Assembly (NCBI GenBank): GCA_963844575.1 | Contig: CAWJOU010000005.1 | Coordinates: 767,556 to 831,555, forward strand | Source: an uncultured Actinomycetota bacterium | Lineage (GTDB): Bacteria > Actinomycetota > Acidimicrobiia > Acidimicrobiales > RAAP-2 | Direction: 5' to 3' | DNA length: 64,000 nucleotides | In this document: positions 1-64,000 of the stretch, piece after piece | Layout of the letters: every line of letters starts with the position of its first letter | Position numbering within the stretch: the first letter of the stretch is position 1 | Notes under the pieces: model-generated | Seen by the model: only the letters and a program-made list of their open reading frames with translations | The model's database searches: none | Told to the model about the DNA's origin: nothing | Translations under genes and position numbers: made by a program

Positions 1-240
1 ATGGTGGCCCCGTCGAGCCACGACCCGGAGCATGGGCAGGCTGCAGGACATGTAGAGAGGGTCGGAGGTGACGACAGTCGGCAGGCGGCTCGTCAGCTTC
101 GGCAACTCCTCCCACTCGAGAACCGGGCCGAGTACGACCCGTCGCCCACCTCGGAAGCCGAGGCCCGAAGCGCCCACCGGGCGGCGGAGCGGATTGTCAC
201 CATCGCACGGCGGGTGGTCGGGCCGGCCCACAGCGACTAG
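1..240 (+). CDS. HEPN-domain-like protein, 3' fragment (5' end outside window)
   Basis: ORF enters from the window edge. The segment LLPLENRAEYD resembles the R-x(4-6)-H/Y HEPN motif. Similarity is weak. Confidence 0.3.
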   Translation: MVAPSSHDPEHGQAAGHVERVGGDDSRQAARQLRQLLPLENRAEYDPSPTSEAEARSAHRAAERIVTIARRVVGPAHSD

Positions 241-740
241 ACGTCGCTCCACGGAGAGCGTGCCGACAACCTCAATCTGGTAAACGTCCGGGTTGCGGAT
301 GCACTGGTGTAGTGCCAAGTGCGCCACAGTGATGTAAGCGGAACCTGTCGACGTCCTGACATCGGACACCGGGTTGCGGCAATGGTCCGCGTCATGACGC
401 AGTAGTCCGCGTCGGCGGACGGAACCGCCCTACTCGCTCGGCGGGTCGGGATCCCACGCCGGTAGCGCCTGACCCCCTGTGGGCAGCCCTTGCCATCGAC
501 TCCGCGTCGCGTCGCGCCATCTCACGGCAAAGGAAAACCGTCAGCGGCGCCACCGCTGAAGAGCACTCTCACACTTCTTGCAGAAAAGGACCGATTTTCC
601 GTCGGGCCACGTTGATCTTCTATTTCGCCTCGACAATTGATTGTCTGATGGCGATGTGAGGAGGGTCCAGTCGCCGCATCTGTCTGGCCCGTTCCAATAG
701 GAAATCAAGAAATCCGCAGGACGGGCATGGTGTCAACGAA

Positions 741-1709
741 TTGGGTGTCGAGATGACGACGACGAGTACGGGAAGACTGCCTCGGGGATACGAAGAATCG
801 TCTGAGACCATCCAACTGAAATCGGTGATGGAGAGGACGACATCGGTCAAGTCCGTCAGCCTGTTGGTCGTCGACCAGTTCCTCGTGCTCGCGTCGTGCA
901 TCGGTCTCGCGTACCTCTGGCTCGACGACCGGGTGTACGCGCTGGTGTTCGCGGTGCCGCTGCTCCTCGTCATCGCTCGGAGCCTTCGGGCGACCGAGAT
1001 GCTGACGCACGAGGCGTCGCACCACAACCTCTGTCGGAAGTCGGCCGCCGTCAACGACGGTCTGGCCAACGTCCTGGCGGCCATACCGGTCGGATCGACT
1101 GTCGCCCGGTACCGGGCGTCGCACCTGGTGAACCACCACGGCAAATTCGCCAGCGACCGCGATCCCTGCCTCGAGCGGTTCGTCACAGCGAGCTTCGCCG
1201 AGCTCCCGCTCGACCGCGGCTATGGCGCGTTCGCCCTGGCGGTCGCGACCCGGCTCCCGCGGTACTCGGTCAACTGGTGGAAGGGCGTCGGGTCGGACAA
1301 GCGGAACCTGCTCTTCACGATCCTGTGGCACGCCGTCGTCTGGGCGTCGATCGGCTTGGTCATCGGATGGCCGGTGACGATAGTGGCGTTGTTGACGTGG
1401 CTCCTGGCATTTTCGGCGCTGCTGCCGGCGATCAGATTGGTCGGCGAGAGCGAGGAGCACGACTATGCAGCCTCTAGTGAGTTCTACGGAACCTATTCGT
1501 CCCTCGGTCGTCTCCAACGAGTCGTGTTCCATCCCCACGGTGATGGTTACCATGCGGAGCACCACCGTTACCCGAGAGTGCCCCATCACAACCTCCGCCA
1601 GACGCGGCGGCAGCTGCTCGACCTCGACCAGTCGTGGCAGCTGGCTCCCGTCCGATACCGCGTCGTGACGTACACCCGTCCCGCCGGACAGGCGGTCGTC
1701 TCGGTCTAG
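741..1709 (+). CDS. membrane fatty acid desaturase family protein
   Basis: Three histidine boxes (HEASHH, HLVNHH, HAEHHRYP) plus hydrophobic segments. Confidence 0.8.
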   Translation: MGVEMTTTSTGRLPRGYEESSETIQLKSVMERTTSVKSVSLLVVDQFLVLASCIGLAYLWLDDRVYALVFAVPLLLVIARSLRATEMLTHEASHHNLCRKSAAVNDGLANVLAAIPVGSTVARYRASHLVNHHGKFASDRDPCLERFVTASFAELPLDRGYGAFALAVATRLPRYSVNWWKGVGSDKRNLLFTILWHAVVWASIGLVIGWPVTIVALLTWLLAFSALLPAIRLVGESEEHDYAASSEFYGTYSSLGRLQRVVFHPHGDGYHAEHHRYPRVPHHNLRQTRRQLLDLDQSWQLAPVRYRVVTYTRPAGQAVVSV

Positions 1710-1749
1710 GATTTCGACCTATCAGGGTCGGAACGGATACGGGGGGACC

Positions 1750-2457
1750 ATGCATGCCGAGGCGTCGTACCCGGTGTCGGTAACCATCGACGACGCGGTG
1801 CGGGAGCGGCATCCCGACGTCCGGGTCCGTGGCTTTGCTGTCGCCGGCCTCTTGGCCGCCCCGCCCCGCCTCGACATCCCGTCGCCGGCGGACGTCGCCC
1901 AGGCGGCCGCCGCCCGATTTCCGCCGGGAGCCGAGATCATCGAGGACCCGATCCTCCGGGGCTGGCGGGAAGCGTTCCGCCAGTCCGGTCTCCGGCCGTC
2001 CCGCTACCGCTCGAGCGTCGAGGCCCTTGTCCGCCGGGTCGTGCGGGGCGAGGACGTCCTCACCGCGACACCGGTCGTCCGGCTGTACTGTGCCCTGTCC
2101 GTCATCCACGTCAGCCCGCTCGGCGCGTACGACCTCGACCGTCTCGGCCCCGACCCGATCGAGCTCCGTTTCGCCCGTCCGGCGTCGGATCATTTCGAAC
2201 CGATCGGCGGCGACGCCTCGGACATGCCGCTCCGGCCGGACGTCGCCGTCTACGCGGTCGGCGACCGTGTCGTCTGCTACTCGTACAACTACCGCGACGC
2301 CAAAGGGCCGTCGGTGGACGAGCAGACCGACCGAGCGCTCTTCCTCGGCGAGGCGGTAACTGCGGCGCAGCACGACGCGCTCGACCGGGCGTTGGACGAT
2401 CTCGGTCGTCGACTGCTCGACGCCGGGGCATCGACGATCGCTGACGTCACCGCGTAA
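1750..2457 (+). CDS. B3/B4 tRNA-binding-domain-like protein
   Basis: 235-aa ORF. The pattern ...WREAFRQSGLRPSRYRSSVEALVRRV...LYCALSV...GAYDLDRL... is typical of B3/4 domain proteins. Confidence 0.65.
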   Translation: MHAEASYPVSVTIDDAVRERHPDVRVRGFAVAGLLAAPPRLDIPSPADVAQAAAARFPPGAEIIEDPILRGWREAFRQSGLRPSRYRSSVEALVRRVVRGEDVLTATPVVRLYCALSVIHVSPLGAYDLDRLGPDPIELRFARPASDHFEPIGGDASDMPLRPDVAVYAVGDRVVCYSYNYRDAKGPSVDEQTDRALFLGEAVTAAQHDALDRALDDLGRRLLDAGASTIADVTA

Positions 2458-3219
2458 CTATCCGGGCTGCTCGGGCACGCCGAGCTGGTAGCCGCTCCGG
2501 GCCGAGAACTCCGCCACCAGGCTGAACCGGTCGCCCCGGACGACCGTATGGCGCCACTCGACCGGCTGCGCTCCGGCGTAGCTCAACCGGTCGATGGCGA
2601 GCACCGCGACGTCGGAAGCGAGACCGAGCAGCTCCCGGTCGCCGGCGTCCGGCAGGACGGCGCGGATGAGCTCGCGGCCGCCCGTCAGCGCCACCCCGGT
2701 CCGGGCGAGCAGCTCCTGGTAGAAGCCGGTATGGCGGAAATCGACGTCGAGCAGCGCCGCGCCGTGCTCCGCCGGTACCCACACCCGGTCGACCGCCAGC
2801 GGTTCGCCACCGGCGATCCGCAGCCGTTCGAGGTGGAAGAGCGGTTCGTCCGCCGGCCGTTCGAGCCGGTCCGCGGCCTCCGTGTCGGCCCGGATGTCGT
2901 GCACCCGGACGACGCTCCGCTGCTCCTGGCCGGACGCCTCGACCGACGCGAACAGGCTGTACAGCGCGCCCAATGGCTGCTCGATCTCCGTTTCGGAGGC
3001 CAATCGCGGCTTGCGGCCCCGGCCGGCGACGACGACGCCGTCGGCCCGGAGGCGCCGCATCGCCTCGCGCACCGTGTTGCGGCTGACGCCGTACTGCTCG
3101 ACCAGCGCCATCTCGCCGGGGAACTCGTCCGCGAACTCACCGCTGGCCAGCCGGCGCCGCAGGTCGTCGTCGAGCTGCGCCCAGAGCGGTACCGGGCTCT
3201 GCCGGTCGACGGCCTTCAT
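2458..3219 (-). CDS. GntR family transcriptional regulator (HutC/UTRA type)
   Basis: N-terminal winged HTH (LPGEMALVEQYGVSRNTVREAMRRL) followed by a UTRA-like C-terminal domain. Divergent from the MFS gene. Confidence 0.85.
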   Translation of the reverse strand: MKAVDRQSPVPLWAQLDDDLRRRLASGEFADEFPGEMALVEQYGVSRNTVREAMRRLRADGVVVAGRGRKPRLASETEIEQPLGALYSLFASVEASGQEQRSVVRVHDIRADTEAADRLERPADEPLFHLERLRIAGGEPLAVDRVWVPAEHGAALLDVDFRHTGFYQELLARTGVALTGGRELIRAVLPDAGDRELLGLASDVAVLAIDRLSYAGAQPVEWRHTVVRGDRFSLVAEFSARSGYQLGVPEQPG

Positions 3220-3300
3220 CTCCTACCGCCGTGGTATAAATGTACTGACATTGGTATTTATCCTCACCGGCCAACGAGAACAGGCGCCCGAGAGCACGCA

Positions 3301-4875
3301 ATGGACCAGGTTACGGCGGTTGCCGTAGAGAAGGCTGAGCAGGACGACCGGCCGGATCATCGGGCCGGCCCGGACGCGGATGGCCTCGGTCCGGCCGCCC
3401 CGGCCGCCTCGACCGCCCCGGACGACGCGGTCGGCTGGCGGCGTCTGCTCGTCGAGCCGCGCCGGCCACCGGCGATCGTCGCCCGCCCCAACGCCTGCTG
3501 GCTCGTCCTCGCGACGGTCTGCATCGGCGCGTTCATGAGCCAGCTCGACGCCAGCATCGTGACGATGGCGTTCCCGACGCTCCAGCGGAGCTTCCACGCG
3601 TCGCTCGGCTCGGTGACGTGGGTCGGGCTGTCGTACCTGCTCGTCCTCGTCGGCCTGGTGACCGGGATCGGCCGGATGGCCGACATGGTCGGCCGGAAGC
3701 TGCTGTACACGTACGGCTTCGCGGTCTTCATCGTCGGTTCCGCGCTCTGCGGTCTGGCGCCGACGCTGCCGGCGCTCATCGGCTTCCGCATCCTCCAGGG
3801 CGTCGGTGCGGCAATGATCCAGGCGAACAGCGTCGCCATCGTCGTCCTCGCCCTGCCGAGGGAGAAGCTCGGCCGTGGCATCGGCATCCAGGGCGCCGCG
3901 CAGGCGCTCGGCCTCGCGCTCGGCCCGACGATCGGCGGCCTGCTCATCGGCCTCGGCGGCTGGCGGCTCATCTTCCTGATCAACGTCCCGGTCGGGATCG
4001 TCGGCTTGGCGATGGCCCGCTACCTCGTGCCCCGGAGCCGGGACCTCCAACCCCGAACGCCGTTCGACTGGTCCGGCCTGGCCCTGTTCGTCCCGGCCGT
4101 CGCGGCGGTGCTCTGCGCGGTCTCCTTCGGCAACGCCCTCGGCTGGGCCTCGCCGGCCATCGTCGGACTGTTCGCCGCCGCGGTCGCCGCCGGCGCCTTC
4201 TTCGTCCGTCGGGAGCGGCGGACGGCGTTCCCGATGCTCGACCTCTCGCTCTTCCGACGCATCCCGTTCACCGCTGGCATCGCCAGCGGGCTCCTCTCGT
4301 ACGTCGTCCTCTTCGGCACCCTCTTCGTCGTGCCGTTCTACCTGGAGCTCGGCCTCGGCCTCGGAGCCGCCAAGAGCGGGCTGCTGCTCGGCGTCATGCC
4401 CGTCGCCCTCGGGATCGCCGCCCCGCTGTCCGGCCGGCTGGCCGAACGGCTCGGTGCCCGGCCGCTGACCGTCGCCGGTATGGCCCTCGTCGCGGCGGCG
4501 ATGGCCGCGCTGGTCGCCTTCCACGGCGCGCCGGCGACGATCGCGGCCGAGCTGGCCGTGCTCGGCGTCGGTCTCGGGACGTTCACGCCGCCCAACAACG
4601 CGGCGATCATGGGCGGCATCCCCCGGCAGCAGTCCGGGCTGGCCAGCGGCGTGCTCAACACGACGCGTGGCCTGGGAACGGCGATGGGCCTGGCGTTCAC
4701 CAGCCTGGTCTTCGGCGCCGTCGCCGGTTCCGAGCACGCGCCGGCCGCGCTGGTCACCCATGGCTTCGCCGCCGCCGTCACCTTCCTCGGCCTCGTTGCC
4801 GTCGTGGCGCTCGTCCTCGCCGGGCTGCGCGGCAAGACCGCGCTCGACCTCGACTCGGTGCTGTCCGCCGAGTGA
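3301..4875 (+). CDS. MFS transporter, DHA2 (EmrB/QacA-like, 14-TM) family
   Basis: The real gene is the 3' part of track ORF 2548..4875. I place the start at ATG 3301. Motif GRMADMVGRKLLY and many TM segments. Confidence 0.85.
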   Translation: MDQVTAVAVEKAEQDDRPDHRAGPDADGLGPAAPAASTAPDDAVGWRRLLVEPRRPPAIVARPNACWLVLATVCIGAFMSQLDASIVTMAFPTLQRSFHASLGSVTWVGLSYLLVLVGLVTGIGRMADMVGRKLLYTYGFAVFIVGSALCGLAPTLPALIGFRILQGVGAAMIQANSVAIVVLALPREKLGRGIGIQGAAQALGLALGPTIGGLLIGLGGWRLIFLINVPVGIVGLAMARYLVPRSRDLQPRTPFDWSGLALFVPAVAAVLCAVSFGNALGWASPAIVGLFAAAVAAGAFFVRRERRTAFPMLDLSLFRRIPFTAGIASGLLSYVVLFGTLFVVPFYLELGLGLGAAKSGLLLGVMPVALGIAAPLSGRLAERLGARPLTVAGMALVAAAMAALVAFHGAPATIAAELAVLGVGLGTFTPPNNAAIMGGIPRQQSGLASGVLNTTRGLGTAMGLAFTSLVFGAVAGSEHAPAALVTHGFAAAVTFLGLVAVVALVLAGLRGKTALDLDSVLSAE

Positions 4876-4876
4876 G

Positions 4877-6205
4877 CTAGAGGCGGGTGAGCCGCCACAC
4901 GAGCGTCGGCCCCGTCCCGGCCGTCTTCGTCACCACCGTCGTGTGGTCGACGCCGTCGACGCCGGGCGCGGTCAGCGTCCCGACCGACTGGCCGGCCGCG
5001 ACGGTCCGCCCGGCCGGCGGGCGCAGGACGACGTGCGCGTCGATCCGGGTGCCGTTCTCGACCGTCCCGTGGACGGCGTCGGTCGTCACCACCGGGATCG
5101 GGTCCTTGCGCCACGGGGCCGTGACGTAGCCGACCGTCGTACCGGCCGGGACGACGGTCATCGTCTGGACGGTGCCCGGGACGGCGTCGGCCAGCGCCTT
5201 GCCGGCGGCCAGCGCCGGCTCGACGAGCCCTGTCGCGTCGGCCGGGATGCCGAGGACGACGCCGTAGACGGTCTGTGTCGTGCCGGCCACTGACCGCGTC
5301 GCGGCGAACGCCCAGCAGCCCAGGGCGGCCGCGTCGGAACCGGTCTTGACGCCGATGATCCCGTCGTGGCCGACGTCGTAGTCGTAGTTCTGGATCGTCC
5401 CGCCGACCGGGAACGTGGCCGCCGGCATGGCGACGATGGTGCCGAACGCCGGGATGGCCATCGCCGTCCGGTTGATGATCAGCTGGTCGCTGGCGGTGCT
5501 GACCGTCGATGTGGCGAGCCCGGCCGGGTCGGTGTACGTCGTGTGGTCCATGCCGAGCGTGCGGGCCGTGGTGTTCATCTTCGTGACGAACGCCGCGGTG
5601 CTTCCGGCGTCCCACTGGGCGAGGAGATCGGCGACGTTGTCGGCCGACGCGATCAGCAGTCCCTCGAGCGCCTGCTTCTCGGTAAGCGTCTCGCCGGCCG
5701 TCACCTGGAGGACCGAGTCCTGCTGCGCGGCTTCGCTGGCGTAGGCCGCGGCCTGGGCGGCTGTAAGGGTGATCGACGGCCCTGTTGTCGTCCCGTTCAG
5801 CGGGTGGTCCTCCAGGACGACGTAGGCCGTCATCATCTTGGCCAGGCTGGCGATCGGTACCGGTGCGGTCGAGCCGGAGATCCTCGGTTGCCCGGTCGCC
5901 CCCACGGCCACCACCGCCTCGCCGCTCGCCGGCCACGGCAGCGCGTTGCTGCCCGGCACCGCCACCGGTTGGGGCCCGCTGACCTCTGCCGACTGCCCGG
6001 GCGGCGATCGGACGATCTGGACGACCACGAGGGCCACCACGACGACGACGAGAACGGCGAGCGTCCAGGCGATCTTGCGCAACGGGTCGACCTCACCTTC
6101 GGCGTCGGTGCTCGGGGAACGTGCGGGGAGGGTACTTGGCCGATCGGGCCGGCGGGGCGCGGTGGGGGACGCGGTACGTTGGCCCCATGGACGACGAGCG
6201 AGCAC
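4877..6205 (-). CDS. D-alanyl-D-alanine carboxypeptidase (peptidase S11, PBP5-like)
   Basis: SxxK motif (ASLAKMM), N-terminal membrane anchor, S11-like body. Start is uncertain: GTG 6205 overlaps the divergent dksA-like gene, and TTG 6082 is an alternative. Confidence 0.8.
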   Translation of the reverse strand: MLARRPWGQRTASPTAPRRPDRPSTLPARSPSTDAEGEVDPLRKIAWTLAVLVVVVVALVVVQIVRSPPGQSAEVSGPQPVAVPGSNALPWPASGEAVVAVGATGQPRISGSTAPVPIASLAKMMTAYVVLEDHPLNGTTTGPSITLTAAQAAAYASEAAQQDSVLQVTAGETLTEKQALEGLLIASADNVADLLAQWDAGSTAAFVTKMNTTARTLGMDHTTYTDPAGLATSTVSTASDQLIINRTAMAIPAFGTIVAMPAATFPVGGTIQNYDYDVGHDGIIGVKTGSDAAALGCWAFAATRSVAGTTQTVYGVVLGIPADATGLVEPALAAGKALADAVPGTVQTMTVVPAGTTVGYVTAPWRKDPIPVVTTDAVHGTVENGTRIDAHVVLRPPAGRTVAAGQSVGTLTAPGVDGVDHTTVVTKTAGTGPTLVWRLTRL

Positions 6206-6534
6206 GGACGCGGTTGCAGGCCGAGCGGGCCCGGGTGGAAGCCCTGCTGGCCGACACCACCGCCGCCGGGAGCGACGATCGGGCCACGGCCAACGAAGGC
6301 GGCGACATGGCCGATCCGGCTGAGCGGCTCACTGCCGAAGAGGGTGACGACGCTGTTGCGGCCGGCCTGCGGGACCGGCTTGAGGCAATTGAGCGCGCCG
6401 AGCGCCGCCTCGCCGACGGTACGTACGGCCGCTCCGTGCGGAGCGGCGAGCCGATCCCCGACGACCGGCTGGACGCCGACCCGGCGGCCGAGTTGACCGT
6501 CGAAGAGGCCCAGACCGAAGTCGGCACCGGCTAG
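6187..6534 (+). CDS. DksA/TraR family protein lacking the zinc-finger cysteines
   Basis: C-terminal GTYGRSVRSGEPIPDDRLDADPAAELTVEEA aligns with the GxYGxCxxCGxxIxxxRLxAxPxAxxCxxC signature, but no Cys is present. Start taken at ATG 6187 within track ORF 6121..6534. Confidence 0.7.
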   Translation: MDDERARTRLQAERARVEALLADTTAAGSDDRATANEGGDMADPAERLTAEEGDDAVAAGLRDRLEAIERAERRLADGTYGRSVRSGEPIPDDRLDADPAAELTVEEAQTEVGTG

Positions 6535-6543
6535 TCGACGGCT

Positions 6544-7239
6544 CTAAGGATCGACGGCCGACACGCCGCCTCGATTCTCACCCTCATGAGGGCGTCGGAA
6601 GGAGAGCCGGCCGCGCCGCTCCCGAGCGATTACCAAGCCGGCTTTAGCCGTCACCAGGACGAGCGTCCCCGAGACCAGGACGAGGATGAGCCCTACGGCG
6701 TCGACCGCGGCGGGCGAGTCGAGCGTGAAGAGACGAACGGCGACGACGATTTCCACCACGACGGTGAGCACCTGAGCGAACTGGAGCACGGTCTCGGCCG
6801 ATCGTTGGACGCTAAACAGTTGCGAGCCCAACGCGGCCGACGGCAGCGTTCTCACACTCAGCTTGCTCGGGTCCAGGTGGAGCTCGGTCCGGACCTGGTC
6901 GCGTCGAAGGTCGTAGAGGGCGAGGACGGCGCCCATCTTGACGATCGAGACGTAGAGGAACCGGGCGAGCTCGCCGTAGACGACGAGAAAGACGAGGATA
7001 AGCAGGAGCGTGCCGCCATGCGCCGTCGCGTCACTGCGCGCGGCCGGTATTCCGGCGCCGATGGCGGCAAGGGTGACCGTGAAGAAGAACCCTAGGTACT
7101 GACTGCGGGTGCTCTCCAGGTGGCGGTAGTGCGCCCAAGTCTCGTCGAACTCCCGTAGCAGAAGCTGTTCCGACACGTTGGAGCTACGCTCGTCCGTCGT
7201 GTCATGGTCCGGCCGCTCTGACCGGTCCTCGGTGCGCAT
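6544..7239 (-). CDS. hypothetical membrane protein (about 4 TM)
   Basis: 231-aa ORF with a charged N-terminus and four hydrophobic stretches. I recognise no family. Confidence 0.5.
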   Translation of the reverse strand: MRTEDRSERPDHDTTDERSSNVSEQLLLREFDETWAHYRHLESTRSQYLGFFFTVTLAAIGAGIPAARSDATAHGGTLLLILVFLVVYGELARFLYVSIVKMGAVLALYDLRRDQVRTELHLDPSKLSVRTLPSAALGSQLFSVQRSAETVLQFAQVLTVVVEIVVAVRLFTLDSPAAVDAVGLILVLVSGTLVLVTAKAGLVIARERRGRLSFRRPHEGENRGGVSAVDP

Positions 7240-7308
7240 ACCAAGATCATCGCATCGTCGCCTGCCGACCGCCCGCCACTGCTAAATCGGTTCCCCGGTT
7301 GGGTCCCC

Positions 7309-7318
7309 AGGCTAGACG
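7309..7318. repeat. target-site duplication of the IS4-family element (AGGCTAGACG), left copy
   Basis: The identical 10-mer recurs at 8789..8798, directly abutting both IS4 terminal inverted repeats. Confidence 0.65.
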
Positions 7319-8788
7319 CAATACCCATAAATTAGGGTGAGGCACCGAGGACCCGCACCGCATCGGCGGCCCGCACGGTCGGCTGGGGCCAGGTGCGGTG
7401 CTCGGACCGCTTGAGGCCGTAGTTCGACATCTTCTTCCTCACCACGCGCGCCGCGGCCCGTAGCCGCCGGTCGCGTACGAGCTCTCGACAGATCTCGGTG
7501 AGCGTCATCGGCAGCGCTGCGGTGAGGGCTCCGCTGGCAGTTCCCAGTCCAGCGCGGGCACTGCGACGGGCCGCGTGGAGCGTGCGGGTGAAGCTGATCC
7601 GGTCCGGGTCCACGCCGGCATCGGTGGCGGCGTTGGCCATCAGCGCCCGGACGGCGTAGTGGGTGCACAGGTAGCCCCACGCCTCTTGGCGCACGCCGTC
7701 GGGCGTCTTTGACCTGAGTACGACCGCCGAGCCCCGCTGATGGCTCTTCAGCTCGTCGAACACGCTCTCGATCTCCCACCGCTCGGCATAGCGGGCGGCG
7801 AGCTCGGCCGCCGGAGCCTCGGCCGGGTCGAGGACCGTCGTCACCAGCCGGTAGGTGATCCCCGTGGCGCTCGGGCGTCCCGGGTCGGCGATCTGGTACT
7901 CGATCACCCGGACCGGGGTCACGTGCGCCCGGTCCCGCCGGTCCGTCGCCTCGACCAGCTCGGAGCGGAACGAGCCGTCAGCGAATCGCTCAAGCACGGG
8001 CAGCGTGGCGTTCTTCTTCGCTCGCCAGCACAGGTCGGCGCCGCTTGCCGCAAAGGCCGAGAACAGCTCATAGCTCCCGCCGAAGCCCCGGTCGGCGAGG
8101 ACGAGCATGCCCTCGGCGCACGAGCTCGCCAGCTGGCGGGCGAGGGTGTTCTCCCCGGTTCCATAGGGAGCCATCGCCGCCGCGAACATGGCGTGCGTGG
8201 CGCACTCGGCGAGGGCGACGAGCCGGAGCTTGGGGAACGCCGCGCCCTCGCCGCGCCCCGAGCCCGGCCGGCCGAAGGCGTCGGCGTTCTCTGGGCTGTC
8301 GGGCACGTCGAGGGTCGTGCCGTCCATCGCCACCAGGCGACGACCGGCCAGGAACGCCCCTGGGGTCTCCTCGGTGGCGAGGGGCACACAGGCCCGCCCG
8401 AACAGCTCGGCGAGGGGTTCTGGGCCGAGCCGAGCCCGGGCCTGGGTGATCGCCGGCTGGGAGGGGACGGTCCAACGCGTCTTCCAGCCGCTCTCCCACG
8501 AAAGACCCTCGACCAGGCTGCGCATCACCTCCTCGTAGCCCGAATGGCTGAACAGCGCGAGACCGAGCACGTAGTAGACGACGAGGCGCGCCGGGAGCAG
8601 GCGGCTCCGTCGTTCGGCCTTGCCCGTCGCCTCGATCGCCGCGTCGACGAGCGCCGGTGGGAACGTCCTCGTGAGCACGCCGAGCGCGACATGGTCCGAG
8701 AGGCGCTGGTCATCGGTCGGCTTGACCCATCCGGCCCGAGGCATCCCGACCAGAATACCACGGGTGTAACTCTAACTTATGGGTATTG
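7319..8788 (-). mobile_element. IS4-family insertion sequence (1470 bp)
   Basis: Imperfect terminal inverted repeats: CAATACCCATAAATTAGGGT at 7319..7338, versus the reverse complement of 8769..8788 (CAATACCCATAAGTTAGAGT). Single DDE transposase ORF, flanked by 10-bp direct repeats. Confidence 0.85.
7332..8744 (-). CDS. IS4 family DDE transposase
   Basis: Candidate DDE residues in VAMDGTTLD, LVLADRGFG and the Y-x2-R-x3-E-x6-K signature (YAERWEIESVFDELK). N-terminal IS4-type domain. Confidence 0.9.
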   Translation of the reverse strand: MPRAGWVKPTDDQRLSDHVALGVLTRTFPPALVDAAIEATGKAERRSRLLPARLVVYYVLGLALFSHSGYEEVMRSLVEGLSWESGWKTRWTVPSQPAITQARARLGPEPLAELFGRACVPLATEETPGAFLAGRRLVAMDGTTLDVPDSPENADAFGRPGSGRGEGAAFPKLRLVALAECATHAMFAAAMAPYGTGENTLARQLASSCAEGMLVLADRGFGGSYELFSAFAASGADLCWRAKKNATLPVLERFADGSFRSELVEATDRRDRAHVTPVRVIEYQIADPGRPSATGITYRLVTTVLDPAEAPAAELAARYAERWEIESVFDELKSHQRGSAVVLRSKTPDGVRQEAWGYLCTHYAVRALMANAATDAGVDPDRISFTRTLHAARRSARAGLGTASGALTAALPMTLTEICRELVRDRRLRAAARVVRKKMSNYGLKRSEHRTWPQPTVRAADAVRVLGASP

Positions 8789-8798
8789 AGGCTAGACG
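8789..8798. repeat. target-site duplication of the IS4-family element, right copy (overlaps the IS982 left end)
   Basis: AGGCTAGACG, identical to 7309..7318. Its last 7 nt are the first 7 nt of the IS982 left inverted repeat. Confidence 0.65.
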
Positions 8799-9836
8799 AG
8801 TGATTCCAAGGGATCGCTGCTGCGCAGCGGTCCACCACCGGCGCGAAAAAGGTGTCCAAGATCGGCGTTGCTCAAAGCCATTCCGACCTTGGAGGTCTCA
8901 TGGACGCCGATCTGGACACCCTTTGCACGGCACTCTACGTGCATGTCGACGACGAGTTGAAGACCCATCCCGAGCTGGCCCGATACCGACCGGTCGTCGG
9001 GATCGCCCCGAAGCTCTCCGACGCCGAGCTCGTCACGCTGTCGGTCGTCCAGGCCCTGTTGGGCTTCAGCTCCGAAACCCGGTTCCTCCGCTTCGCCAAG
9101 GCGCACCTTTGGCACCTGTTCCCCTACGTGCCCAACCAGTCCGGCTACAACAAGCGCCTCCGGGCCGCCGCCGGGCAACTCCAGGCCCTCATCCGGACGG
9201 TGGCCCGCCAGACGACGTTGTGGTCCGACGACCTCTGGATGGTGGACTCCACCCCCGTCGAGTGCGGGCGGTCTCGGGAGACGGCCAAGCGCAGCGAGCT
9301 GTCCGGCTTCGCCGACTACGGGTACTGCGCCAGTCACTCCCGCTACTTCTGGGGCCTCCGGCTCCACCTGGTCACGACGCCGGGCGGGCTGCCGATCACC
9401 TTCGCCCTCTCGAACCCCAAGCTCGACGAGCGCGAGGTACTCCGGGACCTCTTGGAAATCGAGCCCGAGCTGCTCGATGACCACCCCGGCCAGGTCGTCT
9501 TGGCCGACAAGGGGTACCGCAGCGCCGAGCTCGAGACCTTCTTGGCCGATCACGGTGCCACCTTGCTCCGACCGGCCATGCGGGGCGAAGACCAGCGTCC
9601 GGGCGCCCGGTTCTTGAAACCCCTTCGCCAGGTCATCGAGTCGGTCAACGACACCTTGAAGGGCCAGCTCGACCTCGAGCGCCATGGCGGCCGAACGAAG
9701 GCCGGAGTCGTCGTACGGGTGCTGCAACGCCTGCTCGCCCTGACCGCAGTCATCTGGCACAACGACCGCGTCGGTGCCCGGCCCCACCGGTCGCTGCTCG
9801 CCTACGACCACTGACCCCTTGGAATTAATCATCTAG
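8792..9836 (+). mobile_element. IS982-family insertion sequence (about 1045 bp)
   Basis: Terminal inverted repeats: CTAGACGAGTGATTCCAAGGG at 8792..8812, versus the reverse complement of 9816..9836 (CTAGATGATTAATTCCAAGGG), 18/21 matches. One DDE transposase ORF. Confidence 0.8.
8900..9814 (+). CDS. IS982 family DDE transposase
   Basis: N-terminus MDADLDTLCTALYVHVDD and candidate DDE residues in MVDSTPVE, VLADKGY, RQVIESVNDTLK. GGAGG lies 4 nt upstream of ATG 8900. Confidence 0.9.
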   Translation: MDADLDTLCTALYVHVDDELKTHPELARYRPVVGIAPKLSDAELVTLSVVQALLGFSSETRFLRFAKAHLWHLFPYVPNQSGYNKRLRAAAGQLQALIRTVARQTTLWSDDLWMVDSTPVECGRSRETAKRSELSGFADYGYCASHSRYFWGLRLHLVTTPGGLPITFALSNPKLDEREVLRDLLEIEPELLDDHPGQVVLADKGYRSAELETFLADHGATLLRPAMRGEDQRPGARFLKPLRQVIESVNDTLKGQLDLERHGGRTKAGVVVRVLQRLLALTAVIWHNDRVGARPHRSLLAYDH

Positions 9837-10057
9837 GTGATCCGCCCCTCGCCTTCTTGCTCGACTCCGCGCTCGGCCATCTCCTCGTAGTGGGCTGCGA
9901 CGTCTTTCGGGTCGCCGGCGATCGTCGGGTCCTCTCGGGCCCGGTCCGCCGCCGCTTCCTCGTCGGTGGTCGGCGCCCGGTCCGCCCCGCGGGTGACCGA
10001 TGCGTCCTCGACCTCCGCGGCCTCCGTCTCGTCGTCCGGCGTCGTTCGATCAGTCAT
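9833..10057 (-). CDS. small acidic hypothetical protein (74 aa)
   Basis: ATG 10057 is preceded by GGAGAGGGAGG. The protein is Asp/Glu rich. Its stop codon lies inside the IS982 right inverted repeat. Confidence 0.4.
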   Translation of the reverse strand: MTDRTTPDDETEAAEVEDASVTRGADRAPTTDEEAAADRAREDPTIAGDPKDVAAHYEEMAERGVEQEGEGRIT

Positions 10058-10089
10058 CGCGCCTCCCTCTCCGGTCAGGCCATCGCGCT

Positions 10090-11088
10090 TCAGGGGAGTA
10101 CCTGCCCCGGTGGCGTCCGCGACAAACCGTCGAACGTCGTCACCGCCGGGTGGTCGGACCGGGAGACCCACACATGGTCGCCCTCGACCAGCTGCAGCTC
10201 GGCCGCGTTGCCCCGGCTCAGCTGGACCCAGATCGGGTCGCCGCCCTCCAGCCGGAGGTCGACGCGGACCTCGAAGCCGAGGTGGGTGACCCGCTCGACC
10301 GCCACCGCCCGGCTGCCGGGCTCCGGCTCGAGGTGCAGGACGAGGTCGTGCGGTCGCACCGGCTGGCCGTCGAGCACGGTCGCCGGCCCGAGGAAGTTGA
10401 GGACGAACTCGTTGTTCGGGTGGTCGTAGATCTCGCCGGGCGGGCCGACCTGTTCGAGCCGCCCGTCGTTGATGATGGCCAGCCGGTCGGCGACCTCCAT
10501 CGCCTCCTCCTGGTCGTGGGTGACGAGGATGGTCGTGACGGCGATCTTCTCGTGCAGCTCCCGCAGCCACACCCGGAGCTGCTGGCGGACCTGGGCGTCG
10601 AGAGCCCCGAACGGCTCGTCGAGGAGGAGGACCCGCGGCTCGATGGCCAGCGCCCGGGCCAGCGCCATCCGCTGGCGCTGGCCGCCGGACAGCTGCGACG
10701 GGTAGCGGTCGGCGACGTGGGTGATGCGGACGAGGTCGAGCAGCTCGTCGACCCGTTGGCGGATCTCCGCCTTCGGTCGGCGGCGGATCTCCAGGCCGAA
10801 GGCGACGTTCCGCCGGACGGTCAGGTGACGGAAGGGCGCGTAGTGCTGGAAGCAGAAGCCGATGCCCCGGTCCCGGACCGGCACGCCGGTCACGTCCTGG
10901 CCGTCGATCTCGATCGTGCCGGTGTCGGGGATCTCGAGCCCGGCGATGACCCGCAGCAGGGTGGACTTGCCGCCGCCGCTCGGCCCGAGCAGGGCGGTGA
11001 GCGAGCCGGCGGGGACCTCCAGGCTTACGTCGCGGAGGGCAGCAGCATCTCCGAAGCGCTTGGAGATTGATCGGATGATGATCGCCAT
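10090..11088 (-). CDS. cysA: sulfate/thiosulfate ABC transporter ATP-binding protein
   Basis: Walker [10 protein letters not shown], signature LSGGQRQR, Walker B LLLDEP, CysA-type C-terminal regulatory domain. Start at MAIIIRS within track ORF 10090..11766. Confidence 0.9.
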
Positions 11089-11885
11089 CGGGTTGCCCTC
11101 CTTTCGCGGTCGCCTCCCAACAGGGCCAGCACGACGAATGCCACCACGGCCAAGATAACGGCACCGGCGTACGCGCCGACGGGGTTCAGGTTCTCGATGC
11201 TGTCCTGGATGAACAGCGTCAGCGTCTGCGTGCGGCCCTCGATGTTCCCCGAGACGATGACGACCGCGCCGAACTCGCCGAGCACCCGGGCCGTCGTCAG
11301 CGTCACGCCGTAGGCGAGGCCGCGGCGGATCGACGGGAGCGTGATCCGCCGGAACGTCGTCAGCGAGCCGGCGCCGAGCGTCGTCGCGGCCTGCTCCTGC
11401 TCCGTCCCGATCTCCTGGAGGACCGGCAGAACCTCGCGGACGACGTACGGCAGGGCGACGGTCGCCGACGCCATGATGATGCCGGGCACGGAGAAGATGA
11501 CCTGGATGCCCCAACCGGCGAGCGTGTTGCCGAACCAGCCGGCCTGGCCGTAGACGAGGACGAGCGCCAGCCCCACGACGACCGGCGAGATGGCCAGCGG
11601 GATGTCGACGAACGCGTCGAGCAGCCAGGCCCCCGGGAACCGGTGCCGGGCCAGGATCAGCGCGACGCCGACGCCGAAGACCGTGTCGAGCGGCACCGCG
11701 ATGAGCACGACGATCAACGTGAGCCAGATGGCGTGGAGCGCGTCGGGCGTCGTCACCGCGTCCCACGCCGTGGCGACGCCGTGCTCGAAGGCCCGGTAGA
11801 AGACCGACGACACCGGGATCACGACCAGCAGGGCCAGGTAGCCGAGCGCCAGGACCCGGAGCGGCCAGCGCCAGCGGGACTTCAT
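11025..11885 (-). CDS. cysW: sulfate ABC transporter permease
   Basis: EAA-like loop ([23 protein letters not shown]), 6 TM. The start ATG overlaps the cysT stop (ATGA). The 3' end overlaps cysA by 64 nt. Confidence 0.85.
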
Positions 11886-12712
11886 ACCGCCTCCGAGACG
11901 TCGAACCGCCGGCGCAGGAGCCCGATGCCGGTGAGGACGACCAGGGCGACGACGATGAGGACGACCGACACCGCGGCCGCGCCGGAGAGCTGGCTGCTCT
12001 GCGTCAGGCTGTAGATCCACGACGACGCCACTTCGGTCTTGAACGGCAGGTTGCCGGAGATCAGGACGACCGAGCCGAACTCGCCGATCGCCCGGGCGAA
12101 CGCCAGCCCGGCTCCGGCCAGCATCGCCGGCGCGATGCTCGGGAGGATGACCCGTCGCAGGACCGTGGTCGACGACGCGCCGAGCGAGGCCGCGGCCTCC
12201 TCCGTCTCGCGATCGAGCTCGGCCAGGACGGGCTGGACCGACCGCACGCAGAACGGCAGCGTGACGAACGCCAGCGCGAACAGGATGCCGATCCGGGTCC
12301 CCGCCACGTTGACGCCGAACGGGCTGCCCGGCCCGTAGAGGGTGAGCAGCGTCAGGCCGGCCACCACCGTCGGCAGCGCGAACGGGAGGTCGATGACCGC
12401 CCCGAGCAGTTTCTTCCCCGGGAACTCGTCCCGCACGAGCACCCAGGCGATGACGACGCCGGCCAGCGAGTTGAAGACCGCGATGATCAGCGAGCAGACC
12501 AGCGTGAGCTTCAGCGCGGCGACCGCCTCGGGCTGGGAGATCGCTCGCCAGAACGGGCCCCAGCCGCCGCTGAACGCCTTGCTCAGCACCGCGGCCACCG
12601 GCAGGAGGACGAGGAGGCTCAGGTACGTGACCGCCAGCCCGGGACCGCCGATGCGCCCGAGCAGGCGAAGGACCCGGGACCGATGGTCCCGGGTCCTGCC
12701 GCCCCCCGCCAT
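11882..12712 (-). CDS. cysT: sulfate ABC transporter permease
   Basis: Permease with an EAA loop ([23 protein letters not shown]), located between the binding-protein gene and cysW. Confidence 0.85.
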
Positions 12713-12740
12713 CTGGCGGGGCAGTGCGATGTCGGTCGCG

Positions 12741-13775
12741 TCAGCTCTTCGCAGTGGACACTCCGAGACCGCTCTCGATCCTCGCGACGATGCCGGTTGT
12801 CGGGTCGAAGAACGTCGTGTTGACCTTTGTCCAGCCGCCGAGCGTTGTGATCGTGAAGAGGCTCTTCGGCTTCGCGAAGTTGAACCTCGCGGCCACCGAC
12901 GGCAGTACCGGCCGGTAACCCTGCTGCCCCCAGACCTTCTGGCCGGCCGGCGACAGCAGGTAGGCGACGAACGCCTTCGCCACCGTTGGGTTCGCCGCCT
13001 TCGTCGTCACCGCGATCGGGTTCTGGATCAGGATCGTCTGCGGCGGCGTGATCACCGAGATCGGCTCGCCCTGGCTCTTGGCGTAGAGCGCGTCGTCCTC
13101 GTAGTCGAGGAGCACGTCACCCTGGCCGGCCAGGAACGTCTGCAGCGCGCTGCTGGCGCTGCTCGGCTGGGCGACCGTGTTCTTGAGCAGCTTGGCCAGG
13201 TAGGCGTTGCCCTGGGCTTTCGACTTGCCCTGCGCCAGCTGGGCGCCGTAGGCGGCCATCAGGTTCCACTTGGCGCTGCCCGAGCTGAACGGGTTCGGCG
13301 TGATGACCTGGACGCCCGGCTTCACCAGGTCGGCCCACGACGTGATGTGCTTCGGGTTCCCCTTCCGGACGATGAACGACACGATCGAGTTGGTGACGAA
13401 CCCCTTCGTCGGGCCCTTGTTCCAGCTGCTCGACACGTCGCCGGCCTTCACCAGCTTCTGCATGTCCGGCGAGAGCGAGAAGTTGACGACTGTCGCCGGC
13501 AGCCCGCTGACGACGTCTGTCGCCTGCGTGCCCGACGGCCCGTACGACTGGACGACTGTGACGCCCTGTCCGGCCTTCGTCGCCTGGAACGCCTTGACCA
13601 GCGCGGCGTAGGCCGGCTTGGGCGTCGAATAGGCGACGAGGTTGACCGACTGGCCGGCCGCCCCGGTCGAGCCGGCGACCGTGAAGAGCAGGACCGACGC
13701 CAGCGCCGGCGGGACGATCAGGGCGACGATGCGGGAGGCGATCGAGCGTGAATGGTGATTTCGATGGGATCTCAT
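12741..13775 (-). CDS. cysP: sulfate ABC transporter substrate-binding protein
   Basis: Signal/anchor sequence followed by sulfate-binding-protein-like segments (NLVAYSTPKPAY, NPFSSGSAKWNLMAAYGAQL). First gene of the cysPTWA operon. Confidence 0.85.
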   Translation of the reverse strand: MRSHRNHHSRSIASRIVALIVPPALASVLLFTVAGSTGAAGQSVNLVAYSTPKPAYAALVKAFQATKAGQGVTVVQSYGPSGTQATDVVSGLPATVVNFSLSPDMQKLVKAGDVSSSWNKGPTKGFVTNSIVSFIVRKGNPKHITSWADLVKPGVQVITPNPFSSGSAKWNLMAAYGAQLAQGKSKAQGNAYLAKLLKNTVAQPSSASSALQTFLAGQGDVLLDYEDDALYAKSQGEPISVITPPQTILIQNPIAVTTKAANPTVAKAFVAYLLSPAGQKVWGQQGYRPVLPSVAARFNFAKPKSLFTITTLGGWTKVNTTFFDPTTGIVARIESGLGVSTAKS

Positions 13776-13911
13776 GGTGCACTATTTCTTACCGATTTGA
13801 TCGGGTTTGTCAAGGGGTATATGTCGAAATGGTTACGAATTCGCCATTCTCCCCGTTAGCGGGCCGTTCTCCCCGTTGGCAGCGGCCGGCCACCTCGGGA
13901 ATGATGGGGCC

Positions 13912-14763
13912 GTGCGCCGCTACGTGCTGACCGTAACCTGTCCCGACCGGATCGGGATCGTCGCGGCCGTGAGCGGCTTCGTCGCCGGCCACGGCGGCTG
14001 GGTCGTCGAGGCGGCCCAGCACGGCGACCTGTCGACCGGGCGGTTCTTCTGTCGGCTCGAAATGATCGCCGACTCGTTGCCGTTCGGCCCCGACGGGCTC
14101 GGCGAGCGGTTCGCCGCAGTCGCCGACGAGTTCGACATGGACTGGCACGTCACCGACACCGACGTCCGTAAGCGAGTCGTCGTGCTCGTGAGCAAGGAGG
14201 AGCACTGCCTGGCCGACCTCCTGTACCGCTGGCGGAGCGGCGACCTCGACTGTGACATCGCCGCCGTCATCTCCAACCACGACGTCCTCCGGCCACTCGT
14301 CGAGTGGCACGACATCGCCTTCCATCACGTCCCGGTCGACCGGTCAGCCAAGGAGAAGGCGTTCGACGAGATCGGCCGCCTGTTCGACGACGTCGGCGGT
14401 GACGTCATGGTCCTCGCCCGGTACATGCAGATCCTGCCGCCCGACCTCTGCGCCCGCTACGGCGGCCGGATCATCAACATCCACCACAGCTTCCTGCCGT
14501 CGTTCGCCGGCGCCAAGCCCTACCACCAGGCGTTCGAGCGGGGCGTGAAGCTGATCGGCGCGACGTGCCACTACGTGACCGCCGATCTCGACGGCGGCCC
14601 GATCATCGAGCAGGACACCCGCCGGATCGACCATGCCGACTCGCCCGAGGAGCTCGTCCGCATCGGCCGGGACATCGAGCAGACCGTCCTCGCCCGCGGG
14701 TTGCGGTGGCACGTCGAGGACCGCGTCCTCATCAACGGCAACAAGACCGTCGTCTTCGCCTGA
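13912..14763 (+). CDS. purU: formyltetrahydrofolate deformylase
   Basis: N-terminal ACT domain (VLTVTCPDRIGIVAAVSGF) plus a formyltransferase domain (INIHHSFLPSFAGAKPYHQA). Start placed at in-frame GTG 13912 in track ORF 13807..14763. Confidence 0.85.
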   Translation: MRRYVLTVTCPDRIGIVAAVSGFVAGHGGWVVEAAQHGDLSTGRFFCRLEMIADSLPFGPDGLGERFAAVADEFDMDWHVTDTDVRKRVVVLVSKEEHCLADLLYRWRSGDLDCDIAAVISNHDVLRPLVEWHDIAFHHVPVDRSAKEKAFDEIGRLFDDVGGDVMVLARYMQILPPDLCARYGGRIINIHHSFLPSFAGAKPYHQAFERGVKLIGATCHYVTADLDGGPIIEQDTRRIDHADSPEELVRIGRDIEQTVLARGLRWHVEDRVLINGNKTVVFA

Positions 14764-14835
14764 CGTTCGTCCGCCGGCCGCCCGTTGCGGCGCGACGGGC
14801 GGTTCTCCGTTCCCTCCGCCTCCCCGTTCAGCCGT

Positions 14836-15507
14836 TCAGCCGTTCCGCCGTTCCGCCGTTCCGCTGGCGTTGGCACCGGCGACGATCGCGCCGACGAGCG
14901 TCCGGAGGGCGTAGTCGAACACCACCTCCTCGTCGAGGTGGTGCGCCAGGTGCGCCAGCAGCTCCGGTGCGCCCGGCACGTCCGCCGCCGTCCACAGCGC
15001 CTCTGGCTCCTCCCGCTGCGTCGGCTGGCGCGCCACCTGCCGGCCGATCAGCACCGAGCCGACGACGAGCGTCAGGATGGCCTGGAGCGCGAGCGCGGCC
15101 TCCGCGCCCTGGAGGCCGGCTGACGCCAGCTCGCGGACGAGCACCCGGCGGGCCGGCTGGAAGAGCGCGGCCGTTCGTCCCTGCCGCTGGACCACCGCGA
15201 CGAGGTCGGCCTGGTCGAGCAAGGAGCGGCGGAGTGAGCGGCCGGCCGACACCAGCCGGGCCTCTGGGCCCCGCCCGCCGACCGAGATCTCGCCGATCTG
15301 CTCGATGATCCGGTCGACCAGTCCGTCCAGTAGCGCCTGCTTGTCGCCGACGTGCCAGTAGATCGCGGTCACCGCCACGCCGAGCTTCGCCGCCAGCCCC
15401 CGGATCGTCAGGCGGTCCGCGCCGTCGGCCCGGACGATCTCCATCGCTGCGTCGAGCACCTGGTCCCGGGAGAGCGGTGGACCCCCTTGACGCCCTCGGC
15501 CGGTCAT
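14836..15507 (-). CDS. TetR family transcriptional regulator
   Basis: HTH segment LTIRGLAAKLGVAVTAIYWHVGDKQALL. Divergent from the amidohydrolase cluster. Confidence 0.85.
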   Translation of the reverse strand: MTGRGRQGGPPLSRDQVLDAAMEIVRADGADRLTIRGLAAKLGVAVTAIYWHVGDKQALLDGLVDRIIEQIGEISVGGRGPEARLVSAGRSLRRSLLDQADLVAVVQRQGRTAALFQPARRVLVRELASAGLQGAEAALALQAILTLVVGSVLIGRQVARQPTQREEPEALWTAADVPGAPELLAHLAHHLDEEVVFDYALRTLVGAIVAGANASGTAERRNG

Positions 15508-15581
15508 GTAACGATGCTACAGAAGAGCCGACGCCGGTTACGCACCGGACCAGCGTCGCACGGGGGAAGGGGTGCGCGCCG

Positions 15582-16808
15582 ATGACCGACACCGACCGGT
15601 ACGTCATCGTCTCCGCCGACTGCCACGGCGGGGCCGAGCTGTACGAGTACCGCGACTACCTCGAACGCCGGCACCACGACGCGTTCGACGCCTGGGCCCG
15701 CGACTACGCCATCCCGTTCGAGGACCTCATGGGCGACGAGGGCGGCCGGAACTGGGACAGCGACCGGCGGCTGGCCGACCTCGAGACCGACGGCATCGTC
15801 GCGGAGGTCATCTACCCGAACACGATCCCGCCGTTCTACCCGGAGCCGTCGTTGAAGGCCCAGCTGCCCGGGGCCACCGAGGGCGACCTCGACCTCCGCT
15901 GGGCCGGCCTGCGAGCCCACAACCGGTGGCTTCTCGACTTCTGCAACGCTGCGCCTGGCCGGCGGGCCGGGATCGCCCAGATCATGCTGCACGACGTCGA
16001 CGCCGCGGTGGCCGAGATCGAGTGGGCCGCCGGCGCCGGCCTGCGCGGCGGCGTGCTGCTGCCCGGCGCGCCACCCGGCTCCGGCTTGGAACCCCTCTAC
16101 TCCCCGGTCTACGAGCCGATCTGGCGAGCCTGCGCGGCGACCGGCCTCGTGGTGAACCACCACAGCGGCAGCGCCGTGCCGGCCCTCGGCGACGAGCCGA
16201 TCGACCAGGTGACGTTCCTGCTCGAGGTCACGTGGTACGCCCACCGGGCCCTGTGGAACCTGGTCTTCGGCGGCGTGATGGAGCGCCATCCCGACCTGCA
16301 GTTCGTCTTCACCGAGCAGGGGACCGCCTGGATTCCCGAGACCCTCGGCATGCTCGACTTCTTGTTCCACCGGATGGGCACCGCCGTCGGCTCCCAGGAG
16401 TACGAGTGGGGGAACCCCGTCGTCGACAAGCTCAGCCTGCGACCGAGCGAGTACTGGGCCCGCCAGTGCCACATCGGCTCGAGCTTCATGCGGCCGGCCG
16501 AGGCCGCCCTCCGCCACGCTGTCGGCGTCGACCGGATCATGTGGGGGAGCGACTACCCGCACAAGGAGGCCAGCTTCCCGTTCAGCCGCGAAGCGCTCCG
16601 GGTGGCGTTCGCCGGCGTCGACCCGGTCGAGGTCCAGGCGATGATCGGCGGCAACGCCGTCCACCTCTACGGGTTCGACCTCGCCCTCCTCGGCCCGCTG
16701 GCCGCCGGCGTCGGGCCGACGCACGCCGAGATCGCCGAGCCGCTGCCGCTCGACGACATCCCGGCCGATGCCGACCGCTGCCCGGCGTTCGCCGGCCTGC
16801 GGAGCTGA
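15582..16808 (+). CDS. amidohydrolase family 2 (ACMSD-like) protein
   Basis: N-terminus YVIVSADCHGG, plus WGSDYPHKE near the C-terminus. ATG 15582 lies downstream of a GGGGGAAGGGG purine tract. Confidence 0.8.
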   Translation: MTDTDRYVIVSADCHGGAELYEYRDYLERRHHDAFDAWARDYAIPFEDLMGDEGGRNWDSDRRLADLETDGIVAEVIYPNTIPPFYPEPSLKAQLPGATEGDLDLRWAGLRAHNRWLLDFCNAAPGRRAGIAQIMLHDVDAAVAEIEWAAGAGLRGGVLLPGAPPGSGLEPLYSPVYEPIWRACAATGLVVNHHSGSAVPALGDEPIDQVTFLLEVTWYAHRALWNLVFGGVMERHPDLQFVFTEQGTAWIPETLGMLDFLFHRMGTAVGSQEYEWGNPVVDKLSLRPSEYWARQCHIGSSFMRPAEAALRHAVGVDRIMWGSDYPHKEASFPFSREALRVAFAGVDPVEVQAMIGGNAVHLYGFDLALLGPLAAGVGPTHAEIAEPLPLDDIPADADRCPAFAGLRS

Positions 16809-16939
16809 CGGTCAGGACGCGGACGGGCGGACGGGAGCGACCGGCTCGAGAGCCGCCGGGCGGGGAAAGGCGGCACGAGGAAGAGCGGGCACGAGAACGG
16901 GCGGATCGGATCGGCGGGGAGGAAGAGAGGGAGACCGAG

Positions 16940-17746
16940 ATGAGCAGGGTGCGATACGGCGCCAGGTCCGAAAAGGAGCTGCGCAACCGGGAGGTAGAAG
17001 CGACGTCGGTCGACGTCTGGGCGACGACGCTCGTCGCCACGTACCTGACCGATCCAACGGCGATCGCCGCGGTGCTGCCGCCGCCGATCGAACCGGGCGA
17101 CGAGCCGCTCGTCAAGGTGACCGTGGCCACCGTCGACATCCCCGGCTACCCGACGTTCGGCGCCGGGAGCTTTTCGGTGCGGGCCCGGCACGAGGGGACC
17201 GACGGGTACTACGCCCTCTTCATGCCGATGACGACCGAGCAGTCGGTCATCGGCGGCCGTGAGACGTTCGGCGAACCGAAGAAGCTCGCCACCGTCGAGC
17301 TCGCCCACGACGGCGATCGTGTCGTCGGCCGGGTGGCCCGCATGGGCGTGACCGTCATCGAGGTCGCCGGCCGCGTCGCCGACGAGCTCGAGCCACCGGA
17401 CGAGGAGACCCGGACGGACTTCTACTTCAAGTTCCTGCCCGCCCCCGACGGCAAGGGGTTCGACAGCGACCCCGCCCTCGTCTACTGCCACCGGACCGAG
17501 AAGACGCGCACGCTCGCCCGCGTCGACGGCGACGTGCTCCTGCGCTACTCCCGCTTCGACCCCGTCGCCGACCTGCCCGTGCACGAGCTCCGCGACATCC
17601 TGTTCGCCACCCGGAGCAGCGTCCAGCGGGGAGAGATCCACGGGACCGTCCCCGGCGAGTGGCTCCGGCCGTACGTGCACCAGCGCTATGACGACCTCTC
17701 GCCGGTGGGCGGGGACGACCTCTCGCCGGTCGGCGGGGACGAGTAG
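16940..17746 (+). CDS. acetoacetate decarboxylase (ADC) family protein
   Basis: 268 aa; the real part of track ORF 15572..17746. ADC-like segments (FMPMTTEQSVIGGRETFGEPKK, FYFKFLPAPDG). C-terminal 8-aa tandem duplication. Confidence 0.7.
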   Translation: MSRVRYGARSEKELRNREVEATSVDVWATTLVATYLTDPTAIAAVLPPPIEPGDEPLVKVTVATVDIPGYPTFGAGSFSVRARHEGTDGYYALFMPMTTEQSVIGGRETFGEPKKLATVELAHDGDRVVGRVARMGVTVIEVAGRVADELEPPDEETRTDFYFKFLPAPDGKGFDSDPALVYCHRTEKTRTLARVDGDVLLRYSRFDPVADLPVHELRDILFATRSSVQRGEIHGTVPGEWLRPYVHQRYDDLSPVGGDDLSPVGGDE

Positions 17747-17759
17747 GGGAGCCGTCGGT

Positions 17760-18641
17760 ATGGAGGAGCTGGCCGGGAGGGTGGCCGTCGTGACGGGTGG
17801 CGCCGGTGGGATCGGCCGGGCCATCGGCGAGCGATTGGCCGCTGAAGGGATGCGGGTCGTGCTCGCCGACGTCGAGGAGCCGGTGCTCGACCGCACGGTC
17901 GGCGAGTTGCGAGCCCAGTCGTACGAGGTGACCGGCGTCGTTGCCGATGTTGCCGACTACCGGTCGGTCGTCAACCTGCGCGATCGCGCCCTCGACACCT
18001 ACGGCGGCGTCCACCTGCTCTGTAACAACGCCGGCATCGGCGCCGGCGCGGAGGGACCGTTGTGGGAGCACGAGCGCAACGACTGGCGGTGGGCGCTCGG
18101 TGTGAACCTCGAAGGGGTCATCCACGGCATCAACGCCTTCGTGCCCGGCATGGTCGCGTCCGGTGAGCCCGGCCACGTCGTCAACACGTCGTCCGGCAAC
18201 GGCGGGATCTCGCCGCTGCGCGGTACGCCGCAGTACGCGGTGACGAAGGCCGCGGTCGTCACGCTCACCGAGTGCCTCTACGCCCAGCTCCAGGACGCCG
18301 GGTCCGTCGTCGGCGCGTCCGTCCTCTTCCCCGGGCCGAACATGCTGCGGACCGGCCTCTTCGAGTCGTGGCGCAACCGCCCGACCGCCCTGGCCAAGGA
18401 GCGGCCGCGGGTCACGCCGTACCCGACCGTCGAGGACGTCGAGCGGCAGATGGCCGCAGCCGGCATCCAGGTCGAGTACACCGAGCCGGCCGACGTCGCC
18501 GACCAGGTCGCCCGCGGCGTGAAGGCCGGCGACTTCTGGATCCTCGCCCCGAGCGCCCGCATCGACGAGCAGATCCGCGCCCGCGCCGAATCGATGCTCG
18601 CCCGGTCGAACCCGACGTACCTGCGCGAGGTCCCGGGGTGA
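17760..18641 (+). CDS. SDR family oxidoreductase
   Basis: TGGAGGIG cofactor motif, NNAG, and a YAVTK catalytic motif. Confidence 0.85.
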   Translation: MEELAGRVAVVTGGAGGIGRAIGERLAAEGMRVVLADVEEPVLDRTVGELRAQSYEVTGVVADVADYRSVVNLRDRALDTYGGVHLLCNNAGIGAGAEGPLWEHERNDWRWALGVNLEGVIHGINAFVPGMVASGEPGHVVNTSSGNGGISPLRGTPQYAVTKAAVVTLTECLYAQLQDAGSVVGASVLFPGPNMLRTGLFESWRNRPTALAKERPRVTPYPTVEDVERQMAAAGIQVEYTEPADVADQVARGVKAGDFWILAPSARIDEQIRARAESMLARSNPTYLREVPG

Positions 18642-18732
18642 CGGTTCCCGACCGAGAGGGCGGGGTGCTCCCGGACCGAGAAGGCGGAGAACCCGACCGA
18701 GAAGACCGAGAAGACCGAGAAGGAGTGCAGGC

Positions 18733-20001
18733 ATGAGCCGGTACATGGTGATCTCGTCCGACTGCCACGCCGGGCTGCCTAACGAGGCCTACCGGGAATG
18801 GCTCGACCCGGCGTACCGGGACACCTTCGACCAGGCCCTCGCGGCCCGGGTGGCGATGGAGGCCGAGCTGGCCGAGCGCGGCCTCCGCAACCCCGAGTTC
18901 GCCGAGGAGTGGGAGGAGGAGAACGCCGATGGGCTCCGCGGCGGCTGGGAGGCGGAGCGGCGCGACCGCGAGCTCGACGCCGACGGCGTCGTCGGCGAGG
19001 TCATCTTTCCCGACGCCGACGCGGTCACCGGCGGCGCGTCCGCGCCGTTCGGGGCCGGCCTCGGTGCCAGCGCCGACGTGCCGATCGAGCTGCTGCTCGC
19101 CGGGGCCCGGGCCCACAACCGTTGGCTGGCCGAGCTCTGCGCGGCCAGCCCGGCCCGCCGGGCCGGCGTGGCGCTCGTCCCGCTCTTCGACGTCGACGCC
19201 GCGGTCGCCGAGATCACCCGGGCCGCGGCGTCCGGCCTGCGCGGCGGCATCCTCATCCCGTCGATGTGGCAGCCGCACGAGCCGTACCACGACAAGAAGT
19301 ACGACCCGGTCTGGGCCGCCTGCTCCGACCTCCAGATGCCTGTCCACGTCCACTCCGCGGCGGCCGACCGTGAGGCCTACGGCGAGCACGTCGGCCTCTA
19401 CATCGCCGAGGTCCGGTGGTGGTCGACCCGGCCGCTGTGGTTCCTGCTCTGGTCCGGCGTCTTCGAGAGGTTCCCCGACCTGACGTTCGTCACCACCGAG
19501 TGCGGCGCGTTCTGGGTGCCCGACCTGCTCTGGTCGTCCGACATCGTCTACGACCGCGAGCACGCGGCCAAGAAGCTCGGGTCCCAACTGACGGCCCACC
19601 TGCCGATGCGGCCGAGCGAGTACTTCGACCGGAACTGCTTCATCGGCGCGTCGAACACCCGCCGGCGGGAGCTGGCCCGCCGCTACGAGATCGGCGTTCC
19701 CAACCTCATGTGGGGCAACGACTTTCCCCATCCCGAGGGGACGTGGCCACACACGAAGGAGTGGCTGCGCAACGCCTTCCACGACATCCCGGTCGACGAG
19801 ACCCAGCAGATCCTCGGAGGCAACGCCGCCGACTGCTACCACTTCGACACCGACGCGCTGCGGCCGCTCGCCGACCGGTTCGGGCCGACGCCCGAGGAGC
19901 TCGGTCAGGTCGACCAGGATCTTGGCAAGTGGGCCGACCTGGCCGCCGCCGGCCGGCCCTGGCTGACCGGCAAGGAAGCGCTCGACCTCCCGATCGGCTG
20001 A
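18733..20001 (+). CDS. amidohydrolase family 2 protein (paralog of 15582..16808)
   Basis: MVISSDCHAG and WGNDFPHPEG motifs, with the same layout as the upstream paralog. Confidence 0.8.
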   Translation: MSRYMVISSDCHAGLPNEAYREWLDPAYRDTFDQALAARVAMEAELAERGLRNPEFAEEWEEENADGLRGGWEAERRDRELDADGVVGEVIFPDADAVTGGASAPFGAGLGASADVPIELLLAGARAHNRWLAELCAASPARRAGVALVPLFDVDAAVAEITRAAASGLRGGILIPSMWQPHEPYHDKKYDPVWAACSDLQMPVHVHSAAADREAYGEHVGLYIAEVRWWSTRPLWFLLWSGVFERFPDLTFVTTECGAFWVPDLLWSSDIVYDREHAAKKLGSQLTAHLPMRPSEYFDRNCFIGASNTRRRELARRYEIGVPNLMWGNDFPHPEGTWPHTKEWLRNAFHDIPVDETQQILGGNAADCYHFDTDALRPLADRFGPTPEELGQVDQDLGKWADLAAAGRPWLTGKEALDLPIG

Positions 20002-20052
20002 CCTCGGACGGGTTACCGACGGCGGCCGGTGAGGGGTGGGGCCCCGAGCGGA

Positions 20053-21273
20053 CTAGCGACTGAGCAGGTCCCGGGCGATGTGGGTGACCTGGATCTCGTC
20101 GGTGCCGGCGTAGATCTGGAAGACCTTGGCGTCGCGGGCGAGCTGCTCGACCCGGAACTCGGACATGTAGCCGTTGCCGCCGAAGAGCTGGACGGCCTCC
20201 ATGGCGACGTCCGACGCGGCCTGGGCGGAGTAGAGCTTCATCGCTGACGCCTCGGCCAGCGTCAGGCTCTTGCCGGCGGCGGCCATCTCGATGTGGCGGA
20301 AGACGAGGTTCTCGACGTTCAGCCGGGCGACCTCCATGCGGGCGAGCTTCAGCTGGATGAGCTGGAAGTCGCCGATCGGCTTGTCCCACAGCAGCCGGTC
20401 CTTGGCGTACGCGACCGACAGCTTCAGGCACTCCTCGATGACGCCGAGGGCCATGGCGGCGACACCGGCCCGCTCGGTCACGAAGTTGTCCTTGGCGCTC
20501 TGCCGGCCACTGCCACCGGACTCGTCTTCGGTCTCGCCCAGTAGTCGGTCCCGGCCGACTCGGACGTCGGTCAGGAACAGCTCGCCGGTCGGGGAGGAGT
20601 GGAGACCCATCTTGCGGAAGGGCTTGGACTGCTCCAGGCCGTCCATGCCCCGGTCCAGCACGAACGTCAACACCTTGCGGTTGCGTGGGTCGGTCCCGCT
20701 ACCGTCGTCGAGCTTGGCGTAGAAGACGATCGTGTCCGCGTACGGGCCGTTCGTGATGAACGTCTTGTTCCCGTTGAGGACGTACTCGTCACCGTCGCGC
20801 CGCGCCGTCGCCTTCATCCCACCGAGCGCGTCGGAGCCGGAGCTCGGCTCCGTGATGGCCCACGCGCCGATCTTTTCCAGCGTGAGCAGGTCGAGGCCCC
20901 ACCGCTCCATCTGCGCCGGCGTGCCCCGCTTCATGACGGTGCCGGCGGCCAGTCCGGTCGAGACGCCGAGGGCGGTGACGATGCCGGGGCAGTGGTGGCA
21001 GAGCTCGATGATCGGGATGAGCGTCATCGCCGCCTGGCTGTCGCCGCCACGTCGTTTCGGCGGTGGCGCCCCCTCCCTCTTGCGCTCCACGGCCCGCGTA
21101 AAGCCTTCCCGGGCCAGCTGGTCGAGGCCGAAGGTGGTGTAGAGCTTGCGGATGACGTCGTACGGCGGCGTGTCGCCGTGCTCGAGCTCATCGATGTTCG
21201 GCGCGATCTCGTCGGCCACGAATCGCCGGACCGCGTCGCGGATGGCCAGTTGCTCTTCCGACCACTCGAACAT
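20053..21273 (-). CDS. acyl-CoA dehydrogenase
   Basis: Full-length ACAD pattern (ITEPSSGSDA, FITNGPYADT, C-terminal QIYAGTDEIQ). Confidence 0.9.
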   Translation of the reverse strand: MFEWSEEQLAIRDAVRRFVADEIAPNIDELEHGDTPPYDVIRKLYTTFGLDQLAREGFTRAVERKREGAPPPKRRGGDSQAAMTLIPIIELCHHCPGIVTALGVSTGLAAGTVMKRGTPAQMERWGLDLLTLEKIGAWAITEPSSGSDALGGMKATARRDGDEYVLNGNKTFITNGPYADTIVFYAKLDDGSGTDPRNRKVLTFVLDRGMDGLEQSKPFRKMGLHSSPTGELFLTDVRVGRDRLLGETEDESGGSGRQSAKDNFVTERAGVAAMALGVIEECLKLSVAYAKDRLLWDKPIGDFQLIQLKLARMEVARLNVENLVFRHIEMAAAGKSLTLAEASAMKLYSAQAASDVAMEAVQLFGGNGYMSEFRVEQLARDAKVFQIYAGTDEIQVTHIARDLLSR

Positions 21274-21370
21274 CAGCGGCCCCCCTTTTCGCTCGACTGC
21301 GGTGCGGTGCCCTGGACCTCGTTCGTCCTGGGTCTTGGGTCCTAGGTGCTCGGTACTCGGTGCTCGGTGC

Positions 21371-21970
21371 TCAGGCGTCCTCGTGGCGAGAGACCTCGCC
21401 GTGCTCCTCGGGTGGGTCGACGCGGACGAGCGTGTTGCGGTCGGTGTGGCGCATGACCTCGGCCAGGCGACCGTGCTCGATGACGGTCGTCTCGTCGTAC
21501 GAGAACGTCCCGTCGCCGATCGTCAGCGTCAGCTCGTAGTCGCTGGTCCGGGCCTGCGCGGCGAGGAACCGGTTGGAGAGGATGCCGTACGTCTCCGAGC
21601 CGCACTTCGCCGTCATGCGCAAGGTCGTGTCGCCCGGCGCGGCCTCACCGCCGGCCAGGATGACGGTGCCGCGGGGCACCATGAAGCAGCGCATGACCTG
21701 GCCCTCGGCCGCATCCCACAGCCAGTAGCCGACCTCGGTGTGGAACGGGTTCTCCTCGTCGTCCCGCCAGGCGGCCGTCCGGTAGTCGAGGCCGTAGAGC
21801 ACCTGCCGGCCGTTCTCGACCGGTCCGAACGGGTTGAACGTCGTCTTCTCGCGGTACGGCGTCTCGCCGATCTCGCCCTTCTCGTTGGAGAACGCCACGT
21901 CGAGGCCCTGGTCGCCTTCCCAGGTCCCCTGCAAGCCGGCCAGCGGGCCCAGCTCCTTGCCCAGCGCCAT
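21371..21970 (-). CDS. nitrobindin-like heme-binding beta-barrel (FABP/THAP4-like) protein
   Basis: N-terminal LAGLQGTWEG and a beta-barrel-type repeat pattern. Call made by recollection of the family. Confidence 0.6.
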   Translation of the reverse strand: MALGKELGPLAGLQGTWEGDQGLDVAFSNEKGEIGETPYREKTTFNPFGPVENGRQVLYGLDYRTAAWRDDEENPFHTEVGYWLWDAAEGQVMRCFMVPRGTVILAGGEAAPGDTTLRMTAKCGSETYGILSNRFLAAQARTSDYELTLTIGDGTFSYDETTVIEHGRLAEVMRHTDRNTLVRVDPPEEHGEVSRHEDA

Positions 21971-22021
21971 CAGTCCTCCTCGGTGTCTCGTGCCCCGCCG
22001 GGCCCACCCTACCGGGAGCGC

Positions 22022-22891
22022 TCAGCGGCTCTCGGCGTGCCGCTGGGTGCGGGCGACGACGATGCGGGAGGCGACGAGGAGCAGCAGGACGATGACCAGC
22101 AGCAGCAGCGCGGCGTCGTAGGAGAGGGCGTGGCCCGACTCGGTGGATGTGTTGTAGAAGGTCCACACCGGATAGGTCAGGTAGGAGAACTGGTGACCGC
22201 CGATGAACGACCCTGTCCAGATGCTGCCGCTCCACCCGGCGGTGTAGAGCAGCGGGGCAGTCTCGCCGCAGGCGATGGCCAGGGCGATGAGCAGGCCGGT
22301 GACGATGCCGGGCAGCGCCGTCTTGAGGATGACCTTGCGGAGCCCGTAGCCCATCGACATGCCGAGGGCCTCGGCGCCCTCCCGGTAGGCCGTCGGGACT
22401 TGGCGGACGGCGGTCTCGGTCGACTTGGCGATGTACGGCACGACCATGATCGACAGGATCAGCAGCGCTGGCAGGAGCGAGTAGCCCCAGTGGAGCCCTA
22501 CGACGAGCGCGACGTAGCCGACGTAGCCGAGGACGATCGACGGGAAGCCCGACAGCACGTCGGCGGCCGTCCGCACGACGCCGCCCCCGGCCTTCCCGCT
22601 CTTCCTCGGTCGGGCCAGCTCGGCCAGGTGGATGCCGGCCAGGACGCCGATGGTGCCGGCGATGAGCAGGACACCGACCATCAGGATGAGCGTGCCGATG
22701 ATGGCCCCTTCGAGGCCGCCGCTCGTTCCCTTGGTCGGCGTCCACAGCACGTCCCACTGCCAGTGGGGGACCGCCCGGGCGACGACGCCGCCGAGGATCC
22801 ACAGGGCCGGCCCGAGCACGAGGAGCAGTGCCAGGTACGTCCCGATCCGGAACGCGATCTCGAGCCCGCCGCGCCGCCGTGACCCTCTCAC
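22022..22891 (-). CDS. pstA: phosphate ABC transporter permease
   Basis: PstA signature region (VVPYIAKSTETAVRQVPTAYREGAEALGMS). GTG start. Confidence 0.9.
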   Translation of the reverse strand: MRGSRRRGGLEIAFRIGTYLALLLVLGPALWILGGVVARAVPHWQWDVLWTPTKGTSGGLEGAIIGTLILMVGVLLIAGTIGVLAGIHLAELARPRKSGKAGGGVVRTAADVLSGFPSIVLGYVGYVALVVGLHWGYSLLPALLILSIMVVPYIAKSTETAVRQVPTAYREGAEALGMSMGYGLRKVILKTALPGIVTGLLIALAIACGETAPLLYTAGWSGSIWTGSFIGGHQFSYLTYPVWTFYNTSTESGHALSYDAALLLLVIVLLLLVASRIVVARTQRHAESR

Positions 22892-22923
22892 CGCGTCAGG
22901 CCCACCGCGTCAGGCTCACGGCG

Positions 22924-24036
22924 TCAGGCCCCCCGGCCGACGGGGCCGCCGAGCCGGGACGTACGGTGGACGATGGCTCGGGCGGCCAGGTTCACGACGA
23001 CCGAGATGACGGCCAGGACCAGTCCGAGCTCGGCGAAGGTGGCGACCGCGAACCCGGTGCCGTCGGTCTGCGCGCCGTCGAGCTTGCTGACGATGGTGGC
23101 GGCGATGGTCGACATGGGCGAGTAGATGTTCGGCGCGACCTGGAAGATCGAACCGGCGATCATGGCCACGGCCATCGTCTCGCCGAGGGCGCGGCCCAGG
23201 CCCAACACGGTGGCGCCGATGATGCCGGAGCGGACCCAGGGGACGGTGATCCGGTTGGCCACCTCGAAGTCGGTCATGCCGAGGGCCTCACCACCCTCCT
23301 TGGGGAGGCGGGGGACCTGGCGGAAGAGGTCGGCGGTGGTCGAGCTGATGATCGGGACGATCATCAGGGCGAGGACCAGCCCGGCGGTCAGCAGGCCCTC
23401 GCCGTGGCCGACCGGGTTACGGAAGTAGCGGAGCACCGGGACGTCGGGCATGTGGTCGGCGACGATCGGGTAGACGTGCGCCGCCAGGAAGGGTCCGAAC
23501 GTCAGGATCCCCCAGAGGCCGATGACGACGCTCGGGATGCCGGCGAGCAGCTCCACCGCGAAGCCGAGCGGCCGGGAGATCCAGCGGGGCAACCGCTCGG
23601 TCAGGGCGAAGGCGCAGCCGACGGAGATCGGCAGGGCGATGACGACCGCGATGACCGACGTCTGGAGGGTCCCGGCGATCAGCGGCCACGCGCCGTACTC
23701 GGCCCCGATCGGGTGGGTGACGCCGTCGGTGTGGGTGACGCCGCCGTAGCCGCTGCCGGCGTTCCACGTCGAGCCGGTCAGGAACTTCCAGCCGTTCACC
23801 CGGATGGCCGGCGCGGCCTTGACCGCCAGGACCGCCAGGACGAAGACGAGCGCGGCCAGCGGCAGCATCACGGCGATGCGGCCGGCCCACCGCCAGACAC
23901 CACTCTCCGAGCGTCGCAGGAACTGCAACACGCGGCGGTGGGCCGCGCCCCCTCCCGGCACCGGCCCTGGTCCCGGCCGAAGAGGTGCAGGCGGGACCGC
24001 GGGCATCTCACCCGCGGTCCCGCCGACGACGCTCAT
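22924..24036 (-). CDS. pstC: phosphate ABC transporter permease
   Basis: PstC-like segments ([24 protein letters not shown]). The exact start is uncertain. Confidence 0.9.
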
Positions 24037-24092
24037 GTGTGCCTACTGACCTTTGCGGTTAGTGCCTTGCGGTTAGTGGTGGCCCGGTGGCC

Positions 24093-25205
24093 CTACTTGA
24101 CCTTCAGGATCTGCTTGATCGAGCCGGCCTCGACCTTGCTGGGCAGCGGCTGGAAGTTCACCTGGGACAGGTAGGTCGGGCTGTTGCCGAGCTTCGGGTT
24201 GACCGCCCACTCGAGGACGGACCGGATGTTCTTGGCCGTCGACGCTGTCGACTGCTTCGCGTTCACGATCCCGTACTCGTAGTTGATGATCGGGTAGCCC
24301 TGTTTGGCGGGGCCGTAGATGAGCGAGATCGTCCCGTTGGCCGGCGTCTTGCCGGCGAACGACGCCGCCTCGGCGGCGATCGATCCCTGGCTCGGCAGCA
24401 CGTACTGGCCCGACGCGTTCTGCAGCTCGGCGTAGCTCGCGCCGGCCTGCAGGACCTGCGTCAGGTAGCTGATGCCGACATAGGCCACACAGCCCGGGGT
24501 CGCCTTGCAGCCGGCGACCATGCCCGAGTTGCCGGTCTCGGCCAGCGCACCGGGGACGTTCGGCCAGCTGACTGTGGTGTTGTAGGCGATCGTGCTGCCC
24601 CAGCCCGACGGTGTCGCCTTCGACAGGTAGGAGGTGAACAGGAAGGTGTCACCGCTGGAGTCGGCCCGGTGCAGGGTGACGATCGGGAGGGTCGGCAGCT
24701 TGACGCCCGGGTTCAGCTTGGCGATGGCCGAGTTGCTCCATGTCGTGATCTTGCCCTGGTAGATCTGGGCCAGCAGCTTGCCGCTCAGCTTCAGGTGGGC
24801 GGTCACTCCCGGCACGTTGTAGGCGATGAGCTGGGCCGAGATGGCCAGCGGGATGTTCTCCAGCGTCGGCGTGGCCTGCAGCTCGCTTGTCGAGAGGTAG
24901 GCGTCGGAGGCGCCGACATCGGCGGTGCCGTTGGAGGCGTCGGTGATGCCGGTCCCCGACCCGGTGCTGGCCGTCTGGATCGTCAGCTGCGAGTACGTCT
25001 GGTTGTAGCCCGACACCCACAGGTTGAAGAGCGGGTACAGCAGGCTGCTCCCGGTCTCGCTGACGGTGCCGCTCGACGGGGTCTCGACCCCACTCGCTGG
25101 CAGCTTGACCGACGCAGCGCCGGCGGGCAGGGCTACGACGAGGCTGAGCACAGCCCCGCCGATCACGGCCGGAACGAGACGCTTGGCTCGGGAGGTCCGA
25201 GTCAC
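24093..25205 (-). CDS. pstS: phosphate ABC transporter substrate-binding protein
   Basis: Signal peptide, then GSSLLYPL...ASTGSGTGI...GASDAYL. GTG start with AAGGAGGAAG upstream. Confidence 0.9.
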   Translation of the reverse strand: MTRTSRAKRLVPAVIGGAVLSLVVALPAGAASVKLPASGVETPSSGTVSETGSSLLYPLFNLWVSGYNQTYSQLTIQTASTGSGTGITDASNGTADVGASDAYLSTSELQATPTLENIPLAISAQLIAYNVPGVTAHLKLSGKLLAQIYQGKITTWSNSAIAKLNPGVKLPTLPIVTLHRADSSGDTFLFTSYLSKATPSGWGSTIAYNTTVSWPNVPGALAETGNSGMVAGCKATPGCVAYVGISYLTQVLQAGASYAELQNASGQYVLPSQGSIAAEAASFAGKTPANGTISLIYGPAKQGYPIINYEYGIVNAKQSTASTAKNIRSVLEWAVNPKLGNSPTYLSQVNFQPLPSKVEAGSIKQILKVK

Positions 25206-25220
25206 AGGTACTTCCTCCTT

Positions 25221-25270
25221 GTGGATTGGGATGGTGTGGATTGGGATGGTGTGGATTGTCGTGCGGATTG
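25221..25270 (-). promoter_or_regulatory. direct-repeat array immediately upstream of the pstS Shine-Dalgarno (candidate Pho-type operator)
   Basis: GTGGATTGGGATGGT occurs twice in tandem, followed by GTGGATTGTCGT and GCGGATTG. That gives four GYGGATTG cores in 50 nt between pstB and pstS. Confidence 0.35.
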
Positions 25271-25342
25271 CTCAGCACCCGTCGGGTCGACAGATGCCGG
25301 TGCTGCCATTACCGAACGGCCGGTTCACCGCCGACCGGCCGT

Positions 25343-26086
25343 TCAGCCCATGCGGCCGGTGACGTACCGCTCGGTCTGTGGGTTCTTCGGGCTCTCGAAG
25401 ATCTGCTCGGTCGCCCCGTGCTCGACGAGCTGGCCGTCGTAGAAGAACATCGTGTTGTGGGCCACCCTCCGGGCCTGGCCGAGGTTGTGGGTGACGACGA
25501 TCAGCGTGAGCGCCGGCGCCATCTCCCGGACGAGGGCCTCGACGTACTCGGTCGAGATCGGGTCGAGGGCGGACGTCGGCTCGTCGAGGAGCAGCACCTC
25601 CGGCCCGACGGCCAGCGCCCGGGCCAGGCAGAGCAGCTGCTGCTGGCCACCGGACAGCCGGAACGGCGAATCGCCGAGGCGGTCCTTGACCGCGTCCCAC
25701 AGCCCGACCTCGCGGAGCCGCTGCTCCGCGACGACGTCCAACTGTTTGCCCTTGGCGATCCGGTGGGCCTTGACGCCGGCGACGACGTTGTCCCGGATGG
25801 ACATCGGGAACGGGTTCGGCCGCTGGAACAGCATGCCGACTCGCCGGCGCAGGGTCAGCAGATCCTGGGACGACGCCCAGATGCTCGTGCCGTCGAGGTG
25901 CACGTCGCCGGAGTACCGGAACCCCTGCACCTTGTCGTTCATGCGATTGAGCGTCCGCAGGAAGGTCGACTTGCCCGACCCGGTCGGACCGATCAGCGCG
26001 GTGATCGTCCCGCGGCCGAACTGCATGTCGATCTCCGACAGGATCGTCTTCTCACCGAACCGGAGCGTGAGGCCCTGAGACGCCAT
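25343..26086 (-). CDS. pstB: phosphate ABC transporter ATP-binding protein
   Basis: GPTGSGKSTFLRTLNRMND, LSGGQQQ, LLLDEPTSALDP. Start taken at MASQGLTL within track ORF 25343..26296. Confidence 0.9.
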   Translation of the reverse strand: MASQGLTLRFGEKTILSEIDMQFGRGTITALIGPTGSGKSTFLRTLNRMNDKVQGFRYSGDVHLDGTSIWASSQDLLTLRRRVGMLFQRPNPFPMSIRDNVVAGVKAHRIAKGKQLDVVAEQRLREVGLWDAVKDRLGDSPFRLSGGQQQLLCLARALAVGPEVLLLDEPTSALDPISTEYVEALVREMAPALTLIVVTHNLGQARRVAHNTMFFYDGQLVEHGATEQIFESPKNPQTERYVTGRMG

Positions 26087-26353
26087 GACGTGGGCCGGAC
26101 GGCCGCGGTCGGGGTCGAGGGCTTCGAGGAGCGGGTCGACGGCCGGTGGGGGCGGTGCGGGCCGGCTGCCGGTCGGGACTGCGGCCGCCTCCGGCCTGCC
26201 GACGCGGCCGTCGCCCTCCGTCTCTCGCTGCACGAAGACAGTCCTACTCTTCGTAGATGAACTCCCGGCAAACCGTCGGGAAACTCTTAGCGACACCGTA
26301 ACGAAATCTCTGCGGCAGCCACCCGACCAGGCACGGCGCGGCGGCGGCGAGGC

Positions 26354-27253
26354 TCAGTGCTCGGTGAGCTGCCGGTGCGCCGTTTCGACTGTGGCGATCA
26401 CCTTGCGGACGTCGACGACGACGAGGACCCAGAGGGCGGCGACGAGCGCGGTGAGCCCGATCCCCGCTGGCCGGCTGAAGGTCGTGGTGACCTCCGCGCC
26501 GATCGTCACGAGCGTCGTCGCCAAGTACAGCAGCCAGAAGCGGAGGACCCGACGCCGGCCCGGATGGCCCGGCGGCAGGCAGTCCCGGATCGCCTGGTAC
26601 GGACAGAAGAAGTTGGCGATGGGGATGAACCAGAAACCGACGCCCCACCCGGGCCGATGGGTGGCCGGCAGCCGCAGCCGTTGGGCCGCTTTCGCCGCCC
26701 GGTGCTGCCCGACGAGGAGGAGGATGGCCGCGGCGATCGACGCGAGGGAGACGAGGAAGAGGTACGGCGGGAAGGCGAGGGCCGACGGGACGGCCGGCGG
26801 CGGCTGGCCGGCGTGGCTGGCCGTGTTGATCTGGTGGAAGAAGTGGTCCCACCGGTGGTAGGTGCCGCCGTAGTGCAGGACGAGCACGAGGAGGTCGGCG
26901 ACGGAGAGCACGGCATACGCGACGACGGCCCACCGCCCCGTCGGGACCGCTCGCCGCTCGGCGTCGACCAACTGGCGGGCCACCGGGTCGAGACCGGCTC
27001 CCCACCAGCCCACGGTCGCGTCGCCCGGCTGGATCGACCCGGGTCCCGCCGGTCCGGGAACGCCCGCCGCGGGCACCGGCGGCGGCGGCGTCGTGTACGG
27101 CGTCCACCGGAAACCGTCCCACCATCGCTGCCCGCCGCTGCCGGCGGGGTCCGGGTACCAGCCGGGCGGCGGTCCGGAAGGAACGCCAGCGGCCGGCGGA
27201 CCGGCGGGAGGCGGGCCAGCGGCGGGCGGACCAGAGGCCGGCGGAACGGTCAT
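26354..27253 (-). CDS. membrane protein with a Pro-rich, DUF2510-like N-terminus and a DUF4328-like TM body
   Basis: The GWYPDPAGSGGQRWWDGFRWT motif is followed by several TM helices. Confidence 0.6.
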   Translation of the reverse strand: MTVPPASGPPAAGPPPAGPPAAGVPSGPPPGWYPDPAGSGGQRWWDGFRWTPYTTPPPPVPAAGVPGPAGPGSIQPGDATVGWWGAGLDPVARQLVDAERRAVPTGRWAVVAYAVLSVADLLVLVLHYGGTYHRWDHFFHQINTASHAGQPPPAVPSALAFPPYLFLVSLASIAAAILLLVGQHRAAKAAQRLRLPATHRPGWGVGFWFIPIANFFCPYQAIRDCLPPGHPGRRRVLRFWLLYLATTLVTIGAEVTTTFSRPAGIGLTALVAALWVLVVVDVRKVIATVETAHRQLTEH

Positions 27254-28146
27254 GCCGTACCCGACCGGCGGTCGTTCCGGCGGACGCCGAGCGCGTCGGC
27301 GAGCCGGGCGAGGGCGAGGATGTGGTCGTCGACGGTCCGGTAGCCGGCGGCCATCGTGTTCACGGAGAGGTGGCTGGCGCCGGCCAGCCGCCAGCGGTCG
27401 GCGTGGTGGCCGGCCCGGTCGGGATCGGTCGACGCGAAGATCTGGCCTTCGAACCCGATGGCGGCCGGGTCGCGGCCGGCGTCTCGAGCGGCCGCGGCGA
27501 TGATCTCGAGCGCCTCTTCGAGGCCGGCGCCCGGTCGGACCTGGGGGAACCAGCCGTCGGCCACCCGCCCGACCCGTTGCAGGGCCGGTGGGGCCATGGC
27601 GCCGAGCCAGATCGGGATGCCGCCGGCCGCGGGCCGCGGCGCGAGCCCAGCGGCGTTGACGGTGTGGAAACGGCCGTCGAACGTCACGGACTCCTCCGTC
27701 CAGAGTCGGCGGAGCAGGTGGACCTGTTCTTCGAGCCGGGCGGCGCGGTCGCCGAACGACTGCCCGAGCGCCTCGTACTCGACCCGGTTCCAGCCGATGC
27801 CGAGCCCGAGCCGGAGCCGGCCGCCGCCGGCCAACAGGTCGACCTCGGCCGCCTGCTTGGCGACGAGCGCGGTCTGGCGTTGCGGGCCGACGAGGATGCC
27901 GGTGGCGAAGTCGAGGGACGTGAACCCGGCGAGCCAGCCGAAGAGGACCAGCGGCTCGTGGAACGTGCTCGACAGGTCGTACAGGCCGTCCCAGTTGGCG
28001 TGGACGCGGGTGTCGGCCCCGAGGACATGGTCGTAGGCGACGACGTGGCGATAGCCGAGCCCGTCGGCCGCTTCGGCGAACGCCTTGACCCCACCGACGT
28101 CGTCACCGATCTCGGTCTGGGGGAAGACCACGCCGATCTGCATCAC
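27250..28146 (-). CDS. LLM-class F420-dependent oxidoreductase
   Basis: Luciferase-like monooxygenase pattern (RLRLGLGIGWNRVEYEALG). Confidence 0.8.
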   Translation of the reverse strand: MMQIGVVFPQTEIGDDVGGVKAFAEAADGLGYRHVVAYDHVLGADTRVHANWDGLYDLSSTFHEPLVLFGWLAGFTSLDFATGILVGPQRQTALVAKQAAEVDLLAGGGRLRLGLGIGWNRVEYEALGQSFGDRAARLEEQVHLLRRLWTEESVTFDGRFHTVNAAGLAPRPAAGGIPIWLGAMAPPALQRVGRVADGWFPQVRPGAGLEEALEIIAAAARDAGRDPAAIGFEGQIFASTDPDRAGHHADRWRLAGASHLSVNTMAAGYRTVDDHILALARLADALGVRRNDRRSGTA

Positions 28147-28274
28147 GAACTTCTAGCACCGAGCGGCGGCTTTCCGGGGCAGCGGCGCCAGGCGGGTGGC
28201 ACCGCGGGTGGCGGGGCCGCGGCCAGCGGGCACAGGCGGTCGCGTCGTTGCGGCCTGGCGGTACGGTGAGGAGC

Positions 28275-29213
28275 ATGCGGGTCAGGATCTTCGTGGAGCC
28301 ACAGCAGGGTGCGGACTACGAGCGCCTGCTGGCGGTGGCCCGAGCGGCCGAGGAGCTGGGTTTCGACGGCTTCTTCCGGTCCGACCACTACCTGTGGATG
28401 GCCGCGATGGTCGGCGACGCGCTCCCCGGGCCGACGGACGCCTGGGTGACGCTGGCCGGCCTGGCGAGGGAGACCACCCGGCTCCGGCTGGGGACGCTCG
28501 TGACGTCGGCGACGTTCCGCCTGCCGGGCCCGCTGGCGATCAGCGTCGCGCAGGTCGACGCGATGAGCGGTGGTCGGATCGAGCTGGGGTTGGGCGCGGG
28601 CTGGTTCGACGACGAGCACCGGGCGTACGGCATCCCGTTCCCACCGATGAAGGAACGGTTCGACCGGTTGGAGGAGCAGCTCGAGATCCTGACCGGCCTC
28701 TGGACGACGCCGGTCGACGACCGGTTCTCGTACGACGGGCGCCACTACACCGTCGCCGACAGTCCGGGGCTGCCGAAGCCGACGCAGTCGCCGTATCCGC
28801 CGCTCATCGTCGGGGGTCTCGGCCCGACGAGGACGCCCCGCCTGGCCGCCCGCTTTGCGGACGAGTTCAACGTGCCGTTCCACCAGGTCGACGACACCGG
28901 CGCCCAGTACGGCCGGGTCCGCCGGGCCTGCGAGGAGGCCGACCGGGATCCGTCAGCGCTCCGCCTCTCGGCGGCGGTCGTCGTCTGTTGCGGGGTCGAT
29001 GAGGCCGAGCTCCGGCGTCGGGCCGCGGCGATCGGGCGAGACGTCGACGAGCTCCGGACGAACGGCGCGGCCGGCTTGCCGGCGGAGGTGGCCGAGCGGC
29101 TGCGGGCGTACGGCGAGCTCGGCGCGACAACGATCTACCTCCAGGTGCTCGACCTGACCGATCTGGACCATCTGCGGCTCATCGCCGAGGAGGTCGTCCC
29201 CGCGCTGGGCTGA
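28275..29213 (+). CDS. LLM-class F420-dependent oxidoreductase
   Basis: MRVRIFVEPQQGADY...FRSDH...ELGLGAGWFDDEH. Start at ATG 28275 in track ORF 28248..29213. Confidence 0.8.
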   Translation: MRVRIFVEPQQGADYERLLAVARAAEELGFDGFFRSDHYLWMAAMVGDALPGPTDAWVTLAGLARETTRLRLGTLVTSATFRLPGPLAISVAQVDAMSGGRIELGLGAGWFDDEHRAYGIPFPPMKERFDRLEEQLEILTGLWTTPVDDRFSYDGRHYTVADSPGLPKPTQSPYPPLIVGGLGPTRTPRLAARFADEFNVPFHQVDDTGAQYGRVRRACEEADRDPSALRLSAAVVVCCGVDEAELRRRAAAIGRDVDELRTNGAAGLPAEVAERLRAYGELGATTIYLQVLDLTDLDHLRLIAEEVVPALG

Positions 29214-30653
29214 CTAACCGGCGGCGGGGGCTCCCGTCGGCCCGTCACCGCCAGTGGTGCTGGTCGTGCCGGTGCCGCCCGTGCTGGTGCCGATCGTGCT
29301 GGTGGTGCTCGCCCCGCCGGTCCCCGTGGTCCGGCCGGTCTTCTTGGGAAGGGGAAGGGCGATGCGGGCCACGACGTCGTTGCCGGCGGCGACGCACGAC
29401 GTCGGCGTCGGGCAGTCGACGCCGGTGAGGCCGACGGGGACGTAACGCGTCCGCATCGTCTGCCAGGCCAGGCCGCCCGCGCCCGACGCGACGACGCCGC
29501 CGATCGGCGTCGGGGGATTCGTGACGGTCCAGACGGTGCCGACCGCGGCGCAGCCGCCGCTGGGCGGACACGAGACGGCGAAGGCGTCGCCGACGCCCAT
29601 CGGCGACGCGGTCAGGTTCCACGAGGCACCGCGGTCGTCACTGACGAGAACCTGGCTCGGGGCGAGGGCGACGTCGCTGGTCGTCGTGGACTTCGTGCCG
29701 ACGGCGACGCAGGTCGAGCCGGCGGTGCAGTCGACGCCGTGGAGGACGCCGACGCCGGCCGGCACCGGCGCGCTGGTCCAGTTGGCCCCACCGTCGTCGG
29801 TGACGGCGATCGCCCCGGTCCCCTGACCGGGCGTCGACGACACGTAGCCGACGGTGACGCAGGTCGTGGTGTCGAGACAGGCGACGTGGCTGATGCCGGC
29901 CGAGCCGGGCGGGAGCGTGCCACCGCGCTGCCACACCTTTCCGCCATCAGTGGTCGACGCGGACCAGTAGGTCGACCCGTCGGTGGCCAGAACGAGGCAG
30001 TCGGCGACGGCGAAGCAGTGGACGGCCGAGAGGTCGACGGACCCGGTCGGGGAGGCCACGGACTGCCACACCTTTCCGCCGTCGGCCGTGACGAGCACCG
30101 CGCCGAGGATGGGGCCGTCGTCGTCGGCGGTGCCGACGGCCATGCAGTGCCGACGGTCGGGGCAGTCGACGGCGGCCAGATCGGTCGGGTCGCTGACGGA
30201 GGCCGATTCGGCGGACCACGTGCTCCCGCCGTCGGTCGTGGCGTCGATGACGACCGACGACGACGGGCTGGTCGTGGTCGTCGTCGCGAGCGCGTCGACG
30301 GCGGAACGGCCGACGGCCCAGCAGTGGCGGGCGTCGCCGCACGACACGGCCTCGAGGGAACCGGTGCCGGTGGGCGCCGGTTGGCCCCACACCGCCACCG
30401 GCGTGGCCGTCGGTCGGGCGCGGCCGGCGGCCAGCGCCGAGGTCGGGCCGAGCCAGGCGCCACCGATACCGCCGACGACGGTCGCGGCGATGACGGCGGT
30501 GGTCACGACGGCCGACCACCGCGCCAGGATCGGCCGACCCGGGCGGCCCCGGGGGCCCGAGATCGGCCGGTCGCTCGCGCGTTCCACGGCTTGACAACCT
30601 AACGGCCGGCCTGTTCCCGGTGGGGTCACCGCGGTCGGCGTAGCGGCCGGCAC
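29214..30653 (-). CDS. membrane-anchored/secreted BNR (Asp-box) repeat protein, Ycf48-like propeller
   Basis: Five S/T-x-D-G-G-x-x-W boxes (TDGGSTW, ADGGKVW, TDGGKVW, DDGGANW, DDRGASW), an N-terminal TM segment and a Gly/Thr-rich tail. Alternative start at GTG 30587. Confidence 0.65.
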   Translation of the reverse strand: MPAATPTAVTPPGTGRPLGCQAVERASDRPISGPRGRPGRPILARWSAVVTTAVIAATVVGGIGGAWLGPTSALAAGRARPTATPVAVWGQPAPTGTGSLEAVSCGDARHCWAVGRSAVDALATTTTTSPSSSVVIDATTDGGSTWSAESASVSDPTDLAAVDCPDRRHCMAVGTADDDGPILGAVLVTADGGKVWQSVASPTGSVDLSAVHCFAVADCLVLATDGSTYWSASTTDGGKVWQRGGTLPPGSAGISHVACLDTTTCVTVGYVSSTPGQGTGAIAVTDDGGANWTSAPVPAGVGVLHGVDCTAGSTCVAVGTKSTTTSDVALAPSQVLVSDDRGASWNLTASPMGVGDAFAVSCPPSGGCAAVGTVWTVTNPPTPIGGVVASGAGGLAWQTMRTRYVPVGLTGVDCPTPTSCVAAGNDVVARIALPLPKKTGRTTGTGGASTTSTIGTSTGGTGTTSTTGGDGPTGAPAAG

Positions 30654-30679
30654 GACCCGGTCGTCTACCCTCGACGCCG

Positions 30680-31852
30680 GTGGACTGGGTCGACCTCGTG
30701 CTGATCCTGGTGGTGGTCGCCGCGGCCGTGCACGGTCTGCGGCTCGGCGCGCTCGTCCAGGTGCTGACGTTCGGCGGCTTCCTGCTCGGCCTTCTCCTCG
30801 GTGTCGTGATCGCCGACGCGATCGGCTCGTCCATCCACTCGCCGGGAGTGAGGACCGCGGTAGCGCTCGTGCTCGTCCTCGGGCTGGCCGTCATCTTCGG
30901 GATCGCCGGCCGGATAGCCGGCGGGTGGAGCTACCGGGCCCTCCAGCGGGGACACCTCGCGTCGGTCGACGCCATCCTCGGCGTCGCGGTGGCGGTGGCC
31001 GCGGTGCTGGTCTCGTCGTGGCTGATGGCGTCGTTGCTGTCGGAGAGCCGGTTCGTCTGGCTCAGCTCGGCCATCGGAAGGTCCGACGTCCTGAAGGCGG
31101 TCGACGACGTCATGCCGCCGGTGCCGGACGCTTTCAACCACCTCCAGACGTTCCTCAGCGGTTCGGGGTTCCCGCCGGTCTTCGCCGGCCTGGCCCAACC
31201 GACGGCTCAGCCGGTGGCGACGCCGTCGGGAACCGAGGCGGACCAGATCGGGTCGGTCGCGGCGGCGTCGACGGTCAAGGTCATCGGTCAGGCCTGCGGC
31301 TACCTTCAGGAGGGCTCCGGCTTCGTCGTCGCGCCCGGGCTGGTCGTGACGAACGCCCACGTCGTCGCCGGCGAGCCGTCCACCGACGTCATCGTCCAGG
31401 GCGTCACGTACCCGGCCACCGCGGTGCTGTTCGACCCGTCCTTCGACCTGGCGGTCCTGCGGACGAAGGCACCGCTCGGCCCGCCGCTGGACCTCGATCC
31501 GGACGACGTCGACCGCGGTACGCAGGGCGCGGTGCTCGGGTACCCGCAGAACGGGACACTGGCGGTCGCGCCGGCCGGGATCGCGTCGAGCCTGTTGGCG
31601 CAGGGTCGGGACATCTACAACCAAGGGGCGGTCGTCCGCAGCGTCTACCAGCTCGACGCGGACGTCCAGCCCGGCAACTCCGGCGGACCGGTCGTCGAGG
31701 CGGACGGCACGGTGGTCGGGGTCGTCTTCTCCCGGTCGACCGTCGACGCGAACGTCGGTTACGCGCTGGCGTCGCCGGGCGTGCTGAGCCGCGTCGAGCA
31801 GGCCGAGGCCCGGACGTCGAACGTCGGCACCGGTGCGTGCGTCCAGAGCTGA
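30680..31852 (+). CDS. MarP-like membrane serine protease (CvpA-like TM domain plus S1/trypsin-like domain)
   Basis: N-terminal 4-TM CvpA-type region. C-terminal chymotrypsin fold with VVTNAHVV, the Asp region, and DVQPGNSGGPVV. Confidence 0.8.
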   Translation: MDWVDLVLILVVVAAAVHGLRLGALVQVLTFGGFLLGLLLGVVIADAIGSSIHSPGVRTAVALVLVLGLAVIFGIAGRIAGGWSYRALQRGHLASVDAILGVAVAVAAVLVSSWLMASLLSESRFVWLSSAIGRSDVLKAVDDVMPPVPDAFNHLQTFLSGSGFPPVFAGLAQPTAQPVATPSGTEADQIGSVAAASTVKVIGQACGYLQEGSGFVVAPGLVVTNAHVVAGEPSTDVIVQGVTYPATAVLFDPSFDLAVLRTKAPLGPPLDLDPDDVDRGTQGAVLGYPQNGTLAVAPAGIASSLLAQGRDIYNQGAVVRSVYQLDADVQPGNSGGPVVEADGTVVGVVFSRSTVDANVGYALASPGVLSRVEQAEARTSNVGTGACVQS

Positions 31853-31917
31853 GCGACCGATAGCCGCCGAACGAGTCGGAGCGGGAGGTCGGACGGGCCG
31901 GACCAGGAGGGGTAAGA

Positions 31918-33963
31918 ATGACCGCCATGCCCCTCCCGATCGAGGACTACGCCGTCATCGGCGACCTGCACACCGCGGCCATCGTCGGCCGCGACGGGTC
32001 GATCGACTGGCTCTGTCTGCCCAACTTCGCTTCCGGTGCCTGCTTCGCTCGGCTGCTCGGCACCGACGACCACGGCTACTGGAAGATCGCGCCGGCCGGT
32101 GCGGTCACCGCGACGCGACGGCGGTACCGCGACGGGACGCTCGTCCTCGAGACGGAGATGGACTGTGCCGAGGGGACGATCCGCATTACCGACTGCATGC
32201 CCATCCGGGAGACGTACCCGCAGGTCGTGCGCATGGTCGAGGGCGTGCGGGGGACCGTGCCGATCCGTATGGACCTGTCCGTGCGCTTCGACTACGGCCT
32301 CTCGATCCCGTGGGTGAGCCGCGTCGGCGCGGGCAACCTGCTGACGGCGACCGCCGGCCCCGACTCGGTGGCCCTGTGGACCCGGATGGACGTCCACGGC
32401 GAGGGATTGACGTCGGTGTCGGAGTTCTCGATCCGCGAGGGCCAGCAGATCCCGTACACGCTGACGTGGTTCCCGTCGCACGAGGCTCCACCGCACCCGA
32501 CCGACCCGTGGTTCACGATCACGACGACCGACGCGTGGTGGCGGACGTGGTCGGCCGCGTGCACCTACCAGGGTGAGTACGCCGATGCGGTCCTGCGGTC
32601 GCTGATCACGCTGAAGGCGCTCACGTACGAGCCGACCGGCGGCATCGTCGCCGCGGCGACGACGTCGCTGCCGGAGTCGCTGGGCGGGAACCGGAACTGG
32701 GACTACCGGTACTGCTGGCTCCGGGACGCGACGCTGACGCTCGAGTCGCTGATGCGCGGCGGATACCACGAAGAGGCGCTCGCCTGGCGCGACTGGCTGC
32801 TCCGGGCGACGGCCGGCGATCCGTCGAAGTTGCAGATCATGTACGGCGCGGCCGGCGAACGCCGGCTCGACGAGTGGGAGGTCGACTGGCTCCCGGGCTA
32901 CGAGGGGTCGGCACCGGTCCGCATCGGCAACGCCGCGGCCGACCAGTACCAGCTCGACGTCTACGGCGAGGTGATGTCCGCGCTCTACAGCGCCGGCCAG
33001 ATGGACGGCATCCACAGCCGGGCGATCTGGGACCTGCAGACGAAGCTGATCGAGTTCATCGAGGACGGCTGGAAGCTCCCCGACGACGGGCTCTGGGAGG
33101 TCCGCGGGCCGCGGCGGCACTTCACGCACTCCAAGGTCATGGCCTGGGTGGCGGTCGACCGGGCGGTGCGGACGATGGAGGACTGGCCCGACCTGCCGGG
33201 GCCGATCGACAAGTGGCGGGCCCTGCGGGACGAGATCCACTCGGAGGTCGCCGAGAAGGGGTACAACCCGGACAAGCAGGCGTTCACGCAGTACTACGGC
33301 TGCGACCAGCTCGACGCCAGCCTGCTGATGATCCCGCTCGTCGGCTTCCTGCCGGCCAAGGACCCGCGGGTCGTCGGCACGATCGAGGCGGTCCAGCGCG
33401 AGCTGATGGACGACGCGGGCTTCGTGCTGCGGTACCGCACGACCGACGACGGCGCGGTCGACGGGCTGACCGGCCGGGAAGGCGCGTTCCTGGCGTGCTC
33501 GTTCTGGCTGGCCGACTGCCTGACCATGATCGGCCGGGTCGACGAGGCGACCGCGCTGTTCGAGCGGTTGCTCGGCCTGCGCAACGACCTCGGTCTGTTG
33601 GCCGAGGAGTACGACGCGGTGGCTGGTCGCCAGGTCGGCAACTTCCCGCAGGCGTTCTCGCACGTGTCGCTGGTCAACACGGCCTGCCGCCTGACCGGCC
33701 AGGAGCCACTGACGCCCGGCCAGGCCCAGGTGACCACCCGGATGCGGCGGCTGATGACCGAGAACCTGATCGGCGGGGTCGGGACGAGCAGCATCCGGGC
33801 CACGAAGTGGGGTCTCGGCGGCCTCACCCGCCACGGCCTCGGCACGCTCCGACCCTTGTCGGTGCGAAAGCCCGAGGACGGCGGCGACCGGGACGACGCC
33901 GGGCCGGCCGGCGGCGCGTCCGATGGGCCGGCCGGCGGCGCGCCCGAGGGGTCGACGGCGTGA
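31918..33963 (+). CDS. glycoside hydrolase family 15 (glucoamylase/trehalase-like)
   Basis: IEDYAVIGDLHTAAIVGRDGSIDWLCLPNF N-terminus and WDYRYCWLRDA catalytic-domain motif. Carries a disordered C-terminal tail of about 90 aa. Confidence 0.85.
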   Translation: MTAMPLPIEDYAVIGDLHTAAIVGRDGSIDWLCLPNFASGACFARLLGTDDHGYWKIAPAGAVTATRRRYRDGTLVLETEMDCAEGTIRITDCMPIRETYPQVVRMVEGVRGTVPIRMDLSVRFDYGLSIPWVSRVGAGNLLTATAGPDSVALWTRMDVHGEGLTSVSEFSIREGQQIPYTLTWFPSHEAPPHPTDPWFTITTTDAWWRTWSAACTYQGEYADAVLRSLITLKALTYEPTGGIVAAATTSLPESLGGNRNWDYRYCWLRDATLTLESLMRGGYHEEALAWRDWLLRATAGDPSKLQIMYGAAGERRLDEWEVDWLPGYEGSAPVRIGNAAADQYQLDVYGEVMSALYSAGQMDGIHSRAIWDLQTKLIEFIEDGWKLPDDGLWEVRGPRRHFTHSKVMAWVAVDRAVRTMEDWPDLPGPIDKWRALRDEIHSEVAEKGYNPDKQAFTQYYGCDQLDASLLMIPLVGFLPAKDPRVVGTIEAVQRELMDDAGFVLRYRTTDDGAVDGLTGREGAFLACSFWLADCLTMIGRVDEATALFERLLGLRNDLGLLAEEYDAVAGRQVGNFPQAFSHVSLVNTACRLTGQEPLTPGQAQVTTRMRRLMTENLIGGVGTSSIRATKWGLGGLTRHGLGTLRPLSVRKPEDGGDRDDAGPAGGASDGPAGGAPEGSTA

Positions 33964-34019
33964 TCGAACGAAGCGCAGGACGACGACGATGAGCCCAAGA
34001 CCATGATGAGGAGGAGCAG

Positions 34020-35069
34020 ATGAAGGCGTTGACGGTGGTTCCCCTCCAGAAGGGCTCGGCGGAGCTCTCCGACGTCCCACCGCCGCCCGAGAGCGACGGG
34101 CCGGTGCTCGTCGAGACGCTGGCCGTCGGCATCTGCGGCACCGACATCGAGATCCTCTCCGGCCAGTACGGCTGGGCGCCGCCGGGCCGCGACCGGCTCG
34201 TTCTCGGGCACGAGTCGCTCGGGCGCGTCCTCGAGGCACCGGCCGGCGCGCCGGTGGCCGAGGGCGACCTCGTCGTCGGCATCGTCCGCCGCCCGGACCC
34301 GGTCCCGTGCGGGAACTGCGCGGTGGGGGAGTGGGACTTCTGCCGCAACGGCCAATACACCGAGCGCGGCATCAAGGAGCACGACGGTTACCTGTCGGAG
34401 CAGTACCGGATCACGCCGGAGTACGTCGTCAAGGTGGACTCGTCGCTCGGGCTTCTCGGTGTCCTGCTGGAGCCGACCAGCGTGGTGGCGAAGGCGTGGG
34501 AGCAGGTCAACCGGATCGGTGGTCGGGCCCACTGGGCGCCGACCAAGGCCGTCGTCACCGGGGCCGGACCGATCGGGCTCCTCGCCGCGCTGATCGGCGT
34601 GCAGGCCGGGCTCGAGGTCCACGTGATCGACCAGATGACGACCGGGCTCAAGCCGGACCTCGTGCGCCAGCTCGGCGCGCAGTACCACACCGGTTCCATC
34701 GCCGATGCCTGCCCGGACGCGGACGCCATCATCGAGTGCACGGGCGTGTCGAGCCTCGTCCTCGACGCCATGGAGCACGTCGGGCCCGACGGGGTCGTCT
34801 GCCTGACCGGCGTCTCGTCCGGCGGCCGGACCATCGACGTGGACGAAGGCGCGCTCAACCGGTCGATGGTTCTCTCGAACGAGGCCGTCGTCGGCTCGGT
34901 CAACGCCAACCGGCGCCACTACGAGGCCGGCGCGGACGCGCTGGCCAAAGCCGACCGGAGCTGGCTGGAGCGGCTCGTCAGCCGCAAGGTCCCGCTCGAC
35001 CAGTGGCAGCAGGCGCTCGACCGCCAGCCCGACGACGTCAAGGTCGTCGTCGAGGTGACCGCTGAGTGA
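34020..35069 (+). CDS. zinc-dependent MDR dehydrogenase, glucose 1-dehydrogenase-like
   Basis: VGICGTDIE and GHESLG zinc-ligand motifs, GAGPIGLL Rossmann motif. Overall resemblance to archaeal-type glucose dehydrogenases, judged from memory. Confidence 0.65.
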   Translation: MKALTVVPLQKGSAELSDVPPPPESDGPVLVETLAVGICGTDIEILSGQYGWAPPGRDRLVLGHESLGRVLEAPAGAPVAEGDLVVGIVRRPDPVPCGNCAVGEWDFCRNGQYTERGIKEHDGYLSEQYRITPEYVVKVDSSLGLLGVLLEPTSVVAKAWEQVNRIGGRAHWAPTKAVVTGAGPIGLLAALIGVQAGLEVHVIDQMTTGLKPDLVRQLGAQYHTGSIADACPDADAIIECTGVSSLVLDAMEHVGPDGVVCLTGVSSGGRTIDVDEGALNRSMVLSNEAVVGSVNANRRHYEAGADALAKADRSWLERLVSRKVPLDQWQQALDRQPDDVKVVVEVTAE

Positions 35070-36043
35070 TCGGGCACGGGCACGAGACCGGCCCCGCCGA
35101 GCCGGCCCCGCCGGTGGCTATCGCCCCCGGCGTCCTGCAGATCGACACCCTCCTCGGCGGCTGGGAGCGGGTCACCGCCGGCTACCTGCTCGAAGGCCCG
35201 GCACCGGTGCTGGTCGAGACGGGAAGCCAGTCGTCGGTCCCGGTGCTCCTGGCCTCGCTCGACCGGCTGGGGCTCGGCCCGACCGATCTGGCCGGCGTGA
35301 TCGTCACGCATATCCACCTCGACCATGCCGGCGGCGTCGGCGACGTCGCCCGGGCGTTCCCGGACGCAACGGTCTACGTCCACGAGAAGGGCGCTCGCCA
35401 TCTCGCCGACCCGACCCGGTTGGTCGACTCGGCCGCCCGGGTCTACGGGCCGCTCCTCGATTCGCTCTACGGCCGCCTCGACCCGACGCCGGCCGAACGG
35501 CTCCACGTTCTCGCCGACGGCGAAGAGGTCCGCGTCGGTCCCGACCGGGTCCTCGTCGCCATCGACTCGCCGGGCCATGCCAAGCACCACCTCGGCGTCC
35601 ACGACTCGGTGAGCGGCGTCCTCTTCGCCGGCGACGCGGTCGGTGTCCGGCTCCCCGACGCCGGGATCCTCCGTCCGTCGACGCCGCCGCCGGACTTCGA
35701 CCTCGACCAGGCCCTGACGTCGATGCAGAAGTTCGCCGCCCGGCGACCGTCCGGGATCGCCCTCGCCCACTACGGCCTACTGGACGACCCCGACGCCCTC
35801 CTCGACGAGGCCGCGGCGACGCTGCAGCAGTGGGCGGCCACCGCGGAACAGGCCTACCGCAACGGCGAGGACATCGCCGCCGCGCTGTCCGCGCGGTTCG
35901 CCGACGAGATCGGCGACGTCCCGGAGGAGCACCGGGAGAAGCTCGAGACGCTCAACGGCGTCCATTCCAATGCCGCCGGGTTCCGGCGCTGGCTCGAGAC
36001 GAGGGACCGTCCGGCCGACGGGGCGGCCTCGCCGGCCCGCTGA
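35066..36043 (+). CDS. MBL-fold metallo-hydrolase
   Basis: THIHLDHAGG metal-binding motif. The start overlaps the upstream stop (GTGA). Confidence 0.8.
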   Translation: MIGHGHETGPAEPAPPVAIAPGVLQIDTLLGGWERVTAGYLLEGPAPVLVETGSQSSVPVLLASLDRLGLGPTDLAGVIVTHIHLDHAGGVGDVARAFPDATVYVHEKGARHLADPTRLVDSAARVYGPLLDSLYGRLDPTPAERLHVLADGEEVRVGPDRVLVAIDSPGHAKHHLGVHDSVSGVLFAGDAVGVRLPDAGILRPSTPPPDFDLDQALTSMQKFAARRPSGIALAHYGLLDDPDALLDEAAATLQQWAATAEQAYRNGEDIAAALSARFADEIGDVPEEHREKLETLNGVHSNAAGFRRWLETRDRPADGAASPAR

Positions 36044-36175
36044 CGACGACCCGGCGTTCGTAGGCCGCCCTCGGACGCGACACAGCGGCCGGGACGACTT
36101 GTCGCCGTCTCGGCCGCTGTGTCGGGATCCCCGTCCGGACCAGCCAGCTGGGTCGGTCCGTCCTCGGATTGTCAG

Positions 36176-36439
36176 TCAGTCCACCCGGAGCCGACTGCGG
36201 AGATCTTCCTGGCGGACCTCGAAATCGTCGATCGAGATACGCCCGTCGGCGAGATCCTCGTGGAGGCGGGCGAACTGCTCCAGCAGTGCTCCCTGGTCCT
36301 CCACCGGTCCGTCGTCAGGCTCCTCCGCGTCGGTCCGGTCCTCACGGCGAGCCGCCCGGTCCTCCTGCTTGGCCTTTGCCTTGGCTCGCTTCGCTTGATC
36401 GCGTTGGAGCTTCCCGAACGTCGAACGAGGCCTTGCCAT
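36176..36439 (-). CDS. small charged hypothetical protein (87 aa)
   Basis: ATG 36439. Lys/Arg-rich N-terminus and acidic C-terminus. Lies directly downstream of cspA. Confidence 0.4.
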   Translation of the reverse strand: MARPRSTFGKLQRDQAKRAKAKAKQEDRAARREDRTDAEEPDDGPVEDQGALLEQFARLHEDLADGRISIDDFEVRQEDLRSRLRVD

Positions 36440-36515
36440 ACACACCACTCTCCCTTCCCTTGGCCGCGCCGCCCGGTCGGGGGCGGCCGTCGGCCAGACG
36501 GTGACGGTGCGGGCG

Positions 36516-36716
36516 TCAGATGACCTTGACGTTCCGCGCCTCGTCTCCCTTGCGACCCGGGGCGATCTCGAACTCGACCTCCTGGCCGGCTTCCAGGGTC
36601 CGGAAACCGGAGCCCTGCACGTTGCTGTAGTGGACGAACACATCGTCCCCGTCGGGGCGTGAAACGAAGCCGTAGCCCTTCTCCGTGTTGAAGAACTTGA
36701 CGGTGCCGATCGGCAT
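36516..36716 (-). CDS. cspA: cold-shock protein
   Basis: Canonical CSD with RNP1 KGYGFV and RNP2 VFVHY; 66 aa. Confidence 0.95.
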
Positions 36717-36724
36717 GATTCCTC

Positions 36725-36776
36725 TTTTCTATTGCCTGTAAGTACTGCCGTTTTCTATTGCCTTCGGGTACTGCGG
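36725..36776 (-). repeat. 26-nt tandem duplication in the cspA leader
   Basis: Plus strand TTTTCTATTGCCTGTAAGTACTGCCG followed by TTTTCTATTGCCTTCGGGTACTGCGG. It starts 9 nt from the cspA start codon. Confidence 0.7.
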
Positions 36777-37215
36777 TTATTGGCGGCCGCAGGCGGGCCT
36801 GCGGTTGCTGCATCCTGGCGGCCCGCGTTCCGGCACCGAGCCGGGAGGCAGGTCGAGAGGTCTTGGACGAACGTCACCGACGGCAGCCCGGTACGGGCGC
36901 CGAGCTCGACCGCCGACCGGCGATAGGGCGGCCCCGTCGAGGACGCCGAGGGCGGCTGTCCGGGGCGGGCAGGCTGGTGCCCCGTCGAGCGGATCGGGCG
37001 ACCAGGCGGGCGGAAATGCCCAGGTCGGAGAGTGAAACCACTGAACTCCAGTCGAGTTGTCAACAGGCCAACCCGAACCGGAAATCGAATCAGGCCCACC
37101 GGCATGCTGCCGGTCGCCGCTCGATCTTGTCGACCGGCTAGCCCGACAGCGTAGCAGGTCGATTTTCCGAAGCTCCCTCGGCGCCGTCACGCACGCTCCC
37201 GGCTTCAGGGTTCTT

Positions 37216-37254
37216 CTGACCACCCGGTCGACGGATCGCCAACCGGGTGGTCAG
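37216..37254 (-). terminator. stem-loop downstream of recA (12-bp stem, 15-nt loop; no U tract)
   Basis: CTGACCACCCGG (37216..37227) pairs perfectly with CCGGGTGGTCAG (37243..37254). The structure lies 8 nt past the recA stop. Confidence 0.4.
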
Positions 37255-37261
37255 TGAGTGA

Positions 37262-40200
37262 TCAGTCGGACAGGCTGATCGGCTGGTCGTCCGGGTCGAG
37301 GGCACCCTCGATGCCGTCGACCCCCCCTTCGGGATCGGAAGGCGCCAGGTGCTGGCGCACCCGGTCGTCGATCTCGGCCATCAGCTGCGGGTTCTCCCGC
37401 AGGAACGCCTTGGCGTTCTCCCGGCCCTGGCCCAACTGCTCACCCTCGTAGGTGAACCAGGCGCCCGACTTCTTGATGAACCCGAGATCGACCGCCACGT
37501 CCAGCAGGGAGCCCTCCCGGCTGATCCCGGTCCCGTACATGATGTCGAACTCGGCTTGCTGGAACGGGCGGGCGCAATTCGAGACGACCACGTCATTGGC
37601 AACGAACGTGTGGTGCTCGGCCACCTCGATGTCGTAGATCGGTCGCCACTCGGCCGGGCTCACCGCCGTGATCCGGTCGTACCACAGGTCCTCCTCGAGA
37701 ACCTCCGCCAAGAACGAGCTCTCGAGTGCATCAGCCAGTGCCTGCACCCGGTCCCTGCGTAGGCGGCTCACCCCCAACACCTGGCGCATGCCGCCTTGCG
37801 GGTCACCTCCCAATGGCGCGATCAGTCGGGACGCCAGGGTGGCCGTCAGCCCTCGACGCTCCAGGTAGGCCAGGACCGGACCGGTCTGAGCGGCCGGGAG
37901 GTAACCCCTCTGGGAGCCCCGGTGACGAGCCAGCGCCGGATCGGCCAGGACCTCGGCCAGCTTCCTACCCCTCGGCCCCCATCCGGGGATCGACTTGGCG
38001 AACTGGGCCACGTTGTCGACGCCGGCGATCCGAACCTGGTAGCAGGGCAGTTTTCCCTGCACCCGCCGGCCTTTGATGATGCTAGGCCGTTGCTGCTTCG
38101 GTGTGTAGCGCCCGATGGAGCTTCCGATGCCGAAGCGCAGCAGCAGCCAGTGCAGCTGATGGGCGAGTTGCTCAGACGTGGTGACAAATCCGCAGCGGAC
38201 GCCGCCGGTCTGCTCCCGGCTTACCCAGCCGTCGGTTTCCCAAATCCCGAACAGGAGGTTGCTGATGACTTCGGCTGACACCTCCGGCTTGAAGAACGCC
38301 ACCGGGATGCGCTTTTCGGGAGCCGTGTGCCCCCAAATACCTGCCCACCGGGCCAGTTCGAGGAGCTCGTTCTTCTCGCCGGGTCGGTGTGAGTAGGAAA
38401 CTTCGATCCCCTTCACGTGGCTCTCGCAACCCAGCGTGGCCGCAATGGCGGCGGCGTCCTCGTGGAGGTCCGGCTGGACGTTGATGAACGAGATCGGCGT
38501 CTTCCCGGTCACGCCGCCGTCGCCGATCAGGTAGCCCAACATCCGGGCATGTGCCGGAGGGACCGGCTGCTCGTCGCCGAAACCCCCCGCCCGGCGCGGG
38601 CGGGCCAGGCGATCGCCGACGCCCAGCTCCCCCGCCTCCCGCCAGCCAGCGTCAGTGAGCACCCTGTGGTCCGCGGTGACCCACAGCTCCGTGCCGTCGC
38701 GCAGGTGCAGTCCGACGACCTCGTGCTCTCCTTGGTCCATCCGGGCCACGATCGGCCGGACATGCAGCTTGCCCGCCTTGTCGGCGGCCATCACGGCGAC
38801 CCCTTCGCCGCGTTCCACGACGTCCTCGATCCGGTGGGTGGTCCCAGTGACCGGGTCGAAGACCGTCGTCCCGGCCGCCACGCACTTGTTCTTGACCACC
38901 TTCACCCGGGTCCGATTGCCGATCATCTCGGCCCCGTCCTTGATGGTCTCGATCCGGCGGATGTCCAGCCGGACCGACGAGTAGAACTTCAGCGCCCGCC
39001 CGCCCGGGGTCGTCTCAGGAGAGTTGTGCACGACGACGCCGTCGACCAGGTAGTTGTGGCTGCCCTCCACCTCGATGTCGAACCGGTGGGAGTGCTTCGT
39101 CGACGGCTTCACGTGGACGTCGATGACCGGCAACGCCATCAGCTCGTAGCGCATCGGAGCGATGACCGGCTCTACGGCAAATCGGCCTCGGTAGGCCGGG
39201 AGGAGCTTGTAATCCATGCTCGGATGGACGAACGGCGCGATGAGCGCGTGCAACTTGGCCGTCTCGGCGTTGGTGAACGTCAGCACGGCCTTGCCGACCG
39301 CTCCGCTGGGAGCCAGCCTGCCGTGGATCCCCCACGTGTCGGCCAGGTAGGCCACCAGGCGGTCACGGGTGGCCGGCTCCATGGCTTCCACACAGATCTG
39401 TGCCCGTCCAGTCCCACCCTTGGTCCGCTTCTGCACTCCCTTGGAGCGGATGGTGAAGTTGGCGTCGTCCATGTACCAGAGGGCGATGGAGAGGGGGGTG
39501 AGGGCCTTCAGGTACTCATCGTCGAGCACCTTCTTGCCTTCGACGTAAACCGACCGTCGAAGCTCGGCCAACTCCGCTAGTGGCTGGAAGTCGTACTGGA
39601 CGACCCCGTCTTCCCGGACGTGACGGCTCGATTCGAGATTGCCGAAGAGCGAGGCCTTCCAGTCGGCATAAGCGACCTGCGCGGCGCCATGGCAGTAACG
39701 GAAGCGTGCACCGTGGCCACTCCGGGTGGGAGAGACCGCTCCGTCCCCCATCAGGGTGCCGTGGAGAGCCGCCCACTGGAATGCCGACAGATAGTGGGGG
39801 AGGGCCTGCATGACCCGGTCTCCGACTTTCAGGTCCCCCGCCTCCCGCCATCCGGCCGGGGTTCGGATCAGATGGTTGCTGGTGGCCGCGAACTGCGCCT
39901 TGCCGTTCCCCATGGGCTTCGCCACGGTGAATTGCAGGAACTCGTCCGTCCTGCCGTTGTCGAACCAGTTCACCACCCGCTTGGGAACGACCGCGCCGAC
40001 CGCCGGATCGTACGAGAGAACCTCGACCGGGAGCCGCTGGTTGACGATCTTCCCGATCTTCTCCGTCGACCCGTCGGCCAGCACCACTCGGGTGTTGTAG
40101 TGGAAGCAACCATAGAGAACTCCGATCTTCTCCCGGAGCTGGTTGATGAAGACGGCGATCGTGTCCGATTTGTTGAGCGTCCCGGTGAGCTTCCGTAGGG

Positions 40201-40717
40201 CCTGCGACATCAGCCGGGCCTGCAGCCCGACGTGGGTGTCACCCATCTCCCCGTCGATCTCCGCACGCGGCGTCAGCGCGGCCACCGAGTCGATGACGAT
40301 GATGTCCAGGGCGCCCGACCGGATCAGCATGTCCGCGATCTCCAGGGCCTGCTCCCCGGTGTCCGGTTGGGAGATCAGCAGGTCGTCCACGTTGACCCCG
40401 ATGGCCTTGGCGTACACCGGGTCCATGGCGTGCTCGGCATCGACGTACGCGCAGATGCCGCCGTTCCGCTGGGCTTCGGCGACGCAGTGCATGGCCAGCG
40501 TCGACTTCCCGGACGACTCCGGGCCGAAGATCTCGACGATCCGGCCCCGGGGGAGCCCACCGATGCCGAGGGCGAGATCCAGGGAGAGCGCTCCCGTGGG
40601 GATCGCCTCGATGCCCAGGTTGATGTTGTCGCCCATCCGCATGACCGAGCCCTTGCCGAACTGCTTCTCGATCTGCCCGAGGGCCACGTCCAGGGCCTTG
40701 TCTCGCTCCTCTGCCAT
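37262..40717 (-). CDS. recA: recombinase RecA precursor containing two inteins (exteins 203 + 46 + 104 = 353 aa)
   Basis: Exteins match RecA throughout ([23 protein letters not shown] / [21 protein letters not shown] / [15 protein letters not shown]). Two in-frame insertions show intein termini. SOS box upstream. Confidence 0.95.
37577..38884 (-). other. RecA intein 2 (436 aa, residues 612-1047), LAGLIDADG type, M. tuberculosis-type insertion site
   Basis: Starts [11 protein letters not shown], block B TADH, LAGLIDADG-like [11 protein letters not shown] and [11 protein letters not shown], ends DVVVSN with +1 Cys. Inserted between VKVVKNK and [10 protein letters not shown]. Confidence 0.9.
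39023..40108 (-). other. RecA intein 1 (362 aa, residues 204-565), LAGLIDADG homing-endonuclease type, M. leprae-type insertion site
   Basis: Starts [13 protein letters not shown], block B TSNH, LAGLIDADG-like [11 protein letters not shown] and [10 protein letters not shown], ends GVVVHN with +1 Ser. Inserted between GVLYG and SPETTPGG. Confidence 0.9.
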
Positions 40718-40834
40718 CTGGTCACTCTCCTCGTACGTCGATCGACGTGGTCTGGTCTGTGTTGTTGGCGCCGACTCTACGGGTGGGCTGTGTCAACGGG
40801 CCCTGGAAGGTCAACGGGTTCTGAACTCTACCGG

Positions 40835-40848
40835 CGAACGCATGTTCG
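40835..40848 (-). promoter_or_regulatory. LexA (SOS / Cheo-type) box upstream of recA
   Basis: Perfect palindrome CGAAC-GCAT-GTTCG, matching the Gram-positive/actinobacterial GAAC-N4-GTTC consensus. About 120 nt upstream of the recA ATG and abutting the thpR stop. Confidence 0.75.
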
Positions 40849-41388
40849 TCAAGGGATCCTCGGTCCTTCTCGTAACCGAATGGTCGCGCCGGCCAGGGTC
40901 TCGTACCGCGCACCGTGCGGATCGAGCTGCGACGACACCAGGCAGACCTCGCGGACCGGCCAGCGGCCGTCGACCGGGATGCCGCAGAGCGAGCCGGGCA
41001 CCCGCCGTCCCCGCCGGGCCCGGGCCAGGGTGAGATGTCCTCGGAACGGCGGTTCGCCGCCCCGGACGTACTGACCGATCGGCCACGCCCGCACCACTCT
41101 CGCCACTTCGTCCAACCCGACGACCGGCACGCAGAGGATGCCCGGCCCCAGCGCCGTCGTCGCCGGCCCGACGACCGCTTCCGGGCGGGACGGGAGCTGT
41201 TCGACCGCGCCGGCGAGGGCCCCCGCCGCCATCTCCTGCCCGCCGTCGGGGACCTCCCCCAGGAAGGCGATGGTGACGTGCCACTGGTCGGGCGTCGTCC
41301 ATCGCAGACCCGGGACGGCCGGTCGGGCCAGCGCGCGGAGCCGGTCCCGTACCTCGGCCGGCGGCCAGATCGCCACGAACAACCGCAC
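40849..41388 (-). CDS. thpR: RNA 2',3'-cyclic phosphodiesterase (2H phosphoesterase, LigT/ThpR)
   Basis: Two H-x-T-x motifs (HVTIAF, HLTLAR); 179 aa. GTG start 41388 inside track ORF 40849..41760. Confidence 0.75.
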   Translation of the reverse strand: MRLFVAIWPPAEVRDRLRALARPAVPGLRWTTPDQWHVTIAFLGEVPDGGQEMAAGALAGAVEQLPSRPEAVVGPATTALGPGILCVPVVGLDEVARVVRAWPIGQYVRGGEPPFRGHLTLARARRGRRVPGSLCGIPVDGRWPVREVCLVSSQLDPHGARYETLAGATIRLREGPRIP

Positions 41389-41492
41389 GCGACCAGTCTC
41401 CTCGCGCTCGCGTGGTCGCGGCCGCGACCCTCGGTGGCGTCGTGCGATCACCGCCGCCGCCGGGCCGGCGCGGCGCTGGCTGGACGCCGTCG

Positions 41493-41627
41493 GCGATCCG
41501 GTAGCCTTTGTCGACGCCGGACGCCGGTCCGGTCGCCTTCCCGGGGCCACGCTCCGCTGGCGGCCAGGAGGGGGCACGGAGTCGCTGGAGAGGTGCGAGA
41601 GCGGCCGAATCGGACTCACTGCTAATG
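41493..41627 (+). repeat. 135-bp direct repeat, left copy: tRNA-Ser upstream region plus the tRNA 5' half (41587..41627), truncated in the anticodon stem
   Basis: Matches 43738..43872 with 1 substitution and 2 compensating 1-nt indels. Identity ends at ...CTGCTAATG. Confidence 0.85.
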
Positions 41628-41820
41628 GGCCTAGATGCAGCGCCGCCTCACGGAGACGAATTCGGCGCACTTCCTGGTAATCCGTACCGTGGCTGCGTTC
41701 ATCGACACTGCCGTCAAGCCCGAGGCCTGGTACCAGCACTATCCCAACCAGGGATGACACACCGACGAACGAACGTCGTCGTCCCTTTCAATGATGGTTG
41801 AACGGAGGAGCGGGCCGTTG

Positions 41821-42762
41821 ATGCGTGACTACGTCGATGTCGACGTCAGTACGTGGAGCCTGATGCGTGTCGAGCCGATGGGCAGCAAGCCAGACAAGCT
41901 GTGGCTCCGCGGCTCCGACAGCCACGACGACAAACCAGTCAGTTGGCTCTTCAAGCCGCGGGGGATGCAGCGAGAGAAGAACCGACAGTTCCCGAGAGGT
42001 GAGGACTGGGCCGAGAAGATCGTCGCAGAGGTAGCAGCCGCACTCGCGATCCCCGCGGCAGGTGTTCAACTGGCGCACCGGGGCGACCAATTCGGGATCA
42101 TCTCTCGGAACGTCACGGAAGGACGGGCCCTCGTCCTCGGGAACGAGATTCTTTCGGGCGCCGACCCCGACTACGACCCCGACCGGCAGCGTAACGTTCC
42201 CGGTTACACCGTCGAAGCCGTGGTTTCGGCGCTGGAGGGGCTCGGAGCGACGGCACCGATCTCCTCTCAGGGGATTGATGCCGCGTCCATCTTCGCCGGC
42301 TATCTCGTCCTCGACGCACTTGTGGCCAACATGGACCGGCACCACGAGAACTGGGGAGTCCTCGTCGACCAGCGGGGACTGGCGCCGCCCTTGCTTGCAC
42401 CCACGTTCGACCACGCATCATCCCTCGGATTCCAGCTCTCCGATGAGGAGCGGACTGAGCGCCTCGACACCGCGGATGGGAACCGAATGCTCGACCGATA
42501 CGCTGAGCGCGGGCGCAGTCGCCACTTTGCTGGCTCGCCGGGTCTCGTCAACTTGGCTCTGGACGCCCTCGACCGGTTCTGCACCGGAAGCTGCCGAGAC
42601 GGCTACCTGGGGCGGTTGGAGGCCCTCAATGACCAGACCTTGTCGTCCGTCGTGGACGCCGTCCCCGATGGCCGGATGTCACTACCTGCACGTAGGTTCT
42701 GCGCAAGACTGATGGGGATCAACCGAAGGAGGTTGCTCGATGGCGTCAAACGAAGTCGCTGA
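41821..42762 (+). CDS. HipA-like Ser/Thr kinase, short form (core kinase only; HipT-like)
   Basis: Catalytic-loop motif LVANMDRHHENWG, FDHASS (Mg-binding Asp region), and a Gly-rich loop MGSKPDK. GGAGGAG lies 10 nt upstream of ATG 41821 (track ORF starts at 41791). Confidence 0.7.
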   Translation: MRDYVDVDVSTWSLMRVEPMGSKPDKLWLRGSDSHDDKPVSWLFKPRGMQREKNRQFPRGEDWAEKIVAEVAAALAIPAAGVQLAHRGDQFGIISRNVTEGRALVLGNEILSGADPDYDPDRQRNVPGYTVEAVVSALEGLGATAPISSQGIDAASIFAGYLVLDALVANMDRHHENWGVLVDQRGLAPPLLAPTFDHASSLGFQLSDEERTERLDTADGNRMLDRYAERGRSRHFAGSPGLVNLALDALDRFCTGSCRDGYLGRLEALNDQTLSSVVDAVPDGRMSLPARRFCARLMGINRRRLLDGVKRSR

Positions 42763-43528
42763 TCGCCACGAGAGCACGTTCGCGGACCTCCCGGATGCCC
42801 GGCTCTACGTCGCGTGGCAGGACCCGGACTCCCGAGCGGTGGAGCCCGTCGGCCGGCTCGATCGCGTCCATGACGGCACGGCGGCCGGCTACGAGTTCCG
42901 GTACCTCCAGCGCGTGAAGGCACTGCCGGATTTCCAGCCCTTCGTCAGCTTCCCCGACCCTCATCGTGTCTACCGATCGTCGGCGTTGTTTCCGATTTTC
43001 GAGAACCGGCTCATGCCGCGATCGCGGGCCGACTACGAGCAGTTCACTCGATCCGTGGGGCTCGGACTGGACGCCGACCCCTTCGAGGTGTTGGCCAGGA
43101 CCGAGGGCCGTCGGGAGACTGACACGATCGAGATGTTCCCCGAACCGATCGTCGACGACGGATTGGTCCGGTGTCATCTCCTCGTCCACGGTATCCGGTA
43201 CATGGCGGGGGCCGATGACGCGATCGAGCAGCTCTCGCCCGGTCAACAGCTGATGGTCATGTCCGACTTGCAGAACCCGGTCGACTCGTGCGCAGTTCTG
43301 GTGCGGGACGACACCTTCCATCTGATCGGGTGGATCCCCCGCTACCTCACCGCGCTGGTGCGTGATCCTCTTGCCCAGCTTGGTCCCGGCGCCGTACAGG
43401 TCACCGTCGAGCACGTAGGTGAACGCAGCGGACCGGTCCACCTGCGACTCCTCTGTGCCCTACAAGCACAGTGGCCGCACGACGAGGAGCTCCCTTTCAG
43501 CGGTCCGGAGTTTGCACCGGTCGCATAG
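42740..43528 (+). CDS. HipS-like (HipA N-terminal subdomain) / HIRAN-like fusion protein, putative cognate antitoxin
   Basis: N-terminal part resembles the HipA N-subdomain (ALFPIFENRLMPRSRADYEQF...DPFEVLARTEGRRETDTIEMFPE). C-terminal part resembles HIRAN (VHGIRYMAG...PGQQLMVMSDLQNPVDSCAVLVRDD..LIGWIPRYL). AAGGAGG lies 7 nt upstream; the ORF overlaps the kinase gene by 23 nt. Confidence 0.55.
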   Translation: MASNEVADRHESTFADLPDARLYVAWQDPDSRAVEPVGRLDRVHDGTAAGYEFRYLQRVKALPDFQPFVSFPDPHRVYRSSALFPIFENRLMPRSRADYEQFTRSVGLGLDADPFEVLARTEGRRETDTIEMFPEPIVDDGLVRCHLLVHGIRYMAGADDAIEQLSPGQQLMVMSDLQNPVDSCAVLVRDDTFHLIGWIPRYLTALVRDPLAQLGPGAVQVTVEHVGERSGPVHLRLLCALQAQWPHDEELPFSGPEFAPVA

Positions 43529-43737
43529 TCGGCGCCCCGCCGTCGTTCACGCCGTCCAGTGGGGCACCGGGCGGTCGGGACGGCCCGCCGGCCGCTGTTG
43601 TCCGCCGAGGCAATTCTGTGCCCGGCCCCTTACTTCCGACCCTCTCCCATCGCCGGCCCTCACCGGCCCGCCGTCAAGGGCCGCCCGGGCGGCCGCGGCA
43701 CCGTCGGGCGGCTGTTCGATGCTGGTCGGCCCGCGCC

Positions 43738-43872
43738 GCGATCCGGTAGCCTTTGTCGACGCCGGACGCCGTCCGGTCGCCTTCCCGGGGCCCACGCTCC
43801 GCCGGCGGCCAGGAGGGGGCACGGAGTCGCTGGAGAGGTGCGAGAGCGGCCGAATCGGACTCACTGCTAATG
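43738..43872 (+). repeat. 135-bp direct repeat, right copy (upstream region plus 5' half of the intact tRNA-Ser)
   Basis: See 41493..41627; the two copies are offset by 2245 bp. Confidence 0.85.
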
Positions 43873-43920
43873 AGTTGACTGGGGGAACCCGGTCCGAGGG
43901 TTCAAATCCCTCCCTCTCCG
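43832..43920 (+). tRNA. tRNA-Ser (anticodon GCU), class II with long variable arm
   Basis: Acceptor GGAGAGG/CCTCTCC, anticodon stem ACTCA/TGAGT with loop CTGCTAA, long variable arm, T arm GAGGG-TTCAAAT-CCCTC. No encoded CCA. Confidence 0.9.
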
Positions 43921-44064
43921 CTGAACCGGTCAGTGTCGGACGGCGGCCGATGTCAGGTCCCGGCGGTCCCGGCGACCGGACATCGGGGTGGCGAAGGTCG
44001 AGCTGGCGCCAGGGCCGTCGCACGCGCGCCGGCTCGGTAACCGGCAAAAGGAGAGAATGTCGTC

Positions 44065-45552
44065 ATGGCCAACGGGCGCTACTGGTTGCAGACGCTCGGG
44101 TGCCCGAAGAACCAAGTCGACTCGGAAAAGCTGGCTGGGCTGCTGGCGGCGGACGGTTACCGCCCGGCGGACGAGCCGGGCGACGCGGATCTCGTCGTCG
44201 TCAACACGTGCGCGTTCGTCGAAGCCGCCCGCCAGGAGTCCGTCGACACGGTCCTGCTGCTCGACGAGCATCGGCGCGACGGATCTCGGCTGGTCGTCAC
44301 CGGGTGCATGGCCGAGCGGTACGGCGACGAGCTGGCCGCCGCGCTGCCGGAGGTCGATCTCGTCGCTGGCTTCGGCACGGCCCTCGTGCCGGGCGGCGTC
44401 GACGGCGGCGCGTCGGTCTCCCAGCCGGCACCGACCTCGGCACCGGCCTCGGCGCGCGTCCCCGTCAGCCTCGGCTCGGCTCGCCGACACCGGCCGGTCG
44501 GCGCACCGAGCTCGACGGCCACGTCCTTCGACCTGCTCGAGCTGCCCCGACCACCGGCCACCGCACCGTGGGCGTACGTCAAGGTCGCCGAGGGCTGCGA
44601 CCGTTCGTGCGGGTTCTGCGCGATCCCGTCGTTCCGGGGCAAGCAGCGGTCTCGCCGCCCGGCGGACGTTCTCGACGAGGTCCGGGCCCTTGCGGCCGGG
44701 GACGACGGGGCCAAAGAGATCGTCCTCGTCGCCCAGGACCTCGCCTCCTACGCCCGGGACCGCACCCACCGGGCGGGCGGGGAAGGCGGGACGGCCACGT
44801 CGGCCCGCGGCAGCCGCCGGCGAGGGGAGCCGACGCCGATTGTCGCCCTCACCCGGGCCGTCGCCGAGCTGGTGCCCCGGACGCGGCTGCTCTACCTCTA
44901 CCCGTCGAGCCTCACCGACGACCTCGTCGACGCCATCCTGGCGACCGGTGTGCCGTACTTCGACCTGTCGCTCCAGCACGTGTCGCGCCCGTTGCTGGCC
45001 CGGATGCGCCGGTGGGGCGACGGGGACCGGTTCCTCCGGCGCATCGCCCGGATACGGGAGGCCGAGCCGACGGCGACGTTCCGCTCGTCGTTCATCCTCG
45101 GCTACCCCGGCGAGACCGAGGAGGACCACGACGCGCTGCTCGCGTTCCTGCAGGACGCGACACTCGACTGGGCCGGGTTCTTCCTGTTCTCCGCCGAGGA
45201 CGGAACCCGGGCCGCCGACCTCCCGGACCAGGTCGCGCCGGCGCTGGCGCTCGAGCGCCTGCGGGAGTGCACGGAGCTGCAGGACGCGGTCACGGCCCGG
45301 CGACGGGACCTACTGATCGGGCAGACTCGCGCGGTGCTGGTCGACGCCGCGGGGATCGGACGGACGGTGCACGAGGCGCCGGAGATCGACGGCGTCGTCC
45401 GCGTGCCCGCGACACTGCCGGTCGGGTCCTTGGTGGACATGGTGGTGACGGCCTCTCTCGGCACCGATGTCGTCGCCGAGCCCGTGCGATCGGACGTCGT
45501 GCGATCGGACGCCGGTCGGATGGACGCCGGTCGGGCGGACGGGCCCGGATGA
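44065..45552 (+). CDS. rimO: ribosomal protein S12 methylthiotransferase (radical SAM MTTase)
   Basis: N-terminal LGCPKNQVDSE...NTCAF...TGC cluster, radical SAM CDRSCGFC motif, and a TRAM-like C-terminus. Confidence 0.85.
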   Translation: MANGRYWLQTLGCPKNQVDSEKLAGLLAADGYRPADEPGDADLVVVNTCAFVEAARQESVDTVLLLDEHRRDGSRLVVTGCMAERYGDELAAALPEVDLVAGFGTALVPGGVDGGASVSQPAPTSAPASARVPVSLGSARRHRPVGAPSSTATSFDLLELPRPPATAPWAYVKVAEGCDRSCGFCAIPSFRGKQRSRRPADVLDEVRALAAGDDGAKEIVLVAQDLASYARDRTHRAGGEGGTATSARGSRRRGEPTPIVALTRAVAELVPRTRLLYLYPSSLTDDLVDAILATGVPYFDLSLQHVSRPLLARMRRWGDGDRFLRRIARIREAEPTATFRSSFILGYPGETEEDHDALLAFLQDATLDWAGFFLFSAEDGTRAADLPDQVAPALALERLRECTELQDAVTARRRDLLIGQTRAVLVDAAGIGRTVHEAPEIDGVVRVPATLPVGSLVDMVVTASLGTDVVAEPVRSDVVRSDAGRMDAGRADGPG

Positions 45553-46124
45553 GCAGCGCGTCGGACCAGACGTTCGGGCCGTCGGCCCTGGCGACGCCGG
45601 CCAACGCGCTGACGATGGCTCGCCTGCTGGCGACGCCGGTCTTCGTCGGCCTGATCGTGACGCAGGGGGCGACGTGGTTGACGGCGGTGGTCGGTGTCGC
45701 GGTCGCCGGCAGCGACGGTATCGACGGGTGGCTCGCCCGCCGGCAGGGGACGACGCGGTCGGGGGCGTTCCTCGACCCGCTCGCCGACAAGGTGGTCGTG
45801 CTCGGCGCGCTCGGCGCGCTGGCGGTGCAGCACCACCTCCCGTGGGCGCCGGTCGGGTTGATCGCGCTGCGCGAGATCGGGCTCGTCGCCTACCGCTCGT
45901 GGGCTGGCCGCCGCGGCGTGTCGATCCCGGCCCGCATGTCGGCCAAGGTGAAGACGCTCGTCCAGGATCTCGCCATCGCCACCTGCCTGCTGCCGCCACT
46001 GGCCGGCGAGCACGGCCTGCAGATCGTGGCCATCTGGGTCGCCGCCGTCCTGACGGTGTTCACCGGCCTGCAATACCTGCTCGACGGGCGCTCGGCGCTA
46101 CAAGAGGCGGCATCGGGACGATGA
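45549..46124 (+). CDS. pgsA: CDP-diacylglycerol--glycerol-3-phosphate 3-phosphatidyltransferase
   Basis: CDP-alcohol phosphatidyltransferase motif DGxxAR...G...D...DK (DGWLARRQGTTRSGAFLDPLADKV). ATGA overlap with rimO. Only the last 192 codons of track ORF 43419..46124 are real. Confidence 0.85.
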   Translation: MSSASDQTFGPSALATPANALTMARLLATPVFVGLIVTQGATWLTAVVGVAVAGSDGIDGWLARRQGTTRSGAFLDPLADKVVVLGALGALAVQHHLPWAPVGLIALREIGLVAYRSWAGRRGVSIPARMSAKVKTLVQDLAIATCLLPPLAGEHGLQIVAIWVAAVLTVFTGLQYLLDGRSALQEAASGR

Positions 46125-46165
46125 GCCGATGAGGAGCGCAGGCCGATGAGGAACACCGCCGGGCG

Positions 46166-47458
46166 ATGAGGGTCGAGATCGTGGCGGTCGGGACCGAGCT
46201 GCTGCTCGGCCAGATCGCCGACACGAACAGTGCGTGGCTCGGCGAGCAGCTGGCGGCCGCCGGGGTCGGTTCCCACTTCCACCAGGCCGTCGGGGACAAC
46301 CACCGCCGGATCGTCCTCGCCCTCCGCACCGCGTTGGCCCGATCGGACGGCGTCATCATGTGCGGCGGCCTCGGGCCGACGCAGGACGACATCACGCGGG
46401 AGGCGATCGCCGAGGTCATGAACGTCCCGCTCGTTCGAGACGGCGCGGTCGTGGCCCGGATCGAGGGGTTCTTCGCCGGCCGCGGCCGCGAGATGTCCGA
46501 CAACAACCGCCGCCAGGCCGACGTGCCGGAGGGGGCGTCGGTCATCGAGCAGGCCCGCGGCACCGCACCCGGCCTGATCTGTCCGATCGGCCACAAGGTC
46601 GTCTACGCGGTGCCCGGCGTGCCGTACGAGATGGCCGAGATGTTCGAGCGAGCGATCCTGCCCGACCTGCGGGCCCGGATGGCCGCGGCCGGCGAGGAGG
46701 CGGTCATCGCCAGCCGGGTCCTCCGGACGTGGGGGACGAGTGAGTCGGGGTTGGCCGAAGCCCTGCAGGGCCGCATCGATGCGCTCGACCACGTCGCGTC
46801 GGCGACCGGTGCCGTCACGATCGCCTTCCTGGCCAGCGGGATCGAAGGGATCAAGGTGCGGCTGACCGCCCGAGCCGCCACCGCCGGCGACGTCGTGGCG
46901 CGGCTCGACGCCGAAGAGGCCGAAGTGCGGGCGGCGCTGGCCGACCGGTTCGGCGACATCGTCTTCGGCGTCGACGGCGAGACGATGGAAGAAGCCGTCG
47001 GCACGATGCTGCTCGCCCGTGGTCTGACGCTCGGCGTCGCCGAGTCCCTAACCGGTGGGCTCATCGCCTCGCGCGTCGTCGACGTCCCGGGGAGCAGCCG
47101 GTGGTTCCGGGGCGGGATCGTCGCCTACGACACCGCGGTCAAGTTCTCCGTGCTCGGGCTGCCCGACGGTCCGGTGGTGTCCGAGGACGCGGCCGGCGCG
47201 ATGGCCGTCGGCGCTCGCCGGGTCGTCGGCGCGGACGTCGGTCTCGGCATCACCGGCGTCGCCGGGCCGGCCGAGCAGGAGGGAAAGCCGGCCGGCACGG
47301 TCTTCGTCGGCCTGGCGCTGCCCGACAGCCCGGTCGTGACGGCCGAGCTCCACCTCCCGGGGGACCGGCCGCGGGTCCGGCAGTACTCGGCCATCTCCGC
47401 GCTCGATCTCCTGCGGCGGACGCTGTCGGCACAGCCGGCCCGGGCCCTGGGCAGCTGA
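46166..47458 (+). CDS. cinA: CinA family protein (MoCF-binding domain plus nicotinamide-nucleotide amidase domain)
   Basis: MRVEIVAVGTELLLGQIADTNSAWL N-terminus, GGLGPTQDDIT, and a C-terminal PncC-like ESLTGG motif. Confidence 0.85.
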   Translation: MRVEIVAVGTELLLGQIADTNSAWLGEQLAAAGVGSHFHQAVGDNHRRIVLALRTALARSDGVIMCGGLGPTQDDITREAIAEVMNVPLVRDGAVVARIEGFFAGRGREMSDNNRRQADVPEGASVIEQARGTAPGLICPIGHKVVYAVPGVPYEMAEMFERAILPDLRARMAAAGEEAVIASRVLRTWGTSESGLAEALQGRIDALDHVASATGAVTIAFLASGIEGIKVRLTARAATAGDVVARLDAEEAEVRAALADRFGDIVFGVDGETMEEAVGTMLLARGLTLGVAESLTGGLIASRVVDVPGSSRWFRGGIVAYDTAVKFSVLGLPDGPVVSEDAAGAMAVGARRVVGADVGLGITGVAGPAEQEGKPAGTVFVGLALPDSPVVTAELHLPGDRPRVRQYSAISALDLLRRTLSAQPARALGS

Positions 47459-47537
47459 TCCCCCGCCTGGACCGGCCAACTTCGCCCGGCCAGCCCCGAC
47501 CGACCAGCCCCGACCGGCGGGCGTCAGCGGGCGAACG

Positions 47538-47768
47538 TCAGGCGGGAGGGCCGCCAAGCAGTGCGAGGGGATCGAGGCCGAGCCGGTCGGCCAACCGCTC
47601 GACCGTCCGGAGCGTGACGTTCCGCTCGCCTCGCTCCAGGCCACCCATGTACGTCCGATGCACCCCGAGGACGTCCGCGAAGTCCTCCTGGCTCAGCGAC
47701 CGGCTCTTGCGCAGCGCGCGGAGAGCCTGGCCAAACTGGCGTTGTAGGGCCCCCTCCACGGGGAACAC
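47538..47768 (-). CDS. XRE family HTH transcriptional regulator (76 aa)
   Basis: LSQEDFADVLGVHRTYMGGLERGERNVTLRTVERLA is a classical Cro/C1 HTH. Confidence 0.8.
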   Translation of the reverse strand: MFPVEGALQRQFGQALRALRKSRSLSQEDFADVLGVHRTYMGGLERGERNVTLRTVERLADRLGLDPLALLGGPPA

Positions 47769-47779
47769 CCTGCTGAATG

Positions 47780-47811
47780 GCTACTTGCTGGTCTACAGAC
47801 CGATGGGTAGC
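47780..47811. promoter_or_regulatory. 32-bp nested palindrome upstream of XRE gene 1
   Basis: GCTAC-TTGCT-GGTCT-AC-AGACC-GATGG-GTAGC. A conserved counterpart lies at 48788..48819. Confidence 0.45.
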
Positions 47812-47897
47812 AATGCCCGACACGGGCGATGTAGCGACACGGGCCACGGAGCCGGGCCTGACACCGGCCGTCTGACCTCCGCCCGGCCGGCGGGACG

Positions 47898-48158
47898 TCA
47901 CTTTCCGTAGTGGTAGCGCGCTTGGAGGACGACGAGGTCGCCGTCGAGAACCTGGTAGACGAGGCGATGTTCCTCGGTGATCCGCCGTGACCAAGAGCCA
48001 CTGATGCCGTACTTGAGCGGTTCGGGCTTGCCGATCCCGGCGGTCGGATCCCGGAGGGCATCGTCGATCAGGCGGTTGATCCGCTTGAGGACGGTCCGGT
48101 CGACTCGCTGCCAGTAGAGGTAGTCGTCCCAACCCTGTGGGGTGAAGACCAGCTTCAC
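47898..48158 (-). CDS. yoeB: Txe/YoeB family toxin (mRNA interferase)
   Basis: 86 aa. VFTPQGWDDYLYWQ...INRLI...PEPLKY...SRRITEEHRLVY...ARYHY matches the YoeB pattern. GTGA overlap with yefM. Confidence 0.85.
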   Translation of the reverse strand: MKLVFTPQGWDDYLYWQRVDRTVLKRINRLIDDALRDPTAGIGKPEPLKYGISGSWSRRITEEHRLVYQVLDGDLVVLQARYHYGK

Positions 48159-48403
48159 TCGCGGTCGAGCGGGTGCTCGACGGTCTCGCCTCGGGCCGCC
48201 GCCTCGGCCGCGTCCAGGAGCCGGCGGGCGTTGGCCGGCGACCGGAACAGGTAGGCCGTCTCCTGCCATGCCGCGTACTCGTCGGCCGACATGAGCACCG
48301 CGTTGCCGCGCTTGGACGTGATCTCGATGGCCGCGCGGTCGTCGTTGACCTTCTCGATGAGCGGGAAAAGTTCCCGCCGGGCTTCGCTCGCGGTGATCGC
48401 CAT
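48155..48403 (-). CDS. yefM: Phd/YefM family antitoxin
   Basis: 82 aa with N-terminus ITASEARRELFPLIEKVNDD...ITSKRGNAVLMSADEY..WQET. Confidence 0.85.
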   Translation of the reverse strand: MAITASEARRELFPLIEKVNDDRAAIEITSKRGNAVLMSADEYAAWQETAYLFRSPANARRLLDAAEAAARGETVEHPLDRE

Positions 48404-48424
48404 GCTGGGGCCTCTCTGGTGCTA

Positions 48425-48448
48425 AGTGGTACCAAATATTGTACCACT
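48425..48448. promoter_or_regulatory. yefM-yoeB operator-like palindrome
   Basis: AGTGGTAC-CAAATATT-GTACCACT (perfect 8-bp arms with GTAC cores), 22 to 45 nt upstream of the yefM start. Confidence 0.5.
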
Positions 48449-48542
48449 CAGCGTTCGAACCCGGCACCGGCCACACCGGCCACACCGACCCGGCGGCCGC
48501 GTCGGCGCCGACTGGCGGTCGCGGGACCTGGGCGGCGGCGCC

Positions 48543-48776
48543 CTACCCGCCGTCGGAGCCGCTGAGGAGGTCCATCGGATCGACGTGCAGGCGGTCGGCC
48601 AGCCGTTCGACCGTCTGGAGCGTCACGTTCCGCTCGCCGCGCTCCAGACCGCCGATGAAGGTCCGGTGGACGCCGGCGACGTCCGCGAACTCCTCCTGGC
48701 TGAGCCCGCGGGCCTTTCGATGGGCGCGGAGGCCCCGACCGAGCTGTCGCTGGAGGTCGCCTTCCACGGCACTCAC
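48543..48776 (-). CDS. XRE family HTH transcriptional regulator (77 aa), paralog of 47538..47768
   Basis: LSQEEFADVAGVHRTFIGGLERGERNVTLQTVERLA. About two-thirds identical to the other XRE protein, judged by eye. Confidence 0.8.
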   Translation of the reverse strand: MSAVEGDLQRQLGRGLRAHRKARGLSQEEFADVAGVHRTFIGGLERGERNVTLQTVERLADRLHVDPMDLLSGSDGG

Positions 48777-48787
48777 GCTGCTCAGTG

Positions 48788-48819
48788 GCTACCGATAGGT
48801 CTACAGACTGATACGTAGC
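48788..48819. promoter_or_regulatory. 32-bp nested palindrome upstream of XRE gene 2
   Basis: GCTAC-CGATA-GGTCT-AC-AGACT-GATAC-GTAGC, at the same position relative to its start codon as 47780..47811. Confidence 0.45.
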
Positions 48820-48854
48820 ACCGTCCCCGGTGCTGCCCACCCCCCGGGCGCTCG

Positions 48855-49253
48855 TCACGCCCCACCGGTTAGGTGGACATGCGGCTGCCAACGGCCGTCC
48901 GGGCCGGGCCAGCTGTCGATCTCGACGACCGAGTCGCCGTCCGCCCAGAGCTGGATGCCGACGGCCGGTCCGAGACCGTCGTCGGGCCCGTCGACGGTCG
49001 ACGGCGTCGCATGGAGGACGACCGCGGCCCGGCCTGCTCCACTCCGGCTGGCGGCCCCGTCGTCCGCGTCGGCGGCTCGGTCACCCGGGGCGCCAGGCAG
49101 TTCGAGACGCAGCTCGGTCGTCTCGCCGACGACCTCGGCAACCAGCCGCACCCGACCGAGGTCGTCGACGACGACCAGTCGTCTGGTGCGAATCTCGTCC
49201 GCCATGGCGCGGACCGACCGCTCGAGCGCGGCAAGCCGCGCCTGCATACCCAT
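48855..49253 (-). CDS. hypothetical protein
   Basis: Start taken at ATG 49253 (MGMQARLAALE...). N-terminal coiled-coil-like helix. I recognise no family. Confidence 0.35.
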   Translation of the reverse strand: MGMQARLAALERSVRAMADEIRTRRLVVVDDLGRVRLVAEVVGETTELRLELPGAPGDRAADADDGAASRSGAGRAAVVLHATPSTVDGPDDGLGPAVGIQLWADGDSVVEIDSWPGPDGRWQPHVHLTGGA

Positions 49254-49572
49254 CCCCTCATCGTTCCCGGTCCCCTCCGGTCTCCCTGCTGCCGGCATGT
49301 CCGGCCTCCTCGTCGTGCGCGCTGGATCGGTGGCGTGGCCACCGGCGACGGTCGACGGACGACCGACCCCGGCGCTGCACGAGGACGACCTGCCGAGCAC
49401 TCCGGCATCGAGGACGGTCGCCGTAGAAGTTTCTAGCAGGGCGCTGTGTTACGGAGGCGTGTCGCCCGGACCAGCGCCACGACGCCGACCCGGCGTGGTG
49501 GTCGCCGCCGCCGTCCCCGCCGGGCCGGAACGGCCAGCTGGGCCCGAGCGGAGCCGCGCGGTCGGCCGCCGC

Positions 49573-50277
49573 CTAACCGAGCGCGCCGAGCCCGGCGCCG
49601 GCCGGCGAGCCACCGAGGTAGACCGCGACCTGCCCGACGCCGGCCGACCGCCAGCGGCCGTCGGGTTCGCGGAGCAGCGCGGTCCGCTCGGGGATGCCGG
49701 CGACCGGCAGGTCCTTCGGGGCGAGGACGACGGAGCGGTGCAGCTTCTCGCCATGGGCGTCCTCGTCGACGTCGCCGAAGTGCGGGATCACGGCCAGGCC
49801 GTCGACGAGGCCGAGACCGACGGTGAGCGCGCCGCCCCGGGGGTCGACCATCGGGTCGGTCAGGGCCATCGCGCCGGCCGCGGCACCGGCGACGACCGCG
49901 CCGTCGAGCCACGCGTCCTTCAGCGCGGCGAAGACCTTGGAGTCCTTGAGGACCGACCGCAGGTGGAGCGAGGAGCCGCCGCTCAGGTAGACGAAGCGGG
50001 CGCCGCGGACGACGTCGGCCGCGCCGTCGTCCTCGGCGTCCGCCCGACCGAGGACCATGAGGCCTTCGACCTCGGCTCCGAGCGGACCGAACCACTCCGC
50101 GGCGGCGAGCACCGCCCGTTCGGGGTGTTCGTAGGCGGCCGCGGTGGGCAGGACGACGACGTCGGAGCCGCCGGACGCGGCGAGCAGCTCCACGTCGAAG
50201 TCGCAGCCGTCGGTCCAGGCCGCGCCACCGACGAGGGCCAGCAGGCCCGGCTTCCCGGTTCCTCTCATACCGGCCAC
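49573..50277 (-). CDS. peptidase S51 / cyanophycinase-like (class I glutamine amidotransferase-like fold)
   Basis: Pattern VVVLPTAAA...VYLSGGS...AGAAAGAMAL. Family assignment is from memory. Confidence 0.55.
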   Translation of the reverse strand: MAGMRGTGKPGLLALVGGAAWTDGCDFDVELLAASGGSDVVVLPTAAAYEHPERAVLAAAEWFGPLGAEVEGLMVLGRADAEDDGAADVVRGARFVYLSGGSSLHLRSVLKDSKVFAALKDAWLDGAVVAGAAAGAMALTDPMVDPRGGALTVGLGLVDGLAVIPHFGDVDEDAHGEKLHRSVVLAPKDLPVAGIPERTALLREPDGRWRSAGVGQVAVYLGGSPAGAGLGALG

Positions 50278-50353
50278 TTTGGCACGTCCTGGCCGGCGGT
50301 CACGACGGCGGTGCGGTGCCAGGCGGAAGGGCTCGCCGGCTGGCGTTTCTCGC

Positions 50354-51952
50354 TCAGCGGAGGGCGACGTCGTCGAGGTACTCGTCGCGCCAGTAGTCGT
50401 ACCGCTCGTCGGGGAGGGCGACGGCGTGCGTGGGTTCGAGGGCGGCGACGAAGGAGCGGTCGTGGCTGACGACGACGAGCGTGCCCGGCCAGATGCTCAG
50501 CATCCGGCCGACGGCCTCGATCGACGCGGGGTCGAGGTTGTTCGTCGGCTCGTCGAGGACGAGCAGGTTCGCCCGGCCAGCGGCCAGCATGGCCAGACCG
50601 AGCTTGGCCCGTTCACCACCGGAGAGCGTCGCCGGCATCTGGTCGGCGGCCTTCGACGGCAACCCGAACGAGCCGAGCAGGGCCCGGCGCTCCGGGTCGG
50701 TCTTCAGCACGGTGTCGTCGACGTTCTCGAGGGTGGTCTTGTCCTGGTCGACCTGCTCGTGCTCCTGGGCGAAGTAACCGATCGACACGTTCGTCCCGAT
50801 CGCGACCGATCCGTCGCTCGGCGCCTGGACGCCGGCGACGCAGCGGAGGAGGCTCGACTTGCCGGCGCCGTTGCGGCCGATGACGACGATGCGGTCGCCG
50901 CGGCCGACGGTGAAGTCGACGTTCGTGAGCACGGTGTCGTCGGCGTAGCGGACGCCGAGGTGCTGGACGGTCAGCGGGACCGCGCCGGAGCGCTCGGGCG
51001 TCGGCAGGCGGAAGACGCTCTTGCGCTCCCGGGCGAAGACCTCCGTGCGCCGGCCTTCGAGCCGCTCGACCCGCCGGTCGAGGGACTTGGCGACGCGGGC
51101 CCGGCGGACGGTCTGGCCGCGCATGGTGTCGGCGAGCGTGCTGAGCCGCTTGATCTCGCGGCCCTCGAGCTCGGCCGCCCGCTCGCGCCGGTCGTGGTCG
51201 GCCGCGAGCTGGGTGCGGTAGCTCGAGTACGTCCCCTTGTACTCGTGGAGGCGGCCGTCGTCGAGGTGGAAGACCTTCGTGATCGACCGGTCGAGGAGCT
51301 GCAGGTCGTGGCTGACGACGAGCAGGGCGCCGCGGAACGTCGCCAGCTCGTCCATGAGCCACTGCTTGGCCGTCAGGTCGAGGTGGTTCGTCGGCTCGTC
51401 GAGGACCATGACGTCGGGCGCCTGGAAGAGGATGCGGACGAGGTCGACGCGGCGCCGCTGCCCGCCGGACAGCGTCTCGATGTCGTCGAGCAGCGCGTCC
51501 TCGGGGAGCCCGACGCCGGCGGCGAGGCGGCCCATGACGGATTCGGCCTCGTAGCCACCGTTCTCCTGGTACTGCTGCTCGAGGTCGGCGAAGTGCTGGA
51601 TGTTCTCCTCCGTCGGGTCCTTGGCCATCTGCCGCCGGGCCTGGTCGAGCGCGTCGTCGAGGACGTCGAGCCCGCGAGCCGACAGGACGTGCGAGAAGCC
51701 GCTCGGGTCCAACCCGAGCCCGCGCGGCGGGGGAACCTGGGGCAGCCAGCCGAGGGTGCCGGTGATACGGACGTTGCCGCGGGAGCGCACCTGGGCCGGC
51801 GGCTCGCCGACGAGGACGGAGATGAGCGACGACTTGCCGGCGCCGTTGCGGCCGACGAGGCCGACCTTCTCGCCGGCCCCGACGACGAACGACGCGTCGC
51901 CGAGCAGCACGCGCTCGCCGATCTCGACGTTGACGGAGGAACCGACGATCAT
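50354..51952 (-). CDS. ABC-F family ATPase (two ABC domains, no TM)
   Basis: Two Walker A motifs (GRNGAGKSS twice), two LSGG signatures, and an inter-domain linker. Confidence 0.9.
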   Translation of the reverse strand: MIVGSSVNVEIGERVLLGDASFVVGAGEKVGLVGRNGAGKSSLISVLVGEPPAQVRSRGNVRITGTLGWLPQVPPPRGLGLDPSGFSHVLSARGLDVLDDALDQARRQMAKDPTEENIQHFADLEQQYQENGGYEAESVMGRLAAGVGLPEDALLDDIETLSGGQRRRVDLVRILFQAPDVMVLDEPTNHLDLTAKQWLMDELATFRGALLVVSHDLQLLDRSITKVFHLDDGRLHEYKGTYSSYRTQLAADHDRRERAAELEGREIKRLSTLADTMRGQTVRRARVAKSLDRRVERLEGRRTEVFARERKSVFRLPTPERSGAVPLTVQHLGVRYADDTVLTNVDFTVGRGDRIVVIGRNGAGKSSLLRCVAGVQAPSDGSVAIGTNVSIGYFAQEHEQVDQDKTTLENVDDTVLKTDPERRALLGSFGLPSKAADQMPATLSGGERAKLGLAMLAAGRANLLVLDEPTNNLDPASIEAVGRMLSIWPGTLVVVSHDRSFVAALEPTHAVALPDERYDYWRDEYLDDVALR

Positions 51953-51984
51953 CCGATCAAGGGTCGCACACGTAAGCTCGGGTC

Positions 51985-52860
51985 ATGACCACGGCGGTCC
52001 CGGCCGGCGGACACCCGGCGGCGGACCCAGCGTCTCGCCGGTTCGACGCCCAGGTGGCGATCGTCACCGGAGCCGCCTCGGGCATCGGTCGCGCCCTGGC
52101 GACGGCGCTGGTCGCCGAGGGCGCGACCGTCGTTCTCGCCGACCTCGACGGCGCGGGGGCCGAGCGGGCGGCCGCGGAGATCGGCCGCGGTGCCGAGCCG
52201 GCCGCGGTCGACGTCACCGACGCCGGTGCGGTGGCGTCGCTCGTCGATTCGGTGGTCGGCCGGTACGGGCGGATCGACGTGCTCTGCAACAACGCGGGCA
52301 TCGGCGCCGGTGGCCCCGTCGAGCAGCTGACCCTGGCCGACTGGGCGGCGGTGATCGATGCCGACCTCAACAGCGTCGTCTACGGCGTCGCCGCCGCGTA
52401 CCCGTCGATGGTGCGGCAGGCGTCGGGGCACATCGTCAACACGGCGTCGTTGGCCGGGCTCGTGCCGTCGCCGCTGCTGACCCCCTACGCGGCGGCCAAG
52501 GCCGCGGTCGTCGGCCTCAGTGTCAGCCTGCGGGTCGAGGCGGCGGCCCACGGGGTCGGTGTCAGCGTGGTCTGCCCCGGCCCGGTCGAGACGCCGATCC
52601 TCGACCAGACCGGTCCGGGCCACGCGGTGAACGCCCGCAAGCTCTTGACCAACGCGCTCGGGCCGCCGTACCCGGCGGCGGCGATGGCCGCCGACATCCT
52701 CGACGGCGTGGTCGAGAACCGGGCGATCATCGTGGCCCCGGCCACCGCCCGCGCCGCCTGGGAAGGCTATCGCCGGGCGCCCGAAGCGGTCCTCGACGCC
52801 ATGGCGGCCCAGGCGAGGGCCAGCCGGCAGCGCCGGGAGGGCACGACGACGACCGGGTGA
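51985..52860 (+). CDS. SDR family oxidoreductase
   Basis: TGAASGIG, NNAG, and YAAAK motifs. Confidence 0.85.
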   Translation: MTTAVPAGGHPAADPASRRFDAQVAIVTGAASGIGRALATALVAEGATVVLADLDGAGAERAAAEIGRGAEPAAVDVTDAGAVASLVDSVVGRYGRIDVLCNNAGIGAGGPVEQLTLADWAAVIDADLNSVVYGVAAAYPSMVRQASGHIVNTASLAGLVPSPLLTPYAAAKAAVVGLSVSLRVEAAAHGVGVSVVCPGPVETPILDQTGPGHAVNARKLLTNALGPPYPAAAMAADILDGVVENRAIIVAPATARAAWEGYRRAPEAVLDAMAAQARASRQRREGTTTTG

Positions 52861-52896
52861 CGGGGCGATTTCTGCCGCGGGGTAACGTCTTCGCCC

Positions 52897-53751
52897 ATGA
52901 CTGTCACGCGTGTCGGAATCGTCGGCTCGGGAATCATGGGCTCGGGCATCGCCGAGGTGGCGGCCGCCACCGGCCACCAGGTCGTGCTGCGGAGCCGGAG
53001 CCAGTCGAGCGCGGACGCCACGGTCGTCCGTTTGGAGAAGTCGCTCGCCCGACAGGTCGAGAAGGGCAAGCGAACCGAGGAGGAGCGCGAGCAGATCCTC
53101 GGCCGGGTCACGACGGCGACCGATCTCGACGCGCTGGCCGACGTCGATCTCGTCGTCGAGTCGGTCGTCGAGGACCTGGCGGTCAAGAAGCACCTCTTCA
53201 CCGAGCTCGACCGGATCTGCCCGGACGGGACGATCGTCGCCACGAACACGTCGACGCTCCCGGTGGTCGAGCTGGCCATGGAGACCGGACGGCCGGACCG
53301 GGTCTGTGGGATCCACTTCTTCAACCCGGCCCCCGCGATGTCGCTGGTCGAGATCGTCCGGCCGATCACCGCGTCCGACGAGACGATCGCCATCGCGGTG
53401 GCGTTCGCGGCGGCGTGCGGCAAGGAACCGGTCACGGTGAAGGACCAGGCCGGGTTCGTCGTCAACGCGCTGCTCTTCCCGTACCTCAACAACGCGGTGC
53501 GCCTGCTCGAGCAGGGCGTCGCCACGAAGGAGGGGATCGACACCGCGATGAAGGGCGGCTGCGGGTTCCCGATGGGCCCGTTCGCCCTGCTCGACCTGGT
53601 CGGCCTCGACACGTCGCTGGCCATCCTCGACACGCTCTACGCGGAGTACCGGGACCCGAACTACGCGGCCGTCCCGCGGCTGCGCCGGATGGTGGCCGCC
53701 GAGACCCTCGGGCGGAAGTCCGGCCGCGGGTTCTACGACTACAAGAAGTAG
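52897..53751 (+). CDS. hbd: 3-hydroxybutyryl-CoA / 3-hydroxyacyl-CoA dehydrogenase
   Basis: VGIVGSGIMGSGIA Rossmann motif, HFFNPAP, GFVVNALL. Confidence 0.9.
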   Translation: MTVTRVGIVGSGIMGSGIAEVAAATGHQVVLRSRSQSSADATVVRLEKSLARQVEKGKRTEEEREQILGRVTTATDLDALADVDLVVESVVEDLAVKKHLFTELDRICPDGTIVATNTSTLPVVELAMETGRPDRVCGIHFFNPAPAMSLVEIVRPITASDETIAIAVAFAAACGKEPVTVKDQAGFVVNALLFPYLNNAVRLLEQGVATKEGIDTAMKGGCGFPMGPFALLDLVGLDTSLAILDTLYAEYRDPNYAAVPRLRRMVAAETLGRKSGRGFYDYKK

Positions 53752-53823
53752 CGACGTGGGCCCCGGGCGGGCAGTGCCTACACTGGTAGCAGCCTCGCTG
53801 GAGTCCGCGGCTATGTCGGCCAG

Positions 53824-54126
53824 GTGGGGCAGAATGTCTCCTCGTCGGGACAGAGCAAGGGGATAGGCATGGGCGATCAGGCAGTAGTACTGGCAGCTCA
53901 AACCGTCGAAAAGCTGCTGGCCAGACTCAGAGGCTCCCTCTCTCGGGCGGCTAATCAGGCTGAGCTGCGTCTGCGAACGGTGGAGGCCAAGCACGATCCG
54001 ACCCGCGAGGCCTGGATCCGAGAAGTTCGGAGGGCGCTGGCGGACGGGTCGATCTCGGTGCAGATGGACTCGCAGCCGCAGCCGGAGGAGATTCTCGAGC
54101 GCTGGCGGGAGGCCCAGCCTGCCTGA
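53824..54126 (+). CDS. hypothetical protein (orphan ORF in a lower-GC patch)
   Basis: 100-aa ORF; ATG 53869 is an alternative start. No recognisable motif. Confidence 0.3.
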   Translation: MGQNVSSSGQSKGIGMGDQAVVLAAQTVEKLLARLRGSLSRAANQAELRLRTVEAKHDPTREAWIREVRRALADGSISVQMDSQPQPEEILERWREAQPA

Positions 54127-54172
54127 TTCCACCTGGGGGGTCTTCGACAAGGACCACATCATCCCGAAGTGG

Positions 54173-54373
54173 TTGGAGGGGAATCCACCACTGTCCTGGG
54201 TGACGGAAGTCCTGGCGTGGACGCGTGCCTGTCGCATAGCCGGCCCGCCGCCCGATGCCCGCGGATTGGGTGACGACCTGTACATAGCACCGGTGCCCGG
54301 CACCCGAGCCTCCATCGAGTATCTACAGGTCGACTACGAACGCCTGATAATCCTCAGAAAGATCCGCGACTGA
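54173..54373 (+). CDS. hypothetical protein (orphan ORF, TTG start)
   Basis: 66-aa ORF. The reading frame is open upstream of the TTG. Possibly a gene remnant. Confidence 0.2.
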
Positions 54374-54444
54374 CGCAGTCGGTAGACCGGGTGATCTCGC
54401 GAACGGCACCCCCCGGGGCGTCCCCTTCCCGGCGGCGAGGCAGA

Positions 54445-56429
54445 ATGGTGGCGATGCCGGAACGGGACAAACCGTGGATGATGCGGACGTACTCGGGCCA
54501 CTCCACCGCCCGGGCGTCGAACGCGCTCTACCGGACGAACCTGGCCAAGGGCCAGACCGGTCTGTCGATCGCCTTCGACCTGCCGACGCAGACGGGCTAC
54601 GACCCCGACGACCCGGCCGCGGCCGGCGAGGTCGGCAAGGTCGGCGTGCCGGTCGCCCACCTCGGCCACATGCGCGAGCTGATGGACGGCATCCCGGTGG
54701 CGGAGATGAACACGTCGATGACGATCAACGCCACCGCGGCCTGGCTGCTCGGCCTCTACGTCGCCAACGCGGAGGACCACGGCGTCGACCCGACGGCACT
54801 GCAGGGGACGACCCAGAACGACATCGTCAAGGAGTACCTGAGCCGCGGCACGTTCATCTTCCCGCCCCAACCCAGCCTCCGGCTGACCGTCGACACGATC
54901 GCCTACACCGTCCACCGGGTGCCGAAGTGGAACCCGATCAACGTCTGCAGCTACCACCTCCAGGAGGCCGGCGCGACGCCGGTCCAGGAGCTGGCGTACG
55001 CGCTGGCGACGGCCATCGGCGTCCTCGACGCGGTACGGGTGTCGGGGAAAGTGGCCGAGCGCGACCTGCCGACGGTCGTCGGCCGGATCAGCTTCTTCGT
55101 CAACGCCGGCGTCCGGTTCGTCGAGGAGACGTGCAAGATGCGGGCGTTCACCGCCATGTGGGACCGGATCTGTCGTGAGCGCTACGGCGTCGACGACGAG
55201 AAGCTCCGGCGGTTCCGCTACGGCGTGCAGGTCAACTCGCTCGGCCTGACCGAGCAGCAGCCGGAGAACAACGTGCCCCGGATCGTCCTCGAGGCGCTCG
55301 GCGTGACGCTGTCGAAGAACGCCCGAGCCCGGGCCATCCAGTTGCCGGCCTGGAACGAGGCGCTCGGGCTGCCCCGTCCGTGGGACCAGCAGTGGTCGCT
55401 GCGGATCCAGCAGATCCTGGCCTACGAGTCCGACCTGCTGGAGTACGACGACATCTTCGACGGGTCGAAGGTGGTCGAGGCGAAGACGGCCGAGCTGATC
55501 GACGCGGCCCGGGCCGAGCTGGACGACGTCCTCGGCTTCGGCGGCGCGTTCGAGGCGATCGACGAGCTGAAGACGCGGCTCGTCCGGAGCCAGTCGGACC
55601 GGGTGCGGCGGATCGAGACCGGCGAGCAGCAGGTCGTCGGCGTCAACTGCTTCACCGAGACCGCGCCGTCGCCGCTGACCGGCGACGAGGGCGCGGAGAG
55701 CATCCTGAAGGTCGACCCGACCGTCGAGGCCGAGCTGCAGGCCGACGTCGCCGAGTGGCGCCGTCGGCGGGACACCGGCGCGGTCGCCCGGGCGCTCGAC
55801 GAGCTTCGGCGGGCCGCGACCGACGAGACGGCGAACGTGATGGACGCCACGATCGCCCTCGCCCACGCCGGCGGCACCACCGGGGAGTGGGCCGGGGCCC
55901 TGCGCGACGTCTTCGGCGAGTACCGCGCCCCGACCGGCGTCGGCGGCGCGGCCGGCCACCGCGGGCCGGAGATGGCACCGGTCGTCGAGCGGGTGAAGGC
56001 GCTCGCCGCGGCCACCGGCGGGCCGCCCCGGCTCCTCGTCGCCAAGCCCGGGCTCGACGGCCACTCGAACGGGGCCGAGCAGATCGCCGTCGCCGCCCGA
56101 GACGCCGGCTTCGAGGTCATCTACCAGGGCATCCGGCTGACGCCCGAGCAGATCGTCGCGGCCGCCCGGGACGAGGACGTCGATCTCGTCGGGCTGTCGA
56201 TCCTGTCCGGGTCCCACCTCGAGCTCGTGCCCGAGATCCTCGACCGGCTCCGGGCCGCCCGGGTCGATGCCGACGTCGTCGTCGGCGGCATCATCCCGCC
56301 GACGACGCCGACGTGCTCCGGGGCAAGGGCGTCGCCGCCATCTACACGCCGAAGGACTTCGAGCTCGACCGGATCGTCGCCGACATGGTCGGCCTGGTCG
56401 AGCGCCACCGGGGCGCCGGCGGCCGGTAG
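54445..56429 (+). CDS. B12-dependent acyl-CoA mutase (Ecm/MeaA/Icm-like clade) with fused B12-binding domain; apparent 1-nt frameshift near 56298..56301
   Basis: [44 protein letters not shown], and DxHxxG as DGHSNG. The last ~43 aa of the B12 domain ([20 protein letters not shown]...) are in frame 55380..56429, while the body is in frame 54391..56682. Confidence 0.8.
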
Positions 56430-56551
56430 GCCTGGCCCCGAGCGGCCGCCGTCCCGGGCGCGCCGGCCGGGCCAGTGGCGCGGAGGCCGATCGTCGTCAA
56501 GGCTGGTGGACGGATGGCCCGAACGAACGGGCACGAGCAGGGGGTGCGGCG

Positions 56552-57217
56552 ATGCACGACAACGAGCGGCGGAACGGTTCGACTCTCACAATCGGGAACC
56601 GGGAACGGGCGATGAGCGCCTTCGTCAACCGCGTCGCAGCGACCGGTTACCGCCAGACGCACGTCGAGGACGTCTGCCGTGACGTCGGGGCGTCGACCCG
56701 CGACTTCTACGCCTGGTTCGGCAAGAAGGACCGGTGCTACCTCACGGTGTTCGCGGCCTTCGGGAACCACGTGATCACCCAGGCCGAGCGGGCGTACGGC
56801 GGGGCTCCCGGGTCGTGGGAGACACGGCTGCGCCTGGCGCTCGAGGCGGCGTTCGGGGAGCTGGCCGCCCGGCCCAAGATGGTCCGGTTCCTCGGCCAGT
56901 CCTCCCAGGTCGACGGCAGCCGGGCCGTGCTCCTGAGCCTGATCGAGCGGTCACGGCCGCTCTACTTCCCCGAGGAGGTCCGCCAGGCGGTGGACGACGT
57001 CCCGCGGGAACCGCTCGAGATCATCGTGTCGGGCAGCATCCTCCACCCGATCGTCATGTACATCCGCGAGGGGAAGCTGCAGGACATCGCCGAGCTGATC
57101 CCGTCGATCCTCTACCACCTGAGCCTGGTCTTCTTCGGCCCCGAGCGGGCGGCTCGACAGGGCGACCCGCTCGGGCCGGTACCGGTGCCGACGAACGGGG
57201 CGACGACGGCCGTCTGA
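56552..57217 (+). CDS. TetR-like transcriptional regulator (paralog A)
   Basis: HTH region [33 protein letters not shown]. Paralogous to 58473..59141. Confidence 0.7.
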
Positions 57218-57289
57218 CCGCCGAGCGGCGGGCCGAACCGCCGCCCTCCCTGTCCCTCCCGTGGGGGAGGGAAGCCCCGTCCGCCGATT

Positions 57290-57346
57290 GGAAAATCAGG
57301 TTACCTCTTTCCTCTCGTCGCGTGTTCCCTTGGGAACCCCGTTACC
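57290..57346 (+). repeat. two copies of the GGnAAyC-N-GrTTnCC palindromic box upstream of the ECF sigma gene
   Basis: GGAAAATCAGGTTACC (57290..57305) and GGGAACCCCGTTACC (57332..57346). Confidence 0.5.
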
Positions 57347-57595
57347 ACCGCCTTCTTTCGTCGCGCCGGCCGGGAGCCCTTGAACGGCCCTCCCGCGTCA
57401 CTGAAGATGACCGACCAAGGAGGGCGTACGCGTTGCCGCCGGCCCGTCAGGTCGGTCGCCGCTCCTCGGTAAACGAACAGAGAGGAGGCAGGCGGAGAAC
57501 AACGCCTGGGTTGTCGCCTTTTGTGATCCTTTTCACGATCCAGTTCCCTGACCAGGAACGGAAAGATCTCGGCCCGTTCCCGGTATGACAGGAGT

Positions 57596-58249
57596 GTGGG
57601 ATCCGGTGCGCATGCGCCCGGGGGGGTCGGGGATACAAGAGAACGGTTCAAGCGCCTCTACGACGAGCTCGTCGGGCCCGTCTACGACTTCTGCCGTCGG
57701 CGGCTCGGTCCGCTGAACGACGCGGCCGAGGACGTCACGGCGGATGTCTTCACAGTGGTCTGGCGGAACATCGACAAGGTGCCGCCGGCCCCGGAGTGCC
57801 GGACCTACGTCTACGGGATCGCCTACCGGCAAGTTCGCAAACAGCAACAGCGGCGCTGGGCCGGGTACCGGCTGCAGCGGCGGCTGGAGGCCGAGTGGTC
57901 GGTCGTGTGGACGGACCGGCCGGTGTGGGCGACGTCCAGCGGGCGGCCCGACCGGATCCACCGGGCGATCCAGGCGCTGCCCGAGGCCGAGCGCGAGGCG
58001 CTCCTCCTGGTCGTGTGGGAGGGCTTCAGCCATGTCGAGGCCGGCCGGATCCTCGATTGCTCCGCCAACGCGATCGCCCTCCGGCTCTACAAGGCCCGAG
58101 CGCGGATCCGCCAGCAGCTCGCCGGCTACCGACCGGAGGCGCCGAAGCGCCGGCCCTCCGCCTGCGTCCAGAAGGGAGTGGAGACATGTCCGTCGACGAG
58201 ATCATCCGCCGCGCCGACCCGATCGGGACGGCACCCGGCGCCGCGGTGA
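57596..58249 (+). CDS. ECF-type RNA polymerase sigma-70 family factor
   Basis: Region 2 (AEDVTADVFTVVWRNIDK) and region 4 HTH (LPEAEREALLLVVWEGFSHVEAGRILDCSANAIALRLYKAR). Start is uncertain. Confidence 0.8.
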   Translation: MGSGAHAPGGVGDTRERFKRLYDELVGPVYDFCRRRLGPLNDAAEDVTADVFTVVWRNIDKVPPAPECRTYVYGIAYRQVRKQQQRRWAGYRLQRRLEAEWSVVWTDRPVWATSSGRPDRIHRAIQALPEAEREALLLVVWEGFSHVEAGRILDCSANAIALRLYKARARIRQQLAGYRPEAPKRRPSACVQKGVETCPSTRSSAAPTRSGRHPAPR

Positions 58250-58476
58250 CCGCGCCGACATGGCTCCGGCACTTCAGCGAGATCTGCGACGGTGGGCACC
58301 GGCGACGGCGCCGTCGTCGGACCGTGCGGCGGGCCGGGTTGGCAACGCTGGTGGGTGCCGCGCTGGTGGCGGCGTTGACCGTCGTCGCGGTGGCCCGGTG
58401 GCTCCCCGCCCGGCCGGCCCCGGCCCCGGCGCCGGCCGACGGTGCCGAGGCGTCGATGAGCCCGACGTCTCGATGA
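58186..58476 (+). CDS. putative single-pass anti-sigma factor
   Basis: 96-aa ORF with GGGAGTGGAG upstream, an Arg-rich stretch then the TM segment LATLVGAALVAALTVVAVA. It overlaps the sigma 3' end and has an ATGA junction with the next gene. Called from position only. Confidence 0.4.
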   Translation: MSVDEIIRRADPIGTAPGAAVTAPTWLRHFSEICDGGHRRRRRRRTVRRAGLATLVGAALVAALTVVAVARWLPARPAPAPAPADGAEASMSPTSR

Positions 58477-59141
58477 GCGAGGAAACCGGCGACCCCCCGT
58501 CGAGGGCCAGGCGACCGACACGCGGCGTCCGAGACGCCAAACAGCGGGCCGCCCGCGACAGCTTCATCGCCCGCGTGGCCAGCGACGGCTTTCGCAACAC
58601 CCGGATCGAGGACGTCTGCCGGGACGTCGGCGTCTCCCACCGCGAGTTCTACCGCTGGTTCGGGAACAAGGACCAGTGCTACCTGTCGATCTTTGACGCC
58701 TTCGCCCGGGCCGTCGTCGACGCCGGCCAGCGGGCGTTCGACGAGACCACCGGACCGTGGGAAGTGAAGCTGCGGGCCTGTCTCTTCGCCGCGGTGCGCG
58801 AGCTGGCCGGCGATCCGTACCGGGTCCCGTTCCTGCTCGAATGGCATGCGGTCGACGGCGGCGAGCGAGCGATGTGGCAGCTGGTGGACAGCGCGGAGCG
58901 CGTGTACCTGACCGACGAGATCCGGCACCAATCCCCTGACGCCCCGGCGGCGGCGTACGAGAGCATCGCGGCCGGTGTCGCCGTCGAACCGATCCGGCGC
59001 TACCTCGAAGACGGAAAAGTCGACCGGCTCGCCGAGCTCGTGCCGTGGATCGTCTACTACATGACCCTCCACTTCTTCGGCCCCGAGCGAGCGGCCGGAC
59101 AGCGCCCGCCGCCGGGGCCCGACGACGGGAGCCCGGGTTGA
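58473..59141 (+). CDS. TetR-like transcriptional regulator (paralog B)
   Basis: [33 protein letters not shown]. The C-terminus [14 protein letters not shown] parallels [14 protein letters not shown] of paralog A. Confidence 0.7.
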   Translation: MSEETGDPPSRARRPTRGVRDAKQRAARDSFIARVASDGFRNTRIEDVCRDVGVSHREFYRWFGNKDQCYLSIFDAFARAVVDAGQRAFDETTGPWEVKLRACLFAAVRELAGDPYRVPFLLEWHAVDGGERAMWQLVDSAERVYLTDEIRHQSPDAPAAAYESIAAGVAVEPIRRYLEDGKVDRLAELVPWIVYYMTLHFFGPERAAGQRPPPGPDDGSPG

Positions 59142-59196
59142 CCGGCGACCGGCGTCGACGCGGGGCCGGCGTCGTGCGAGGACCCCTCGCTTTCGT

Positions 59197-59393
59197 GGAA
59201 ATCGGATTACCACGGATGGCGACGGTATTGCTGAATATGTGCTCGAGCGACCAGGTGGTCGTCACGGTCCCTCAACGGGCATTTCTGAAATCGGGTTACC
59301 AGTCCAGCCGCACAGAAAAATCCCTTGGGAATCGAATTACCAGCCCCCGACCAGCGGTGATCTCCGTTGACATGAAGGGAAAGCGTAGTTACC
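59197..59393 (+). repeat. four copies of the 15-bp palindromic box upstream of the large secreted-protein gene
   Basis: GGAAATCGGATTACC (59197..59211), TGAAATCGGGTTACC (59286..59300), GGGAATCGAATTACC (59327..59341), GGAAAGCGTAGTTACC (59378..59393). Confidence 0.5.
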
Positions 59394-59499
59394 TTGATGG
59401 GTGCACATTCAGAATTCTTTGATGTGGGGATCATCGAAGATCCTGCTGAAAACCGTTCACCATATTCTTTGATGCAGCTTCGGCGGTAGGGGGGAATTC

Positions 59500-62400
59500 A
59501 TGCGTATTTCGTTTCATCGCGCGAGCGGGTCTGGGCGTCGGGAGGGGCGGAGGTTGGCCCCGTTCGGCAACATCGTCAGCGTCGCGCTGGCCAGCTTCCT
59601 GATGGCCGGCGGGCTCCTCGGCTTCGTGGCCCAGGCCGGCGAGGCGTCGGCGGCCACACTGCCGGCCTGCACCACCAGCTCCACCGCCACATGCGCGGTG
59701 ACGCTGACAATGACCGCGGGGTCGTTCGGCGTGCACGGCAACACGCCGGCGAGCATCCCCCCTCCGGGGTCGATCACCGGCACCCTGGATCCGACGACCG
59801 GCGCCATCAGCGGGGCGACCCTCAGCCGGCTCGTGTACCACACGGATGGGAAGATCGCGACAACAAGCACAGAGACAATCATCATTACGCAGGTCACGCC
59901 CGGGGCCGGGACCGGGAGCATCAACTACCTCGGCCGTGTGTCGTACATCGCCGCGCTGCAGGTCCTGGTGACAATCCATCAGCCGATCCAGGCGCAGTGC
60001 CTCGCCACGCCGACGAACGTCGTGCTTTCGTCTTCGACCCCGTACGCGTCCGGTGCGGTGACGATCGCCCAGTCGAATTTCACCATCCCGGACTTCCTTC
60101 AGACATCATCTGCCGGCTCGTGTGGCTTGGCGACGACAGAGTTGAACACACGCTATTCGGGCCAGGTCAACGAGATGTCCCTCTCGTTGACCGGCGCGCT
60201 GCCGCTGCCGCCTCCCCCGGCGAAGCCGAGCACGACCTCGTTGCACGTGAGCCCGACAGGGCCGGTGCTCACGGGAACGAAGGTGACCCTCACGGCGGAC
60301 GTGTCGGCGACAGAGGGGAGCACACCGGCTCCGACGGGACACGTGACGTTCATGAGCGGCTCGACAGTCGTGGGGTCGAGCCCGCTCAGCACAGACCACG
60401 GTACGGAGGAAGCGACGCTGACAACGTCTGCCCTTCCGGCGAAGCCGACACAGCCACTGACGGCGGTCTACTCCGGGGACGGTCACTATGCCTCGAGCAC
60501 CTCGAGCATGACGCACTATTCGGTCCAACCCAAGCCGACCGTCAGTACGAACCTGCCGGTCACGGCGATCCAGGGAACAGCGACGTACACGACGTTCAAC
60601 GTGAGGCTGACAAACCCCTCCACCGGCGAGAGCTGGACGAACCTGGCGCTGGCATTCAGGCTCGCGGACAATTACGGCCGCGAAGCCTTCGAAGGTGACA
60701 CTGGAATACGAGAACAACGCCACAACGTGGTGCTCCGTCACCTCCCTTTTCGGCTACGGCACGCTTCTGGGTACGTTCGCGGGCCGGACAGGACCCTGTA
60801 CAACACCCAGCAGGCTCTCCTTCTCCCTGGCGGCCAACACCTCGCTGACAGTCCCCTTCCGCGTCAAATTCGCCTCGAACCTCGGTGTCGGCACGATGCA
60901 CGTGGAATTCGACCTATATACGGTGAACGGCTCGGGCACACCGATCGCCCCGTTTACAGCAGCTAGGAACACAACAGGGGCGATCAACGCCCCCCGCGCC
61001 GAGAGCCACATCCAGATCAACCCGGCCGAAAAATGCTCGCTCCCGATAAAGTTGACGCCGGTAACGCCAGTTCCCCAGGGCTACACATTGAAGCCAGGAT
61101 TCACACCAGGGGAATCAACGACCCTACCGTGTTACACAACAACAACAACAATGTACCCACCACCGGCGACGGGTACCGTGACTTTCCTGGTGACAGGCCA
61201 CACATTCACACCGCCGGCCGTCTTCCCGCAGGGGCCAGACACAACAGTGCGGAGTGTGGGCGTATCCACCAAGGGCCTGAGCGTGGGCATTCACACCTTG
61301 ACCGCGGTGTACTCGGGTGACGGCGTCTACAACCCGGCTCGGGTGACATCGACCTTCACGGTGATCGCCGCCAATCCAGGGACGGCGTTCCAATGCAACG
61401 CTCCTGTGTATAGCCGAGAAGGTGGTGGATCGGTGGTCGCCTCGGCAGCTCTTCCAGCGACAACGAACACCGGTTCGGCGGCGGCGAGCCTCCTGGCCGT
61501 CACGGTGTACATGGACGGGAAGGCGCTATTGGTCACACCAACAGAGTCGGTCACGGACATGCACATCTCGTTCGCTCCTGGCGGATCGGCGACAGTGGCC
61601 ACAGCCGGTGAGGTGTCGGGCGGAACAGCCACCGTGACGGCCGGTGTGTCCCATGTCTCGGCCACGGTTTCCGGGATCACCGGAAGCCCGGGAACGGTCG
61701 TGCCGGTTGCCGTGTCGACCATCTCTTTTACAGCTGGCGGGCTACCCATCAGCTGCACGCCGGTAACCGAGCCGGAGCCCCTCGGTTCGGTCCTTGTCTC
61801 CGGGGTCACGTTGAGCGCCAGCCCGGCGAGCCCGGCCGCGCCCGGAACGACCGTGACGCTCACGGCGGTGCCGGCACCGGCGACGAAGGGTGGTCAAGTT
61901 ACCTTCTCCGACACAGTCGGCGGTACGAAGACGGTCTTGGGCGCGGCAGCGGTGCCGACGTCGGGGACGACAAAGGGCTTCGCGACGCTGACGATCCAGC
62001 CGCCACTCGGTGCGCACTCCTACACGGCCCAGTGGTCCGGGACGTTGCCGGCGAGCGTCTCCAACACGGTGAGCTACTCGGTCGAGACGGCACCGGTGGT
62101 GACAACCCAACCGTCACCACCGACGGCCAACCTTGGCCAGCCGCTCACCTTCACCGCCGTGGCCACCGGGAGCCCGGTCCCGACCGCAGCCTGGCAGCAG
62201 TCGACCGACGGCGGGTCCACGTGGACCCCGGCAACGGGGACGGTGACCACAAAGGTGACCGGCACAACGAAGACATCGACCCTGACCATCGCGTCGGCCA
62301 CGGCGACCGATGCGAGCACCCAGTTCCGGGCGGTCTTCACTAACGGGGCCGGCACAGTCACCACCAATGCGGTGACCCCGAACGTCGTCATCCCGCCCAG

Positions 62401-63499
62401 CGTCGTCACCCAGCCGGCCAGCCAGTCGGTCGCGCCGGGGAGCACGGGGACGTTCACGGCCAAGGCCACCGGCACGGTGCTGTCGGTCCAGTGGCAGGTG
62501 TCGACGGACGGAGGCGGTAGCTGGTCGAACGCGCCGGGGACACCGAAGAACTCCTTCGCTTCCCGGACAACAATCACCAGCACCTACACCACGTCGGCGA
62601 CGACCACCGCCAACAACGGCGCCCAGTACCGGGTGCTCTTCACCAACGCTGCGGGCACAGCCACCACCAACGCGGCCACGCTGACGGTGACCACGACCCC
62701 GCCGCCTCCGCCACCCCCGCCGCCGCCGGTGACACCGACAACCACGCCGGTGACCACCAGCGGTGGCTACCACTTGGTCGCTTCCAACGGCTCGGTCTAC
62801 AGCTACGGCACCGCCCCCTTCTACGGCTCGATGGGCGGCCAGACGCTCAACAAGCCCATCGTGGGGACGGCCACCACGCCCGGTGACGGGGGCTACTGGC
62901 TGGTGGCCAGTGACGGTGGCATCTTCAGCTTCGGCAACGCCGCCTTCTACGGCTCCATGGGCGGGAAGCCCCTCAACCAGCCGATCGTGGGCATCGCGGC
63001 GACGCCGGACGGCCAGGGCTACTGGGAGGTGGCCAGCGACGGGGGCATCTTCGCCTTCGGTGACGCCGCCTTCTACGGCTCGATGGGCGGCAAGCCGCTC
63101 AACCAGCCGATCGTGGGCATCGCGGCGACGCCGGACGGCAAGGGCTACTGGATGGTGGCCTCTGACGGGGGCATCTTCGCCTTCGGCGACGCCACCTTCA
63201 GTGGCTCCACCGGTTCGTTGACGCTCAATAAGCCGATCGTCGGCATGGCGTCGACCAACAACGGCGCCGGCTACTGGCTGGTGGCGGCGGACGGCGGGGT
63301 CTTCAGCTTCGGCAACGCCGGCTTCCACGGCACGGTGGCCGGCACCACCTCGGCCTCCATCGTCAGCCTGGTGCCCACCGCCGACAACGGCGGCTACTGG
63401 GAGACGGGAGCCAACGGCCAGGTGTTCCAGTTCGGCGACGCCACCTCGGCCGGCACAGCCCTGGCCCAGACAGCCACCATCGTCGCCATGTCGGACTAG
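59500..63499 (+). CDS. large secreted Ig-like-repeat protein with a C-terminal six-repeat propeller-like domain; apparent +1 frameshift between about 60611 and 60694
   Basis: Signal peptide ([18 protein letters not shown]). Several bacterial Ig-like modules ending in ...AVYSGDG.Y, two I-set-like modules, a Pro10 linker and six ~41-aa repeats. Reading continues from frame 59500 into frame 60695. Confidence 0.7.
62762..63496 (+). repeat. six tandem ~123-nt (41-aa) coding repeats ([41 protein letters not shown])
   Basis: Repeats 3 and 4 (about 62990..63235) are nearly identical at the nucleotide level. Confidence 0.85.
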
Positions 63500-63636
63500 C
63501 CGACCACACTCGGAAGGACTGACCGCACCAGGCGCACCAGAGGTTCTGGGACTACGGCCGGACCGCCGCCGGCCGTAGTCCTGGGCCACACAAGAACGAA
63601 ACCAAAGCACGACCAGGAACACGAGGGGACGAACTG

Positions 63637-64000
63637 TTGCAACGAGGATCGACGAGAAGTCATCGCCTAGTCCGCACGCTGTGCGCCGGGGGACTGGCCG
63701 TGCTGGCCGGAGGCACCACCCTCGGACTGGTCTCGGTGGCCGGCCTGGCCGCCGGACCGATCGCCCAAGCCGGGGCCGACAGCGCCGGCTTCACGCTGGG
63801 CTGCACGCTGACACACACACACTTCACAATCCCCGGCACGGTGGCCACCGGCTCCCTGCCGGCGTCGGTGACACCGGGCAAGTCGTTCTCGCTGACCAAC
63901 GTCGGCCTCAAGGTCACCCTGCCGACAAGCCCGCTCTTCCGGGCGGCGGCCAACAAGACAATCACAGGCACATACCAGACGACCTTCACCGCCACCGGGG
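63637..64000 (+). CDS. secreted hypothetical protein, 5' fragment (continues beyond the window)
   Basis: TTG 63637 lies 8 nt after GAGGGG. Signal peptide ...LAVLAGGTTLGLVSVAGLAAGPIAQAGA. Open to the window end and absent from the ORF track because it has no stop. Confidence 0.45.
   Translation, partial: MQRGSTRSHRLVRTLCAGGLAVLAGGTTLGLVSVAGLAAGPIAQAGADSAGFTLGCTLTHTHFTIPGTVATGSLPASVTPGKSFSLTNVGLKVTLPTSPLFRAAANKTITGTYQTTFTATG

Follow-up and report, generated by a model that had tools for sequence, protein, structure and literature searches.

According to a table of RecA inteins published in 2015 (PMC4513877, Table 1), the intein of M. leprae (residues 206–570) occupies site b and the intein of M. 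tuberculosis (residues 252–691) occupies site a, which is filled there only in the M. tuberculosis complex. The sequence-only reading of the DNA analysed here stated that, in the mycobacterial recA alleles described, only one of the two inteins is present at a time, and the table agrees with this. A RecA with two inteins is also listed: Thermobifida fusca YX has one intein at site b (650–1006) and one at site c2 (96–517). The combination of sites a and b is absent from the table, and no explicit description of it was found in the literature searched. In haloarchaeal MCM, relatives differ in whether the allele is empty, single, or double, and it has been suggested that the double alleles arose mostly by invasion of singly occupied ones (PMC10643990).

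The window, a stretch of 64,000 nucleotides from an Acidimicrobiia-like host, contains a recA gene with inteins at sites a and b (Table 1). Like T. fusca RecA, its product is actinobacterial, would need two splicing events, and has one intein at site b; however, the second intein of T. fusca is located in the P-loop (c2), whereas that of the window is at site a. The presence of two close inteins in one replication or repair ATPase is shared with DnaB of M. smegmatis (PMC6195587) and with haloarchaeal MCM, and the coexistence of empty, single, and double alleles is shared with the latter (PMC10643990). Both systems differ from the window in the host protein, and for this RecA homing is a prediction from sequence.

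Gene structure and RecA identity

The recA gene is a single unbroken reading frame of 3456 nt in the ORF listing, with GGAG located about 10 nt 5′ of the ATG. The ORF, the lengths of the exteins and inteins, and all the coordinates proposed by the sequence-only reading were reproduced to the base. After conceptual splicing, the exteins (203 + 46 + 104 aa) give a RecA of 353 aa, in which Walker A, the L2 loop, and the C-terminal domain follow in order, as is characteristic of bacterial RecA. The N-extein has GPESSGKS as its Walker A motif, which shows that no intein occupies site c in the P-loop.

The precursor matches the Pfam models RecA (PF00154, E = 2.5e-127) and RecA_C (PF21096, E = 5e-25), TIGR02012 (521 bits vs. 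a cutoff of 325), and NCBIfam NF007072, "intein-containing recombinase RecA" (1122 bits vs. a cutoff of 1024); the NCBIfam models intein_Nterm and intein_Cterm match it twice each. The spliced sequence of 353 aa aligns without gaps to intein-free RecA proteins (1ubc, 1g18, and E. coli; E ~1e-159), and in the comparisons with M. smegmatis, M. tuberculosis, and E. coli the gap-free alignment spans both junctions. The double-intein recA is a known kind of gene, the correct annotation of which is "intein-containing recombinase RecA" with two intein features; the length of the precursor should not be read as a sign of a fusion or of misassembly. The reading of the ORF as an assembly chimera or a decaying pseudogene is effectively refuted and has a negligible probability. 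Nothing specific speaks for it, beyond the broken recA frames of some related long-read metagenome bins. On the other side, the frame is intact throughout, an identical protein is deposited in NCBI/ENA on a 3.67-Mb contig, a 97.6% identical double-intein allele is found in an independent record on another contig (P0121), and the same architecture is common to at least 95 homologous clusters.

Table 1. Features of the recA locus in the window.
Feature	Position	Strand	Remarks
recA precursor ORF, 1151 aa	37262..40717	(-)	stop codon included; ATG start
N-extein, aa 1–203	40109..40717	(-)	RecA ATPase core to L2 loop
Intein 1, RecA site b, aa 204–565, 362 aa	39023..40108	(-)	LAGLIDADG_2-type endonuclease
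Middle extein, aa 566–611, 46 aa	38885..39022	(-)	SPETTPGG...VKVVKNK
Intein 2, RecA site a, aa 612–1047, 436 aa	37577..38884	(-)	PI-MtuI homologue
C-extein, aa 1048–1151, 104 aa	37262..37576	(-)	RecA C-terminal domain and stop codon
Sigma-70-like promoter	40825..40852	(-)	TTGACG-16-TAGAGT
LexA/SOS-box-like palindrome	40836..40847		GAAC-N4-GTTC; enclosed by promoter

The GAAC-N4-GTTC box is conserved 5′ of recA in most related loci, and the recA promoter is probably under LexA control. A scan of the whole window with Rfam gave no match.

Insertion sites, splicing residues, and endonuclease domains

The numbering of the sites is based on the gap-free alignment of query residues 3–327 to residues 5–329 of 1g18, where G203 corresponds to M. 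tuberculosis residue 205 and K249 to residue 251. The junctions of intein 1 are REKIGVLYG/CFHYNTR...VVVHN/SPETTPGG, and those of intein 2 are VKVVKNK/CVAAGT...VVVSN/, followed by the +1 Cys. By alignment, they coincide with conserved extein positions, without gaps relative to E. coli and M. tuberculosis RecA, and in the InBase/Topilina 2015 nomenclature intein 1 is at site b and intein 2 is at site a. The M. leprae site proposed earlier for intein 1 and the M. tuberculosis site proposed for intein 2 are confirmed both by the alignment offsets and by the published coordinates (PMC4513877, Table 1). Site b lies within the L2 DNA-binding loop (between G204 and N205 of E. coli), and site a adjoins the trans-acting ATPase lysines (between K250 and I251 of E. 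coli).

PI-MleI of M. leprae and other actinobacterial site-b inteins are inserted at the same point as intein 1, after the Gly equivalent to residue 205 and before the +1 Ser of SPETT; for PI-MleI, the identity of the site follows from the alignment offsets and the published coordinates (b, 206–570; PMC4513877, Table 1). These inteins are 363–367 aa in length, compared to 362 aa for intein 1, and share with it Cys1, the His-Asn end, and an endonuclease of the LAGLIDADG_2 type. PI-MtuI of M. tuberculosis shares the insertion point of intein 2, after the Lys equivalent to K251, and the +1 Cys. Residues 1–110 of intein 2 align to construct residues 1–110 of the PI-MtuI structures (E = 2e-45), the T70/H73 numbering and the block F Asp/His are the same, and the lengths are close (440 aa in PI-MtuI and 436 aa in intein 2). 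Both endonucleases belong to the LAGLIDADG_3 type, and both have an acidic residue at position 122. Unlike PI-MtuI, intein 2 has Ser instead of His at the penultimate position, belongs to an Acidimicrobiia-like host and not to the M. tuberculosis complex, and shares its gene with a site-b intein.

Intein 1 has C1, T76-x-x-H79, the block F residues D344/H351, the H361-N362 end, and the +1 Ser, and C1, T76/H79, D344, H351, H361-N362, and the +1 Ser are all invariant among 86 double-intein homologues. It matches the Pfam models LAGLIDADG_2 and Hint/PT-HINT, as well as TIGR01445 and TIGR01443, and judging by these residues and matches is a class-1 intein with the Hint fold. In intein 2, C1, T70-x-x-H73, D418/H425 of block F, S435-N436, and the +1 Cys were identified, and C1, T70/H73, D418, H425, N436, and the +1 Cys are invariant in the 86 homologues. 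The Pfam models Intein_splicing (PF14890, E = 2.5e-18) and LAGLIDADG_3 match it, and from the sequence its homology to class-1 inteins is certain. Compared over 122 aa of the Hint domain, the inteins are only 32% identical, so they are not duplicates of each other. Thus, the motifs named in the sequence-only reading (Cys1, T-x-x-H, LAGLIDADG, and the terminal Asn followed by Ser or Cys) are present, and intein and LAGLIDADG models match both inteins, but the Ser-Asn end of intein 2 in place of His-Asn was overlooked.

The penultimate His normally assists Asn cyclisation in inteins. Without it, the C-terminal step of intein 2 could be slow or conditional, and RecA might be throttled or gated post-translationally, for example, by redox conditions or metals acting on Cys1 and the +1 Cys. 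In addition to S435 itself, the enrichment of inteins in ATPase functional sites, for which a regulatory role has been proposed (PMC4760082), is in line with such a reading. We consider it quite improbable. The penultimate residue is His in 62 of the 86 homologues and Ser in 18; in all, 24 of the 86 site-a inteins have a residue other than His (S, Q, A, or R), whereas the other catalytic residues are invariant, which argues for sustained selection for splicing. Inteins able to splice without the penultimate His were reportedly described by Chen, Benner and Perler in 2000. Moreover, the intein-free alleles of the closest relatives argue that the host needs no intein. His424 was considered as a residue compensating for the lost His and rejected: it accompanies a non-His residue at position 435 in 15 of 24 cases and His435 in 3 of 62. 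However, the non-His group forms a clade, and some ten further columns separate the two groups just as well.

The acidic residues of the LAGLIDADG motifs are D122 and D214/D215 in intein 1, where PF03161 is matched over its full length (profile positions 2–168 of 168), and D122 and D218 in intein 2, where PF14528 is matched. These residues are conserved at 92–100% in the 86 homologues, and all of them are kept in both inteins of the window. By these characteristics, each intein carries a two-motif LAGLIDADG endonuclease domain, and both endonucleases are probably active.

We regard it as highly probable that this recA contains two full-length class-1 inteins that are independent of each other and each enclose a LAGLIDADG endonuclease, and that both are spliced out to give active RecA and persist by homing. 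The gene would be transcribed from the SOS-box promoter and translated as a precursor of 1151 aa. In each intein, splicing would begin with an N-S acyl shift at Cys1. The acceptor in the transesterification that follows would be the +1 Ser for intein 1 and the +1 Cys for intein 2. The terminal Asn would then cyclise, and a final acyl shift would create the peptide bond between the exteins; the predicted products are RecA of 353 aa and two free endonucleases. The conservation of the residues and the intact frame of a conserved DNA-repair gene suggest that both inteins are spliced. The precursor is presumed inactive, and RecA would remain so until both splicing events are complete. The inteins would persist as selfish elements by homing, a gene conversion set off by their endonucleases that carries them into empty recA alleles.

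Distribution of the two-intein architecture

The earlier suggestion that double occupancy looks uncommon is contradicted by public genomes. Of the 120 best database clusters at 90% identity, at least 95 have both inteins at identical junctions, and among the matches listed the same is true of at least 14 of 80 GTDB species-representative loci; such alleles are common, which is the observation named beforehand as speaking against rarity. Hosts of the double-intein RecA include Acidimicrobiia, Pseudonocardia, Nocardioidaceae, Streptosporangiaceae, and Haloechinothrix alba, and the RefSeq protein WP_343601315.1 of Mycobacterium sp. also carries both inteins. Some relatives contain a third intein in the P-loop, and in some the site-a inteins are shortened to 366–376 aa. 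The a + b architecture of RecA is widespread in Actinomycetota. Double occupancy in itself teaches little, given this wide distribution, the existence of versions with three inteins, and the publication of a two-intein RecA in 2015. Site-a RecA inteins, for which the 2015 table lists no host outside the M. tuberculosis complex, occur broadly in actinobacteria from the environment.

Empty and single alleles and probable gain by homing

The nearest relatives have intein-free recA genes with 95–98% extein identity in the same gene neighbourhood, and the flanks of these alleles have about 94% nucleotide identity to the window. Relative to them, the window recA has two clean insertions, between extein nucleotides 609 and 610 and between nucleotides 747 and 748. 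In the empty allele L082, the sequence is GGCGTGCTCTACGGG/TCGCCCGAGACGACC at site b and GTGGTCAAGAACAAG/GTCTCCCGACCGTTC at site a. When the empty allele's nucleotide differences from the window are counted, 11 of 39 fall within 20 nt of a junction, where 2.9 are expected (P = 6.6e-5). In residues 12–330, the protein P0123 differs from that of the window only by V250C and S251A, which are positions +1 and +2 of site a; the closest empty alleles have Val at site-a +1. A relative with the site-a intein only has the post-junction sequence TGCGCCCGCCC in common with the window, and its intein is 91% identical at the protein level. The L085 comparison was register-shifted, which makes its genome-wide difference counts meaningless, and the visually aligned junction sequences alone were used. 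An extein-only protein search listed 120 matches, all intein-free, yet they did not include the window's own protein, whose extein identity is 100%, indicating that ranking or candidate selection disfavours split alignments; this search was used for the existence of empty alleles alone, not for their frequency.

These comparisons are consistent with a fairly recent gain of the inteins in this lineage by homing, with co-conversion limited to short tracts. The search for a donor allele gave none: in 16 intein-bearing loci, the junction flanks resemble the window no more than they resemble the empty allele, so we infer co-conversion from the junction clustering alone. The GC3 of the inteins (0.86 and 0.84) is slightly below that of the exteins (0.93) and within the host range; composition therefore gives no independent sign of recent import and does not help in dating. 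Among the 86 homologues, inteins diverge in step with their exteins (r about 0.65), a pattern that either long vertical residence or homing between relatives would produce. The divergence of one intein is also correlated with that of the other (r = 0.75).

Both inteins may also splice while one or both endonucleases are dead, the inteins being vertical passengers or co-homing hitch-hikers rather than actively mobile elements. Both correlations speak for such passengers, and the shortened site-a inteins of relatives indicate that endonuclease decay occurs in the family. Additionally, when both inteins were compared with 50,697 phage records by tblastn, identity did not exceed 29%, which is no evidence of phage carriage, and no other vector with close copies was found. 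Nevertheless, we consider dead endonucleases rather unlikely: the window inteins are full length with all catalytic acidic residues kept, and close relatives have alleles of three kinds (empty, a-only, and double), which, together with the junction-clustered substitutions, is what recent homing predicts.

A more tentative idea is that an intein invasion is ongoing in a natural Acidimicrobiia population, where empty, a-only, and a + b alleles coexist at about 94–98% relatedness with short co-conversion scars at both junctions. We regard this as possible, although less than probable. Val at site-a +1 cannot serve as a splicing nucleophile, and successful invasion of such alleles would require co-conversion of the flanking Cys codon along with the intein. 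If the idea is correct, this recA would allow sequential homing to be tested against co-homing of neighbouring inteins in a bacterium, and likewise the resistance of host alleles to invasion, questions so far studied only in haloarchaeal MCM. The occurrence of empty, single, and double alleles at short distance, with substitutions clustered at the junctions, could support a population-level study of homing in bacteria.

Anatomy of the recA precursor and its insertion sites

The window recA has GGAG about 10 nt upstream of its ATG, and the ORF, extein and intein lengths and coordinates proposed by the sequence-only reading were all reproduced by locating the junction peptides. Pfam assigned RecA (E = 2.5e-127) and RecA_C to the precursor, LAGLIDADG_2 with Hint/PT-HINT to intein 1, and Intein_splicing with LAGLIDADG_3 to intein 2. 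The NCBIfam equivalog NF007072 'intein-containing recombinase RecA' scored 1122 bits (cutoff 1024), and the NCBIfam intein N-terminal and C-terminal splicing models gave two matches apiece in the precursor. The double-intein feature is real and its anatomy was described correctly. An assembly artefact or a pseudogene is excluded by the intact reading frame, a 97.6% identical double allele on an independent contig (P0121) and the many homologues of the same architecture. The identical 1151-aa protein is also present in NCBI/ENA (P0001).

Features of the recA locus in the window
Feature	Position	Strand	Remarks
recA precursor ORF	37262..40717	minus	uninterrupted, 1151 aa, ATG start
Exteins	aa 1-203, 566-611, 1048-1151	minus	353 aa joined; junction peptides located
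Intein 1	39023..40108 (aa 204-565)	minus	362 aa; junction peptides located
Intein 2	37577..38884 (aa 612-1047)	minus	436 aa; junction peptides located
Sigma-70-like promoter TTGACG-16-TAGAGT	40852..40825	minus	only one found by scan of 36400..41000
SOS-box-like palindrome GAAC-N4-GTTC	40836..40847	minus	enclosed by promoter
Second element TTGACA-N11-TAGAGT	40774..40796	minus	50 nt downstream of first promoter
Cold-shock-domain protein gene	36516..36716	minus	66 aa; follows recA, as in L081-L084
Spacer, recA to cold-shock gene	36717..37261		545 nt, lower GC
LigT-like 2H-phosphoesterase ORF	40849..41760	minus	immediately upstream of recA
HIRAN-domain ORF	42740..43528	plus	further upstream of recA

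No gaps arise when the spliced 353-aa protein is aligned to the RecA of M. smegmatis, which naturally lacks inteins (query 2-326, chain 5-329), to the mature protein of M. tuberculosis (3-327, 5-329) or to E. coli RecA. The alignments pass straight across both junctions; therefore, G203 and K249 of the window correspond to M. tuberculosis residues 205 and 251. As Table 1 of PMC4513877 (Topilina et al. 2015) lists the M. leprae intein as 'b (206-570)' and that of M. tuberculosis as 'a (252-691)', inteins 1 and 2 of the window are at sites b and a, respectively, which agrees with the sites originally proposed for them. Residues 1-110 of intein 2 also align from residue 1 of crystal constructs of PI-MtuI, the M. 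tuberculosis RecA intein (2imz, E = 2e-45). In E. coli numbering, according to the alignment offsets, site b lies between G204 and N205 and site a between K250 and I251. The former falls inside the L2 DNA-binding loop, and the latter adjoins K248 and K250, which act in trans in ATP hydrolysis. Since the inserts break this loop and the region beside the trans-acting lysines, the precursor and half-spliced RecA should be inactive. The two inteins share just 32% identity over 122 aa of the Hint domain, their endonuclease domains are unrelated in sequence, and by this comparison they are independent elements.

Catalytic residues, predicted splicing and expression

Residue conservation was scored on aligned exteins and inteins of 86 double-intein homologues. 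C1, T76-x-x-H79, D344, H351, H361-N362 and the +1 Ser of intein 1 are invariant, as are C1, T70-x-x-H73, D418, H425, N436 and the +1 Cys of intein 2. Conservation of the LAGLIDADG acidic residues is 92-100%, and the window copy keeps every one of them (D122 and D214/D215 in intein 1; D122 and D218 in intein 2). The sole deviation from the catalytic set is the penultimate residue of intein 2, which ends in Ser435-Asn and not His-Asn (37577..37582). Among the homologues, this residue is His in 62 of 86, Ser in 18, Gln in four and Ala in two; the non-His group is essentially an Acidimicrobiia-like clade that includes the window. It is possible that Ser435 makes the splicing of intein 2 impaired or conditional; however, non-His variants persist in 24 of the 86 homologues, in which the remaining catalytic residues never vary, and the closest relatives do without any intein. 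Block F of intein 2 contains a His424-His425 doublet (37610..37615), and His424 occurs in 15/24 homologues with a non-His penultimate residue versus 3/62 with His. This association was not taken as compensation, as many other columns split alike and it is confounded with clade membership.

The best-supported account of the window recA is standard intein splicing and homing. The gene would be transcribed from the TTGACG-16-TAGAGT promoter and translated into the precursor, from which each intein would be removed by class-1 splicing: N-S shift at Cys1, transesterification to the +1 Ser or Cys, Asn cyclisation and the final acyl shift. The freed inteins are predicted LAGLIDADG endonucleases that, if active, would cut empty (intein-free) recA alleles, leading to gene conversion.

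The GAAC-N4-GTTC palindrome enclosed by the promoter is one of three in the window, against 0.78 expected. LexA/SOS control of recA is likely because most of the related loci that could be evaluated have a similar box upstream of the gene. The second element presumably resembles the mycobacterial LexA-independent (RecA-NDp/PafBC-type) recA promoter. No recX is adjacent to recA in the window locus, and an Rfam search revealed no RNA families in the 545-nt spacer. The long ORF calls in this GC-rich region extend too far; orthologues of the LigT-like protein have 169-172 aa, which places its probable true start well downstream of that in the 303-aa call.

Distribution of RecA intein combinations

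A search with the full precursor covered 5.8 billion proteins, and the best 120 clusters were examined. Nearly all are RecA of about 1130-1210 aa with the same Pfam set and 59-74% identity. Both junctions (G/C...HN/SPE and KNK/C...N/C) were parsed in at least 95 of these 120 clusters, a lower bound, as the regular expressions miss some variants. Their sources include Acidimicrobiales, Acidimicrobiia, Nitriliruptorales, Nocardioidaceae, Streptosporangiaceae and Haloechinothrix alba, as well as the RefSeq 'intein-containing recombinase RecA [Mycobacterium sp.]' (WP_343601315.1, 1157 aa). GTDB species representatives were also searched with a query spanning the junctions, which gave 448 matching stretches; of the 80 loci listed, 48 are occupied at site b alone, at least 12 at b and a, and two at c, b and a. 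The view of the sequence-only reading that double occupancy is uncommon is thereby refuted, by the criterion which that reading had set: the arrangement is of a known kind, common in sequence databases and abundant in Actinomycetota, and RefSeq already annotates it. That reading's statement that the described mycobacterial alleles carry one intein or the other was fair: PMC4513877 contains no a+b case and places site a in the M. tuberculosis complex only, and no explicit description of an a+b RecA was found in the literature searched. The two-intein RecA of Thermobifida fusca combines b with c2 (PMC4513877), whereas the window recA combines b with a.

Eight clusters (P0041, P0063, P0068, P0077, P0079, P0090, P0106, P0109) contain three-intein RecA of 1494-1642 aa. 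The third intein (359-442 aa) is located exactly in the Walker-A P-loop (GPESSGK/C...SHN/T), which is site c2 of PMC4513877, and the b and a inteins are present too. The P-loop of the window (GPESSGKS) is empty. Three-intein RecA was also observed at loci L015 (Pseudonocardia sp. MAG) and L017. Locus L003 (QHBU01000209.1), a short contig of 4200 bp in a bin assigned to Candidatus Aeolococcus gillhamiae (phylum Dormibacterota), has a double-intein recA that is Acidimicrobiales-like, with 74% identity over the junction segment; mis-binning or cross-phylum transfer is likely. Among 50,697 phage records searched with both inteins, no close relative was found; the UvsX-like (RecA-family) recombinase of Erwinia phage pEa_SNUABM_17 (202928..203977, H3/H4) has an intein with 25% identity to intein 1 along the full length.

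Empty and single-intein alleles in the nearest relatives

A search with the spliced exteins revealed 353-aa intein-free RecA at 95-98% identity (P0123-P0128), although this search is unfit for occupancy frequencies, the window's own protein being absent from its top 120. The loci of these intein-free proteins (L081-L084) share the window gene neighbourhood (CinA, PgsA, MiaB-like, LigT, recA, cold-shock protein, 87-aa ORF, metallo-beta-lactamase-fold protein), with flanks about 94% identical in nucleotides. Against the empty alleles, BLAST showed two clean insertions in the window, between extein nt 609 and 610 and between nt 747 and 748. In P0053/L085, a relative with the a intein only, this intein shows 91% identity in protein and 87% in DNA, and the post-junction sequence is TGCGCCCGCCC, as in the window; the empty allele has GTCTCCCGACC there. 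Therefore, empty, a-only and double alleles coexist at short distance. P0046 and P0112 have the b intein plus a partial or shortened a intein. In RecA P0122 (449 aa, ENA, 2155-bp contig), a segment of about 95 aa is duplicated internally, which probably reflects misassembly of this short contig.

The window extein differs from P0123 in six amino acids in all; the only two differences within residues 12-330, V250C and S251A, are at positions +1 and +2 of site a. Extein DNA differences are concentrated within 20 nt of the junctions (11/39 versus 2.9 expected, hypergeometric P = 6.6e-5), also when only third codon positions are counted (P = 0.0014). Six neighbouring synonymous positions at site b carry A/T in the window where the empty allele has G/C. 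Of 119 intein-free near relatives (P0123-P0241), 96 have Cys and 23 have Val at the site-a +1 position, and the Val group includes the very closest relatives (KNK-VS-RPF); the window has Cys1048 (37574..37576). A Cys in an empty allele may remain from an earlier intein at the site, and a Val there would not permit splicing unless co-conversion replaced the flank. The junction clustering and the coexistence of empty, a-only and double alleles fit intein gain by homing with short co-conversion tracts; no donor allele was identified among 16 intein-bearing loci compared at their junction flanks.

One caveat to this reading is that the GC3 of the inteins (0.86 and 0.84) is just slightly below that of the extein (0.93). 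Across the wider family, intein divergence follows extein divergence (r about 0.65), a correlation that long vertical residence, with transfer from time to time, would explain as well. Possibly, the inteins splice while their endonucleases are dead or hitch-hiking, as this vertical signal and the shortened a inteins of relatives suggest; against this stand the catalytic residues, which are intact and conserved, and the local presence/absence polymorphism. The polymorphism of empty, single and double alleles with junction-clustered substitutions offers a possible natural system for homing of neighbouring inteins in bacteria, for which the haloarchaeal MCM (PMC10643990) is a comparison system.

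What the first reader, a model, noticed from the sequence alone, without database searches (positions are those of the whole stretch)
41821..43528. Reverse-order Hip module: short HipA-like kinase followed by an overlapping HipS-like/HIRAN fusion, with no HipB
ORF 1 (313 aa) has HipA C-terminal kinase hallmarks (VANMDRHHENWG, FDHASS, Gly-rich MGSKPDK) but lacks the HipA N-terminal subdomain, like HipT. ORF 2 (262 aa) overlaps it by 23 nt and has its own AAGGAGG. Its first ~135 aa resemble the missing HipA N-subdomain / HipS (LFPIFENRLMPRSRADYEQF...FEVLARTEGRRETDTIEMFPE). Its last ~90 aa resemble a HIRAN DNA-end-binding domain (VHGIRYMAG...NPVDSCAVLVRDD..LIGWIPRYL). There is no HTH (HipB) gene, and the kinase comes first, the opposite of hipBA and hipBST. 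As I recall, a phylogenetic survey of Hip kinases by Gerdes and colleagues (about 2021) predicted HipS-HIRAN putative antitoxins from sequence. I am not aware of experimental characterisation. The link between a translation-targeting kinase and a DNA-end sensor on a tRNA-associated islet is the most system-like novelty in this window, possibly a phage- or DNA-damage-triggered toxin.
Basis: partly seen in the sequence, partly recalled or inferred. Interest (0 to 1): 0.8.

Follow-up and report, generated by a model that had tools for sequence, protein, structure and literature searches.

The report
HipI kinase with HipS-HIRAN partner (hipIN)
This is a real two-gene module, a small HipA-type protein kinase followed by a partner that fuses a kinase-inhibitor-like domain to a DNA-end-binding domain. 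It belongs to a widespread family already predicted (but never tested) as the 'hipIN' toxin-antitoxin and phage-defence candidate PDC-M03, so it is a good but not new lead.

Summary
ORF1 (41821-42762, 313 aa) is a HipA-superfamily core kinase with every catalytic residue intact. ORF2 (42740-43528, 262 aa) overlaps it by 23 nt, has its own GAAGGAGG, and is a HipS-like domain fused to a HIRAN domain. Both domains are supported by profiles and by a confident structure model that matches Legionella HipS and HLTF/lp_0118 HIRAN. No HTH gene accompanies the pair, here or in about 80 related loci. The pair is a member of the hipIN family of Gerdes et al. 2021 and hits PADLOC's untested candidate PDC-M03 (A 2e-90, B 8e-80). 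The family is large, with about 700 clusters at 50% identity. It sits on mobile DNA: embedded in type I restriction-modification operons, next to integrases in temperate phages and islands, and on plasmids. In this window it occupies a 2.2-kb, low-GC islet flanked by a 135-nt duplication of the tRNA-Ser 5' region, a decayed integrated element. I found no experimental study. The likely mechanism is inferred: the HipS-like domain restrains the kinase, HIRAN senses DNA 3' ends, and the released kinase blocks growth. Verdict: new member of a known, predicted kind, of moderate interest.

The parts
41493..41627 (+). Left copy of the direct repeat: about 95 nt of the tRNA-Ser upstream region plus the first ~41 nt of the tRNA (to the anticodon loop). 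It is the left boundary of the islet.
   Evidence: the repeat finder D1, 135 nt, 91% ungapped. The gapped alignment is near-identical up to ...CTGCTAATG. ARAGORN calls no tRNA here.
41689..41757 (+). Remnant (last 22 codons plus stop) of a 90-aa small membrane-protein gene. The gene is complete upstream of hipI in the close relatives L001 and L103.
   Evidence: tblastn of the L001 protein gives window 41689-41754 = residues 69-90. The nucleotide homology with L001 and L103 starts at 41696.
41804..41810 (+). Shine-Dalgarno-like GGAGGAG, 10 nt before the hipI ATG.
   Evidence: Read from the sequence.
41821..42762 (+). hipI: a 313-aa HipA-superfamily core Ser/Thr kinase (putative toxin). Key residues are the Gly-rich loop E18-P-M-G21-S22-K23, K45, E65, the catalytic loop D172-R-H174-H-E-N177-W, and D197 (Mg).
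   Evidence: Pfam HipA_C and PADLOC PDC-M03A. Family invariants. AF2 model pLDDT 95.5. Foldseek CtkA 7e-12, HipA 4e-7, HipT 7e-6. hhalign to HipA 272-358.
42725..42732 (+). GAAGGAGG ribosome-binding site for hipN, inside the 3' end of hipI.
   Evidence: Read from the sequence.
42740..43528 (+). hipN: a 262-aa two-domain partner (putative antitoxin/sensor) that overlaps hipI by 23 nt.
   Evidence: PADLOC PDC-M03B 7.8e-80. AF2 model pLDDT 92.5, pTM 0.88.
42797..43153 (+). HipS-like domain of HipN (aa ~20-138), homologous to HipA N-subdomain 1. Invariant residues: Y78, F87, R90, R96, L118, G123, D128, P136.
   Evidence: Foldseek 7vkb_B (HipS of L. pneumophila) E 3.6e-4, TM 0.78. hhalign to HipA 4-106, E 0.0027. 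Couple_hipA hit in 18 of 54 members. Invariants.
43160..43474 (+). HIRAN domain of HipN (aa ~141-245).
   Evidence: Pfam HIRAN 25.1 bits. Profile vs PDB: 3k2y 1.3e-5 and HLTF about 0.01. Foldseek: 3k2y 9e-6 and HLTF 6e-5.
43738..43872 (+). Right copy of the direct repeat, overlapping the start of the intact tRNA.
43832..43921 (+). Intact tRNA-Ser(GCT), the right boundary of the islet.
   Evidence: ARAGORN.

Best explanation
The locus is a hipIN-type kinase module (PADLOC candidate PDC-M03). It is carried on a decayed, horizontally acquired 2.2-kb islet inserted just upstream of tRNA-Ser(GCT). Shown: HipI is a catalytically complete HipA-superfamily core kinase lacking HipA's N-subdomain 1. HipN supplies that missing subdomain as a HipS-like domain fused to a HIRAN domain. 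The two genes are translationally coupled, always adjacent in this order, co-diverge, and travel on mobile and defence-associated DNA. [quoted passage not shown] The HIRAN domain binds free DNA 3' ends, such as incoming or replicating phage DNA, restriction or RecBCD products, or damaged DNA. That binding loosens the inhibition. The freed kinase then phosphorylates an essential host protein, most likely in translation (an aminoacyl-tRNA synthetase, as for HipA and HipT). Growth stops and the infection aborts, and the same toxicity can also stabilise the carrying element.
For: Identity: PDC-M03A/B hits at 2.4e-90 and 7.8e-80. Pfam HipA_C and HIRAN. The description of hipIN in Gerdes et al. 2021 matches point by point.

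Kinase competence: E18, G21, K45, E65, D172, R173, H174, N177, W178 and D197 are invariant in 48 relatives. They align to HipA D309/H311/N314/D332. The model has pLDDT 95.5 and matches CtkA, HipA and HipT. Ser or Thr follows the loop Gly in 38 of 48 relatives.

HipS-like and HIRAN domains.

Unit behaviour: kinase then HipN on the same strand in 81 of 83 loci, with a -9 to +90 nt gap. All 80 best viral loci have the partner. Mantel r is 0.81 between the two proteins' distance matrices, against a permutation maximum of 0.12. Natural fusions (HipL) occur in phage 899 and in 2 viral contigs, which argues for a cis-acting regulatory unit. No HTH partner was found.

Conflict context: 12 of 81 loci are embedded in type I R-M operons such as hsdM-hsdS-hipI-hipN-hsdR. 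The pair lies next to integrases in C. difficile phage phiCDKH02, in Vibrio PE001 elements and in L002. 138 IMG/VR contigs carry it, as do plasmids. An orphan HipS-like gene sits in a Rathayibacter phage.

Islet: 135-nt repeat, GC 0.63-0.66 against 0.72-0.75 in the flanks, and a truncated neighbouring gene.

DNA binding: HIRAN retains R153/Y154, N179, D182, W198 and R201, at the positions of HLTF R71/Y72, N91, D94, H110 and K113. The roles of the HLTF residues are from my own knowledge.
Against: No experiment on any hipIN, HipL or PDC-M03 system was found in the searchable literature. Toxicity, neutralisation, target and trigger are therefore all unproven.

Pfam HipA_C is just below its gathering score (29.2 vs 30.5), and NCBIfam has no model for either protein.

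The closest solved kinase is H. pylori CtkA, which is not a TA toxin.

The HIRAN lacks the second stacking aromatic (V181 at HLTF Y93). Gerdes et al. noted that actinobacterial HipN HIRANs have lost most DNA-contact motifs.

The HipS Trp65 position is an invariant Arg (R96) in HipN, so the inhibitory contact, if any, differs.

In this window the pair is solitary among housekeeping genes, not in a defence island.

I could not model the complex.
Confidence: 0.55

Rival explanations
1. Plain addiction (post-segregational killing) module. HipN is a labile antitoxin, HipI a stable toxin, and the pair exists only to stabilise the integrative elements, plasmids and prophages that carry it. HIRAN serves for autoregulation or DNA tethering rather than for sensing invaders.
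For: The pair is found on plasmids, next to integrases at prophage and island ends, and here on a decayed integrated islet that has outlived the rest of its element. No HTH is present, so HIRAN would be the only DNA-binding part available for autoregulation.
Against: Single-polypeptide HipL fusions cannot work by differential decay of a separate antitoxin. HIRAN domains are known (my knowledge) as sequence-independent DNA-end binders, not operator binders. Embedding inside type I R-M operons points to defence rather than maintenance.
Confidence: 0.2
2. Split kinase rather than toxin-antitoxin. [quoted passage not shown] HIRAN recruits the holo-kinase to DNA ends, where it phosphorylates DNA-associated host or phage proteins.
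For: In HipA the homologous subdomain is an integral part of an active kinase. HipN's HipS-like domain aligns to it. The Trp that makes HipS inhibitory is replaced by an invariant Arg. The fused HipL forms look like circularly re-ordered full-length kinases. The co-divergence is tight.
Against: In the only tested split system (HipBST) the detached subdomain is the antitoxin. The mobile-element and R-M context fits a suicide effector. An orphan HipS-like gene in a lytic-type phage genome makes most sense as an inhibitor.
Confidence: 0.15
3. In this genome the pair is an inert relic of a lost mobile element, no longer expressed or functional.
For: The islet is decayed. No integrase is left, and the upstream small gene is truncated to 22 codons. 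No sigma-70-like promoter was found. Apparent frameshifts occur in the relatives L001 (kinase) and L103 (HipN).
Against: Both ORFs are full length with all family-invariant residues and good ribosome-binding sites. The frameshifts in the relatives sit in assemblies that also break miaB and cinA, so they are probably sequencing errors. The promoter scan does not cover actinobacterial promoters. A duplicated tRNA-Ser upstream region lies about 200 nt ahead of hipI in the same orientation.
Confidence: 0.07

Closest known systems
[quoted passage not shown]
   Same: A short core kinase of about 280-320 aa with the Gly-rich loop near the N terminus. A downstream gene encodes a HipS-like N-domain plus a C-terminal HIRAN. 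There is no HipB. The family occurs in Actinobacteria.
   Different: Nothing structural differs. This copy keeps more HLTF-like DNA-contact residues (R153/Y154, D182, W198, R201) than the paper's remark on actinobacterial HipN would suggest. I did not place it in their tree.
PADLOC phage defence candidate PDC-M03 (Payne et al. 2024 preprint, 10.1101/2024.01.29.577857)
   Same: Both proteins hit the A and B models end to end at 2.4e-90 and 7.8e-80. Relatives are embedded in type I R-M operons, which is how the candidates were found.
   Different: In the window the pair is solitary, not embedded in a defence system. PDC-M03 is among the 145 untested candidates.
HipBST of E. coli O127:H6 and Legionella pneumophila (HipS antitoxin, HipT kinase)
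   Same: The kinase lacks N-subdomain 1, and a separate protein carries the homologous fold. The HipN N-domain matches HipS(Lp) 7vkb_B (TM 0.78), and the kinase matches HipT. This is the likely mode of inhibition.
   Different: There is no HipB. The gene order is reversed. The HipS-like domain is fused to HIRAN. HipS Trp65 is replaced by an invariant Arg. The kinase is closer to CtkA than to HipT, and the HipT profile E-value is only 0.2.
HipL single-chain kinases (kinase + HipS-like + HIRAN), e.g. the 519-aa protein of E. coli P2-like phage 899
   Same: The same three domains in the same order.
   Different: HipL is fused into one polypeptide. In phage 899 it is preceded by an Rv2179c-like DEDD exonuclease that is absent from the window.
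PrrC-EcoprrI (anticodon nuclease embedded in a type I R-M operon); from my own knowledge
   Same: A latent translation-targeting suicide effector sits between hsdS and hsdR. This is the arrangement seen for hipIN in L070, L040, L080 and L032.
   Different: The proteins are unrelated. The similarity is of context only, and it does not apply to the window's solitary copy.
Helicobacter pylori CtkA (PDB 3akj/3akk)
   Same: It is the closest solved structure to the kinase, at profile E 1.8e-15 and Foldseek E 7e-12 with TM 0.73-0.77.
   Different: CtkA is a stand-alone kinase reported as a secreted pro-inflammatory factor. It has no HipS-like or HIRAN partner.

Membership tests
hipIN (HipI/HipN, Gerdes et al. 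2021) | Short HipA-homologous core kinase (about 279-321 aa) lacking N-subdomain 1 | tested here: met
   313 aa. Pfam HipA_C covers aa 45-213. The Foldseek alignment to HipA covers only its core (TM normalised to HipA 0.43) and to HipT. The Gly-rich loop is at residues 18-26.
hipIN (HipI/HipN, Gerdes et al. 2021) | Conserved Hip kinase motifs (Gly-rich loop, ATP Lys, catalytic D-x-H-x-x-N, Mg-binding D) | tested here: met
   G21, K45, D172, H174, N177 and D197 are invariant in 48 relatives.
hipIN (HipI/HipN, Gerdes et al. 2021) | [quoted passage not shown] | tested here: met
hipIN (HipI/HipN, Gerdes et al. 2021) | Bicistronic, kinase first, no HTH/HipB gene | tested here: met
hipIN (HipI/HipN, Gerdes et al. 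2021) | Phylogenetic placement inside a HipI subclade of main clade XI | not tested
   The reference sequences of the published tree were not at hand. The only proxy is the end-to-end hit to PDC-M03A models.
hipIN (HipI/HipN, Gerdes et al. 2021) | Kinase is toxic and HipN neutralises it | not testable with these tools
   This is also untested in the literature found.
PADLOC PDC-M03 | Adjacent genes matching the PDC-M03A and PDC-M03B profiles | tested here: met
   A: 2.4e-90 over 11-319 of the 323-aa form. B: 7.8e-80 over 20-261.
HipBST | Tricistronic hipB-hipS-hipT with an HTH HipB and a free ~100-aa HipS | tested here: not met
   There is no HTH gene. The HipS-like domain is fused to HIRAN, and the order is reversed.
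Canonical HipBA | ~440-aa HipA with N-subdomain 1, preceded by HipB | tested here: not met
   The kinase is 313 aa without the subdomain, and there is no HipB.
HIRAN domain (Pfam PF08797) | Profile score above the gathering threshold, and the HIRAN fold | tested here: met
   25.1 bits against 24.7. 52 of 54 relatives hit. Foldseek: 3k2y TM 0.74, HLTF 0.56-0.59.
HIRAN domain (Pfam PF08797) | Residues that hold a DNA 3' end in HLTF (R71, Y72, Y93, D94, H110, K113; roles from my own knowledge) | tested here: inconclusive
   R153, Y154, D182, W198 and R201 are present, and V181 replaces Y93. The R71/Y72 mapping is by inspection of GLRYY against GIRYM.

The most novel reading that the evidence does not exclude
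hipIN is a DNA-end-licensed kinase switch that acts as a second line of immunity. When restriction, RecBCD or phage replication produces free 3' ends, or short DNA products, the HIRAN domain of HipN captures them. This releases the HipS-like clamp, whose invariant Arg96 stands in for HipS Trp65. The HipI kinase then shuts down translation. This would explain why the pair is nested between hsdS and hsdR like PrrC, why some relatives are coupled to DEDD deoxydinucleotide nucleases, and why a lytic-type Rathayibacter phage carries an orphan HipS-like gene as a decoy antitoxin.
Probability: 0.3. Interest if true: 0.75.

Novelty: new member of a known kind. Interest (0 to 1): 0.4.

Why it matters
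If the inferred mechanism holds, hipIN would be a bacterial immune or addiction switch in which a eukaryote-like DNA-end reader (HIRAN) controls a protein kinase that blocks translation. That would be a direct wire from 'foreign or broken DNA' to 'stop growing', and no solved example exists. The family is large and spread over many phyla, phages and plasmids, so a mechanism would generalise. The window's copy itself adds little beyond another clean, intact member. Better experimental entry points turned up along the way: E. coli P2-like phage 899 HipL, C. difficile phiCDKH02, and the Vibrio PE001 elements.

Tried and rejected
1. The search for related loci with the 54-sequence HipN alignment failed because no stretch was conserved enough. 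I used the kinase alignment instead.

2. Empty-site search. A scan of metagenome contigs with the neighbouring LigT protein found only ~50%-identical relatives without tRNA-Ser synteny. I therefore could not show an uninterrupted site. The source contig itself is not retrievable.

3. A third gene. The diDNase/DEDD nuclease reported next to HipA+HIRAN genes in Actinobacteria is not in the islet. tblastn with the phage-899 DEDD protein hit no other locus. The gene after hipN in L002 has no Pfam or PADLOC hit. Neighbour clustering found no conserved partner other than type I R-M subunits and no small HTH partner.

4. Pseudogene signal. The apparent frameshifts in the L001 kinase and L103 HipN were rejected as evidence of decay, because the same assemblies also split miaB and cinA.

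5. att repeats around tRNA-adjacent hipIN in L034, L009 and L029 gave only chance-level matches.

6. More orphan HipS-like genes in viruses: none found in IMG/VR.

7. The Rfam scan of the window gave nothing. The promoter and terminator scan gave nothing above chance.

8. NCBIfam has no model for either protein.

9. The 'HIRAN' mentions in Millman et al. 2022 turned out to be the author name Hirano.
Full report
OBSERVATION.
- hipI runs from ATG 41821 to TGA 42760-42762 (313 aa). GGAGGAG lies 10 nt upstream. A database protein of exactly this sequence and length exists (P0109, on a 3.67-Mb contig), so 41821 rather than the in-frame ATG 41791 is the likely start.
- hipN runs from ATG 42740 to TAG 43526-43528 (262 aa). 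It overlaps hipI by 23 nt and is preceded by GAAGGAGG at 42725-42732.
- No other credible gene lies between the flanking repeats.

WHAT THE PROTEINS ARE: THE KINASE.
- It hits Pfam HipA_C weakly (E 8.8e-7; 29.2 bits against a cut-off of 30.5) and nothing in NCBIfam.
- It matches PADLOC's PDC-M03A models end to end (2.4e-90).
- In an alignment of 48 relatives, E18, G21, W28, K45, E65, D165, D172, R173, H174, N177, W178 and D197 are invariant. A Ser or Thr follows the loop glycine in 38 of 48.
- The AlphaFold model is very confident (pLDDT 95.5, pTM 0.93).
- Its best structural matches are H. pylori CtkA (E 7e-12, TM 0.73-0.77), then HipA (4e-7), then HipT of E. coli and Legionella (about 1e-5). 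By sequence profile CtkA is also by far the closest solved relative (1.8e-15 against 0.2-1 for HipT and HipA).
- So this is a catalytically complete HipA-superfamily core kinase without HipA's N-subdomain 1.

WHAT THE PROTEINS ARE: THE PARTNER.
- It hits Pfam HIRAN just above threshold (aa 148-208) and PDC-M03B at 7.8e-80.
- A 54-member family profile finds the bacterial HIRAN protein lp_0118 (1.3e-5) and HLTF HIRAN (about 0.01) among solved structures.
- 52 of 54 members hit Pfam HIRAN, and 18 of 54 hit Couple_hipA, the HipA N-terminal domain (best 4.8e-6).
- hhalign aligns HipN 21-133 with HipA 4-106 (E 0.0027).
- The structure model (pLDDT 92.5, pTM 0.88) matches lp_0118 (E 9e-6, TM 0.74) and HLTF HIRAN (6e-5). 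It also matches chain B of 7vkb, the HipS antitoxin of Legionella HipBST (E 3.6e-4, probability 1.0, TM 0.78, rmsd 3.1 Å).

FINER POINTS.
- In the HIRAN domain, the profile alignment to HLTF puts N179, V181, D182, A185, G197, W198 and R201 at HLTF N91, Y93, D94, A97, G109, H110 and K113. GIRYM (151-155) corresponds by inspection to HLTF GLRYY (R71, Y72).
- From my own knowledge of the HLTF-DNA structures, Y72 and Y93 sandwich the 3' base, D94 reads the 3'-OH, and R71, H110 and K113 touch the backbone. The window's HipN keeps all of these except the Y93 aromatic. DNA-end binding is therefore plausible but not assured. Gerdes et al. also remarked that actinobacterial HipN HIRANs have lost most contact motifs.
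- In the HipS-like domain, Y78, F87, R90, R96, L118, G123, D128 and P136 are invariant.
- The hhalign register is HipN P93-R-S-R96 = HipA P66-D-S-P69. The published equivalence is HipS Glu63 = the conserved acidic residue of HipA, with Trp65 two residues later. Together these put the invariant R96 at the place of the inhibitory Trp65 of HipS. This is an inference, not a result. It means that if HipN inhibits, it probably does so through a different contact.

HOW THE PAIR BEHAVES ELSEWHERE.
- A scan of one genome per species found more than 538 relatives of the kinase.
- Across the 83 sequences examined (82 loci L001-L082, L002 and L004 being the same contig, plus the window), kinase-then-HipN on one strand holds in 81. 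The aligned start of HipN lies -9 to +90 nt from the end of the kinase ORF. One exception is a contig end (L006, which keeps only the N-domain), and L054 shows no HipN.
- No conserved small or HTH gene accompanies the pair.
- The distance matrices of the two proteins correlate (Mantel r 0.81; maximum of 999 permutations 0.12).
- The HipN family comprises about 700 clusters at 50% identity with E <= 1e-30 and 1696 with E <= 1e-10. It spans Actinomycetota, Planctomycetota, Verrucomicrobiota, Myxococcota, Pseudomonadota, Cyanobacteria, Acidobacteriota and others.

CONTEXT.
- Twelve of 81 loci have the pair inside or beside a type I restriction-modification operon, for example hsdM-hsdS-hipI-hipN-hsdR in L070, L040 and L080 (Pfam confirmation).
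- The pair lies next to a tyrosine integrase after tRNA-Ala in an Acidimicrobiaceae MAG (L002).
- It lies next to the integrase of C. difficile phage phiCDKH02 and of 14-kb Vibrio Vinavirales elements.
- It lies directly beside tRNA genes in Sorangium and other loci.
- It occurs on Mycolicibacterium, Rhodococcus, Nostoc and Oscillatoria plasmids.
- It occurs on 138 IMG/VR viral contigs. All 80 examined have the HipS-like partner, and two are fused.
- E. coli P2-like phage 899 carries the fused form (HipA_C + Couple_hipA + HIRAN, 519 aa) after an Rv2179c-like DEDD exonuclease, between the replication endonuclease and portal genes. This echoes the reported link between deoxydinucleotide nucleases and HipA+HIRAN genes in Actinobacteria.

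THE ISLET IN THIS WINDOW.
- A 135-nt direct repeat flanks the pair, at 41493-41627 and 43738-43872.
- The repeat consists of about 95 nt upstream of tRNA-Ser(GCT) plus the first ~41 nt of the tRNA, up to the anticodon loop. The intact tRNA is on the right.
- GC content is 0.63-0.66 inside, against 0.72-0.75 in ligT, miaB, pgsA and cinA.
- Two close relatives (L001 and L103, 92-97% nucleotide identity) carry the same pair upstream of the same tRNA. They have about 0.7 kb more at the left end, including a complete 90-aa small membrane-protein gene. The window retains only its last 22 codons (41689-41757). In L103 two IS4-type transposases replace the left flank.
- The islet is thus a decayed remnant of a larger integrated element.
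- The duplication of the tRNA's 5' half rather than its 3' half is unusual for integrase-mediated insertion, and I could not explain it.
- The left repeat places a copy of the tRNA's upstream region about 200 nt ahead of hipI in the same orientation. It could serve as the promoter for hipI, but that is speculation.

COMPARISON WITH WHAT IS KNOWN.
[quoted passage not shown] They also proposed the DNA-end-triggered abortive-infection idea.
- Payne et al. (2024 preprint) independently listed the pair as PDC-M03, one of 145 untested candidates found by 'guilt by embedding' in BREX, DISARM and type I R-M systems.
- Searches for HipN/HipI, HIRAN+HipA, HIRAN+kinase+anti-phage and PDC-M03 found no experimental work.
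- The module is not HipBST. It has no HipB, the order is reversed, HipS is fused, and the kinase subfamily differs. It is not HipBA either.

MECHANISM AND CONFIDENCE.
- Membership in hipIN/PDC-M03: about 0.95.
- HipI is a growth-arresting kinase restrained by HipN's HipS-like domain: about 0.6. This rests on the HipBST precedent, the fold match and the obligatory pairing.
- HIRAN acts as a DNA-end sensor that releases the kinase in a phage or mobile-element conflict: about 0.35. The supporting evidence is circumstantial: the R-M embedding, the phage and integrase contexts, the natural fusions, and an orphan HipS-like gene (gp43, E 4e-25 to the HipN N-domain profile) in Rathayibacter phage NCPPB3778. 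That phage has no detectable HipI kinase, so gp43 could be a decoy antitoxin.
- The rivals are a plain addiction module, a split kinase in which HipN is an activating or targeting subunit, and an inert relic.

VERDICT. The finding is real and correctly interpreted. It is a new member of an already described, computationally predicted and experimentally untouched family. It is interesting as a class, but this copy is not exceptional.

Noticed in passing
window 37262-40717 (-): recA is 1151 aa and carries two inteins with LAGLIDADG homing-endonuclease domains. The equally long orthologue in L001 hits RecA_N, LAGLIDADG_2, Intein_splicing, LAGLIDADG_3 and RecA_C.
   Followed up: partly
window 41493-41627 and 43738-43872: The islet is flanked by a duplication of the 5' half of tRNA-Ser plus ~95 nt of upstream sequence, not the 3' half that integrases usually duplicate. 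In the relative L001 the left copy is shorter (94 nt, 84% identical) and lacks the tRNA fragment. The origin of the duplication is unexplained.
   Followed up: partly
window 41689-41757; L001 8746-9018; L103 7667-7939: A 90-aa small protein (N-terminal CPRC motif and hydrophobic stretches, no Pfam hit) is encoded just upstream of hipI in two close relatives. In the window it is truncated to its last 22 codons. It is not found next to hipIN in other loci.
   Followed up: partly
L104 2977-3360 (Rathayibacter phage NCPPB3778, KX911187.2 29921-30304): gp43 (127 aa) is an orphan HipS-like protein: E 4e-25 to the HipN N-domain profile and 38% identity to the window's HipN residues 22-108. It sits among small early-type genes. 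The phage has no detectable HipI kinase or HIRAN domain. It is a candidate phage-encoded antitoxin mimic. No relatives were found in IMG/VR.
   Followed up: partly
L101 1962-4166 (Escherichia phage 899, PV533660.1 22979-25183; the same genes in Yersinia phage GMG73): A P2-like phage carries an Rv2179c-like DEDD 3'-5' exonuclease followed by a 519-aa HipL-type fusion (HipA_C + Couple_hipA + HIRAN) between the replication endonuclease and portal genes. This is an E. coli-tractable relative of the window's system.
   Followed up: partly
L105 2092-4890 (C. difficile phage phiCDKH02); L102 2530-5347 (Vibrio phage 10N.286.55.A12_PE001); L002 7773-10789: hipI-hipN sits immediately beside the integrase at the end of temperate phages and of a tRNA-Ala island. 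In phiCDKH02 it follows the XRE/ImmA lysogeny-control genes.
   Followed up: partly
L082 4199-6802: An Armatimonas MAG has two tandem HipI-like kinase genes followed by a single hipN.
   Followed up: no
L001 15121-15626: The close relative carries a YoeB/YefM toxin-antitoxin pair and HTH genes a few kb downstream of cinA. I did not check whether the window has them.
   Followed up: no
L001 9077-9973; L103 9194-9709 and 10245-11730: The relatives show a frameshifted kinase (L001) and an N-terminally cut HipN (L103). The same assemblies also split miaB and cinA, so these are probably assembly errors rather than pseudogenes.
   Followed up: partly
window 1-64000: The Rfam gathering-threshold scan of the whole window returned no match at all, although ARAGORN finds tRNA-Ser(GCT) at 43832-43921.
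   Followed up: no
window 41764-41782: There is a short palindrome, CGACGA-ACGAACG-TCGTCG, about 40 nt upstream of the hipI start, between the truncated small gene and the ribosome-binding site. It may or may not be a regulatory site.
   Followed up: no
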